Notes under the pieces: model-generated | The model's database searches: none | Told to the model about the DNA's origin: nothing | What the model saw: the letters and a program-made list of their open reading frames with translations, nothing else | Shown here: piece by piece, positions 1-40,468 of the stretch | Layout of the letters: every line of letters starts with the position of its first letter | Numbering within the stretch: the stretch's first letter is position 1 | Position numbers and translations under genes: made by a program | DNA from: a bacterium | Lineage (GTDB): Bacteria > Hydrothermota > Tepidihabitantia > Tepidihabitantales > Tepidihabitantaceae | Direction of reading: 5' to 3' | DNA length: 40,468 nt | Assembly (NCBI GenBank): GCA_046485285.1 | Contig: JAWOHE010000064.1 | Coordinates: 1-40,468 of the forward strand

Positions 1-146
1 GCAATCAGGGCCGGCTCTTTGATCAGCTTGGCCATCGTTTCGGAACTGCCGTCCGGCAACCTGCCGCCGGCTTCGCGCTCGAAGCGCAGTCTGTACTTCG
101 CCCAGCGGGCCGCGCCGTCGGGCGGTGGGACCCGATATGTCGACAT
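1..146 (-). CDS. Hypothetical protein, N-terminal part only (runs off window): MSTYRVPPPDGAARWAKYRLRFEREAGG...
   Basis: ATG at 146 with GGAG Shine-Dalgarno 5 nt upstream; open frame to the window edge; not in the ORF track. Confidence 0.55.
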   Translation of the reverse strand, partial: MSTYRVPPPDGAARWAKYRLRFEREAGGRLPDGSSETMAKLIKEPALI

Positions 147-420
147 CGTAGCTCCTTTGCGGGATTCCCGCAGTCTGCGAACATCACTGACCTCCGGGTT
201 CCGGGCTGTCCGTGCGTGTCCGCACCCGCCTGCCGGCGCCACGGCCGACCGGCCTCAGCCGGAACCCTCTATGAAGTTATGTCATCTCGGAGACCGGTTC
301 TTGCACGTGACCTGCATCGGCAGGCGGACGAGGAGGGGCAATGACCGGCCAAGCGGATTCTTTGCGGAGAGTTACGCGGCTCGTCGGACCATCAGCCTGC
401 CGTGCCCGAGATGCACTCCC

Positions 421-624
421 CGGCTGAGCCGGCCGATTGCCCGGGCAGTCACCGGGCCGGTGACATGGTCAGTGACCGGGCGGATCACCACCCGGACGAC
501 CCGGAAAATGACGGGCCGGATTGCCTCCCGAATCACCGGCCGGGTCGACAGGCGGATGACCCGGATGATGATTGGCCGGGTGACTCACCGAGTCACCTCC
601 CGGGTGACCGGGTGGGTGACCCGG
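421..624 (+). repeat. Degenerate 12-bp tandem array A (~17 units, consensus CGGRTSACCSGG)
   Basis: Units such as cggatgacccgg, cgggtgaccggg, tgggtgacccgg in 12-nt register; followed by GGGGAGGGGGGAAATTCG. Confidence 0.85.
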
Positions 625-788
625 GGGATAGGGGAGGGGGGAAATTCGGGCAGGGGATAAATGCCGAGCTGACAAGAGATTACGGCGATTTGGCTCGGAA
701 ACGAAAATTGAGTTATCACGCAATATGCCCGCTGGAAATTCGAGGACGGACAGGGACAGGTTAAGGTTGAGGCTGAGGCGAAGGGAGC

Positions 789-1056
789 GGGTTTGACACA
801 AAGCCACGAAGAGAGGCGAGGTGTGTCAGGGCGAGGGCGTCGGACCGGGGGAAAGACACAAAGGACGAGCCGGGGAGGGCCGGACTCAACACAACGGCAC
901 GAACAGGTGCTGTGTGACAGGGCCAGGGCGCGGACGGGAGGCAAAGACACAAAGGGCGGGACGGGGCGGACCGGACTCAACACAAGGGCACGAAGAGAAG
1001 TGATGTGTGTCAGGGCATGGGCGTCGGACCGGGGGGAAAGACACAAAGGACGAGGC
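789..1056 (+). repeat. ~92-bp tandem repeat (3 copies) with ACACAA(A/G)G..ACGAA core and GACACA/TGTGTC inverted repeats (REP-like)
   Basis: gtgtgtcagggc...cggaccggggg(g)aaagacacaaaggacgag at 821 and 1005, variant at ~911; ccggactcaacacaa.ggcacgaa at 880 and 971. Confidence 0.85.
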
Positions 1057-1091
1057 GGGCGTCATCCCCGGTCGTTCCGCCGGAGCCCGAA

Positions 1092-1178
1092 GGTCGTCGA
1101 GTTGCGGTGACGCGGGCGGGTCCTGCCCCGCGCGGAGAGACGATTCCGCGTTGGATTCCCGGCCCGGCGGCATCTAAC
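1092..1178 (+). repeat. Dispersed ~100-bp conserved motif, copy A (most diverged)
   Basis: GAGTTGCGGTGACGCGGG...CGGAGAGACGATTCCGCGTTGGATTCCCGGCCCGGCGGCATCTAAC aligns with 26701-26801 and the reverse complement of 38753-38852. Confidence 0.75.
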
Positions 1179-1214
1179 TGGCGACAGCCGGGCGGCCGCC
1201 GGGCCGCGGCCCGG

Positions 1215-1664
1215 TCAGAGCATCCCGGCGAGCAGTTCGGCGACGGCCTCGAGGAACTCGACGTCGGCCGGGCTGAAGGCGTTCCGGGTCGAGGAGTCGA
1301 CGTCGATTTCGCCCCAGAGTTGGCCGCGGACGATTATCGGCACGACGATTTCCGACCGCGTCTCGCTGAAGCAGGCGAGGTAGCGGGGGTCGGCGCTGAC
1401 GTCGGGAACCACCTCGGTCTTGCCGGACCTGGCGCACGCGCCGCAGATGCCTTCGCCGGGCCTGATGCGGGTGTGCTCGGTCGGCGCGGTTCCCTGCCAG
1501 GGGCCGAGGACGAGCTCGTCCCCCTCGAGCCGGTAGATGCCGACCCAGTCGTAGTCGCCGAAGTTCTCGTAGAGGTAGAGGACGACCCGGGCCTGGGCGT
1601 CTTCGGGCCGCTGGGCGGCGCGGACGAGCGCGCGGACGGCTTCGAAGTCCGACTGGAGTCTCAT
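1215..1664 (-). CDS. GAF-domain protein, free methionine-(R)-sulfoxide reductase (MsrC/fRMsr)-like
   Basis: C-terminal 149 aa of ORF 1215..2243; motifs DWVGIY, LVLGPWQG, GEGICG, YLAC..ETRSEIVVP, IDVDS; ATG overlaps the upstream stop (ATGA). Confidence 0.85.
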   Translation of the reverse strand: MRLQSDFEAVRALVRAAQRPEDAQARVVLYLYENFGDYDWVGIYRLEGDELVLGPWQGTAPTEHTRIRPGEGICGACARSGKTEVVPDVSADPRYLACFSETRSEIVVPIIVRGQLWGEIDVDSSTRNAFSPADVEFLEAVAELLAGML

Positions 1665-2767
1665 GGCTCGAGGAACCTGCCGTTGCGGTGGATGGGCCGG
1701 CCGTCGCCGTAGATCGTGAAGTCGCGGCGGGTGTCGCAGACCATGTCCCAGTGGAGGGAGGACCTGTTGCGGCCGCCGGACTCGGGCAGGGACGCGCCGA
1801 GGGCGATGTGGACGGTGCCGCCGATTTTCTCGTCGAAGAGGGTGTTGCGGGTGAAGCGGGTGATGTTGTAGTTGGTGCCGAAGGCGAGTTCGCCGACCCG
1901 GCGCGCGCCCGGGTCGGAGTCGAGCATCGCGCGGAGGTAGTCTTCGCCCTTGTCGGCCCGGGCCTCGACGACGCGGCCCTTCGCGAAGCGGAGCCGGATG
2001 CCGTCGACTTCGCGGCCGCCGTAGACCGCGGGGAAGTTGTAGCGGATGCGGCCCTCGGCCGAGTTCTCGACCGGGCCGGTGAAGACTTCGCCGTCCGGGA
2101 AGTTCTCGCGGCCGTCGCAGTTTATCCACTTGCGGCCGGCGATGCCGAACGAGAGGTCGGTGTCCGGGCCTTCGATGCGGATGGTCCGGAGCGTGCCGAG
2201 GAAGCGGGCGATGCGGGCCTGGCGTTTCGAGACCTTCTTCCACTCCGCGACCGGGTCGGGCTTGTGGAGGAGCCCGGCGCGGAAGACGAAGTCCTCGTAG
2301 TCGGCGAGCGACATCTCGGCGTCCTGGGCGGCGGAGTGGGTCGGGTACTGGGTGCCGACCCAGCGGAGCGAGCCGGCCGCGATGCGCTTGAGCATCTTGT
2401 CGAAGAGCGGCTTCTGGGCGGCGTGGGCGAAGGCGATCCGCTTCGGGTCGATGCCGGTCAGCGCCCGCGTGTTCCAGCCGCCCCAGAAGGAGATGAAGGC
2501 GTCGAGCTTCTCCGTTTCGAGCTGCAGCGAGGGCGGGATGAAGCGGAGCTGGGCGTCGCCGGCGTGCTTGAAGACGAGCTCGGCGACGCCGTCGATGTCG
2601 ACCTTGAGGGTCGGGTGGCCGCCGGCGAGCAGGACTTCGCGCAGGCAGGCGCGGGCGAGGTCGGCGGCGAGGGCGCCGCCCTGGATGCGGACCCAGTCGC
2701 CCTTGCGGACGCCGATGCTGTAGCGGACGAGGACGCGGGCAAGTTTGTCGAGCCTGGGGTCGTTCAT
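1661..2767 (-). CDS. Aminopeptidase, peptidase family M29 (AmpS/AmpT type)
   Basis: MNDPRLDKLARVLVRYS start with GGAGG SD; NFPDGEVFTGP, GELAFG, LFDEKIGGTVHIALG, SSLHWD motifs. Confidence 0.93.
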   Translation of the reverse strand: MNDPRLDKLARVLVRYSIGVRKGDWVRIQGGALAADLARACLREVLLAGGHPTLKVDIDGVAELVFKHAGDAQLRFIPPSLQLETEKLDAFISFWGGWNTRALTGIDPKRIAFAHAAQKPLFDKMLKRIAAGSLRWVGTQYPTHSAAQDAEMSLADYEDFVFRAGLLHKPDPVAEWKKVSKRQARIARFLGTLRTIRIEGPDTDLSFGIAGRKWINCDGRENFPDGEVFTGPVENSAEGRIRYNFPAVYGGREVDGIRLRFAKGRVVEARADKGEDYLRAMLDSDPGARRVGELAFGTNYNITRFTRNTLFDEKIGGTVHIALGASLPESGGRNRSSLHWDMVCDTRRDFTIYGDGRPIHRNGRFLEP

Positions 2768-2831
2768 CGGGACCTCCTGGGTCGGGACCGGTCGTTGGCT
2801 GGCTGAACGGATGCCGGGACGGCGGCGACGC

Positions 2832-3932
2832 TCATATCGTGAAGCGGCCGTTCTCGTAGATGAGCCGGCCGTCGGCAAGGACGCGGCCGGGGTCCATCCG
2901 CCGGATGAGGTCGGCGTGGACCGCGCTCCGGTTGAGGCTGCCGGAGTCCGGGTAGCCGGCGCCGACGGCGAGGTGGATGGTGCCGCCGATCTTCTCGTCG
3001 AAGAGGATGTTGCCGGTCGGGCGGTCAATGCCGGCGTTGAGGCCGAAGGCGACCTCGCCGAGGACGCGGGAGCCCTCGTCGGTGTCGAGCAGGGCGGCGA
3101 GCGCGTCCGCGCCGCGGTCCGCGGAGTGGCCGACGACCCGGCCGGCCCGGAACTCGAGGACCGCGCCCTCGACCGGCCGGCCGAGGTAGTGGGCCGGGAT
3201 GTCGAAGCGGACCCGGCCCTCGGCCGAGTCCTCGACCGGGCCGGTGAAGACCTCGCCGGAGGGAAAGTTAGCCCGGCCGTCGGAGTTTATCCACTTCCGG
3301 CCCCGGACCGAGAGCCGGAGGTCGAGGTCGGGCGCCTCGAAGCGGAGCTCGGCGACGGTGTCGAGGAAGTCGACGTAGCGCTGCTGGCCGCGCGACAGCT
3401 CCTGCCAGGCCGCGACCGGGTCGTCACGGTCGACGAAGCAGGCGCGATAGACGAAGTCCTCGTAGTCGGCGAGCGCCATCCCGGCGTGCTGGGCCGCGGC
3501 CTCGGTAGGGAACTGGGTCAGGCAGGACGCGAGCTCGCCTTTCGCCTTGCGCTCGAGGAAGCGCTCGAACCAGGACCGGCGCGAGCGGGCCCGAAGCGCC
3601 CGGCGGCCGGGGTCGGTGCCGGCGAGGGCGGCGACGTTGTCGGGCGCGCGGACGACGAGCCGGGCGCGGATTTCCTCGAGTTCGGCGTTTTCGAAGGCCG
3701 GGACGTGGCCGAGCTGTTCGTCGGAGCCTTCGAGGATGAGGATGCGTTCGGTCTCGGCATCGGCGAGGCGGAGGACGGGCAGGGCGCCGAGCGCGAGCGC
3801 GCGGCGGAAGACCGCGCGGAGCAGGGGCAGGCCGGCGACGTCGCCGGTGAGCAGGGCGAGCCGGCCCGGGCCGAGGCCGAGGCTGTAGCCGGCGATGACG
3901 CCGGCCATCCGGTCGATGCGGGGGTCGGTCAA
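2832..3932 (-). CDS. Aminopeptidase, peptidase family M29 (second paralog)
   Basis: TTG start (MTDPRIDRMA) with GGAGG SD; NFPSGEVFTGP, ILFDEKIGGTIHLAVGAGYP, SAVHAD. Confidence 0.92.
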   Translation of the reverse strand: MTDPRIDRMAGVIAGYSLGLGPGRLALLTGDVAGLPLLRAVFRRALALGALPVLRLADAETERILILEGSDEQLGHVPAFENAELEEIRARLVVRAPDNVAALAGTDPGRRALRARSRRSWFERFLERKAKGELASCLTQFPTEAAAQHAGMALADYEDFVYRACFVDRDDPVAAWQELSRGQQRYVDFLDTVAELRFEAPDLDLRLSVRGRKWINSDGRANFPSGEVFTGPVEDSAEGRVRFDIPAHYLGRPVEGAVLEFRAGRVVGHSADRGADALAALLDTDEGSRVLGEVAFGLNAGIDRPTGNILFDEKIGGTIHLAVGAGYPDSGSLNRSAVHADLIRRMDPGRVLADGRLIYENGRFTI

Positions 3933-5275
3933 GTTGCCTCCCGGCGGGCGTACCAGCGCCGGACCGGTCGGAGCGCGAAGAGCCCGGCCGCGGCCGCGGC
4001 ACAGACGATGAGCCCGATTGCGAACAGCAGGTGCAGGTTGTCGAAGAGCCGGGTGAGCTGGCCGATGGCGAGGGCGTTGGCGGCGAAGGCGAGGTGCATC
4101 AGCCACTCGCGGTTGGAGAAGATGCGGCCCCGGGTCTCGGCCGGGACCGACTCGTGGAGGACGGTGTCCATCGCGACGTAGACCGGGGTCAGCGCCAGCC
4201 CGCCGAGGAAGGCGAGCGCGGCGACCGCGGCGAAGCTCCGGGCGAGCGAAAAGAGCACGACGGTCACGCCGAGGGCGCCGAAGCAGGCGACGAGGACGGT
4301 CTCGCGCCCGGCCCGGTGGCCGAGGAGGCCGTAGCCGACCGAGGAGAGAATGAGCCCGACCGAGCCGATCGCCGCGACGAAGCCGACGCCGCGGGTGCCG
4401 AGGTTGAGCGCGAAGGCGCCGGCGCTGCCCTGGATGACCGGGATGTAGAGGACGAGGAAGGCGGTGCCGCCGACGACGAGCGTTATCACCGAGCCGAAGA
4501 CGAAGAGCACCGGCGGGGTGCGGGCGGCGAAGTGCCAGGCCGCGCGGATGTCGGACCAGGCGTGGCCGAGCCGGCGGGCGAGCGCGGCGAGGAGCGTCTG
4601 CGGCCCGGCGGCGGGCCGGGGCGGCGGCAGGAATCCGCCGAGCCGGCGGTAGATGAGCGCGAGGCCGAGGACCGAGACGAGGTAGGTGAGGCCGTCGAGG
4701 TAGAAGCCGGCGGACCAGGCCGGGCGGATGCCGACGCGCGCCCAGCCCGACCAGTCGACGACGAGGCCGCCGAGGACCATCCCGCCGAGGGTGGCGACGC
4801 GGCCGGCGAGGTTGATGAACGAGTTGGCGGCGAGCAGGCGGCCCGGGCCGGCGCCGGCAATCTGGGGGATGACCGACATCCGGGCGGACTGGAAGAGGTG
4901 GCCGCCGAGGAATACGAGGAAGGCGACCGCGAAGACCGGCGCGAGGGTGCGGGTCGCGACGGCGACGAGGGGGATGAGCGCGACCAGCACCGCCCGGGCC
5001 GAGTCGCAGGCGAGCATCAGCTTGCGGCGGTCAAGTCGGTCAACGATGACGCCGGCGACCGGCGCGAGGAGGATCGTCGGCAGGGCGGCGACGACCGAGA
5101 GCGAGGCGATGGCCCGGCTCGAATCGACCCCGTGCGTCGCCGAGAACCAGGCGAAGAGCGCGAGGAGCGCCATGTAGTCGAGCTTGTCGCCGAAGAGCGA
5201 GACCGCCTGGCTGAGCGTGAAGACGAGGAGCGGGCGGTTGGCGATGACGCCGGCGGCGCCGGGGCGGCGGGGCAT
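3929..5275 (-). CDS. MFS transporter (DHA3/MefA-like)
   Basis: C-terminal 448 aa of ORF 3929..7312; SQAVSLFGD, AGVIVDRLDRRKLM (MFS motif A), many TM segments, VPAETRGRIFS. Confidence 0.88.
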   Translation of the reverse strand: MPRRPGAAGVIANRPLLVFTLSQAVSLFGDKLDYMALLALFAWFSATHGVDSSRAIASLSVVAALPTILLAPVAGVIVDRLDRRKLMLACDSARAVLVALIPLVAVATRTLAPVFAVAFLVFLGGHLFQSARMSVIPQIAGAGPGRLLAANSFINLAGRVATLGGMVLGGLVVDWSGWARVGIRPAWSAGFYLDGLTYLVSVLGLALIYRRLGGFLPPPRPAAGPQTLLAALARRLGHAWSDIRAAWHFAARTPPVLFVFGSVITLVVGGTAFLVLYIPVIQGSAGAFALNLGTRGVGFVAAIGSVGLILSSVGYGLLGHRAGRETVLVACFGALGVTVVLFSLARSFAAVAALAFLGGLALTPVYVAMDTVLHESVPAETRGRIFSNREWLMHLAFAANALAIGQLTRLFDNLHLLFAIGLIVCAAAAAGLFALRPVRRWYARREAT

Positions 5276-5320
5276 CAGGGTTGACCGCAGAGGCACCGGG
5301 AGCCCGGCGGCAGAGGATGA

Positions 5321-5544
5321 ACCACAAAGGCACGAAGAAGGGATTTCCGGGTTCGGAGTCGAAGCGGACAAACCACCAAGGCACGAAGAAGCGGCCTGCC
5401 GGCTCGGAGTCGAGGAGGATAGACCACCAGGGCACGAAGAAGGGATTTCCGGGTTCGGAGTCGAAGCGGACAAACCACCAAGGCACGAAGAAGCGGCCTG
5501 CCGGCCCGGAGTCGAAGAGGATAGACCGCCAGGGCACGAAGAAG
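5321..5544. repeat. Intergenic 51-bp tandem repeat (5 cores ACCACCAAGGCACGAAGAAG) with alternating A/B linkers (102-bp higher-order unit)
   Basis: Cores at 5321, 5372, 5423, 5474, 5525; linkers ggatttccgggttcggagtcgaagcggacaa and cggcctgccggctcggagtcgaggaggatag alternate. Confidence 0.92.
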
Positions 5545-5610
5545 GGACTTGCGGACTCGGACCCGTGAATCCTCCGGACTTGTGTCCCGGGGTGCTCCTG
5601 CTTTCATCGG

Positions 5611-6795
5611 CTAGCGCCCGTAGCGCGGTGCGGGGTAGCGGTCGAGGAGCTCGCGGTAGCAGGCCTCGATGCGGTCGGCGATGCGCGGCCAGGAGTAGCC
5701 GAGCGCCTTCTGTCGGCCGGCCTCGCCCATCCGGCGCCGGCGGGCGGGGTCCTTGAGCAGGCCGACGAGCGCCTCGGCGAGCGCGCCCGGGTCGCAGGGC
5801 GGAACGAGCAGGCCCTCGCGGCCGTCGGTGCCGACGACCTTGCGGTAGCCCTCGATGTCGGAGGCGACGACCGGCCGGCCGGTCGCCATCGCCTCGAGCA
5901 GGACGATGCCGAAGCTCTCGTTGCCGGTGGCGGGCGAGCAGTAGACGTCGCAACTGCGGTAGTAGCGCGGCCGGTCCTCGCCGGGGATGAGGCCGGGCCA
6001 GACGACGTGGTCGGCGAGGCGCTTGTCGAGGAAGTCGCGGTAGCTGTAGCCGAAAGGGCCGGCGCCGACCGCGACGAGCTGGACGTCGGGGACGTGGCGG
6101 ACGATTTCGGGCAGGGCCATCAGCAGGTACTTGAGGCCCTTGCGCGGTTCGAATCGGCCGAGGAAGAGAATCCTGGGCCGGCCGTCGTCGAGCCCGGGCA
6201 TCGGCTCGACGTCCGGACGGAAGGCCTGGATGTCGATGGCGTTGGGGATGATGCGGTAGGGGCCGGCGAAGTAGCGGGCGGTCGAGTCGCGGGCGCGCTC
6301 GCTGACCGCGATGAGGCCGTGGATCATCTTGAAGTAGGGGTTGAGGAGCGGCTTGAGGACCGTGTAGGCGAAGCTGCGCCTGAAGTCGGCGTGGAAGGTG
6401 AAGACGTTGACCGCGTTGGAGGCGCGCAGGGAGACGATCGGCAGTGACGGCGCGAGGGTGCCGTGGATGTGGACGATGTCGAACCGGCCGCGCTCGAAGT
6501 ACTGCCGGACCTGGTGGGTCGGCCGCCAGGCGGTCGGGATCCGGGCGAAGCTCCGGTTGGTCGGGACGAGCAGGGCCCGGCCGACCCGGAAGACGTGCTC
6601 CTCGCCGGGCGTGCGGTCGAGGGTCTCGATGGTCTTGCCGCCGAAGGTTGAGGTAAGGACCTTGACGGTGTGGCCGCGGCGGCGGAGTTCGACCGCGAGG
6701 TAGTGGATGTGGTCCGGGATGCCGCCGACGTAGGGATAGTAGTTGTCGGTGACCATGCAGACCCTGAGCGGCGGGTCGCCGCGGCAGGCGGCCAC
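5611..6795 (-). CDS. Glycosyltransferase family 4 (PimA-like)
   Basis: YYPYVGG N-terminus, FLGRFEPRKG, ESFGIVLLEAMATG (EX7E), ASDIEGY. Confidence 0.92.
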   Translation of the reverse strand: MAACRGDPPLRVCMVTDNYYPYVGGIPDHIHYLAVELRRRGHTVKVLTSTFGGKTIETLDRTPGEEHVFRVGRALLVPTNRSFARIPTAWRPTHQVRQYFERGRFDIVHIHGTLAPSLPIVSLRASNAVNVFTFHADFRRSFAYTVLKPLLNPYFKMIHGLIAVSERARDSTARYFAGPYRIIPNAIDIQAFRPDVEPMPGLDDGRPRILFLGRFEPRKGLKYLLMALPEIVRHVPDVQLVAVGAGPFGYSYRDFLDKRLADHVVWPGLIPGEDRPRYYRSCDVYCSPATGNESFGIVLLEAMATGRPVVASDIEGYRKVVGTDGREGLLVPPCDPGALAEALVGLLKDPARRRRMGEAGRQKALGYSWPRIADRIEACYRELLDRYPAPRYGR

Positions 6796-8103
6796 TCAAT
6801 CCCCGCTCGTGCGCCCGGGGTAGACCTCGAGCGCGCGGCGGAGGATGACCATCGCGCGCGCGAGGTCCTCGGTCCTGAGGACGTAGGCGATGCGGACCTC
6901 GTTGCGGCCGAGCCCGGGCGTGGCGTAGAAGCCGGCCGCGGGCGCGACCATCACCGTCTCGCCGTCGAGCGCGAAGTCGCGGAGCAACCAGGCGGCGAAG
7001 CGCTCGCTGTCGTCGACCGGCAGGCGGGTGACGGTGTAGAATGCGCCGCGGGGGAGCTGGCAGAGCACGCCCGGCATCGCGCAGAGCTCGCGGGCGAGGA
7101 GGTCGCGGCGGGCCCGGTACTCGGCGCGGACCGCGTCGAAGTAGGCCGGCGGGGTGGCAAGGGCGGCGAGGGCGGCAAGCTGGTCGACGGTCGGCGGGCA
7201 GAGCCGAGCCTGGCCGAACCTGAGCACGGTTGCCATCAGGTCGCGGTTGCGGCTGACGATGCAGCCGATGCGGGCGCCGCAGGCGCTGTAGCGCTTCGAG
7301 ACGCTGTCGCACATCACCGCGCGGTCCGCCAGCCCCTCGAGCGCGAGGACGCTCTTGTGCCGGACCGTGTCGTCATAGATGAACTCGCGGTAGACCTCGT
7401 CGGCGATGAGGAAGAGGCCGCGCTCGAGCGCGAGGCGGCGGAGCATCGCGAGCTCGTCCGGCGAGAGCACGACGCCGGTCGGGTTGCCGGGGTTGGAGAA
7501 CATTATCGCCCGGGTGCGGGGGGTGATCTTCGCCTCGAACTCGGCCGCCGGGGGCAGGGCGAAGCCGTTGTCGGCGCGGCAGGTGACCGGGACGAGGCTG
7601 ACGCAGCTCATCGCCGCGAAACCGGCGTAGTTGGTGTAGAACGGCTCGGGGACGATGATCTCGTCGCCCGGGTCGCAGATCGCGTCGAAGACGAAGAGCA
7701 GGGCCTCGCTGCCGCCGGTCGTGACGAGGATGTCGCGGGGCTCGACCGCGAGGCCGAGCCCGGCGCCTTGCGCCGGGAATCCTCCGGAGGCAGAGGAACT
7801 GCTTCCTGTTCTTCCCGCGCCTTCGGCGCGGCATCCGGGGTCACAGACCCTGGTGTAGTAGCCGGCGAGCGCCGCGACGTAATCGTAGAGACCGCCGGAC
7901 GGGCCGTAGGACAGGACCTTCGCGTCGAATCGGCGGTAGGCCTCGATCATCTCACGCGGGGTCTCGATGTCGGGCTGGCCGATGTTCAGGTGATAGACCT
8001 TGACGCCGCGCGCCTTCGCCTCGTCGGCGAGCGGCACGAGCTTGCGGATCGGCGAGGCCGGCGTCCGCCGGCCCCGGTCCGAGATCGCGACTCTTTCCGC
8101 CAT
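6796..8103 (-). CDS. PLP-dependent aminotransferase class I/II (aspartate aminotransferase-like) with ~30-aa internal insertion
   Basis: LNIGQPD, TTGGSEAL, SNPGNPTG, ADEVY, DSVSKRYSACGARIG; GGGAG SD. Confidence 0.92.
   Translation of the reverse strand: MAERVAISDRGRRTPASPIRKLVPLADEAKARGVKVYHLNIGQPDIETPREMIEAYRRFDAKVLSYGPSGGLYDYVAALAGYYTRVCDPGCRAEGAGRTGSSSSASGGFPAQGAGLGLAVEPRDILVTTGGSEALLFVFDAICDPGDEIIVPEPFYTNYAGFAAMSCVSLVPVTCRADNGFALPPAAEFEAKITPRTRAIMFSNPGNPTGVVLSPDELAMLRRLALERGLFLIADEVYREFIYDDTVRHKSVLALEGLADRAVMCDSVSKRYSACGARIGCIVSRNRDLMATVLRFGQARLCPPTVDQLAALAALATPPAYFDAVRAEYRARRDLLARELCAMPGVLCQLPRGAFYTVTRLPVDDSERFAAWLLRDFALDGETVMVAPAAGFYATPGLGRNEVRIAYVLRTEDLARAMVILRRALEVYPGRTSGD
7759..7850. 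repeat. Cluster of short palindromes inserted in frame in the aminotransferase
   Basis: CCCGGCGC-CTT-GCGCCGGG; CCTCCGGAGG; AGGAA-CTGC-TTCCT; CCGCGCC-TTC-GGCGCGG; GGGTC-ACA-GACCC. Confidence 0.7.
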
Positions 8104-8127
8104 CACAACTCCCTTCGGAGAACGTCC

Positions 8128-9429
8128 TTACACTCGCTCGAGAAGCCGGGCCAGCTCCCCGGTCGCCAGCGGGCCTACCGCGCCGACTCGCGGCCGGCTG
8201 TCGTCGAATACCGCACCGACCAGCCGGTTGACGTCATCGAGCGCCAGCCGGCGGTAGGCCGCGACCGTCTCGTCGATGCCGACGACCCGGCCGAGCAGGT
8301 GCCGGGTCCGGGCCAGCCGGAGCATCCGGCTGGCCGGGCTCTCCTGCGCCAGCAGCACCGAGCTCAGGGTCATGTTCAGCGCGCGGTCGAACTCCTCGCG
8401 GCTGACGAGCTCGCGCCGGAACCGGGCGAGTTCCTCGTCGAGCACCGCGAGGCAGCGTTCCAGCCGCCGCCGGTCGGCGACGAAGTACACCGCCACGAGG
8501 CCGGTGTCGGCGTAGAGCTCGGTGAAGCTCGAAATCGAATATACCAATCCCTCGTCCTCGCGCAAGCGCTGGAACAGCCGTGACGACACCCCGCCGCCGA
8601 GGGCGTTGTTGAGGAGCGACAGGGCGTAGCGGCGCTCGTCGGCGTAGCCGAAGACCGGCCAGGCCAGACAGGCGTAGACCTGGGTGAGTTCGTCGCGGCG
8701 GCCGGTGAGGACCGCGGGCGGGCCGGCGACGGCCGGGGCGCGTGCCGGGCCCGGGCTCGTCGACGCCCGGGAGCCGAGCCGGGCATCGAGCGCCGCGGCG
8801 AGCTCGTCGTGGTCAACGTCGCCGACGACGACCGCGAGGCCGGTCCCGCAGTGGTAGCGCTCCGGGTAGAGGCGGCCGAGCAGCGTTGAGTCGAGCCCGG
8901 CTACCGATTCGAGCGTGCCGGCGACCGGCCAGCCCATCGGACCGTCCGGGTAGAGCGCCTCGAGGGTCAGGCCGAGGGCCTTCGAGTCAGGGTCCTCCTC
9001 GGTCGAGCGGATCTCCTCGGCGATGACGGCCTGCTCTTTCGCCAGCTCCGCCGGCGCGAAGGCGGGCCGGGCGACGATCTCGGCGAGGAGTTCCGTCGTC
9101 TCGCGTCGGGTGTCGCCCGGGCCGCGGCCGTAGAAGACGGTGAGCTCCTTGTCGGTGAAGGCGTTGAGCTCGGCGCCGAGCGACTCGCTCCGTACCGAGA
9201 TGTCGCGGGCCGACAGCCCGGGCGTGCCCTTGAAGACCATGTGCTCGAAGACGTGGGCGAGGCCGGCGGTCCCGGCCGGGTCGTCGCGGCTGCCGATCTT
9301 GAAGGCGAGCCCGAGCGCGACAGAGCTGACCCAGGGCAGGCGCTCGGAGATGAGCTCGAGCCCGCAGTCGAGCCGGGTCGAGCGGAGCTCGGCGGACGGC
9401 GGGGCAGGCCGGTCAGGTCTCACCTTCAC
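8128..9429 (-). CDS. M16 (pitrilysin family) zinc peptidase
   Basis: GSRDD...GLAHVFEHMVFKGT (HxxEH), LNAFT, LGGGVSSRLFQRLRE.EGLVYS; conserved position after pnp; exact start uncertain. Confidence 0.92.
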   Translation of the reverse strand: MKVRPDRPAPPSAELRSTRLDCGLELISERLPWVSSVALGLAFKIGSRDDPAGTAGLAHVFEHMVFKGTPGLSARDISVRSESLGAELNAFTDKELTVFYGRGPGDTRRETTELLAEIVARPAFAPAELAKEQAVIAEEIRSTEEDPDSKALGLTLEALYPDGPMGWPVAGTLESVAGLDSTLLGRLYPERYHCGTGLAVVVGDVDHDELAAALDARLGSRASTSPGPARAPAVAGPPAVLTGRRDELTQVYACLAWPVFGYADERRYALSLLNNALGGGVSSRLFQRLREDEGLVYSISSFTELYADTGLVAVYFVADRRRLERCLAVLDEELARFRRELVSREEFDRALNMTLSSVLLAQESPASRMLRLARTRHLLGRVVGIDETVAAYRRLALDDVNRLVGAVFDDSRPRVGAVGPLATGELARLLERV

Positions 9430-9432
9430 CCC

Positions 9433-9460
9433 ATCCCTCTCCCGGTGAAGGGAGAGGGAT
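9433..9460. repeat. REP-like hairpin ATCCCTCTCCC-GGTGAA-GGGAGAGGGAT
   Basis: Perfect 11-bp stem between pnp and the M16 gene. Confidence 0.7.
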
Positions 9461-9506
9461 AGTGCTGACCAGCGCGGGCTGGCACGGGCGGGCGCACCGC
9501 CGGGCG

Positions 9507-11729
<2,223 letters not shown>

Positions 11730-11732
11730 GGG

Positions 11733-12002
11733 CTAGCCCCGCAACCCGAGAGTTTCGACTACGTGGGCGTAGCGCTGCTTGTGGTGCTTGGACAGGTAGT
11801 CCAAGTGACGGCGCCGCTGGTTGACCAGCTTGATCAGCCCGCGACGGGAGTGTTTGTCCTTACCGTGTGTCTTCAGGTGCTCGCTCAGTAGATTGATCCT
11901 CTCGGAGAGGATGGCAACCTGCACCTCAGGGGAGCCGGTATCGGTCTCGTGCAGCCGGTAGTCCGCAATCAGCTGCCCCTTCTTCGTCTTCGTCATTACC
12001 AT
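11733..12002 (-). CDS. rpsO: 30S ribosomal protein S15
   Basis: [33 protein letters not shown]; rpsO-pnp synteny. Confidence 0.98.
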
Positions 12003-12026
12003 AACTCTTCTTTTTCCTCCGCGTAC

Positions 12027-12054
12027 AGGATAGCCGGAACGGACGTGAAGTCAA
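12027..12054 (-). promoter_or_regulatory. sigma70-type promoter of rpsO-pnp (TTGACT-16-TATCCT)
   Basis: Hexamer match upstream of the GGAGG SD. Confidence 0.55.
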
Positions 12055-12070
12055 ACCGGGCCCGCCTGCC

Positions 12071-12100
12071 TTGACAGGCCGCACCCGCGGGCAGTAGAAT
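12071..12100 (+). promoter_or_regulatory. sigma70-type promoter (TTGACA-18-TAGAAT)
   Basis: Near-consensus hexamers upstream of the 12130 gene. Confidence 0.6.
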
Positions 12101-12129
12101 CGCCGCACGCATTTCAAACGGAGGTGTCG

Positions 12130-12942
12130 ATGCGCATCGCGATTCTGCTGTTCGCGTCCGGCCTCGCCGCCGTGACGGCCGAGCCCGCTGACCAGGATAC
12201 GGTGATTCACTATGACTCCGGCATAAGCACGATCTGGTGGTGTTCGGACCGCGACAGCTTCGGCGCCGGGGTGAGGTTCACGCCGGGCGAGTATCCCTGC
12301 GAGGTCATCGGCGCCCGGGCCGAGGTCAACCACGACGCCGGTGGACGGGAGATCTACCTGCGGGTCTGGGACGACGACGGCCCGGACGGGAAACCCGGCA
12401 CGGTTCTCTACGATGAGCTCAGGCTCGACATCCCGCCCAACCGGACGCCGGGATGGCAGGACTACCTCCTCACCGAGGTGGTGCGGGTCGACGAGGGCAA
12501 CTTCTACATTGTCTTCTGGCAGAGGAGCCCCTGGGACCTCGTCTTCTCGTCGGACGAGGCGATGACGTGGCCAGCGCGGCAGTGGTGGTATTTCCCTGAC
12601 CAGGGCTGGGTGACACCCTACGGGATGCACGCGAGCGACCACTTGGTCCGTGCGCTGGTGCGTTACGGCAGCGGGGTCGCGGAGGAGCCGGGTGGGCAGT
12701 TGCCACCCCGACTGGTCGTGGTGCCGAACCCGGTGACCGCAGGCCGGGCCGAACTCGTCCTGCCGGATAGCGATGCCGGCCCGGTTGCTGCGGTGCTCTG
12801 CGATGTCGCCGGCCGCGTCGTCAGGAGGTTCGACCTCGCGCCGGCGGCGCGCCGGCTCGACCTGCGCGGGCTCGCGCCCGGGGTCTACCTGGTCCGGGCC
12901 GCCGCGGGCGCGCACTCCACCCGGCTGGTCATTGCAGACTAG
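12130..12942 (+). CDS. Secreted protein with C-terminal T9SS/FlgD-like domain
   Basis: GGAGG SD; signal peptide MRIAILLFASGLAAVTA; C-terminus PNP...DVAGRVVR...LAPGVYLVR..TRLVIAD. Confidence 0.8.
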   Translation: MRIAILLFASGLAAVTAEPADQDTVIHYDSGISTIWWCSDRDSFGAGVRFTPGEYPCEVIGARAEVNHDAGGREIYLRVWDDDGPDGKPGTVLYDELRLDIPPNRTPGWQDYLLTEVVRVDEGNFYIVFWQRSPWDLVFSSDEAMTWPARQWWYFPDQGWVTPYGMHASDHLVRALVRYGSGVAEEPGGQLPPRLVVVPNPVTAGRAELVLPDSDAGPVAAVLCDVAGRVVRRFDLAPAARRLDLRGLAPGVYLVRAAAGAHSTRLVIAD

Positions 12943-13005
12943 CGGCCGGCTGCTTTTACACCACCGGGGTCCGCATCCGCCGCCGCCGGCCCGGTGCTAG
13001 GGACG

Positions 13006-14895
13006 TCAATCCACCAGCACGACGCGCAAGGTGCCAACGAGCCCATCGATCTCAACGAACACCACCCCGGCGGCGAACCCGGCCAAGTCGAGGCGCAGGG
13101 TCCTGCCGTCAGGGTGGGTCAGCGAGGTCGGCAGGCGGCGCAGGAGCCGCCCGGCGGCATCGCGGACCAGGGCGACCGGGGCGGCGGTCAGCGACCGGCT
13201 GAGGCGGACACGGACCGGGCCGGGACGCCGGACCGTCGGCCCGAAGAGCATCGGGCCGGCGACAGGCCGGGGCGCCGGTCCGGCCGTGGCGGCTTGCGGC
13301 GGCCGGTACCAGCCGGTGCGCTCCTTGTCGAACCGGAAGGTCGGGCAGGGAAGCCCGACCGGGTCGGAACGGCCCTCGGTCCGCCAGAGCTGGAAGGTGC
13401 CGTCCGAGCCGGACACCAGAATCTCGACGAACCCGTCCGAGTCGAGGTCAACGAGATACGGGGTGCGCGACATCGGGATGATGCCCTCGAGGAAGGCATA
13501 CGAGCCGCGGTCCGGGAGCCAGTAGGTCGGGAAGTCCGTTACCGGCCAGCCGGGCAGGGGACTGCCCGAGGCGTCGACGACGTAGAAGGTCGAGTCACAG
13601 CCGGCGGTGAGGATCTCCGGGGCCGGGTCGGCGTCGACATTCCCGGCGGCGGGCGAGTACCAGATGGCGTTGCGGGTCGGGACCGGGAAGCCGTGGATCG
13701 GCCCGCCGTCGGTCTTGAAGGCGTGAATCCGCCCGGCCCAGCGCGTGTTGCAGGCTTCGCGGCCCGAGGTGCCGACGATGATTTCGGGGCGAGCGTCGCC
13801 GCCGAGGTCGGCGAGCGCCGGGGTGGCAAAGGCCCGGGTGATCTCGCGCGTCGGCGGGTAGTAGCCGGCGTCGGTGTGGAGGTCTATCGGGAAGCCGGGG
13901 AGCATCGTGCCGAGCGTGTCGTAGCAGTCGAGCCAGCCGCCGCGACGGGCGACGATGATCTCCGGGATGCCGTCGCCGTCGAGGTCGCCGACCGCGGGCG
14001 AGGCGTAGTCGGGCGAGTAGGCGCCGCCCGGCCCCTCGGTCTGCCAGCTGCGTCGGACGGTGCCGTCGCCGTTGAGGATGAAGAGCCGTTTCTCGATGAC
14101 CGGGTAGGGGTAGGCGCGCTGGAAGTGGCCGGCGTGGCAGATGATCTCGACCATCCCGTCGCCGTCAAGGTCCGCGACAGCCGGGCTGGTGTAGGCTCCG
14201 TGCCGGTCGAGGGTGTCGGTCCAGAACAGATGCTTCCAGAGCGAGTCGCCGTTCGCCTTGAGCGCGTAGAGTCCGGCGCCCGGCTTGCGGATCGAGCCCA
14301 GGTCCGCGACCTGACAGATGACTTCCAGCCGGCCGTCGCCGTCGAGGTCCGCGACCGCGACCTCGGAATGGGTGTCGTGGTACGGGTCCTCCGGCCAGCC
14401 GGGCAGGATGAACGGCCAGCCGGGTTTGGTCGCGCCGGTCGCCCCGTCAAGCACGTAGACCCGGCCCTTGTAGAGCGGCGCGGACTCGAAGAAGGTCTCG
14501 GCGAAGGGAATGATGATGTCATCGCGCCCGTCGTCGTCGATGTCCGCGATGGTCACCGAGGCCATCTCCGGGTTGCCCGAGTAGCCCCAGGAGTCCTGCC
14601 ACATCACCGCCAGATCGTTGTCGAGCACGACGAGCTTCGATACGCTCAGGCCCGGGTTGCCGGGCGCGGGGAGGGACAGCCGGCAGGCGATCTCGAGCTC
14701 GGGGTCGGAGTCGAAGTTGCCGAGGTTGATGGTCACGCCCCATCGTCCCCCGAGGTCGACCAGCGTGTCGTCAAGGGCGTGCGGCCCGGCCGCGCCGTGG
14801 CTGAAGCCGGCAGGCGAGGTCCGGCAGACGGTCCGAGTTGCCCCGGGCGGGATGACGAGGCCCGTGAGCAGGGCGATGGCGGTTAATATCAGCAT
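13006..14895 (-). CDS. Secreted FG-GAP/VCBS-repeat protein with C-terminal T9SS-like domain
   Basis: Signal peptide; repeated (S/T)PAVADLDGDG..EII motifs; CTD DAAGRLLR...FAAGVVFVE; AAGGAGGAG SD; promoter TTGACG-16-GATAAT. Confidence 0.88.
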   Translation of the reverse strand: MLILTAIALLTGLVIPPGATRTVCRTSPAGFSHGAAGPHALDDTLVDLGGRWGVTINLGNFDSDPELEIACRLSLPAPGNPGLSVSKLVVLDNDLAVMWQDSWGYSGNPEMASVTIADIDDDGRDDIIIPFAETFFESAPLYKGRVYVLDGATGATKPGWPFILPGWPEDPYHDTHSEVAVADLDGDGRLEVICQVADLGSIRKPGAGLYALKANGDSLWKHLFWTDTLDRHGAYTSPAVADLDGDGMVEIICHAGHFQRAYPYPVIEKRLFILNGDGTVRRSWQTEGPGGAYSPDYASPAVGDLDGDGIPEIIVARRGGWLDCYDTLGTMLPGFPIDLHTDAGYYPPTREITRAFATPALADLGGDARPEIIVGTSGREACNTRWAGRIHAFKTDGGPIHGFPVPTRNAIWYSPAAGNVDADPAPEILTAGCDSTFYVVDASGSPLPGWPVTDFPTYWLPDRGSYAFLEGIIPMSRTPYLVDLDSDGFVEILVSGSDGTFQLWRTEGRSDPVGLPCPTFRFDKERTGWYRPPQAATAGPAPRPVAGPMLFGPTVRRPGPVRVRLSRSLTAAPVALVRDAAGRLLRRLPTSLTHPDGRTLRLDLAGFAAGVVFVEIDGLVGTLRVVLVD

Positions 14896-15003
14896 TGCTC
14901 CTCCTTGGCGTCTTCGCAGCCAGCCAGATTATCGGCCGCCCGGGCGGGCCGTCAATCCCGGCCGGCTTTACAGGGTCACCGGGCCCGCTATCCTTGGCCC
15001 CAG

Positions 15004-15756
15004 ATGACCGGCGACGACAGCACCAGCAGGCGGTTCCGCGGGGCCGGCGTGCCGACCCTGCTCACCGCTGTCTTCGTCGCCGGCGTCGCGGCCGGGTTCA
15101 TGCTCTACGGCCGCCAGCTCTGGACCCTCTTCCGCCACCCGGAGCAGCTGCGCGAGCTGATCGCGAGCTGGGGGGCGTGGGCACCGCTGGTGATCATCGC
15201 GTTCGAGGTGCTCCAGATAGTTGTCGCGCCCCTGCCGGGTCACGTCGTCGCCTTTGCGGTCGGCTACGCCTTCGGATTCTGGCCGGGCATCGCCTGGCTG
15301 ATGCTGGGCATCCTGCTCGGCTCGAGCCTGAGCTTCATGCTTGCGCGGCTGCTGGGCCGCCGGATCCTGCGCCACCTCGTTCCGCCCGCCCGGCTGGCCC
15401 GGCTCGACAGCGCGGTCGTGCGGCGCGGGACGCTATACATCTTCCTGCTGATACTGGTTCCGAACCCGGTCGGCGACCTTGCTTACTACCTCGCCGGGCT
15501 GACGCGCCTGCCATTCCCGCTGTTCCTCGCGATGGTCCTGGCCGCCCGGCTGCCGTCGAGCGCGATCGAGTCCGGCCTGGGGAGCGGCGCGACGCGATTC
15601 GGCACGGTCCAGTGGCTGGTCCTGGCCGGGGCGGCGCTGGTCCTGACCGGCCTGTATCTCGCCAATCAGAAGCGGATAGGCCGATTACTCGAGAAGTGGA
15701 GCCACGTCGGCCGGTTCGCCGGTCCCGGGCGCACGGGCGATCCGGCGGACCATTGA
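15004..15756 (+). CDS. TVP38/TMEM64 (DedA superfamily, VTT domain) membrane protein
   Basis: LQIVVAPLPG...GYAFG..G, LARLLGR, P..DLAYYLAGLT, ARLP; promoter TTTACA-16-TATCCT 9 nt before the ATG. Confidence 0.88.
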   Translation: MTGDDSTSRRFRGAGVPTLLTAVFVAGVAAGFMLYGRQLWTLFRHPEQLRELIASWGAWAPLVIIAFEVLQIVVAPLPGHVVAFAVGYAFGFWPGIAWLMLGILLGSSLSFMLARLLGRRILRHLVPPARLARLDSAVVRRGTLYIFLLILVPNPVGDLAYYLAGLTRLPFPLFLAMVLAARLPSSAIESGLGSGATRFGTVQWLVLAGAALVLTGLYLANQKRIGRLLEKWSHVGRFAGPGRTGDPADH

Positions 15757-15780
15757 CACGGTTTCGCGCGAACCTATAAT
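15753..15780 (+). promoter_or_regulatory. Consensus sigma70 promoter of valS (TTGACA-16-TATAAT), likely leaderless mRNA
   Basis: Perfect hexamers; ATG 8 nt after the -10 box; no SD. Confidence 0.8.
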
Positions 15781-15788
15781 TGCGCCGA

Positions 15789-18440
15789 ATGCCAGCCGTT
15801 CCCGACAGCGAGTTCCCCGCCCGCTACGACCCGAAGCCGGTCGAGGCGAAGTGGTATAAGTTCTGGGAGGACAGCGGGTTCCTGACCGCTGACCCCGGGT
15901 CGTCGAAACCCAAGTTCTCGATCGTCATTCCACCGCCGAATATCACCGGTTCCCTGCACGTCGGCCACGCGTTGAACAACTCCCTGCAGGACGCGCAGAT
16001 ACGGTTCAAGAAGATGCAGGGCTACGAAACCCTGTGGCTGCCGGGCACCGACCACGCGAGCATCGGCACTCACACCCACATCGACCGCGCCCTGGCCGCG
16101 GAGGGCACCGACCGGTTCAAGCTCGGGCGAGAGGAGTTCCTGAGGCGGGCCTGGGCGTGGAAGGAGAGGTACGGCGCTCGGATCATCGAGCAGTTGAAGC
16201 TCTTGGGCTGTGCCTGCGACTGGAGCCGGACCCGCTTCACGATGGACGAGATGTTGTCGCGGGCGGTGCGCGAGGCATTCGTGCGCTACTTCGAGGACGG
16301 GCTGATATACCGCGGTACGCGCATTGTCAACTGGTGCCCGCGCTGTCACACCGCGGTCTCCGACCTCGAGGTCAAGCACCAGGAGGTCAATAGCCACTGG
16401 TGGTACATCAGGTACCCGATAGCGGAAGGGGGAAGGGACCAAGGGGCAGGGGGACGAAGCGATGAAGGGTACGTCGTCGTGGCGACGACCCGGCCGGAGA
16501 CGATGCTGGGCGACACGGCGGTAGCGGTCAATCCCGGCGACGAGCGCTACCGGGCGCTGGTCGGCCGGGAGCTGCTCCTGCCGTTGGTCGGCCGGCGCAT
16601 CCCGGTCATCGCCGATGAGCTGGTGCTGTCGGATTTCGGCACCGGCGCGGTGAAGGTCACGCCGGCGCACGACGCCGCGGATTTCGAAATGGGCCGCCGC
16701 CACGGGCTCGAGTTCATCACCATAATCGGTGACGATGCCCGGATGACCAACAAGGTGCCGGCGAAGTACCGGGGGCTGTCCCGCGAGGAGTGTCGGAAGC
16801 GGGTCGTCACGGACCTCGAGGCCGAGGGACTGTTGGAGAGGACCGAGCCCTACCGGTTGAGCGCGAGCAGTTGCGAGCGGTGCGGGACCGCGGTCGAGCC
16901 GCTGGTCTCCGAGCAGTGGTTCGTCCGGATGGCGGAGCTCGCCCGGCCGGCGATCGAGGCGGTGGAATCGGGCCGGGTCCGGTTCATCCCGAAGCGCTGG
17001 ACCAGGGTCTATCTCGACTGGATGCACAATATCAGGGACTGGTGCATCTCGCGCCAGCTCTGGTGGGGGCACCGGATCCCGGTCTGGTACTGCGACTGCG
17101 GCGAGACCCTCGTCAGCCGCGAGGATCCGGCGGCGTGCCCGAAGTGCGGCCGGTCGGCGCTGCGCCAGGACGAGGACATCCTCGACACCTGGTTCAGCTC
17201 CGCGCTCTGGCCGTTCTCGACGATGGGCTGGCCGGAGAAGACCCCGGACCTCGCGGCGTTCTACCCGACCGACTTCCTCTCGACCGCGCCGGACATCATC
17301 TTCCTCTGGGTCGCGCGGATGATCTTCTCGGGCCTCAAGTTCGCGGGCGACATCCCGTTCTCGCGGGTCTACTTCCACTCGTTCATCCTCGTCGAGTCGG
17401 GCGAGCGGATGAGCCGGTCGAAGGGCGTCGGCATCGACCCGGTCGACATGTTCCGGAAGTACGGCACCGACGCGGTGCGGTTCACGCTCGCCTACCTTGA
17501 GAGCCAGTCCCAGAGCTACCGGCTGAGCGAGAAGCGGTTCGAGTTCGGCCGGAACTTCACCAACAAGGTCTGGAACGCGGCGCGCCTGCTCCACCCGCAC
17601 ATCGGCGCGGGGAACCCGTCCGGCCCGCGGCCGGGGCTGGCGCCGGTGGACGAGTGGATTATCGGCCGCTACAACCGGACGGTGGAGGCGGTCGGCGACG
17701 GGCTCGAAGGATGCGCGTACTCGCAGGCCGCGGCGCGGCTCTACGACTTCGTCTGGCACGAGCTGTGCGACTGGTACCTCGAGTTTGCCAAGCAGCGGCT
17801 CGCGGCCGACGACCCGGCCTGCCGCTGGACGCTCGGCCGGGTCCTGCGCGGGACCCTGCAGCTGCTCCACCCGTTCATGCCGTTCGTCACCGAGGAGCTG
17901 TGGCAGCGCTTTGCTTTCGGCGGCAGCATAATGCAGTCGGCGTGGCCGGCGGCGCTGGCGGTCGACCAGGCGCAGGTTGACGAGGTCGAGGCGATGCGCG
18001 CGCTCATCGGCGCGGTGCGTAACATCAGGGCCGAGATGCGGGTGCCGCAGAAGGCTGAGGTTGCGTGCGTGGTCAAGGCCGACGACGAGGAGCTCAGGCG
18101 TTTCCTCGCCGGCCACGTCGGGCTCATCCGGGCGATGGCGCGGGTCAGGGAGCTGACCTTCGCGGCCGAGCGGCCCGCCCAGTCGTCGCTGGCGGTGCTC
18201 GACGGCGTCGAGGTCTACGTACCGCTCGCGGACATCGTCGACATCGAGCAGGAGGCGGCCCGCATCCGCCGGGAAATCGGCGGCCTGCGCGAGGGGCTCG
18301 GGGCAATCGAGCGCAAGTTTGCGAGCCCCGGGTTCGTCGAGCGGGCACGGCCGGAGGTCGTCGAGAGCGAGCGCGAGCGCAGGGCCGCGCTCGAGGACAA
18401 GCTGGCCCGGCTCGAGCGCCAGCTGAGGTCGCTTCAATGA
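15789..18440 (+). CDS. valS: Valine--tRNA ligase
   Basis: PPPNITGSLHVGH, GTDHA, ATTRPET, DWCISRQLWWGHRIP, LDTWFSS, RMSRS (KMSKS equivalent), C-terminal coiled coil. Confidence 0.98.
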   Translation: MPAVPDSEFPARYDPKPVEAKWYKFWEDSGFLTADPGSSKPKFSIVIPPPNITGSLHVGHALNNSLQDAQIRFKKMQGYETLWLPGTDHASIGTHTHIDRALAAEGTDRFKLGREEFLRRAWAWKERYGARIIEQLKLLGCACDWSRTRFTMDEMLSRAVREAFVRYFEDGLIYRGTRIVNWCPRCHTAVSDLEVKHQEVNSHWWYIRYPIAEGGRDQGAGGRSDEGYVVVATTRPETMLGDTAVAVNPGDERYRALVGRELLLPLVGRRIPVIADELVLSDFGTGAVKVTPAHDAADFEMGRRHGLEFITIIGDDARMTNKVPAKYRGLSREECRKRVVTDLEAEGLLERTEPYRLSASSCERCGTAVEPLVSEQWFVRMAELARPAIEAVESGRVRFIPKRWTRVYLDWMHNIRDWCISRQLWWGHRIPVWYCDCGETLVSREDPAACPKCGRSALRQDEDILDTWFSSALWPFSTMGWPEKTPDLAAFYPTDFLSTAPDIIFLWVARMIFSGLKFAGDIPFSRVYFHSFILVESGERMSRSKGVGIDPVDMFRKYGTDAVRFTLAYLESQSQSYRLSEKRFEFGRNFTNKVWNAARLLHPHIGAGNPSGPRPGLAPVDEWIIGRYNRTVEAVGDGLEGCAYSQAAARLYDFVWHELCDWYLEFAKQRLAADDPACRWTLGRVLRGTLQLLHPFMPFVTEELWQRFAFGGSIMQSAWPAALAVDQAQVDEVEAMRALIGAVRNIRAEMRVPQKAEVACVVKADDEELRRFLAGHVGLIRAMARVRELTFAAERPAQSSLAVLDGVEVYVPLADIVDIEQEAARIRREIGGLREGLGAIERKFASPGFVERARPEVVESERERRAALEDKLARLERQLRSLQ

Positions 18441-19003
18441 AGAACACGCTCAGTTACGTCGGCTGGCTTGCTTTCCTGGCCGTGCTCGCGGTCGGGTTGA
18501 TTCTCTACAACGCGGTCCACCTGCCGGTCGCGCGCCGGCTCGCCCGCCAGCAGAACGAGATCGGGATGTGGACGGTCGAGGTCGAGTCCCTGCGCGCGCA
18601 GGCGGGCCGGGCCGCGGCGCCGGCCGAGACTGCCTTCGCCGCGGTCTTCACCTTCGAGGAGCTTTTCGGCGCCTCCGAGGGCCTTGCCATAGGCGCGGGC
18701 GGCGAGGGGACGCTCCGGGGCATCGTGACGATGCTCCAGCAGGCGCCGGGCGCGGTGACGGTGTCCGGTCACACCGACTCGGCCGAGCTGCCGGCAAAGG
18801 TCAAGGGGCTCTACCCGAGCCACTGGCACTACGGTGCGGCGGCCGCGGCCTCGGTCTGCTGGGCGCTCGCGGCCTGGGGCGTCGGGGCGGACCGGCTCGA
18901 GGTCCGGAGCGCCGGCGCCGGCCGGCCGCGCGACTCGAACGCGACCGCGGAGGGCCGGGCGCGCAACCGACGGGTCGAAATCCTCATCATCAAGGGCAGG
19001 TGA
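18437..19003 (+). CDS. OmpA/MotB-like peptidoglycan-binding membrane protein
   Basis: MKNTLSY start overlapping the valS stop; N-terminal TM; VSGHTDS...GRARNRRVEILI. Confidence 0.8.
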   Translation: MKNTLSYVGWLAFLAVLAVGLILYNAVHLPVARRLARQQNEIGMWTVEVESLRAQAGRAAAPAETAFAAVFTFEELFGASEGLAIGAGGEGTLRGIVTMLQQAPGAVTVSGHTDSAELPAKVKGLYPSHWHYGAAAAASVCWALAAWGVGADRLEVRSAGAGRPRDSNATAEGRARNRRVEILIIKGR

Positions 19004-19425
19004 TGACCCGGTGGGTCCTGCCACTCGCGGCGGCCGGGCTGGTGCTAGCCGCGCCGGCCGATTCCCTGCCGGCCGCGCCGGGGAAGTCGCCCGGCCGGGC
19101 GGTGCTGTTGTCGCTGGCGATTCCCGGCGGCGGGCAGGCCTACAACGGCCAGCTCTGGAAGACGGCGATTATCGCCCCGGCCGAGCTCGGGCTGGCCTGG
19201 CTCTCGGTGTGCGAGCACCGGGCCGCGACCGCGGCGCTCGCGGCCGGCGACGAGGCACGTTACGTCGCCCGGCGCGACCGGCGCAACGCCTTGCTTTACT
19301 TCACCGGCGCGGTGCTGGCCTACTCGATGGCCGACGCCTGGGTGTCGGCCCGGATGCACGGCTTCGACCGCCAGATGGAGTTCGCGGTCGGTCCGGGCCG
19401 GGTCGGGCTGAGCCTGCGAATCTGA
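19003..19425 (+). CDS. Membrane protein, DUF5683-like
   Basis: TGATG coupling; KSPGRAVLLSLAIPGGGQAYNG..WK, YSMADAWVSA. Confidence 0.7.
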   Translation: MTRWVLPLAAAGLVLAAPADSLPAAPGKSPGRAVLLSLAIPGGGQAYNGQLWKTAIIAPAELGLAWLSVCEHRAATAALAAGDEARYVARRDRRNALLYFTGAVLAYSMADAWVSARMHGFDRQMEFAVGPGRVGLSLRI

Positions 19426-19434
19426 GGTGACGCA

Positions 19435-20091
19435 GTGGCCGAGATGATGGCGCTGGCCGGCCGGTTCCAGAGCGGCGAGCTCATCGCCGCGTTCCGGGAG
19501 CTCGCGACGGCCGGGTATCGCGCCGGCTACGGGGTCGCCTGGTGCCACGGCACCCTGCTTGGAGCGGCGCGCTCGGCCCAGCCGGAGTGGAACGGCCTCG
19601 CCGATATCAAGGCCGATATGGCGATCGCACGGCTGGCCGGCCCGGCCGGCCACGATGGCGAGCGCCAGCCGCTGATCCGGCGCGAGCACCCGCGGCCGCA
19701 GGCATTTCTGACGCCGGCCCGGCTCGGCGACCCGGCCGGGCTCGACATCGGCCAGCGCATCACCGACCGCGATGACCCGGACGAGCGGTTCTTCCTGCAC
19801 GTCCTCCACTCGCTCGACGAGACCGACCCGCTCGGTTCGGTGACCGCGATGCACGAGCGGCTGGCCGCGGAGCCGGACCAGCGCTTCCTGTTGATGAACA
19901 CCAACCTGCTCCTCGCCAGCACCTGGCGCGAGCCGGGCGTCGGGGCGACCTTGCTGGGCCGGTCGGACCAGCTCCGGGTCCTGGCGCCGGTGCGGCTCTC
20001 GGCGTTCGGCGAGATGAACTGGGAGGTGCTCCCGCCCCGGACCGTGATGTTCCTGTCCCGCCAGCGCTACGAGGCCGGCCAAACCGGCTAG
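19435..20091 (+). CDS. Divergent class II glutamine amidotransferase (Ntn hydrolase)-like protein
   Basis: GAGG SD; MAEMMA N-terminus and GYGVAW resemble MC(E/R)L.G...DGWGIAW; D.ERFFL; Cys1 absent. Confidence 0.5.
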   Translation: MAEMMALAGRFQSGELIAAFRELATAGYRAGYGVAWCHGTLLGAARSAQPEWNGLADIKADMAIARLAGPAGHDGERQPLIRREHPRPQAFLTPARLGDPAGLDIGQRITDRDDPDERFFLHVLHSLDETDPLGSVTAMHERLAAEPDQRFLLMNTNLLLASTWREPGVGATLLGRSDQLRVLAPVRLSAFGEMNWEVLPPRTVMFLSRQRYEAGQTG

Positions 20092-20131
20092 CGGGCGGTC
20101 GCGGGCGTGGGGGAAGCCGGCCGCGGGCCGG

Positions 20132-21244
20132 CTATTTCCTTGAGCTCTTGACGGTCGTGCCGAACTCGATGAGCTCGCGGAAGCCCTTCGGGTCCATCGA
20201 GGACGCGATCGCGGTCTCGTAGGTGACCTTGCCCTGGCGGTAGAGCTCGGCCATGTAGGCGTCGAAGCTGATGCTGCCCTCGGAGGTGCCGGTCTGGATC
20301 GCCGAGGGCAGGTGTTCGACCTTGCGCTCGCGGATGAGGTTGCGGACCGCGGGCGTCGCGATCATCGCCTCGTAGACCCCGACCCGGCCCTTGCCACCGG
20401 CTTTGATGAGCAGGCGCTGGCAGAAGATCGCCAGTAGCGAGATCGAGAACTGGATGCGGATCTGGTCCCGGATTTCGGGCGGGAAGATGTCGATGAACCT
20501 GGTGACGGTTTCCGAGGCGTTGGTCGTGTGGAGGGTGCCGATTACCAGGTGGCCCGACTCGGCGGCCCAGATCGTCGCCTCGGCGGTCGCGAGGTCGCGG
20601 ATTTCCGCGACGAGGATGACGTTCGGGTTCGAGCGCAGGCCCTTCATGATCGCCTCGCGGAACGAGGACACGTCAACCCCGACCTCGCGCTGGGTGATGA
20701 GCCCGTTCTTGTGGTCGTGGACGAACTCGACCGGGTCCTCGATGGTCAGGACGTGGCGCGGGCTCTCGAGGATGTAGTCGACGAAGGTCGCCTGGGTCGT
20801 CGTCTTGCCCATCCCGGTCGGGCCGGTGACGAGGATGAGGCCGTGGGGCCGGTCGAGGAGGTTCTTGATCCGCGGGATCATGTGCTGGGTCGCGAAGAGC
20901 TCCTCGAACGACAGGATCCGGCGCGGGATGAGCCGGAGCGCGAGGCCGAAGTAGCCTTTCTGCTTGTAGACCGCTACTCGGAACCGGGCCATGTTGCGGA
21001 ACGACAGCGCGAAGTCGCCGCCGCCGCCGTTGTCAATCTGGGCGCGGAGGTGTTTGACGTCCTTGGTCGCGATATTCTTGAACCGCTCGGTCATCTCCGG
21101 GGTGAGGACCGGGCAACCCTGGATGGGCTGGAGGAAACCGTCGATCCGCAGGGTGGGTGGGCGACCGACCGTGATGTGCAGGTCCGAGGCATTGCGCTTG
21201 ATGCACTCGGCCAGCAGTGACTCGAAGAATTCTTCGTCGGTCAC
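20132..21244 (-). CDS. pilT: Type IV pilus retraction ATPase PilT/PilU family
   Basis: ASDLHI, RFRV, GPTGMGKTTT, TIEDPVEF, QREVG, TLHT, AVRNLIRE. Confidence 0.9.
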   Translation of the reverse strand: MTDEEFFESLLAECIKRNASDLHITVGRPPTLRIDGFLQPIQGCPVLTPEMTERFKNIATKDVKHLRAQIDNGGGGDFALSFRNMARFRVAVYKQKGYFGLALRLIPRRILSFEELFATQHMIPRIKNLLDRPHGLILVTGPTGMGKTTTQATFVDYILESPRHVLTIEDPVEFVHDHKNGLITQREVGVDVSSFREAIMKGLRSNPNVILVAEIRDLATAEATIWAAESGHLVIGTLHTTNASETVTRFIDIFPPEIRDQIRIQFSISLLAIFCQRLLIKAGGKGRVGVYEAMIATPAVRNLIRERKVEHLPSAIQTGTSEGSISFDAYMAELYRQGKVTYETAIASSMDPKGFRELIEFGTTVKSSRK

Positions 21245-21250
21245 GCGGGG

Positions 21251-21278
21251 ATTATACGACCTCGTCCCGGCCTGTCAA
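21251..21278 (-). promoter_or_regulatory. Consensus sigma70 promoter of pilT (TTGACA-16-TATAAT), leaderless
   Basis: GTG start 6 nt after the -10 box. Confidence 0.8.
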
Positions 21279-21295
21279 GAAAACCGGGCGCGGCA

Positions 21296-22159
21296 TCAGA
21301 AGTCGGCGGGCAGGGACTGGAGCTCACGGTAGCTGAAGACCGGCCCGTCCTTGCAGACATACTTCTCGCCGACGTTGCAGCGGCCGCACTTGCCGATGCC
21401 GCACTTCATCCGGTTCTCGAGCGAGAGCCAGACGTCGCCGGGCGCGAAGCCGAGCGCCTCGAGTACCGGGTGGGTGAAGCGGAGCATCACCGGCGGGCCG
21501 CAGACCAGCGCGACCGCGTTCTTCGCCGACGGCGCGACCGCCTTGAGGACGTTCGGGACAAGGCCCTCGGTCGCCGGCCAGTCGCCCGCGCGGCGGTCGA
21601 CGCAGAGGGCGAGGTCGAGGTCGGGCGAGGCCTCCCAGGCGCGGAGCTCGTCCTTGTAGAGCAGCTCGCCCGGGCTGCGGGCGCCGTAGACGACGGTGAT
21701 GCGGCCGTAGTCGCCCCGGCGCTCGGGCCGGAGCAGGTGGACGATGGTCGAGCGGAGGGTGGTGAAGCTGAAGCCGCCCGAGACGATGACGATGTCCCGG
21801 CCCTTCGCGGCGGCGAGCGGGTAGCTGTTGCCATACGGGCCGCGCAGGCCGATTTCGACCCCGGCCGAAAGCTCGTGGAGCGCGGCGGTGAACGTCCCGG
21901 CCCGCTTGACGGTGAAGGCGAGCCGGGCCTCGTGCGGGGCCGAGGCGATGCCGAACGGCGCCTCGCCGACCCCGGACAGGCTCAGGAACGCGAACTGGCC
22001 GGGCTCGTACCGGAAGCCGGCGCGGGCGGCGGGGTCGGGCAGCGCGAACTCGAAGGTCTTGAGGTCCCGGGCGTCATTCTCGACGGTGACCTTCTCGAGC
22101 CGGGCGGGCAGGGGCAGGTAAGGGTTGGCCGAGGATGACCGACGCTTCGCGTTCGCCAT
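21296..22159 (-). CDS. FAD/NAD(P)-binding oxidoreductase, FlxA/AsrB-like
   Basis: PGQFAFLS..GVGEAPF, GLRGPYGN, YGARSP, CGPPVM, LENRMKCGIGKCGRC...CKDGPVF (2Fe-2S). Confidence 0.9.
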   Translation of the reverse strand: MANAKRRSSSANPYLPLPARLEKVTVENDARDLKTFEFALPDPAARAGFRYEPGQFAFLSLSGVGEAPFGIASAPHEARLAFTVKRAGTFTAALHELSAGVEIGLRGPYGNSYPLAAAKGRDIVIVSGGFSFTTLRSTIVHLLRPERRGDYGRITVVYGARSPGELLYKDELRAWEASPDLDLALCVDRRAGDWPATEGLVPNVLKAVAPSAKNAVALVCGPPVMLRFTHPVLEALGFAPGDVWLSLENRMKCGIGKCGRCNVGEKYVCKDGPVFSYRELQSLPADF

Positions 22160-23277
22160 CAGGCCAGCGCGTCGCGCAGGGTCTCGAGCGTTTCGCGGAG
22201 GTCGATGCCGGCCGGGCATTCGGTTATGCACCGGCCGCAGCCGACGCAGAGCACCGGCGGCCAAAGGCCGCCGGAAGCCCCGGCGTCTTCGACGCCGGGG
22301 GAAGACGGAGGTTCCTTTGCTCCCGGAAGGGCTTCCGGCGCGAAGCGCCGGGGGAAGTACAGGAACTTATGGAGGGTGCGGTTGCGCAGGCGGTCGCGGC
22401 CGGTCGGCCGCGGGTTGTGGCCGGAGGCGTGGCGGGTGAAGAGCGCGAACTGGCAGGAGTCCCAGGTCCGGATGCGCGCGCCGGCGCCGTGGCGCTCCTC
22501 GTCGGTCACGTCGAAGCAGTGGCAGGTCGGGCAGATGAAGGTGCAGACCCCGCAGTTGACGCAGGGCCGGGCGAGCCTGTTCCAGACTTCGTGGTCGAAC
22601 GCGCCGGCGAGCTTTGCGCCGAGCGCGGCAATGTCGAGTGCGAAGGTCATCTTCGCCCGGGCGGCCGCCGCTCGGCGGTCGGCCTCGGCGAGGTCGGCCG
22701 CGCCTGCCTCCTTGAGTCCGTCGGTCAGCTTCGCGCCCCGGTCGGTCAGCGGCCGGCAGAGCCAGCGGTCACCCGCGTCCTCGAGCAGGAGGTCGAGCGC
22801 CCGGGTGCCGTGCGGGTCGCCGCCGACCGCGGTGCAGAAGCAGGCCTCGCCCGGCTCGTCGCAGGCGAGCCCGACGATGGCGGTCCGCTCGCGGCGGAGG
22901 CGGTAGTAGGGGTCGTCGAACCCGGGCGCCTCGCCTTCTTTCCCGGCGAGGAACACCCGGTCGAAGAGCTCGAGCGCGGCCGCGTCGCAGGGCCGGACGC
23001 CGAATACGACCCGGTTGGGGACCTCGCCCGGCTCCTCGGCGCGGCCGCGGTCGCCGGCCTTGAACCGGAACAGCACCTCGCGCTGGGGGAAGAACAGCTC
23101 CTTGACCGGGAGCCTGGTGTTGAGGCAGTCGAGGCGGACCTGCCCGGCCCCGGTCACCGGGCCGAAACGGCAGGCGTCGGTGCCGGGCATCCGGACCGGC
23201 GCCCAGACCTCGCCTGCCTTCGCCAGCGCGGCGATAAAGCCGGCGAGGTCCTTCTTCGGCAGCAGGCGCGGGGTCAC
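22159..23277 (-). CDS. 4Fe-4S dicluster protein, FlxB/AsrA-like
   Basis: GTG start (VTPRLL); GVRPCD, CVNCGVCTFICPTCHCF, WDSC, CVGCGRCITECP. Confidence 0.9.
   Translation of the reverse strand: MTPRLLPKKDLAGFIAALAKAGEVWAPVRMPGTDACRFGPVTGAGQVRLDCLNTRLPVKELFFPQREVLFRFKAGDRGRAEEPGEVPNRVVFGVRPCDAAALELFDRVFLAGKEGEAPGFDDPYYRLRRERTAIVGLACDEPGEACFCTAVGGDPHGTRALDLLLEDAGDRWLCRPLTDRGAKLTDGLKEAGAADLAEADRRAAAARAKMTFALDIAALGAKLAGAFDHEVWNRLARPCVNCGVCTFICPTCHCFDVTDEERHGAGARIRTWDSCQFALFTRHASGHNPRPTGRDRLRNRTLHKFLYFPRRFAPEALPGAKEPPSSPGVEDAGASGGLWPPVLCVGCGRCITECPAGIDLRETLETLRDALA
22269..22351. repeat. Nested palindrome inserted in frame in the FlxB-like gene
   Basis: CGCCGGAAGCCC(22269)...GGGCTTCCGGCG(22340); inner CCCCGGCGTC-TTC-GACGCCGGGG; CCGGCGC-GAA-GCGCCGG. 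Confidence 0.75.
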
Positions 23278-24113
23278 CGGATAAACTCCTGGCCGTCTTC
23301 GGGCTTGAAGGTCGCCAGCGGCAACGGGTCGTCGAGGCTCATCCCGGAGACGTGGCCGAAGCGCTCGCGGACGATGGCGGCGACCTTGCGGTTGATGAGC
23401 ATCAGGTCGATGCCCATCGGGCAGGCGCGGGCGCAGGCGCCGCACTCGACGCACCGGCCGGCCATGTGCATCGCCCGGACGAGATGGAAGATGATATTGT
23501 CGGACAGGTCCGGGGTCCGGCCGACCCATTGGGGCCGGTCCGCGTCGACGAAGCAGGTCGGGCAGTAGCAGTTCGGGCAGACCTGGCGGCAGGCGTAGCA
23601 GCGGATGCAGCGGCCGAGCTCGGCGGCCAGGAACTCCCAGCGCTCGGCCGGGCTCCTTGATTCAAACTCGGCCTGGGCCGGGTCGCCGGCGGGCGCGGTC
23701 GCCGCGGCCCGGTCGCCGACGCTCTGCGTCCCCGCAGGTGTTCCTACAAACTCGTCGAACAGCACCGCGTCCGCGACCCCGGACGCCGACTCGGCCGGGT
23801 CGCTGACGCCGATGATGTGGAGTTTCTCGCGGTCGAACTGGTTCTCCTTGAGCAGGTTGACGATCGAGCGCGAGGTCGGGCCGGTCGCGATGACCGTCAC
23901 CCGGCCCTGGCGGCGGAGGCCGGGAAGCCAGGCCGCGAGGTTCTGGCGGCAGTCGGCGTCGAGCGTCAGTCTGTCGCAGTCGTCCGGCCGGGTTATGAAC
24001 GCGGGCACGGCGGTGCCGGGCCGGTGGCCGGCGCGGTAGCCGAGGACGATGTCGGTCCGGCCGCCGGCGAGCAGTTCCCGGCAGCGGGCGCGCAGTTCCG
24101 CGACCGCGCTCAC
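23274..24113 (-). CDS. 4Fe-4S dicluster protein, FlxC/FdhB-like
   Basis: GTG start (VSAVAEL) overlapping the mvhD stop; CIRCYACRQVCPNCYCPTC, HMAGRCVECGACARACP. Confidence 0.88.
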   Translation of the reverse strand: MSAVAELRARCRELLAGGRTDIVLGYRAGHRPGTAVPAFITRPDDCDRLTLDADCRQNLAAWLPGLRRQGRVTVIATGPTSRSIVNLLKENQFDREKLHIIGVSDPAESASGVADAVLFDEFVGTPAGTQSVGDRAAATAPAGDPAQAEFESRSPAERWEFLAAELGRCIRCYACRQVCPNCYCPTCFVDADRPQWVGRTPDLSDNIIFHLVRAMHMAGRCVECGACARACPMGIDLMLINRKVAAIVRERFGHVSGMSLDDPLPLATFKPEDGQEFIR

Positions 24114-24565
24114 CCGGACGCCTCCACGGCCGCGCGGCTCGCGGCCAGCCGGTTGGACGGGCCGAGCCGGCGGACGTTCTCGGTGGCCTCGCGGACGACC
24201 TCGGCGAAGCGCTCGCCTTCCGCGGCCGAAACCCACGAGAAGGTCACCCGGCCCGGCTCGATGCCGAAGAACTCGAGCAGGTCGGCAAGGACCGCGAACC
24301 GGCGGCGGGCGACGTAGTTGCCGGTCAGGTAATGGCAGTCGCCGGGGTGACAGCCGGAGACGAGCACGCCGTCCGCGCCGTGCTGGAGCGCCTTGAGGAT
24401 GTAGAACGGGTCGACCCGGCCCGAGCAGGGGACCCGGATGACGCGGATCGAGGGTGGGTACTGGATGCGCGAGATGCCGGCCAGGTCCGCGCCGGCGTAT
24501 GAGCACCAGTTACACAGGAACGCGACGATGCGGGGCTGGAAATCGGTCGAGCCAGGTTCAGACAT
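24110..24565 (-). CDS. mvhD: Hydrogenase iron-sulfur subunit MvhD/FlxD
   Basis: IVAFLCNWCSYAGADLAG, RVPCSGR, GADGVLVSGCHPGDCHY, WVSAAEG; promoter TGGACA-17-TATAAT. Confidence 0.93.
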   Translation of the reverse strand: MSEPGSTDFQPRIVAFLCNWCSYAGADLAGISRIQYPPSIRVIRVPCSGRVDPFYILKALQHGADGVLVSGCHPGDCHYLTGNYVARRRFAVLADLLEFFGIEPGRVTFSWVSAAEGERFAEVVREATENVRRLGPSNRLAASRAAVEASG

Positions 24566-24692
24566 TTGTGAGCGGCGATTATATATGAGCAACCCGGGCC
24601 TGTCCACCCGGCGCTGCGCGCCGGGAGTCGGTTCCGGAATTCCTGAGGAGCTCTTTCCCTTCCCGCGCCGGCGGGCCACCCGCGCGCCGCTG

Positions 24693-24720
24693 TTGACCGC
24701 GGCCCGGCGTTCGCTAGACT
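24693..24720 (+). promoter_or_regulatory. sigma70-type promoter (TTGACC-16-TAGACT) of the selenoprotein gene
   Basis: Hexamers upstream of the TAAGGAGG SD. Confidence 0.6.
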
Positions 24721-24759
24721 ATCCGAGGCGCAGTCAAGAACTCATAAGGAGGCCGTTCG

Positions 24760-25536
24760 ATGAAGAAGCTGTTATCGGTGCTCGCCCTCGCGCTGCTCGC
24801 CGGCGGCGTGATGGCGTGGCCGGGCCCGGGCACGCCCGCGCCCGACTTCACCGCGCAGGACACCGCCTGGCAGAACCACACCCTGAGTGAGCTCCGGGGC
24901 AAGGTCGTCCTGCTGAACTTCTGGCAGTCGACTTGACCGGTCTGTCGCGCGGAGTTGCCGCGCTTACAGGATATGTACGACGAATACGGCGACCGCGGCT
25001 TCGTGCCGGTCACCATCAACCTCTGGCAGGAAATGTCGGTCGTCATCGCCTACGCCAGCCAGTATACCTACCCATTCTGGCGTGACGGGTCGGGCGCGAT
25101 CTGGAACCTCTACAAGATCGACAGCTACATCCCGCTCAACTACGTCATCGACACCGCCGGGGTCGTGGTCAACGGAACCGAGGGGTTCCCGGAGTCCACC
25201 ATCCGGTCCTGGATCGAGAGCGCGCTGCCCCAGGTCGGGGTCGAGGAGCAGTCGCCTGCCCTCGCGCGCATCGAGGGCGTCCGGCCGAGCCCGGCGCGCG
25301 GGCCAGCGACGGTCCGGCTGGCGCTGCCGCACGCGGGCCGCGTCTCGGTCCGGGTCTGGTCGAGCGCGGGCCGGCTGGTCAACGAGGTCTTCGCGGGCGA
25401 GCTCGCGGCCGGTTCGAGCGAGTTCACCTGGCGGCTGGGTGACGGGAGCGGTTCCCGCGTGCCGGCCGGGACCTACTTCGTCGAGCTCAATGCCGCCGGG
25501 CAGGTGAGCCGGACGAAGCTGTCGGTCCTCGACTAG
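24760..25536 (+). CDS. Secreted TlpA/ResA-like redoxin selenoprotein (UxxC) with C-terminal FlgD/T9SS-like domain, 258 aa
   Basis: TAAGGAGG SD; MKKLLSVLALALLAGGVMA signal; APDFT...LSELRGKVVLLNFWQST-TGA(24934)-PVCRAELPRL continues in frame into ORF 24955..25536. Confidence 0.9.
24942..24969 (+). promoter_or_regulatory. Bacterial SECIS element
   Basis: CTGT-C-GCGCGG-[AGTTG]-CCGCGC-TT-ACAG; apical loop begins 16 nt after UGA, with G at loop position 2. Confidence 0.8.
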
Positions 25537-25555
25537 CCGCTCGACGCAGTATCTT

Positions 25556-25586
25556 CACCGGGGGCCTTTGCGGCCCCCGGTGGTTT
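25556..25586 (+). terminator. Intrinsic terminator-like hairpin
   Basis: CACCGGGGGCC-TTTGC-GGCCCCCGGTG followed by GTTT, 20 nt after the selenoprotein stop. Confidence 0.7.
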
Positions 25587-25639
25587 CACACCGCGGGCCG
25601 GGCCTCACCAGCGGGGAGCGGGCCGCGGCGCGGCAGGCC

Positions 25640-26120
25640 CTACCGCACCAGGACCAGCCGGGCCGACACGCCCTGAAGGTACATCTCCTGTAAGGTCAGC
25701 AGAAACGCCTGCTCGCTGCGCTGGTAGCGATCGAACAGCCGGGTCCGGTAGCCGCCGCTCCGCTCGGTCGGCACCGACAGCGCCAGTTCGCCCAGCCGGG
25801 TCCGCAGCTTCCGCGGCCGGTGCCCGCTCCGGTACCCGCGCCGGCTCCCGGCCCGCTCGTAGCGTCCGGCGCCAAGGTAGTCACGCAGCTCGCTCTCCAG
25901 CAGCTCCTGCAGCCATCGCCGCACCACCTCCTTGAGCACTTCCGGGTCATCCAGTAGAAACCCTTGTCCGGGCGCCCCGGCTGTGTTACTATCGGTCATT
26001 CTTCTTGTGGCCATTCGAGCTTTTCTTTCGATCATAACTGACGCCACATTCTCATCGGAATGCGGCACGGCTCAATGGCCACTCTCTCTTTGCCAATTTG
26101 CAGACATTACGGCACGCAAC
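25640..26120 (-). mobile_element. Truncated IS256-family element: left end plus N-terminal ~120 aa of transposase (start ~26014)
   Basis: LQELLESEL..YLGA.RYER...RRGYRSG.RPR.L.TRLG.L.L.VP..RSG.Y...LF.RYQRSE.A...LQEMYLQGVS, then abrupt stop; end GTTGCGTGCCGTAATGTCTGCAAATT resembles an IS256 terminal IR; no DDE domain. Confidence 0.88.
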
Positions 26121-26160
26121 TTCGTCGCCCGGGTCTATTGCGCGTCCCACCCCCACCCGC

Positions 26161-26304
26161 ACTCCCGGAGTTACTCCCCCAGTAACTCCCGGAGTAAACC
26201 CCCCAGTAACCCCCGGAGTAACCCCCGGAGTAACACCGGGAGTAACCCCGGGAGTTACTCCCGGAGTAACCCCCGGAGTTACTGGGGGAGTAATACCGGG
26301 TATG
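26161..26304 (+). repeat. 12-bp tandem array B (12 units, consensus ACYCCCGGAGTW)
   Basis: acccccggagta/actcccggagta repeats; preceded by cccacccccacccgc, followed by GGGGAGGGGGTAAATTCG. Confidence 0.92.
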
Positions 26305-26408
26305 GGGGAGGGGGTAAATTCGAAGCCCAATGAAGTTCTGGTTTTTCAACCAATTGCGACGATTTCCCGATTGGCCGAGTCGTTAGTTTCTACTAATATA
26401 GGCCAGGA

Positions 26409-26650
26409 ATGGTGATGCGAAGGCGGTTGGCTATGGCCCGGGGGAGACGGTTGCGCTGGGCGCGGCGTTGTGCGGGTTGCGGCTTCGGGCCGGGCTGAGC
26501 CTGGTCGAGCTGGCGCACCTGATGGGACGGAGGCCGGGCCTCTACCCGCACCTCAGCCGGCTTGAGCACGGCCGGGTGGGGCGCCCGACGCTGGGGCTGA
26601 TTGCCGGGCGGCGTTCGGGAGCTGGTGCCGGTGCTGGACCGGTACGTCGC
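26409..26650 (+). pseudogene. Degenerate XRE-family HTH regulator
   Basis: LGAALCGLRLRAGLSLVELAHLMG...LSRLEHG....PTLGLIA; no in-frame start with SD; plausible continuation (ELVPVLDRYV) lies in another frame. Confidence 0.65.
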
Positions 26651-26700
26651 GGGCGGTACGGGAGGACCGAATCCTCGTGACTGCGAGAGCCGGGCGCGGC

Positions 26701-26801
26701 GAGCGCGCAATCGGTTGAGTTGGAGAGGCGCGGGCTGGTTTCGGTCGCGGCGGAGTGACGATTCGGCGCTGGCTTTCCCGGCCGGCGGCATCTGACAGGC
26801 G
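26701..26801 (+). repeat. Dispersed ~100-bp conserved motif, copy B
   Basis: GAGCGCGCAATCGGTTGAGTTG...GGCGGAGTGACGATTCGGCGCTGGCTTTCCCGGCCGGCGGCATCTGACAGGCG. Confidence 0.85.
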
Positions 26802-26970
26802 AGGGAATACGGTGGCGCGGCGAGCGAATCACGCACCAGGGCGCGAGGTCGAGGGAGGGGGCATCTCCGCTTGACGGCTGCCCGGGTGAGGTCAGGAGAT
26901 GTCCGGGAAGCGCCGGGGCAGGGCCGGGCCGGCTTGACTTGCCCCGGCGCCCTATTACACTTCCTGTCCG

Positions 26971-28140
26971 ATGTTGATGGCCGGAGTGTTGCTGTTGGCG
27001 GCATTGCCGGTGCAGGGGAGCCTCGAACTGACCCTGGACCAGGCAGTGTACGCCGCCGAGGGCGCAACCCGGCAGTTGGACGTCAGCTACGAGATTCCCC
27101 ACGCTTCGCTGGCCTTCCTCAGGGTCGATTCCGGGTTCGCGGCGCGGTTCCGGGTCGGGATCGACCTGCTCGACGGCCGGGGCAACCCGGTGGCGGGCGA
27201 TTTCGCGGACCGGCGGGTGGAGGTCGCCGACTACGACGAGACCGTGAGCCGGACCGCGAGCATCGTCGGGACCTTGTCGGTAGCGGTGCCGGCCGGGGCG
27301 GGCGAGGCGTTGGTGCAGGTCTCCGACCTCGGGAGCGAGCGGCGGGCAAGGGCCCGGTTCCGGCTCGGCGACGGCGGGAGCGGGCTCAGGCTGGTGTTCC
27401 TGAAGTCGGGCGAGCCGAACCCGGCCCGGGCGTACGCGCCCGAGGACACGCTCGAGGTGCGGGCCGAGGTGCTGGACCAGGCCCGGCCGGACAGCGTCCG
27501 GTTCGCGGTGCGCGACGGGCGGCGGCCGATACTGGGCCGGGCCGTCGCGGTCGAGGATTCGGGGGGGCGGTTCCGGGCCCGGCTGGTCGAGCCGCTGGCC
27601 GATTCGAGCGGCGCGCCGGCGTTCCCGGGCGGTGAGTACCGGCTCGAGGCGGCCGGGGTCGGCGGAACGGCCGAGCTGCGGGCGCAGGCCGGGTTCAGAT
27701 TCATGGTGCCGTTCTTCCTCGACGAGACCGCCTGGCGGAACCGGGTCGACCGGCTGGTCTGGGTCGCGACGGTCGAGCAGATGCGGGAGCTGCGCGGGCT
27801 CGCCGCGGAGGAGCGCGAGCCGGCCTGGCGCGAGTTCTGGCAGAAGCTCGACCCGAGCCCGACGACCGGGCACAACGAGCGCGAGGTGCAGTATTTCGAG
27901 CGCATCGAATACGCCGAGGAGCATTTCGGCCGGGGCGACCGCGGCTACCGGAGCGACCGGGCCCGCGTCTACGTGACGCTGGGCGCGCCGGACCAGGTTG
28001 ACGCCCGGCCGTTCGAGCTGGATTCATACGCATACGAGGTCTGGAACTACTATTCGCTGGGGCTCGAGTTCGTGTTCGCGGACCGTTACGGGTTCGGCGA
28101 GTACGTGATGGAGAGCCCGAGGAGCTGGCGTGAACGTTAG
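26971..28140 (+). CDS. GWxTD-domain protein (secreted)
   Basis: Signal peptide; FWQKLDPSPTT..NE....YFERIEYA...F...GYRSDRARVYV.LG.PD...YEVWNY; promoter TTGACT-16-TACACT 9 nt upstream. Confidence 0.88.
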   Translation: MLMAGVLLLAALPVQGSLELTLDQAVYAAEGATRQLDVSYEIPHASLAFLRVDSGFAARFRVGIDLLDGRGNPVAGDFADRRVEVADYDETVSRTASIVGTLSVAVPAGAGEALVQVSDLGSERRARARFRLGDGGSGLRLVFLKSGEPNPARAYAPEDTLEVRAEVLDQARPDSVRFAVRDGRRPILGRAVAVEDSGGRFRARLVEPLADSSGAPAFPGGEYRLEAAGVGGTAELRAQAGFRFMVPFFLDETAWRNRVDRLVWVATVEQMRELRGLAAEEREPAWREFWQKLDPSPTTGHNEREVQYFERIEYAEEHFGRGDRGYRSDRARVYVTLGAPDQVDARPFELDSYAYEVWNYYSLGLEFVFADRYGFGEYVMESPRSWRER

Positions 28141-29431
28141 ACTACTGACCGTGCTGGCGGCCGGGGCGGTGGCCCTGGCCGGTGCCGCGCCGCGCCTGGC
28201 CGCGGACTGGGCGGTGTTTCAGGGCGAGGCGGATTCGAGCCGGGTCGAGGTGTTCTACTCGGTGCCGTACCGCCTGCTGAACTACGTCCGGGCCGAGCAG
28301 GGGCTGGAGGCGAAGTTCGCGGTGCGGTTCGAGATGAGCGGGCCGGGCTTCGAGCGGGAGGCGACGCTGTACCGGCGCGGGGCGATCGAGTCGTTCGCCG
28401 CGGCCGAGGAGGCGGACCGGACGTTCGTGGACGGGTTCAGCCTCGCGGCGCCGGCGGGCCGCTACCTGTTGCGGGTGACGCTCTCGGTGCTGGACAGCGC
28501 GGTGCGCCACGAGGAGCCGGGTTTCGTCCCGGCCGACGTCTTCGAGGACAGCATCGAGGTGCCGGCGTTCCGGGCGCGGCCGGACCTGAGCACGCTCCAG
28601 CTCGCCTCGGGCGTGGTCCACGATTCGGCGTCGGGCGGGTTTTCGGTCGTGCCGAACCCGTCCCGGGTGTTCGGCGCGGACCGGGTCTACTTCTACTACG
28701 AGGGCTACGGGCTGAGCCCGGCGGCGGACAGCTACGAACTCGCGACGGCGGTCATCCGGCCGGCGGCCGAGACGCTGGTCGCGAGCCGCCAGGCCCGGCA
28801 CAAGGGCGGGCGCGAGCGGGTGTCGGCCGCGCTCGGGGTCAGCGTCGAGGGACTCGCGCCGGGCGAGTACCGGCTGGCGGTGACGATGCGCGACCGGGCG
28901 ACCGGCGCCACGGCCGGGCGGGTCGCGCCCTTCCGGGTCGCCGGGGCCGACGAGGGGCCGGAGGGCGGCACGGTCTACCGGCTCCAGATGACCCCGCTCG
29001 AGGCGAAGTACCACGACCGGCTCGAGTTCATCGCGAGCCCGCGCGAGCTTGCCTACTACCGGGCGCTGGGCGACTCGGGGAAGCAGTCCTACCTGGCGTG
29101 GTTCTGGTCGCGCCACAACCTGGCCGAGTTCGCCCGGCGGATGGAGACCGCGAGCGAGCGCTTCCGGTCGATGCAGACCGACGGCCTGCGCACCGACCGG
29201 GGCAGGATATACGTCAAGTACGGCCAGCCCGACGAGATCGACCGGCGGGTGCTGGAGATTGACCGGCGGCCGCGCGAGTACTGGAGTTACTACGCCCAGG
29301 GCCACGTCTTCGTGTTCATCGACATCACCGGGAGCGATGACTACCGGCTGGCGTGGACGAACAGCCCGGACGAGCCCCGGACCGGCTACGAGGGCCTCCT
29401 GACGCCGGACGAGCAGGAGACGTTCCGCTGA
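28130..29431 (+). CDS. GWxTD-domain protein (secreted)
   Basis: Signal peptide; FW...F..RM..A.ERF....DGLRTDRGRIYVKYGQPDEI...EYWSY...FVFID. Confidence 0.88.
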   Translation: MNVRLLTVLAAGAVALAGAAPRLAADWAVFQGEADSSRVEVFYSVPYRLLNYVRAEQGLEAKFAVRFEMSGPGFEREATLYRRGAIESFAAAEEADRTFVDGFSLAAPAGRYLLRVTLSVLDSAVRHEEPGFVPADVFEDSIEVPAFRARPDLSTLQLASGVVHDSASGGFSVVPNPSRVFGADRVYFYYEGYGLSPAADSYELATAVIRPAAETLVASRQARHKGGRERVSAALGVSVEGLAPGEYRLAVTMRDRATGATAGRVAPFRVAGADEGPEGGTVYRLQMTPLEAKYHDRLEFIASPRELAYYRALGDSGKQSYLAWFWSRHNLAEFARRMETASERFRSMQTDGLRTDRGRIYVKYGQPDEIDRRVLEIDRRPREYWSYYAQGHVFVFIDITGSDDYRLAWTNSPDEPRTGYEGLLTPDEQETFR

Positions 29432-29433
29432 CG

Positions 29434-30249
29434 ATGGCGGCGGCAGTGCCCGGCGCGCGCCGGGGCCCGGAGTTCGTGCGGGTGGAGATGCACCCGTTCC
29501 GGGCCGAGGTCTGCGCGGTGCCGCTGAGCATCGAGCTGAAGCCCGGGGACATGGTCGTCATCCACGACGAGGATGGTGAGGACCTGGGCCGGGTCGTCGG
29601 CGAGGCGGACGCGGACGAGGGCGGCGGGGTGGTCATCCGGGTCGCGACCGCCGAGGACCTCGCCGGGCAGGCCGAGCTGGCCGAGAAGACCCGGCGGGCG
29701 CTCGAGCTGTTCCGGCAGCAGAAGGACGAGTTCAACCTGCAGATGAAGGTCGTCGACGCCCACTTCCGCTGGGACCGCCGGAAGGTCTGCTTCTACTTCA
29801 TCGCCGACCAGCGGCTCGACTTCCGGGCCTTGCACAAGGTGGTGTCCTCGACGCTCGGGGTCCGGGTCGCGATAAAGCAGGTCGGCGTGCGCGACCACGC
29901 CCGGATGCTGGGCGGGCTCGGCGCGTGCGGGCGCGAGGTCTGCTGCCGGTCGCACCTGGCCGAGATGTCGCCGGTCGCGCTGCGGATGGCGCGGCTCCAG
30001 AACCTGTTCGTCGAGCCGGCGAAGATATCGGGCATCTGCGGGAAGCTGCTCTGCTGTCTCCGGTTCGAGGAGGAGACCTACCGGCAGGCGCTGACCGAGA
30101 TGCCCCGGCCGGGCAGCCGGGTCCGAACCGCGCGGGGCGAGGGCGAGGTCACCGCGGTGAACGTCCCGTCCCGGCGGGTGACGGTGAAGTACGAGGATGA
30201 GTTCGAACAGGTCGTCGCGCTGGAGGAAATCAGGAGTGAAGACCGCTAA
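29434..30249 (+). CDS. ricT: PSP1-domain protein (RicT/YaaT family)
   Basis: FYFIADQRLDFR.L, QVGVRDHARMLGGLGACGREVCC, MARLQNL...PAKISGICGKLLCCLRFE. Confidence 0.9.
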   Translation: MAAAVPGARRGPEFVRVEMHPFRAEVCAVPLSIELKPGDMVVIHDEDGEDLGRVVGEADADEGGGVVIRVATAEDLAGQAELAEKTRRALELFRQQKDEFNLQMKVVDAHFRWDRRKVCFYFIADQRLDFRALHKVVSSTLGVRVAIKQVGVRDHARMLGGLGACGREVCCRSHLAEMSPVALRMARLQNLFVEPAKISGICGKLLCCLRFEEETYRQALTEMPRPGSRVRTARGEGEVTAVNVPSRRVTVKYEDEFEQVVALEEIRSEDR

Positions 30250-31525
30250 GGGCAGGGCCGCGGCGCGGAAGCCGGCACCGGGCGCGCTCGAGCGCGTCGC
30301 CCGGCGCGAGGGACTCGAGCCGGCGGAGCTCCGCCGGCTGGTCCGGGCCGGCCGGGTGGTGCTGGTCCGCAGCCGCCGGCGCCGGAACATCGAGCCGCTG
30401 GCGATCGGCGAGGGCACGCGGGTGAAGGTCAACGCCAACATCGGGACCTCGCCCGACCGCTGCGACCTCGAGCAGGAGCTGGCCAAGCTCCGGGCCGCGG
30501 TCGCGGCCGGGGCGGACACGGTGATGGACCTGTCGGTCGGCGGGGACGTCGACGAGGTCCGGCGCGCGGTCATCAGCGAGTCGCCGGTCCCGGTCGGGAC
30601 GGTACCGATTTACCAGGTCGCGCTTGACGCGCGCGGCCGGCGTCGGTCCTGGCTCGAGGCGAAGCCGCGCGAGGTGCTGGCCGGGGTCGAGAAGCATCTC
30701 GCCGACGGGGTCGACTTCGTGACGGTTCATTGCGGGGTGACCCGGCGCACGGTCGAGACCCTGCGCCGGACGGGCCGGGTCTGCGGCATCGTCTCCCGGG
30801 GCGGCTCGATGACCGCCGAGTGGATGAAGCTCAACCGGCGCGAGAACCCGCTCTACGAATACTACGACGAGCTGCTGGCGATGGCGAAGTCCTACCGGGC
30901 GGTGCTCAGCATCGGTGACGGGCTCAGGCCCGGAGCACTGGCCGACGCGACCGACGAGGCGCAGGTCGCCGAGCTGCTGCTCATCGGCGAGCTGGTCGAG
31001 CGGGCGCGCGCGGCCGGGGTCCAGGCGATGGTCGAGGGACCGGGGCACGTGCCGCTCGACCAGGTCGAGGCCAACGTCCGGCTCGAGAAGCAGGTCTGCG
31101 CCGGCGCGCCGTTCTACCTGCTCGGCCCGCTGGTGACCGACTGCGCGGCCGGCCACGACCACATCGCCGGCGCGATCGGCGGCGCGCTGGCGGCCTGGCA
31201 CGGGGCGGACTTCCTCTGCTACGTTACGCCCTCGGAGCACCTCGGCCTGCCCGGGGTCGAGGACGTCCGGCTCGGCGTCATCGCCTCGCGGATCGCCGGT
31301 CACGCGGCCGACCTCGCCCGCCGGCGGCCCGGCGCGGCGGCCCGCGACCTCCGGATGTCGCGCGCCCGGGCCGCGCTCGACTGGCCGGCGATGTGGAAGG
31401 AAGCGATTGACCCGGAGCGGGCGCGCTCGGTCTTCGAGGCGAGCCGCTCCCGGACCGACGGCGTCTGCACGATGTGCGGCGAATTCTGCGCGATCAAGAG
31501 AACGAAGGAGACGTTTGATGAGTAA
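30236..31525 (+). CDS. thiC: Phosphomethylpyrimidine synthase ThiC family
   Basis: KVNANIGTS, GADTVMDLS, VGTVPIYQ, SRGGS, GDGLRPG, EGPGHVP, YVTPSEHL, CTMCGEFC; GTG start after GGAGG. Confidence 0.92.
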   Translation: MKTAKGRAAARKPAPGALERVARREGLEPAELRRLVRAGRVVLVRSRRRRNIEPLAIGEGTRVKVNANIGTSPDRCDLEQELAKLRAAVAAGADTVMDLSVGGDVDEVRRAVISESPVPVGTVPIYQVALDARGRRRSWLEAKPREVLAGVEKHLADGVDFVTVHCGVTRRTVETLRRTGRVCGIVSRGGSMTAEWMKLNRRENPLYEYYDELLAMAKSYRAVLSIGDGLRPGALADATDEAQVAELLLIGELVERARAAGVQAMVEGPGHVPLDQVEANVRLEKQVCAGAPFYLLGPLVTDCAAGHDHIAGAIGGALAAWHGADFLCYVTPSEHLGLPGVEDVRLGVIASRIAGHAADLARRRPGAAARDLRMSRARAALDWPAMWKEAIDPERARSVFEASRSRTDGVCTMCGEFCAIKRTKETFDE

Positions 31526-32627
31526 GAACCTGGTCAAGCCGAAGTACCGGCTGTTCACGCCCGGCCCGGTCCAGGTGCGGGAGGAACTGCTCGGGGTAAT
31601 GTCGTCGGAGCTGGTCTACCACCGTGAGGCCAGCTTCGGGAAGATCTACGCATCGGTCCAGAAGGGCCTGCAGAAGCTGATGATGACGAAGAACGAGGTC
31701 TACGTGCTGACCTCCTCGGGCACCGGCGCGATGGAGGCCGCGGTCGCCAACCTCGTCCTGCCCAACGAGAAGGTCCTTGTCGCGACGGCGGGCCGGTTCG
31801 GCGAGCGCTGGCGCGAGCTGACAATCCGGTTCGGAGCCTACGTCGATGTGCTCGCCCGGCCCTACGGCGAGTCGATACCGCCGGTCGAGGTCGAGCGGCA
31901 GCTCCGCGCCAACGACACCGCCCGGTGCGTGTTCACGACCCTGACCGAGACCTCGACCGGCGCGCTCCACGACATCAAGGCGATCGGCGAAATCTGCCGC
32001 CGGCTCAACCGCATCCTCGTCGTCGACGCGGTCGCCGGGCTCGGCGCCGACGAGCTCCGGATGGACACCTGGCACGTCGACTGCGTCGTCGGCGGGTCGC
32101 AGAAGGCGGTCGCGGTTCCGCCCGGACTCGCGTTCATCTCGCTGAGCGAGCGGGCGTGGGAGCTCGCCGGCCGCGCCCGCGGCGCCCGGTTCTACTTCGA
32201 CCTCAAGGCCTACCGGAAGTACGCCGAGAAGGGCCAGACGCCGTGGACGCCGGCGATATCGCTGTTCTACGCGCTCGACCTCGGGCTCAGGCGCAACGTC
32301 GGCAGGAGCGCCTCGGCGAGCTGGCTCGCCCACCGGCGGCAGGCCGCCCGGGTCCGGGACCGGGTCAAGGGCCTCAAGCTCGAGATGTTCCCCCAGAACC
32401 CGTCGAACGCGCTGACGGTCTTCAAGATGCCGGATGGCGTCGACGGGGTCCGGGTCATCGAGCTGTGCAAGAAGGACGGCTTCCTGTTCGCCAACGGGCA
32501 GGGCGACCTGCGCGGCAAGGTCGTGCGCATCGGCCACATGGGGTCGATCAAGCCGGCGCTGATGGAACGGGCGCTTGCGAGCTTCAAGCGCAACTACCTG
32601 AAGGTCGCCGGCCGCAAGGCCGGCTAG
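31518..32627 (+). CDS. Class V PLP aminotransferase (serine-pyruvate/alanine-glyoxylate type)
   Basis: LFTPGP, SSGTGAMEAA, ETSTG, VVDAV, GSQKA..PPG, QTPWTP, RIGHMG; AAGGAG SD. Confidence 0.92.
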   Translation: MSKNLVKPKYRLFTPGPVQVREELLGVMSSELVYHREASFGKIYASVQKGLQKLMMTKNEVYVLTSSGTGAMEAAVANLVLPNEKVLVATAGRFGERWRELTIRFGAYVDVLARPYGESIPPVEVERQLRANDTARCVFTTLTETSTGALHDIKAIGEICRRLNRILVVDAVAGLGADELRMDTWHVDCVVGGSQKAVAVPPGLAFISLSERAWELAGRARGARFYFDLKAYRKYAEKGQTPWTPAISLFYALDLGLRRNVGRSASASWLAHRRQAARVRDRVKGLKLEMFPQNPSNALTVFKMPDGVDGVRVIELCKKDGFLFANGQGDLRGKVVRIGHMGSIKPALMERALASFKRNYLKVAGRKAG

Positions 32628-33244
32628 CTGCCCGGCGTCGGTCCGGGTTCGTCGCTGCGCTCGGCCGGGAGCCGGTAGCCGATCATCCAGCGGAAGAACA
32701 CGCTGACGTAGTTCAGGAACGACACGACGATCAGCACGGTGACCGTCGAGTCGACCCAGCCCTTCGCGGGCGCGAGCGCGGGCAGGTCGAGCGTGTAGTA
32801 GACGATGAGCAGCGCGAAGGTGAAGCCGGTTATCTTGCCGAGGACGTCGGAGGAGACGAAGGTCCCGCGCTTCTTCATTATCACCAGGCTGCCGGCGAGG
32901 ATGAGCAGGTCGCGGCCGATGACCGCGACCGCGATGTAGGCCGGCAGGTTGCGGATCAGCACGAGCATCACCAGCACGGTGCCGATCCAGATCTTGTCGA
33001 CGAAGTGGTCGAGCACCCGGCCGAGGTTCGAGACCTGGTGGAGGCGCCGGGCGAACCAGCCGTCAAGCCCGTCGGTAATCCACGCGACGACCATCAGGCC
33101 GAGCGCGATTTCGCCACGACCGCGGCCGAGCAGGAGCAGGATCGGCGGCAGCAGCAACAGCCGGACCAGGCTCAGGATGTTGGGCAGGGTCACCAGCCGG
33201 CGCGCGCCGCCGGGCTCGTGGTTCGGGTGAGCCAGGTCACTCAT
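32624..33244 (-). CDS. CDP-alcohol phosphatidyltransferase (PgsA-like)
   Basis: TLPNILSLVR, TDGLDGWFARR...SNLGRVLDHFVDK. Confidence 0.9.
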   Translation of the reverse strand: MSDLAHPNHEPGGARRLVTLPNILSLVRLLLLPPILLLLGRGRGEIALGLMVVAWITDGLDGWFARRLHQVSNLGRVLDHFVDKIWIGTVLVMLVLIRNLPAYIAVAVIGRDLLILAGSLVIMKKRGTFVSSDVLGKITGFTFALLIVYYTLDLPALAPAKGWVDSTVTVLIVVSFLNYVSVFFRWMIGYRLPAERSDEPGPTPGS

Positions 33245-34919
33245 CGCCGGCCGCCGAGTCGAGAAGCTCGCGGGCGTGGGCGAGCGCGGTCGCGGTGACG
33301 GTCGCGCCCGCGGTCATCCGGGCGAGCTCGCCGACCCGCTCCTCGCCCTCGAGCCGGCGCAGGCTGGTCCGGGTCCGGCCCCGGCTCGTCGTCTTGGCGA
33401 TCAGGAAGTGGTGGTCGGCACAGCGGGCGAGCTGGGGCAGGTGGGTGATGCAGATGACCTGCTGGCTCCGGCCGAGCCGGGCCAGCCGCCGGCCGACCGC
33501 CTCGGCGACCCGGCCGCCGATGCCGGCGTCGATCTCGTCGAAGACCATCACCGGCACGAACGCGACCCGGCTCAGCGTGCTCTTGAGCGCGAGCATCACC
33601 CGGGACAGCTCGCCGCCCGAGGCGACCCGGCGCAACGGCTTGAGCTCCTCGCCCGGGTTGGCTGAGAAACGGAACTCGACCGTGTCGAACCCGGCCGGGC
33701 CGAGGTCGGCCGGGCCCGGTTCGGCCGGGTTCGCGATGCCGGCCTCGAGCCGGGCGCCGGCGAGGCCGAGCGCGGCGAACTCGGTGCCGATGCGCCGGGC
33801 GAGCTCGGCGCCGGCGGCCCGGCGGCGCTTCGACAGCGCGGCCGCCGCGGCGAGCAGCTCCCGGCGGCGGGACTCGATCTCGCCGGCGAGCTCGGCCGTG
33901 CGGGTCTCGTCGAGCTCGGCGGTCGCGAGCTCGGCGGTCAGCTTCTCGGCCAGCGCGGGCAGCTCGTCGGCCGGGACGCCGTACTTGCGTTCGAGCTTCT
34001 CGAGCAGGAACAGCCGGGCGTTGACCTCGTCGGCCCGCTCGGGCGCGAACTGGACGCTCTCCTGGTAGCGGCTGACCCTGCGCCAGAGCTCGTCGAGCAG
34101 GACCCGGGCGGTCCGGGCCGGCTCGATGTCGTCGGCAAGGGCCGGGTCGAGCTTCGCCAGCTCGGCGACCCGGTCGGCGATTGCCGAGGCCAGCTCGACC
34201 GCCGCCCCGTCGCGCTCGGACAGCAGCTCGCCCAGCTCCCGGGCCAGCCGGTGCCGGCGCTCGGAGCTGGCGAGCAGCTCCTGTTCGCGGCGGAGCCCGT
34301 CCGCCTCGCCGGCAACGACCGCGGCCTCGGCGAGCTCGCGGGCCTGGTACTCGGTTAGGTCGCGGCGGCGGCGGCGCTCGGCGACCGCGGCCTCGAGCGC
34401 GGCGAGCTCGGCCTCGGCCGCGCGCAGGGCCTCGTGGCCGGTGCGGTACCTGGCGCGGGCGGCGTCGAGCCGGGCGTGGGCGTCGAGGATGTCGAGCTGG
34501 GCCGCGGGGTCGAGCAGGAGCTGGTGCTGGTGCTGGCCGTGGAGGTCGACGAGCCGGTCGCCCAGCCGGCGGAGCGCACCGGCGGTGACCGGGGTGTCGT
34601 TGAGCCAGGCGCTCGACCGGCCGTCGACGCCGGCCCGGCGGCGGATGATGAGCTCGTCCGACTCGAGCTCGATCCCCGCCTCCAGGCAGGCCCCGGCCAG
34701 CCCGGCGACCCCGACGAACCGCGCCTCGACCGTGCAGTCGGTCGCGCCGGTCCGGATCATCGTCGCGTCGTGGCGCTCGCCGAGCGCGAGCGAGAGCGCG
34801 CCGACGATTATCGACTTGCCAGCGCCGGTCTCGCCGGTCAGCACGGTCAGCCCGGGGCCGAGCTCGACCGCGAGGTCGTCAATCAGCGCGTAGTTGCGGA
34901 CCCGCAGTTCGGCGAGCAC
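33237..34919 (-). CDS. recN: DNA repair protein RecN
   Basis: LTGETGAGKS, LHGQH, ASGGELSRVMLALK, FDEIDAGIGG, CITHLPQ. Confidence 0.97.
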   Translation of the reverse strand: MLAELRVRNYALIDDLAVELGPGLTVLTGETGAGKSIIVGALSLALGERHDATMIRTGATDCTVEARFVGVAGLAGACLEAGIELESDELIIRRRAGVDGRSSAWLNDTPVTAGALRRLGDRLVDLHGQHQHQLLLDPAAQLDILDAHARLDAARARYRTGHEALRAAEAELAALEAAVAERRRRRDLTEYQARELAEAAVVAGEADGLRREQELLASSERRHRLARELGELLSERDGAAVELASAIADRVAELAKLDPALADDIEPARTARVLLDELWRRVSRYQESVQFAPERADEVNARLFLLEKLERKYGVPADELPALAEKLTAELATAELDETRTAELAGEIESRRRELLAAAAALSKRRRAAGAELARRIGTEFAALGLAGARLEAGIANPAEPGPADLGPAGFDTVEFRFSANPGEELKPLRRVASGGELSRVMLALKSTLSRVAFVPVMVFDEIDAGIGGRVAEAVGRRLARLGRSQQVICITHLPQLARCADHHFLIAKTTSRGRTRTSLRRLEGEERVGELARMTAGATVTATALAHARELLDSAAGDE

Positions 34920-34920
34920 G

Positions 34921-35766
34921 CTAGACCTGGCTCCCGCGCCACTTGAGCTTGTCGCGCAGGATGCCGTACCAGCTTTTGCGGTGCGGCGTCACGAGCCGGA
35001 CGCAGAACCCGGCGCGGCCGATCGCGAACGGCCGGCCGGGCCGGAGCGGCCAGACCTGCTGGCCGTCGATGTTGAGCGTCGCCGGGTCCGAGCCGGCGGC
35101 GAGCTCGACCTCGAGCGCGGCGTCGGCGGGCAGGATCAGCGGCCGGGCGGCGAGCGCGTGGGGGGCGAGCGGGGTCAGTACGATCGCCGCCATCGTCGGG
35201 ACGACTACCGGGCCGCCGGCCGCGAGCGAGTAGGCGGTCGAGCCGGTCGGGGTCGCGATGACGATGCCGTCGCCGGAGAAGCGGTTGATGAACTCGCCGT
35301 CGGCGCGGACGATGACCTTGATGACCCGGCCGGCCCGGCCCATGTTGACCGCGCAGTCGTTGACCGCGAAGCCGCGGCGCCGGCCGAGCCGGCAGGCGAG
35401 CGCCATCCGGCGCTCCTCGCGGTGCCGGCCGCGGGCGAAGGCGGTGACGCCGGCGCGGGCCTCGCCGGTCGAGAACTCGGTCAGGAACCCGAGCCCGCCG
35501 AGGTTGACGCCCATTATCGGGGTCTCGCTCGCGCCGACGAGCCGGGCTGCGCGAAGCAGGGTGCCGTCGCCGCCGAGCGCGACGACGAGGTCGGCGGCGC
35601 GGACGATTTCCCCGGGCGGCCGGCAGGCGGCCCGGATCCCGAACGCCCGGGCCGTGCCCGGGGCGAGCACCGGGCGGTGGCCGCGCGCGCTCAGCCACTC
35701 GACGAAGCCGGCAAGAAACCGCCGGGCGGCGGGCTTCTCGCGGTTGACGAGCAGGCCGACGTTCAT
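34921..35766 (-). CDS. nadK: NAD(+) kinase
   Basis: LGGDGTLL, GVNLGGLGFL, VND, GDG...ATPTGSTAYSLAAGGP. Confidence 0.96.
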   Translation of the reverse strand: MNVGLLVNREKPAARRFLAGFVEWLSARGHRPVLAPGTARAFGIRAACRPPGEIVRAADLVVALGGDGTLLRAARLVGASETPIMGVNLGGLGFLTEFSTGEARAGVTAFARGRHREERRMALACRLGRRRGFAVNDCAVNMGRAGRVIKVIVRADGEFINRFSGDGIVIATPTGSTAYSLAAGGPVVVPTMAAIVLTPLAPHALAARPLILPADAALEVELAAGSDPATLNIDGQQVWPLRPGRPFAIGRAGFCVRLVTPHRKSWYGILRDKLKWRGSQV

Positions 35767-36614
35767 CGGCCGGCCCCCGGGTGTTCGAGGAAGAGATAGC
35801 GGACGCGGCCGGCGAGGTCGCGCTCGACGCGCGCGGCAGGCGCGCGCCGCCGGAGCGCGCCGGCGTGCGAGCCGTCGATTTCGAGCGCCAGGAGCCCGCC
35901 GGGTGCGAGCCGATCCGGTCCCCCGTCAATCAGCATCGTGAGAATCCTAGCGCCGTCCGGGCCGCCATCAAGTGCCGCGCGCGGCTCGTGGTCGCGGACC
36001 CGCCAGGCGAGTCGGGCGAGCCGGGCGGTCGGGACGTAGGGCGGGTTGGCGATGATGAGGTCGAAACGGCGGCGCGCCAGCGCCGGCGCGTCGAGCCGGT
36101 CCGCGGCGGCGAGGCGGACCCGGGGCCCGAGCCGGTGCTCACCGACGTTCCGGCCGGCGAGCGCGAGCGCGCGGCGCGAGGAGTCGACCGCGAGCACGCG
36201 GCAGCGCGGGCAGAGCCGGGCGACCGCGATCGCGATGCAGCCGGAGCCGGTCCCGAAGTCGAGGACCCGGCGCGGGTCGGGCCGGCGCTCGAGCGCGCGC
36301 AGGACCAGCTCCTCGGTCTCGGGTCGGGGCACCAGCACCCGCCGGTCGACCCGGACCTCGAAGTCGAGGAACGGCGCGCGGCCGGTGACGTACTGGGGCG
36401 GCTCGCCGGCCGCGACCCGGCGCGCCAGCCGCGCGAACCGGGCGGCCCGGGACGGGGCGACCGGCCGGTCGTCGAGCCAGAGCTCGTGGCGGGAACAGCC
36501 GAGCAGGGCGAGGAGCAGGAACTCGGCGTCGGCGCGGCTGATGCCGCGGGTACGGCGGAGCAGGTCGCGGGGCCGGCGGGCGACGGGCTTCCGGTCGGCG
36601 CTTTCCCGGCGCAT
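35763..36614 (-). CDS. prmC: Release factor glutamine methyltransferase
   Basis: GEPPQY, VLVPRPETEEL, DFGTGSGCIA, NPPY, EP..ALDGG.DG; follows prfA. Confidence 0.95.
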   Translation of the reverse strand: MRRESADRKPVARRPRDLLRRTRGISRADAEFLLLALLGCSRHELWLDDRPVAPSRAARFARLARRVAAGEPPQYVTGRAPFLDFEVRVDRRVLVPRPETEELVLRALERRPDPRRVLDFGTGSGCIAIAVARLCPRCRVLAVDSSRRALALAGRNVGEHRLGPRVRLAAADRLDAPALARRRFDLIIANPPYVPTARLARLAWRVRDHEPRAALDGGPDGARILTMLIDGGPDRLAPGGLLALEIDGSHAGALRRRAPAARVERDLAGRVRYLFLEHPGAGR

Positions 36615-36620
36615 TGCCGG

Positions 36621-37703
36621 TCAGCCGGCGGTGTTGAGCTCCGCCTCGGCCGCCTCGAGCGCGTCGAAGACCGGGTCGAGCTCGCCCGCGAGGACCCGGT
36701 CGAGCGAGTGGACGGTGAACTTGATGCGGTGGTCGGTGACGCGGTTCTGGGGGAAGTTGTAGGTGCGAATCTTTTCGCTCCGCTCGCCGGTGCCGACCTG
36801 CTTGCGCCGGGCCCGGGCGGTCTTCGCGGCCTCGGCCTGGCGCCGGGCGTCGAGCAGGCGGGCGGCGAGAACCTTCATCGCCTTGGCCTTGTTCCGGCCC
36901 TGGGAGCGCTCGTCCTGGCACTGGACGACGATGCCGGACGGGACGTGGGTGATCCGTACCGCCGAGTCGGTGACGTTGACGTGCTGGCCGCCGTGGCCGC
37001 CGGCGCGGAACACGTCGACGCGCAGGTCGCCGGGGTCGATCCTGAGGTCGACCTCCTCGGGCTCGGGCAGGACCGCGACGGTGACGGTCGAGGTGTGAAT
37101 CCGGCCCGCGGCCTCGGTCTCGGGCACGCGCTGGACCCGGTGGACGCCGCTCTCGAACCGGAACCAGCGGAACGGTTCCTCGCCGGCGACCGCGAACGAC
37201 ATGTCCTTGAACCCGTCGAGCTCGGACGGCCGCGACGACATCACCTCGACCTTGAGGTCGTGGTTCTCGGCGTAGCGGCAGTACATCCGGTAGAGCGCGC
37301 CCGCGAACAGCGCCGCTTCTTCGCCGCCGGCCGCGGGCCGGAGCTCGACGATGCAACCCTTGTCCCAGTCCGGCGAGCGGGGGGCGAGGTCGCGGGCGAA
37401 CGCGGCGTCGAGCCCGGCGAGCCGGGCACCGAGCCCGGCCGCCTCGGTCCCGGCCAGTTCCTTCATCTCCGGGTCCTCGGCGCTGTCGGCCAGCGCCTCG
37501 GCCTCGGCCAACTCGCGCTCGAGCCGGCGGTACTCGATGAGCCGCGCCCGGAGCTCGCCGATGCGGCGGAACTCGCGGGTCAGCTCGCGGAGCCGGGCCG
37601 GGTCGCGGCTGACGTCGGGATGGGACAGCGCGGCCTCGACCTCGGCCGCGCGGCCGAGCACCGGGGCCAGCCGTCGCTCGAACTCGCTTGATGGCGTCGG
37701 CAT
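36621..37703 (-). CDS. prfA: Peptide chain release factor 1
   Basis: [24 protein letters not shown] (PxT, RF1-specific), [22 protein letters not shown]; no SD before ATG 37703. Confidence 0.97.
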
Positions 37704-37721
37704 CGGGGATAGTCGGGCGGG

Positions 37722-37769
37722 CTAGAGGTGGCAGGCCCGGGTCGGGCCGGGGAATGCGTTTCCAGTCAC
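37722..37769 (-). other. Candidate leaderless 15-codon uORF in frame with prfA, ending in UAG
   Basis: GTG ACT GGA AAC GCA TTC CCC GGC CCG ACC CGG GCC TGC CAC CTC TAG CCC GCC CGA CTA TCC CCG ATG(prfA). Confidence 0.5.
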
Positions 37770-37774
37770 GCGCC

Positions 37775-37802
37775 ATTATCGCCCCGCGTCCCGGCCTGTC
37801 AA
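37775..37802 (-). promoter_or_regulatory. sigma70 promoter of the prfA operon (TTGACA-16-GATAAT)
   Basis: Near-consensus hexamers; spacer begins like that of the pilT promoter (ggccgggacg). Confidence 0.7.
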
Positions 37803-37875
37803 GCAGGTGGGCATCCGAACCGGCCGACGCGGGTCTAAGCGGGAGAAGAACGAAAGCAGAAAGAAGGTGATTAAG

Positions 37876-37992
37876 GTGAAAAAGCAGATTAAGAAGAAGG
37901 TCGAGCAAAGGGACTGTCGCGACGAGCAGACGGTGAGTTGCTGCTACTGCAGCTACGACCCCTGTGGCTGCTGCAGCTACTACTGCTGCTAG
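37876..37992 (+). CDS. Small Cys-rich peptide, 38 aa: MKKQIKKKVEQRDCRDEQTVSCCYCSYDPCGCCSYYCC
   Basis: GAAGGTGA SD before GTG; A-rich leader; 9 Cys; strong hairpin downstream. Confidence 0.65.
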   Translation: MKKQIKKKVEQRDCRDEQTVSCCYCSYDPCGCCSYYCC

Positions 37993-38005
37993 CGCCGACC
38001 GTCCC

Positions 38006-38043
38006 CGCGGGGCGCAGGCCGGCGACCCCGCCTGCGCCCCGCG
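38006..38043 (+). terminator. 14-bp stem-loop downstream of the Cys-rich peptide
   Basis: CGCGGGGCGCAGGC-N10-GCCTGCGCCCCGCG; weak U tract. Confidence 0.55.
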
Positions 38044-38076
38044 CCTGATTCGGGCCGGGTCGATTCACCTCCCAGA

Positions 38077-38110
38077 CCAAACTTGACAGTTTGGACTGTT
38101 GGCATATCTT
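38077..38110 (+). promoter_or_regulatory. Promoter TTGACA-16-TATCTT with an overlapping operator palindrome CCAAACT-TGAC-AGTTTGG
   Basis: Perfect 7-bp inverted repeat straddling the -35 box. Confidence 0.6.
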
Positions 38111-38169
38111 GGCCTCGTGGTGGTACTGTTCACGCGTCGTGGACGAAGTTGCGCCGGCGGAGGGCGAAG

Positions 38170-38532
38170 ATGGCCGGGATGATCGCCTACTGCGGCATCG
38201 ATTGCCGGAAGTGCCCGAGGTTCCGGATGACGCGACTCGCGGACCGGACCGGCCGGCGCGGGCTGGCGCGCTGGCTGATGCGGGTGCTGAGCCGGGGGAG
38301 AATCACTGGCGAGCCGAGTTGCGACGGTTGCACGGCGATCGACGCGCGGATGGTTCCGACCGGCCTTGAGTGCCCGGCACGCTGTTGCGCGATGGAGCAC
38401 GGGGTGAGGACCTGCGCCGACTGCGACCGGTTCGGCTGCGACCGGCTGGCGTTCGTCTGGAAGCGGACGATGTTCCGGGACGCGGAGCCGCGCCTGCGCC
38501 GGATGCACGCCGCGCGTACTGCCGGAAGGTGA
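38170..38532 (+). CDS. DUF3795-family Cys-rich protein
   Basis: IAYCGIDCRKCP...CDGC...C..RCC.ME.GVRTCADC..F.C..L. Confidence 0.8.
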   Translation: MAGMIAYCGIDCRKCPRFRMTRLADRTGRRGLARWLMRVLSRGRITGEPSCDGCTAIDARMVPTGLECPARCCAMEHGVRTCADCDRFGCDRLAFVWKRTMFRDAEPRLRRMHAARTAGR

Positions 38533-38609
38533 GCCGGCCGGTCCGGCACCAGGACGCCGGGATACCGGCATAGCCCGGGCCGGTGTGGGGAAACCCCTCG
38601 CCGCTATCC

Positions 38610-38657
38610 GTCATCTCGACCGGAGTCCGTCAGGACGGAATCGAGGAATCAATCTCT
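38610..38657. repeat. REP-like palindromic unit (GTCATCTCGACCGGAG...)
   Basis: CTCGA..CCGTCAGGACGG..TCGAG nested inverted repeats in intergenic DNA. Confidence 0.45.
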
Positions 38658-38752
38658 GGTCCCCGTCCGGGTCTTAGTTCTGACTGGGGTGCCCCCCTTC
38701 TCGACCTTGCTTCCTCGCGCCCGGACGCGCACTTCCGTCCGCGCCCGGCTCA

Positions 38753-38852
38753 CGCCTGTTAGCTGCCGCTGGCCGGGAGTCTAACGCCGAATCGTAACTC
38801 CGCCGGGCGCGAAACCGCCCCGCGTCTCCGCAGCTCAACCGATTGCGCGCTC
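38753..38852 (-). repeat. Dispersed ~100-bp conserved motif, copy C
   Basis: Reverse complement GAGCGCGCAATCGGTTGAGCTG...GGCGGAGTTACGATTCGGCGTTAGACTCCCGGCCAGCGGCAGCTAACAGGCG, colinear with copy B. Confidence 0.85.
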
Positions 38853-39314
38853 TTGCACCGCCCGCGCGAGTATGGTTTTCGCGGGCCGAACCGCCGAAAG
38901 GGGCACCATCCTGGGGGCATCCGGGCAACCGCTACCGGGGTGCTTCCCCGGGTGCCTGTCCTGAGCCCCATCCGGGCGCTCGTCCGGGGCACCGCCAGTG
39001 CGCCAGCCCGGGCGCCTGCCAAGTGCCCCCTCTGAGCGCCATCTTGGTGTCTGGCTGTGGCGCTACCTGAGCGCCTGCCCGGTGGCGCCATCCGAGCGGC
39101 CTGCCGGAGCGCTCGCGGAGTGCGGCTGGGTATGCAGTTGGCGGGCGGGCAGTCACGCTGGACAACCCGGCAGGAAGTGCCATCCTGCGCGGAATCCGGA
39201 GCGCTCGCGCCCTCGGCGCAATCGTCCTCAGGGAGATGGGCCGGGACCGGCGGAGTAGGGCTCGTTGGGCTAACCTGCTGATATGGCTGCGGGTTGCGCG
39301 TGGGCAGGAGCGCT

Positions 39315-39530
39315 CCGGGGGGTATACCCGGGGATATCCCCGGGACGGTTCCCGGGGCCGCCCCGGGGACCGTCCCGGAGGCCGCTCCCGGGACCGTCCG
39401 GGGAACCGCTCCTGGGGATATCGGGGGGACGGTTCCGGGGGCCGCCCCGGGGACCGCTCCGGGAGCCGTCCCGGGGGCCGTCCCGGGGGCCGCTAGGGGA
39501 GGCGTCCCCGGGGCCGCTAGGGGAAGGCAG
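39315..39530 (-). repeat. 12-bp tandem array C (~18 units, + strand consensus CCSGGGRCCGYY)
   Basis: ccggggaccgtc/ccgggggccgtc units; on the minus strand preceded by cccccacccccacc as in array B. Confidence 0.88.
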
Positions 39531-39585
39531 GTGGGGGTGGGGGTCCGGGTGCGGCTCGACGCGCTCCGGGCCGTCCGCCGAAGCC

Positions 39586-40468
39586 TTACCTCGCCAGCAC
39601 CAGCCGGCTGGATTCGCCGCTGTCCTGCCGGCGGACGAAGTACACGCCGGGGCTGAGGTGCCGGACGTCGTTCTCACCCTTCTCAAGCCGCGCCACCGCA
39701 CGGCCGCTGACGTCGAGCAGCAGCCCGGCAGCCTCGACGCGCAGACGACCCGCGGTGACCGAGGCCCGGACGCGCGACGGCCACCCGGCCACCGGCCCCG
39801 GCTCTTCCAGCCCGGTCACCGAGTCCTTGATGACGAAGATCCAGGAGCCGCTCCAGTGGGCAACGTAGACATAGCCGTACTCAGGCGCCGCCACCATCAC
39901 CTCCGGCAGCCCGCCTACCCGCAGCTTCTTCCGCACCCCGGTCCCGTCGGCGGACAGCACCGCCACCTCGTCGAGGTAACAGGCGGCGTAGAGCAGCCCG
40001 GACGCCGCGCTGTACAACAGCGCGAACACTTCGCCCGTCCCGACCGGTACCACTGCCGAGACCGTGTCGGCCCGCGTGTCCACAAACCAGACTTCCTCAC
40101 GCCCCAAGCCGTTACCGACCGCCACCGCGATCAGCGTGTCACTCCCGAGCCCAGTGATGGCCCGCGGCCCGAGCCCTGCCGGCGGTTCGATGACCGCAAC
40201 CACGCTGTCCCCGGCCCCGCAGACCACCACCACCCGGTTGTGCGCGCCGCAGTAGTACTTGTCCACCGCCGCGCAGCAATACCCGCAGACCGGCACGTTG
40301 CCCATCGCCAGCGTCTTCACCACCCTGAGGGTCGCAATGTCGATTGTCGACACCGACTCGCTGTCCCAGTTCCGCACGTACAGCTTGCGGCGGCGCGTGT
40401 TGAGCTCCGGCCGCTCCGGGTCCCGACCCACGCGAACGTGCGCAATCACCGAGTCCGTCGCACAGTCA
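39586..40468 (-). CDS. YncE/YVTN beta-propeller protein with C-terminal T9SS-like domain (5' end outside window)
   Basis: Repeats KLYV.N..S.SVSTID, D..ADTVSAVVPVG; CTD LLDVSGRAV..L..G.NDVRHLSPGVYFVR. Confidence 0.85.
   Translation of the reverse strand, partial: DCATDSVIAHVRVGRDPERPELNTRRRKLYVRNWDSESVSTIDIATLRVVKTLAMGNVPVCGYCCAAVDKYYCGAHNRVVVVCGAGDSVVAVIEPPAGLGPRAITGLGSDTLIAVAVGNGLGREEVWFVDTRADTVSAVVPVGTGEVFALLYSAASGLLYAACYLDEVAVLSADGTGVRKKLRVGGLPEVMVAAPEYGYVYVAHWSGSWIFVIKDSVTGLEEPGPVAGWPSRVRASVTAGRLRVEAAGLLLDVSGRAVARLEKGENDVRHLSPGVYFVRRQDSGESSRLVLAR

Follow-up and report, generated by a model that had tools for sequence, protein, structure and literature searches.

Head-to-tail repeats of about 11–12 bp next to the gene of a DNA-binding protein are characteristic of plasmid iterons and type II partition centromeres (R1 parC/ParR; the 12-mers of Vibrio ori2 and RctB, PMC8565311). 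The other described systems closest to the sequences reported here are the operators of Cro/CI (XRE) repressors, the REP/BIME/REPIN repeats with their RAYT transposases, and the tandem repeats of Borgs. A search of titles and abstracts returned nothing on 12-bp arrays in WOR-3, or on the WOR-3 family of XRE regulators described below.

The window is the whole 40,468-nt stretch of contig JAWOHE010000064.1 that was analysed. It belongs to a metagenome bin, a 2.34-Mb draft in 102 contigs that is 88% complete. A preliminary description had recognised three look-alike intergenic loci in the window (copies A and B on the plus strand at about 400–1180 and 26140–26870, and copy C on the minus strand at 38685–39560), and had taken them for copies of one multicopy, non-autonomous mobile or regulatory element with a single layout: a C-rich lead-in, an array with a 12-bp period, variable cargo and a conserved motif, here called M. 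The three loci exist and the outline of that observation holds. They are, however, different assemblies of separately repeated modules and not copies of one element. On balance, we read them as a patchwork built mostly around decayed duplicates of an XRE regulator cassette of WOR-3, so that an "unknown mobile element" gives way to a concrete anatomy of gene remnants, independent repeats and a placed IS fragment.

Organization of the three loci

The features of the three loci are collected in Table 1. The 12-bp arrays are real at all of them. TRF detects those of copies B and C directly (in copy B at 26164–26279, 9.7 copies), and both copies, including their M, lie where they had been described. 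In copy A, TRF reports only 493–624 with a period of 60, and the 12-bp register comes from alignment to four homologous arrays, on contigs C4, C13, C22 and C24.

Table 1. Positions of modules and adjoining features of copies A, B and C in the window
Feature	Position	Strand	Evidence or remark
Start of short ORF, 48 aa before contig end	3..146	-	Translation; outside the repeat family proper
Left flank of copy A	150..424	+	BLAST depth 3–4; aligns with C13 and C24
Copy A array of GGTGACC-type units, 12-bp-phased and degenerate	425..627	+	TRF and unit-by-unit alignment
Copy A array terminus, G-run and AAATTCGG	628..648	+	Sequence inspection
Vestige of post-array promoter/operator block, no gene behind	649..765	+	Homology to C13 block
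Copy A cargo, 91-bp REP-like repeat, 2.8 copies	796..1059	+	TRF
Minimal M, copy A, without the flanks common to other M copies	1064..1192	+	Covariance model, 87.5 bits
Truncated IS256-family transposase gene (25640–26068) and IS end	25640..26129	-	PF00872, E 1.6e-27; abuts copy B
Lead-in of copy B (C-rich), array of 12-bp GGAGTWACTCC units and terminal G-run	26146..26320	+	TRF, fold
Copy B post-array AT-rich block	26296..26402	+	nhmmer, alignment
Frameshifted stump of XRE (HTH_31) regulator gene	26435..26644	+	Matches P0011 residues 7–76
M, copy B	26686..26810	+	nhmmer, covariance model
Post-M tail, common to fewer copies	26811..26920	+	Depth falls from 11 to 7 to 1
M, copy C	38744..38869	-	nhmmer, covariance model
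Copy C spacer, degenerate stretch with regularly spaced CCGG, then pre-M sequence	38870..39310	-	Type II alignment
Copy C array, class-2 units GGGACSGTCCC	39318..39517	-	TRF (39338–39517), array termini
3' end of beta-propeller surface-protein gene and C-rich lead-in of copy C	39520..39700	-	Translation, NCBIfam beta-propeller repeat

In copy A, the left flank is common to two or three other loci with the same array type, and the array folds as single-strand DNA with z = -2.9. Its G-run and AAATTCGG terminus occurs 27 times in the genome and is present in three of the four other genomes of the genus. This end, with its AAATTCG, is also what copies A and B have in common past the array; their proposed colinearity is not significant beyond it, as the A–B score of the following block is reached by 66 of 1000 shuffles in a crude alignment test, while none of 1000 shuffles reaches the score of the copy A block against that of C13. 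The nhmmer profile of the post-array block misses copy A at E <= 1e-3. The REP-like cargo that had been noted here is confirmed and belongs to a separate dispersed family, with related copies found by BLAST on C72, C66, C67, C25, C74 and C101. The M of copy A is found by nhmmer at 1083–1186 (E 5.8e-26), and its minimal extent follows from the depth profile. Copy A may be pictured as the array and G-run end of a C4-type cassette from which the gene has gone, with the REP-like cluster in the gene's place and a minimal M after it. The short ORF does read away from the element, as reported; its product has no match in a Pfam search. A paralogue at C13:4535–4697 (83% nucleotide identity) adjoins a homologous array, and the suspected link between this protein and the element holds for these two loci only. 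Positions 1–151 of the window are identical to C82:5117–5267, probably a contig overlap.

Copy B is preceded by an IS256 fragment covering profile positions 19–120 of the 379 in PF00872, which the NCBIfam model transpos_IS256 also matches; this IS end also lies directly beside arrays or G-runs on five other contigs (C39, C95, C96, C98 and C11). Lead-in, array and G-run end form one long fold-back (-55.6 kcal/mol as single-strand DNA, z = -7.65). Most copies of the post-array block carry the palindrome GTTAGT-N4-ACTAAC just 5' of the gene start, and the gene stump of copy B has no intact ORF from the usual start. The stump appears to be joined to M at a short GCCGGGC microhomology, and this chimera now stands at eight sites. 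By 26920 the repeat is over and homology to a congener sets in, at the same gene's promoter, with a 53-nt match of 92% to G004 (26921–26973) and a promoter-like site at 26934–26961. This promoter region is the only part shared with the congeners, as no synteny with them was found on the left side. Along copy B the BLAST depth changes in steps: 10, about 250 in the array, then 33, 21, 10, 19 and 1.

The sequence after the array of copy C differs altogether from that of A and B in alignment, and its spacer is present ten times in the genome. Copies of M of this kind (type II) are 66–69% identical from -130 to 0 relative to M. The array has a single-strand DNA fold with z = -3.1, and the coding tail of the beta-propeller gene before it is itself repeated about 30–47 times in the genome, judging by BLAST depth. 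Copy C would be M behind a different class of array. A T9SS sorting domain had been considered for the gene to the left of copy C; the label is confirmed by neither Pfam nor NCBIfam, and a Por_Secre_tail/FlgD_ig match occurs only in a neighbour gene at locus L115.

Module counts and combinations

Counted separately, the genome holds 58 clean 12-bp arrays, 33 post-array blocks (by nhmmer), 20–23 copies of M, and the 91-bp REP-like repeats. The block, which carries the 5' end of an XRE (HTH_31) gene, adjoins 24 of the 58 arrays; 19 have another conserved flank, 11 the tail of a surface-protein gene, nine M and seven an IS256 end, and four have none of these. All copy numbers are minimum figures, and chimeric assembly could account for some junctions, because the genome is 88% complete and in 102 contigs, with 32 of the 58 clean arrays within 700 bp of a contig end. 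The latter figure also explains the poor assembly of these bins by the arrays.

The expectation of many copies per genome is borne out, M being a 107-nt repeat that nhmmer finds 20 times (E <= 2.3e-13) and the covariance model 23 times (E <= 7e-5). So is the co-occurrence of M with arrays: by our own reading of the alignments, a clean array lies upstream of 10 of 20 M copies at a distance of no more than 600 bp, against about 0.3 expected by our own arithmetic from 58 arrays in 2.34 Mb. This association, far above chance, is among the observations that would be expected if lead-in, array, cargo and M were one non-autonomous element with variable cargo, moved by a transposase in trans. The copies are also numerous, intergenic and often at contig ends, and the array lies within an imperfect inverted pair of C-run and G-run (13/17, own reading) that folds back in copy B. 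The congeners point the same way, and they are counted for the patchwork reading as well. In G002, G004 and G001, the three of four congeners with enough readable sequence (268 nt in G003), the 1.5 kb preceding the orthologue of the right-hand neighbour of B contains neither an array (periodicity <= 0.24) nor an XRE match; the same three have the orthologue of the gene beside A, and the element is absent downstream of it.

A single layout is nevertheless found in few places. No M lies within 600 bp of 49 of the 58 clean arrays, leaving nine that have one; M follows eight of the 33 post-array blocks, and six short copies of M have no clean array upstream. The modules differ in copy number and in partners, the copies of the XRE gene are cut off at nested points, and the parts are joined in several ways. 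Common outer ends cannot be defined. The copies do not have the same two ends and similar length expected of a MITE, as the depth is stepped, the counts are unequal and the flanks of M decay gradually. Nor did the genome, at 88% completeness, yield an autonomous relative with the same ends, its IS256-family and Y1 elements having other termini. The module counts already contradict the reading as a single mobile unit, which is very unlikely. What remains of the earlier proposal is that the sequences are multicopy, lineage-specific, non-coding and without an Rfam family. The array units are contiguous 12-mers without spacers, which also sets them apart from CRISPR arrays, where unique spacers of similar length part identical repeats.

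An array-fronted XRE regulator family in WOR-3

The predicted link to XRE genes is real: in this genome the post-array block is followed by an HTH_31 ORF, and the domain scores 34.2 and 41.8 bits in the regulator, above the Pfam cut-off of 27. A search of the genome with P0011 gave 26 matches at E <= 0.01, three of them (E 0.0066–0.0070) within long ORFs of other contigs. Just two of the XRE genes are intact, on C4 (268 aa) and C19 (293 aa), and the remainder are stumps. The two proteins show two differences in about 122 central residues, but their N-termini are about 50% alike, which points to a gene-conversion tract. Foldseek matches the structure model only in its N-terminal HTH domain, which is of XRE type; the remaining 190 or so residues have no match at E <= 0.001.

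Members of this regulator family are present in 36 of 43 further genomes of the bacterial family, with 1–19 copies each; among 22 genomes from the order's other families, one has it. When a library of reference genomes was searched with an alignment, 39 of 41 loci were from WOR-3 or uncultured MAGs; the same kind of search with a single regulator protein as query returned no loci. Judged by these searches, the family is specific to the phylum. Within 500 nt upstream of 29 named XRE loci in WOR-3 MAGs, a periodicity excess of at least 0.25 was present at 22, always at lag 12 or 24, and at none of 29 control regions; a strong array is absent at the other seven. The arrays have 9–25 units without a phase break, although unit-to-unit identity is only 53–68%. 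A G-run lies 109–152 nt 5' of the start codon in eight of the nine loci where one was flagged, and GGAGGGGGGAAATTC is kept before the orthologue even in a different genus. No conserved partner gene was found upstream of this arrangement: of 19 neighbours, 12 have no Pfam family and seven are unrelated, with nine on the plus and ten on the minus strand. Of the two terms in the "mobile or regulatory" alternative of the preliminary description, the second fits better: the array, the G-run and the AT-rich block together make up a region conserved upstream of a WOR-3-specific XRE gene. The idea of a mobile composite is not sustained.

The cassette would comprise four parts, in this order: a non-coding, 12-bp-phased array of about 10–25 units; a G-run or GC hairpin; an AT-rich stretch of about 100 nt, at the end of which, at the promoter, lies a palindromic operator; and a regulator gene of about 250–400 aa, predicted to combine an N-terminal XRE/HTH_31 domain with a helical C-terminal part and an AT-hook-like RGRPRK motif. 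The genome studied here would hold two intact cassettes and about 30 duplicates, with the gene cut off at nested points. Recombination or gene conversion starting in the arrays, rather than transposition of a defined unit, may have spread the duplicates.

The array core does not covary with the recognition helix. L116 and L118 have recognition helix and operator in common and different array cores; L118, L124 and L091 have a common array and different paralogues; and L139 has an array as in L135 and L141 with a gene as in L132. The pairs L132/L139 and L091/L092 likewise lack covariation. From these comparisons, the array sequence is uncoupled from the regulator and is swapped among paralogues, the phase being kept and the sequence not. 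Because the strict 12-bp register stays while the sequence drifts and is exchanged between paralogues, selection seems to act on phase and not on sequence. Existing annotation does not show this array-fronted regulator family, a conserved feature of an uncultured phylum with 1–19 paralogues per genome, and the 12-bp register offers a starting point for tests of how genes are regulated or the chromosome is organised in WOR-3.

The repeat M

The three copies of M in the window have a mean column identity of 71%. A rather unlikely reading would make M the functional core, that is, a small RNA or a cis-acting RNA or DNA signal of this species, with arrays and stumps as its upstream context (type I copies would be transcribed from the XRE promoter and type II copies from a promoter linked to the array). 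It is the best-conserved segment of the type II copies (74%, where the figure is 25–35% more than about 130 nt upstream and 30% more than about 60 nt downstream); its invariant blocks alternate with variable ones; in type I copies it lies directly behind a gene stump with the promoter block kept; and it is present in 20–23 copies. On the other side, Rfam gave no match at gathering score over the window, and at E <= 0.1 over six M/flankX loci only one chance-level miRNA match. The consensus fold is weak (RNAalifold, -8.3 kcal/mol), with sequences in which both sides have changed and the pair is kept for only six of 25 pairs, and a brute-force pair scan returned only noise, so that neither an Rfam match nor a covariation-supported fold marks M as a known structured RNA. 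Upstream of M, copy C has no sigma-70-like promoter; behind M, copy B has no terminator-like site on the plus strand; and the genes downstream of M point both ways. The covariance model finds no M in the 43 other genomes of the family, the best matches (E 7e-4 to 6e-3 per genome) being at chance level.

M was also considered as a missing part of the XRE gene, and this was rejected: the homology of the stumps to the full gene stops exactly at the junction where that of M starts. Eight stumps are fused to M by the same junction. In these type I copies the stumps are 88% alike and the adjoining M 75%, which counts against a simple co-duplication of the chimera because the stump is the more alike of the two.

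Origin and possible role of the arrays

Since about half of the arrays in this genome (class 2, with flankX) do not adjoin an XRE gene, arrays are not exclusive to the XRE cassette. Two further readings of the arrays were weighed. They could be REP/BIME-like hairpin repeats made or moved by a RAYT-like Y1 (HUH) transposase, with XRE stumps and M dragged along. The units of this genome are indeed near-palindromic (GGAGTWACTCC, GGGACSGTCCC, CCTACSGTAGG, GGTGACC) and adjacent units are able to pair. A single PF01797 gene was found in the genome; it runs right up to a short array that likewise closes with the G-run, and its best NCBIfam model is the REP-associated tyrosine transposase; homologues in three other genomes (G059, G001 and G014) also have 12-bp-phased stretches by their left end. 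RAYTs are typically single-copy according to PMC5581495, a habit that is counted in favour. However, the model score of 58.5 bits is below the curated cut-off of 80, the gene has a 61-bp internal duplication and a frameshift, and an array lies on one side of it only, at the right end. Elsewhere in WOR-3 MAGs, the units (GACAAAC, AAAGCTC and GAAGAC cores) repeat directly, lack palindromy and are tied to the XRE gene. Dispersal of the inverted ends of the RAYT-like gene was also considered and rejected, as they occur in this genome only at the gene itself. An origin of the arrays through such a transposase is unlikely.

The period is a multiple of three, which would be explained if the arrays coded for tetrapeptide-repeat tails ending in GYGGGGKF. 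At all 34 G-run sites in the genome the GGGGKF frame is free of stops over at least the last 12 codons before the G-run. In most sites it is open through the whole array, and in most it stops five codons past KF; at C20, C90 and C35 it starts inside the array, and at C55, C91 and C93 it continues the reading frame of the upstream gene, from which a single TAA divides it. The arrays of L091 and L098, however, have a stop in every frame, which largely refutes coding. Elsewhere the ORFs are 109–205 aa from stop to stop without start context or N-terminal domain, the genes upstream are unrelated and in both orientations, and the units vary at first and second codon positions with the DNA palindrome kept. 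That the arrays are coding is extremely improbable.

Within the cassette reading, the arrays could serve as a phased protein-binding platform or an insulator before the regulator promoter, for which a 12-bp register and a short core would suffice without an exact sequence; the regulator's own specific site would be the promoter palindrome. A 12-bp period does not fit the 10.5-bp helical repeat and is unusual for cooperative operator arrays, a point against this reading. More tentatively, and going by sequence comparison, the arrays may represent an undescribed cis-element of WOR-3: a sequence-tolerant, register-dependent platform of 10–25 units closed by a G-run or GC hairpin, under selection before the promoters of an expanded, phylum-specific family of XRE/AT-hook regulators and, in this genome, of further small non-coding units such as M and flankX, and acting as a nucleoprotein scaffold or insulator and as a substrate for the recombination by which the cassettes would be shuffled and multiplied.

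Comparison with known systems

The nearest parallel in protein terms is with the operators of Cro/CI (XRE) repressors, including those of restriction-modification C-proteins and ClgR. Here too the product is an HTH_31 protein, whose model matches ClgR and C.AhdI over about 70–76 aligned columns, and a paralogue-specific palindrome lies at the promoter just 5' of the gene, as autoregulation would predict. The differences are the array of 10–25 units with a 12-bp period about 110–400 nt upstream, the lack of a tie between array sequence and recognition helix, with exchange among paralogues, and the approximately 190 further residues of the WOR-3 protein that Foldseek does not match at E <= 0.001.

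With iterons and partition centromeres the arrays share many units in strict register beside the gene of a DNA-binding protein. The WOR-3 arrays, in contrast, occupy dozens of chromosomal loci per genome, with neither replication nor partition genes nearby, and the array core varies from locus to locus within one genome.

The likeness to REP/BIME/REPIN repeats with RAYT, as these are portrayed in PMC3116915, PMC3733652 and PMC5581495, lies in extragenic position, high copy number, hairpins in this genome, mosaics with other short motifs and the attraction of IS insertions, and one RAYT-like gene of the genome touches an array. The units are of 12 bp here, against 20–40 bp in REP; across WOR-3 the palindromy is not conserved, the arrays are tied to one regulator gene family, and the ends of the RAYT-like gene are not dispersed. 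Borg tandem repeats, finally, are described as near-perfect and recent in PMC9879509, whereas the units of a WOR-3 array are only 53–68% alike.

Motif M and the three loci

All three intergenic loci of the preliminary description (copies A, B and C) are present as it had them, and their common final motif of 107 nt (M) shows 71% column identity in an alignment of the three. A profile search of the genome gives 20 copies of M on 18 contigs (E ≤ 2.3e-13), while a covariance model gives 23 (E ≤ 7e-5). Alignment and copy number together confirm the repeat as real and multicopy. M has no match in Rfam, its consensus fold is weak, no sigma-70-like promoter was found upstream of it in copy C, and only chance-level matches occur in 43 other genomes of the family. 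The genes downstream of M lie in both orientations.

The draft (2.34 Mb, 102 contigs, 69% G+C, 88% complete; the window is contig C7) is a metagenome bin, and of its 58 clean 12-bp arrays (≥ 70 bp), 32 are no more than 700 bp away from a contig end, so that all counts are minimum values and any one junction may be chimeric; those present in several copies are safer. Window positions 1-151 are 100% identical to C82:5117-5267. Judging from this identity, two contig ends probably overlap here, in which case C82 may extend the window leftward.

Coordinates of the repeats and genes discussed (positions without a contig name are those of the window)
Feature	Position	Strand	Remarks
Array of copy A	493-624	+	TRF; degenerate, reported only with period 60
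91-bp repeat of copy A	796-1059	+	TRF
Truncated IS256-family transposase gene	left of copy B		PF00872, profile positions 19-120 of 379
Array of copy B	26164-26279	+	TRF; 12 bp, 9.7 copies
Arrays of copy C	39318-39524	-	TRF
Intact regulator P0011	C4:8807-9610		268 aa
Intact regulator	C19:17688-18518		293 aa
RAYT-like Y1 transposase gene	C44:28764-29700		L056/L062; conserved inverted ends, 61-bp internal duplication, frameshift
Class-2 pairs with linker and flankX	C60:27062-27640, C88:34197-34712, C89:57239-57723, C40:30674-31170, C64:52-535		

Modular organization

The loci had been interpreted as copies of one composite element, a view contradicted by their differing upstream contexts, by stepwise BLAST depth and by unequal association of the modules. 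When the 20 copies of M were aligned with their flanks, two upstream contexts appeared, with copy A as a third case, its M being minimal and without the flanks common to the others. Type I (B and seven others) consists, in order, of a lead-in, an array, the end GGGTATGGGGGAGGGGGTAAATTC, an AT-richer block of 107 nt, a short XRE-like ORF and M. Type II (C and ten others) has a stretch with CCGG at regular intervals and 45 nt of pre-M sequence; only three complete copies, plus two cut by contig ends, reach further upstream into a spacer and then a class-2 array (GGGACSGTCCC units). Along copy B the BLAST depth runs 10, ~250 (array), 33, 21, 10, 19 (M), 11, 7 and 1.

Twelve bp is the commonest tandem-repeat period in the genome (76 TRF rows of at least 4 copies), followed by 7 bp (35 rows). 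The 58 clean arrays, which exclude that of copy A as it failed the filter, adjoin the block in 24 cases, a different conserved flank (flankX) in 19, the repeated 3' tail of surface-protein genes in 11 and an IS256 end in 7. M lies within 600 bp of 9, and 4 have none of these partners. The block has 33 profile matches; an array immediately precedes 25 of them, and M follows only 8.

Class-2 arrays are often paired through a conserved 78-nt linker (15 copies), followed by flankX, which is non-coding, has 23 BLAST copies with conservation for a further ~130 nt, and no match in Rfam. They form a second array-plus-motif family, analogous to array and M. Two blocks with their XRE stumps lie head to head at C65:3310-3554; the ~35 bp that separate them hold no array. 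The beta-propeller gene ends in a 3' coding tail (39586-39700, minus strand; ...GVYFVRRQDSGESSRLVLAR), of which ~30-47 copies exist at the nucleotide level. We take it to resemble a T9SS sorting domain, although Pfam and NCBIfam gave no such match. On C55, C91 and C93 the open frame of the array continues this tail after a single TAA.

Origin of the type I copies

Downstream of the block lies the 5' part of an HTH_31 gene. Searching the genome with P0011 gave 26 matches (E ≤ 0.01), including three (E 0.0066-0.0070) within long ORFs of other contigs. Full-length matches are restricted to the genes on C4 and C19; other copies have nested end points or are broken by REP-like sequence. Between the two intact genes, ~122 central residues show 2 differences, whereas the N-termini are ~50% alike, a pattern suggestive of gene conversion. 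Homology between stump and full gene stops at ...GCCGGGC, exactly where homology to the type II copies of M begins, which makes type I a fusion of gene stump and M. The same junction occurs at eight sites. In type I the stump is 88% alike compared with 75% for M, contrary to the expectation for a chimera duplicated as a whole; in type II M is the best-conserved segment (74%), and conservation drops to 25-35% beyond ~130 nt upstream and 30% beyond ~60 nt downstream.

Surroundings of copies A and B

The array of copy A aligns unit by unit with those of C4, C13, C22 and C24 (GGTGACC type), with which it shares the end GATAGGGGAGGGGGGAAATTCGG; C4 carries one of the two intact cassettes (array, G-run, block and regulator gene). 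C13 also has the left flank of A, together with a paralogue of the 1..146 ORF, and its block is homologous to that of A (0 of 1000 shuffles reach the score). The reported colinearity of A and B, by comparison, is not demonstrable as homology past the G-run end (66 of 1000 shuffles), and the block profile misses A. No gene is left behind A's block. The 91-bp repeats of A are a separate family, present on six other contigs. A purine-rich 51/102-bp tandem repeat (5296-5561; 2.5 copies, 91% identity) has words in common (for example GGCACGAAGAAG) with both the 91-bp repeat and the post-M sequence, and GGCACGAA[GC]A is present 35 times genome-wide.

The IS256 end beside B also abuts arrays or G-runs on C39, C95, C96, C98 and C11, and a second IS-like end (TGTCAAGACCAGGACATAG) abuts arrays at C11:~23145, C33:~22750 and C96:~47120. 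At least two IS families seem to insert or recombine preferentially at the arrays.

Orthologues of the neighbouring genes within the genus have only 53-73% protein identity. At the position of B, three of four congeners have neither an array (periodicity ≤ 0.24) nor an XRE match in 1.5 kb upstream of the gene to its right (268 nt were readable in the fourth), and common sequence on the right begins at 26921. At that of A, downstream of a GAF gene, all three congeners with the orthologue lack arrays. Left-hand synteny is lost, so these array-free sites are not the clean empty sites that had been sought.

The array-regulator cassette

The regulator family is rare (18 matches among 5.8 billion proteins). 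In the bacterial family, 36 of 43 other genomes have 1-19 copies; of 22 genomes belonging to the order's other families, 1 has a member. Of 41 loci in a reference-genome library, 39 are in MAGs titled “candidate division WOR-3 bacterium”, “bacterium” or “uncultured bacterium”, and two are weak matches in Microvirga, an indirect check on assigning this genome to WOR-3. In a first set of 29 loci from relatives, many upstream regions show 12-bp phasing. In the named MAG loci, 22 of the 29 that have 300 nt or more upstream reach a windowed autocorrelation excess of at least 0.25 (lags 5-30), with the best lag always 12 (12 loci) or 24 (10 loci), compared with 0 of 29 control regions taken within or behind the gene. 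These arrays run for 9-25 units without a phase break, the units being only 53-68% alike, with 6-8 core positions kept. They terminate in a G-run or a C6-N3-G5 hairpin, followed by ~100 nt with AT-rich short repeats, a promoter palindrome and the gene; where flagged, the G-run precedes the start by 109-152 nt in 8 of 9 loci and by 247 nt in the ninth. The G-run/AAATT end is shared by 3 of 4 further genomes of the genus and 1 of 39 from other genera, and an orthologue in a different genus keeps GGAGGGGGGAAATTC upstream. The cassette is thus conserved across WOR-3; among the titles and abstracts retrieved in literature searches, none concerns such arrays there.

A RAYT-like Y1 transposase is kept as a rival source of the arrays. 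The right inverted end of the gene on C44, the only PF01797 gene found in the genome, touches a short array with the usual G-run end, and homologues in three other genomes have 12-bp-phased stretches beside the left end. However, its own ends are not dispersed in the genome, it scores 58.5 bits against a cut-off of 80 for the NCBIfam model of REP-associated tyrosine transposases, and its duplication puts it out of frame. The inverted ends also occur in homologues from seven other genomes of the family (L063-L069), and a diverged block accompanies the short 12-bp array at the right end.

With regard to the cassette itself, a coding function of the arrays was rejected, every frame in those of L091 and L098 (loci in relatives) holding a stop. 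Others are spanned only by short ORFs without N-terminal domains. Most arrays of the genome stay open in the frame that translates the G-run to GGGGKF, which is regarded as a base-composition effect. Arrays as cognate operators were likewise rejected, since array core and recognition helix vary independently: the core is GACAAAC in L116 and AAAGCTC in L118, although the two have helix and palindrome in common; L118, L124 and L091 have one array type with different paralogues; and L139 has the array of L135 and L141 with the gene type and palindrome of L132. In all these groups the palindrome tracks the paralogue type, making it the likelier specific operator of the regulator. The regulator is predicted to be all-helical (mean pLDDT 79) and has a conserved RGRPRK(T/S)R motif, presumably AT-hook-like; Foldseek matches to the model, among them ClgR and C-proteins, cover the N-terminal XRE domain only.

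Follow-up and report, generated by a model that had tools for sequence, protein, structure and literature searches.

The window, a stretch of 40,468 nucleotides (contig JAWOHE010000064.1 of assembly GCA_046485285.1, positions 1 to 40,468 of the forward strand), carries at 24760-25536 on the plus strand one gene which, when its TGA is read as U, encodes a protein of 258 amino acids and ends at a TAG stop (25534-25536). The genome assembly comprises 2.34 Mb with a GC content of 69% and is 88% complete. The ORF tool had placed the start of the gene at a TTG (24955), giving a product of 193 amino acids, as against an in-frame ATG further upstream at 24760. The sole in-frame TGA (24934-24936) is codon 59 and lies in the motif FWQST-U-PV-C. 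The following features were identified at the locus:

24693-24720 (+): sigma70-like promoter match, 9/12, a consensus match only (2 in the region against 0.0 expected from shuffles)
24747-24752 (+): Shine-Dalgarno AGGAGG, from the sequence
24760-25536 (+): full coding sequence, 258 amino acids through one UGA (frame reading; Cys homologs P0005 and P0011)
24760-24816 (+): predicted cleavable Sec-pathway signal peptide without lipobox, residues 1-19
24826-25230 (+): ResA/TlpA-like redoxin domain, residues 23-157 (Pfam AhpC-TSA/Redoxin; AF2 model; Foldseek)
24934-24936 (+): predicted Sec codon UGA, U59, aligned to ResA Cys74 (TGA in 69/76 homologous sites, TGC in 3)
24942-24969 (+): bacterial SECIS hairpin (covariation), upper stem 24947-24963, loop AGTTG, weaker lower stem
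24943-24945 (+): resolving Cys62 (Cys at +3 in 69/69 TGA homologs)
24952-24954 (+): Glu65, equivalent of ResA Glu80 (Glu at +6 in 68/69 TGA homologs)
25132-25134 (+): Pro125, invariant, at the thioredoxin-fold cis-proline position (cis geometry predicted from the ResA alignment)
25237-25248 (+): GVEE, opening the linker that precedes the C-terminal domain (sequence; low-pLDDT segment 161-164)
25267-25533 (+): C-terminal FlgD_ig / T9SS type A-like sorting domain (PF13860 over cut-off; TIGR04183 19.8 against 23)
25555-25583 (no strand): probable terminator, a 12-bp GC hairpin 3' of the stop (-27 kcal/mol; uncalled by the terminator scan)

The preliminary description of this DNA had argued that the called start misses upstream coding sequence with a signal peptide, that a single TGA occupies the first cysteine position of a CxxC motif, and that standard annotation breaks the protein. 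Each of these points was borne out. The AGGAGG and the ATG at 24760 lie upstream of the called start, in the same frame. A hydrophobic h-region is present in 64 of the 67 TGA homologs with enough sequence upstream, and U59 falls on Cys74 of ResA when aligned with the TlpA/ResA proteins. Over its whole length the readthrough protein can be aligned with two full-length Cys homologs, P0005 and P0011. Among the 27 closest protein-database homologs, 25 start downstream of U59; the two that are full-length have CxxC. The present reading thus corrects a systematic mis-annotation, which deprives 25 of these 27 homologs of signal peptide and active site; gene callers shorten the redoxin gene throughout one family of uncultured WOR-3 bacteria.

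The gene looks monocistronic, and comparison of loci among relatives found no conserved neighbour or linked electron donor. It adjoins Omp28-like TGA genes in three relatives (G212, G214 and G219). In the window, a divergent operon at 21296-24560 (-) encodes an MvhD-like protein, a 4Fe-4S protein and AsrA/AsrB-like subunits; the MvhD-like protein, as read from the sequence, is a Cys form although the genome uses Sec. A functional link to this operon was rejected, as it is shared by none of the other loci tested. An IS256 transposase fragment lies directly 3' of the gene at 25640-26068 (-), followed by a short-period tandem repeat at approximately 26100-26330 and two tandem GWxTD-domain genes at 26971-29431 (+).

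The UGA codon and its SECIS hairpin

The genes selA, selB, selC and selD, which the preliminary description had named as a check, are all present in the genome. Profile scores were over cut-off for selA (537.7 bits), selB (357.5) and selD (334.8), a tRNA-Sec was detected at 73 bits, and selD contains a TGA of its own. The genome also has an RF2-like gene, and TGA is the stop of 18 of 54 tagged proteins, indicating that UGA is recoded locally and not genome-wide. ARAGORN additionally reported, at C59:16576-16670, a tRNA with an undetermined four-base anticodon. A second copy of the redoxin, on contig C37 at a distance of about 5 kb from selD/selB, has the same TGA and an identical 17-nt hairpin; its 452 amino acids include extra domains preceding a variant tag.

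A search of 272 genomes of the phylum, with 150 of 262 matches listed, found homologs in at least 40 of the 43 genomes of the same family. Seventy-eight sites, mostly from the best-listed matches, were examined, and removal of one duplicate and one generic TlpA left 76 homologous WOR-3 sites. These comprise 69 TGA, 3 TGC, 3 GAC (Asp) and 1 TCA (Ser), with TGA at the catalytic-Cys position spanning five GTDB families. Conservation of both TGA and hairpin among orthologs, on which the Sec reading had been made to depend, was thus observed (69/76 sites; upper stem paired in 312/312 cells). In a tree of 81 rows, built from few columns with a midpoint root and leaving out a duplicate, a broken copy and a truncated copy, 74 tagged redoxins form one clade (100/100) separate from generic TlpA. 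Cys forms are nested within it at two places, and Asp and Ser forms once each, a pattern suggesting that Sec is ancestral in this clade.

In G222 (92% complete), selA and selB were not found, the tRNA-Sec match is weak (50.7 bits), and the redoxin has TGC at the site and has lost the hairpin. The generalisation that both selA-less genomes use Cys was rejected, since G223 has selB and tRNA-Sec; this leaves G222 as the single true control without Sec (n=1). In G184 and G223, which do use Sec, the long paralog nevertheless has Cys, with the hairpin retained in G223. An environmental relative of approximately 90% identity, found in three read runs, has its TGA unchanged among the changes listed, and occurs also in a contig from an RNA library, which is no proof of transcription. 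The genome under study was itself not found in the sequencing runs searched (share 0.04). Named close matches in the database searches were WOR-3 or unclassified only; P0195, labelled Cloacimonadota, matches a locus of the WOR-3 phylum in GTDB. A search of representatives for spread beyond WOR-3 was swamped by FlgD_ig repeats.

Several variant copies were also seen. Tandem paralogs in which Asp or Ser replaces Sec (L029/L047 in G220, L046 in G212, L048 in G217, L049 in G257) include two that lack the second Cys as well, and some retain hairpin remnants; they are possibly catalytically dead binders. A distant family (L049-L052 and L059-L062, in G256-G258), with 4-7 matches per genome among the matches listed, has the hairpin shifted further from the UGA and the redoxin fused inside larger proteins. 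L011 (G189) and L240 are broken alleles or assembly errors, with a TAG upstream of the TGA or the reading frame apparently shifted ahead of it.

The hairpin GCGCGG-AGTTG-CCGCGC was present as claimed. Its upper stem (24947-24963) has 6 bp, the loop AGTTG (24953-24957) lies 16 nt after the TGA, and CTGT (24942-24945) pairs with ACAG (24966-24969) in the lower stem. In the bSECIS model, as set out in PMC13188914, the loop has 3-9 nt with G in its first two positions, the stem 4-16 bp, the distance from UGA is 16-37 nt and the MFE is at most -7.5. The present hairpin lies within all of these limits (5-nt loop, 6 bp, 16 nt, -10.5 kcal/mol). Its stability was rejected as evidence: the 67-nt fold at the site gave z=0.14, and in this 69% GC genome a hairpin of equal stability follows 3019 of 50231 six-frame TGA triplets at a distance of 16-37 nt, in 420 cases with the loop at 16-18 nt.

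Comparison among relatives gave a different kind of evidence. The alignment contained 53 of the 69 TGA sites; the other 16 belong to three distant families, in which the hairpin has a different form or position. The upper stem was paired in 312/312 cells, and double changes were seen 27 times, at 4 of the 6 pairs; the relatives do not contribute independently to these counts. This pairing was reached by 0 of 500 shuffles, slid controls gave 25-67%, and pairing with the lower stem added was 83%. Among 51 TGA sites of the family, CGC (Arg) at codon +4 goes with CGC at +9 (29/29) and CTC (Leu) at +4 with CGA at +9 (21/21), so that a synonymous change at +9 (Arg CGC/CGA) tracks the exchange of Arg and Leu at +4. 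Likewise, Ala-to-Glu (GAG) at +5 is paired with CCG-to-CCT at +8 (2/2). In the loop, Leu has the codon TTG or TTA in 49/49 cases, compared with 31/427 elsewhere in the same genes, indicating that the loop constraint imposes rare Leu codons. Conservation and covariation of the hairpin among relatives are beyond chance, and the pattern is diagnostic. The export-tagged redoxins also provide an unusually clean natural covariation dataset for bacterial SECIS. Taken from the sequence comparisons, the UGA at codon 59 almost certainly specifies selenocysteine.

Redoxin fold, C-terminal tag and proposed function

Pfam matches over cut-off were AhpC-TSA (77.2 bits, residues 23-137), Redoxin (57.7) and FlgD_ig (36.6, residues 182-246), with a weak GSHPx match in addition. 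The best NCBIfam match was ResA, at 74 against a cut-off of 170; TlpA (42/230) and DsbE (30/123) also scored below cut-off. In the AF2 model (pLDDT 86), a short flexible linker joins a thioredoxin-fold domain to an all-beta domain. ResA was the first-ranked Foldseek match (TMt 0.90), the top ranks being all of ResA/TlpA type and an AhpC-type entry appearing only at rank 48. In the sequence alignment, U59, C62, E65 and P125 fall on the active-site Cys pair, Glu and cis-Pro positions of ResA (numbering 74, 77 and 80 taken from PDB titles). Thus the thioredoxin fold, the CxxC(-xxE) motif with U for the first C and the cis-Pro position are all present, and the protein contains no Cys or Sec besides U59 and C62. 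This ResA-type fold and its active-site positions make a reductase or isomerase role the best supported prediction.

The C-terminal tag scores below cut-off with both T9SS profiles, TIGR04183 (19.8 against 23) and Por_Secre_tail PF18962 (14.5 against 27); with TIGR04183, 20/20 family members match at E<=1e-3. A tag-profile search of the genome returned 88 ORFs, with the domain C-terminal in 86, on unrelated signal-peptide proteins that include PorU-like ones. For the modelled tag, the highest query TM-score among the matches listed (0.69) was that with PorU of P. gingivalis; the matches of the tag to PorU, FlgD, PorZ and unrelated Ig-like domains are weak and generic (E ~1e-3). Six PorV genes in the genome score over cut-off, and two PorU-like ORFs of about 1300 codons score below the NF033707 cut-off, one of them adjoining a PorV gene. 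A search of this 88%-complete assembly found no SprA, a miss that is uninformative given the blind control; SprA_N is present in 41/43 relatives, in 4/4 congeners and in all 29 genomes that are at least 90% complete, which makes assembly loss likely here. GldK gave only partial matches below cut-off in this genome, GldM was not found in it and GldL was found in 0/44 genomes, the controls for the last two being blind and the misses uninformative. The combination of SprA-like proteins in 41/43 relatives and PorV/PorU-like proteins in this genome, with neither GldL nor GldM detected under blind controls, is possibly a reduced T9SS. According to the available part of PMC11205867, PorV receives type A cargo and PorU cleaves it. 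From these sequence features, export by a T9SS-type route appears quite probable.

The explanation that we favour, and regard as fairly probable, is a Sec-containing thiol-disulfide oxidoreductase sent to the cell surface via such a route. SelB with Sec-tRNA would bind the hairpin 16 nt past the UGA and, almost certainly, insert Sec at codon 59, and the signal peptide would carry the redoxin through Sec into the periplasm. The Ig-like tag, common to approximately 88 proteins of the genome, would then be recognised by an SprA/PorV translocon and probably be removed by a PorU-like sortase, leaving the redoxin released or anchored outside; these steps from recognition to release are likely. U59-x-x-C62 would cycle between selenol/thiol and selenenyl-sulfide, and the redoxin would act on envelope or surface proteins by reducing or reshuffling their disulfides or Se-S bonds, a direction that we infer from the ResA-type Glu and cis-Pro. 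Its likeliest clients, on a speculative and rather doubtful view, would be other exported Cys/Sec proteins of the cell. Surface export and anchoring are worded conditionally here because the tag falls short of the T9SS cut-offs and the search of this assembly for SprA found none. Hence, of the exported, possibly surface-anchored Sec oxidoreductase of the preliminary description, the Sec redoxin stood (69/76 TGA, covariation, sel genes), while its export and anchoring we only infer.

Electrons for such a protein must cross the envelope, and if the redoxin is exported, the question is raised of how the selenol is supplied with electrons beyond the outer membrane. Candidate donors are the single CcdA of the genome, which is unlinked and lies within an arsR-arsM-like operon with its own thioredoxin, or the TlpA, barrel and membrane Fe-S cluster on C60. 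This row of genes (C60:8932-17113, L086) encodes an Omp28-like Sec lipoprotein, a TlpA (CVNC), a probable outer-membrane barrel, a membrane 4Fe-4S protein, a lipoate-synthase-like protein, a transporter and a tagged Omp28-like Sec protein, the barrel and the membrane Fe-S protein being named by reading of their sequences. A trans-envelope electron relay is a possible function of the row.

Three other explanations were weighed. The Sec redoxin might stay in the periplasm, with the FlgD_ig-like domain as a binding or retention module, and act after CcdA in the manner of CcmG/ResA. The periplasm is the easier place to supply with reducing power, a CcdA exists, no motor genes were detected (GldL, GldM; controls blind), and the tag is below the T9SS cut-offs yet above that of FlgD_ig. 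Against this stand the C-terminal position of the domain in 86/88 cases on unrelated signal-peptide proteins, including PorU-like ones, the PorV and PorU-like genes here with SprA in relatives, and the placement of CcdA in an arsR-arsM-like operon with its own thioredoxin, so that we consider periplasmic retention unlikely. Lower still we place an exported, Prx/GPx-like Sec enzyme, a peroxidase or a reductase of sulfur species, that would detoxify peroxides or polysulfides and not act on protein disulfides. Sec is favoured in peroxidases, and AhpC/TSA is the best Pfam match, with GSHPx weakly matched. Table 1 of PMC13188914 files PF00578 UxxC proteins as 'Prx-like'; the motif here is UxxC, however, whereas the same source gives PxxxTxxU for Sec-Prx. 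The Foldseek ranking is led by ResA/TlpA-type structures, and PrxU scores 17 against a cut-off of 270.

A true stop at the TGA (through a pseudogene, a sequencing error or a split gene), or its translation as Trp or Gly, is very improbable. The insignificance of the hairpin taken alone (z=0.14; 3019/50231) would allow it, and the database protein P0122 has Trp at the site, which may be a code-4 translation. It is opposed by TGA at the catalytic-Cys position in 69/76 sites across five GTDB families, by the covarying stem and the Cys substitutes (Sec/Cys pairs), and by the unchanged TGA, among the changes listed, of the environmental relative; TGA is moreover a normal stop in this genome, so there is no global reading as Trp or Gly.

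Other tagged TGA genes and comparison with known systems

The genome was scanned for TGA inside tagged proteins, and the six further families obtained were each checked in 44 family genomes. Including the two redoxins, the genome (G000) has 13 export-tagged TGA genes in seven families. Besides the redoxins, these are:

C6:9672 (-), C13:972 (+), C44:22864 (-), C44:23849 (-), C58:1779 (-): five paralogous, putatively exported CBM-like TGA genes with a covarying hairpin and GGTC loop
C60:9879 (-), C90:13067 (+), C101:52158 (+), C48:10464 (+), C49:20541 (+), C30:24730-25230 (+): Omp28-like, FG-GAP, Cys-Sec, CxxU and BNR-propeller TGA genes with conserved TGA and hairpin

One TGA was present in 106/119 matches of the CBM-like family, for which one Cys homolog was seen. 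The best 39 matches of the Omp28-like family all have TGA, and the two distant homologs checked have Cys. TGA was found in 44/44 for the FG-GAP family, in 15/16 for the Cys-Sec family (the remaining one being partial), in the best 15 of 33 matches for the CxxU family and in 75/75 for the BNR propeller family. At the checked loci of the six families, the TGA lies at a constant site and is followed by a conserved G-loop hairpin. Two further TGA candidates, at C60:16903 (-) and C68:4395 (-), comprise one Omp28-like lipoprotein with UxxC and one tagged protein that has C-x-x-x-U and whose hairpin is atypical.

Tentatively, this WOR-3 family may run a cell-surface selenoproteome of at least seven unrelated T9SS-tagged families (redoxin, Omp28-like, two lectin/CBM-like, FG-GAP, BNR propeller and Cys-Sec), served by a reduced T9SS without recognisable Gld motor, with the UxxC redoxin maintaining their selenols and thiols extracellularly. 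If so, Sec chemistry would take place beyond the outer membrane, in non-thioredoxin folds and at large scale. No close match to any of the six other families was found in G222, which keeps a Cys redoxin, indicating that tending selenoproteins would not be the only job of the redoxin. If the export is right, selenoproteins would undergo T9SS-type secretion in a phylum outside Bacteroidota. Exported Sec would not be unprecedented, as extracellular selenoproteins are described for the SAO system in the available part of bioRxiv 2022.07.06.499078.

Literature searches joining selenoproteins with WOR-3, or with Omp28 in bacteria, found no such work, and those joining selenoproteins with T9SS, or T9SS with WOR-3, found nothing relevant; no mention was found in the main text of the deep-Sep paper (PMC12013277). 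BSepDB, to judge from the available part of PMC13326102, may hold these genes already under a redoxin label.

The redoxin shares with T9SS type A cargo of Bacteroidota a signal peptide and a C-terminal Ig-like tag, but it comes from the WOR-3 phylum, its tag is divergent and motor genes were undetected. With Bacillus ResA, TlpA and CcmG/DsbE it has in common the fold (TMt ~0.9), the CxxC-equivalent, the equivalent of Glu80 and the cis-Pro position. It differs from them in having Sec for the N-terminal Cys, usually with no Trp before it, in scoring below the NCBIfam cut-offs for ResA, TlpA and DsbE, and in that no link to ccdA or cytochrome c genes was seen. ResA, TlpA and DsbE are membrane-anchored and have a linked CcdA/DsbD partner, whereas the redoxin has a cleavable signal and a C-terminal tag in place of the membrane anchor of ResA, TlpA and CcmG. 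Two ResA-like Sec redoxin families, NF041054 (WAxxUGC) and NF053656 (TUGYCR redoxin), have different motifs and do not include it (37 against 300 bits and 15 against 100 bits, respectively). The Omp28-related selenoprotein NF045500 (GOS_C) is likewise a Trx-like UxxC envelope selenoprotein, but the catalytic domain of the redoxin is not Omp28. The redoxin is therefore ResA/TlpA-like in its working, outside the named ResA/TlpA/DsbE families and within the broad group of UxxC redoxin selenoproteins.

Table 1 of PMC13188914 (119 families) lists UxxC forms of PF00578 ('Prx-like thiol:disulfide oxidoreductase'), PF08534 ('Redoxin family protein') and cd02966 ('Thiol-disulfide isomerase-like'), plus the Omp28-related GOS_C. 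These UxxC redoxins have the same Pfam domains over cut-off, the UxxC motif and an in-ORF bSECIS; by table description, and not by representative sequences, none of them carries a C-terminal domain of T9SS or FlgD type. The architecture had been called unusual at the outset, which holds for the export-tag fusion, absent from that table, and not for the Sec redoxin itself, already a known kind. Within the scope of that table, the new part is the fusion of a UxxC Sec redoxin to an export tag, by which the Sec redoxins gain an export-tagged subfamily.
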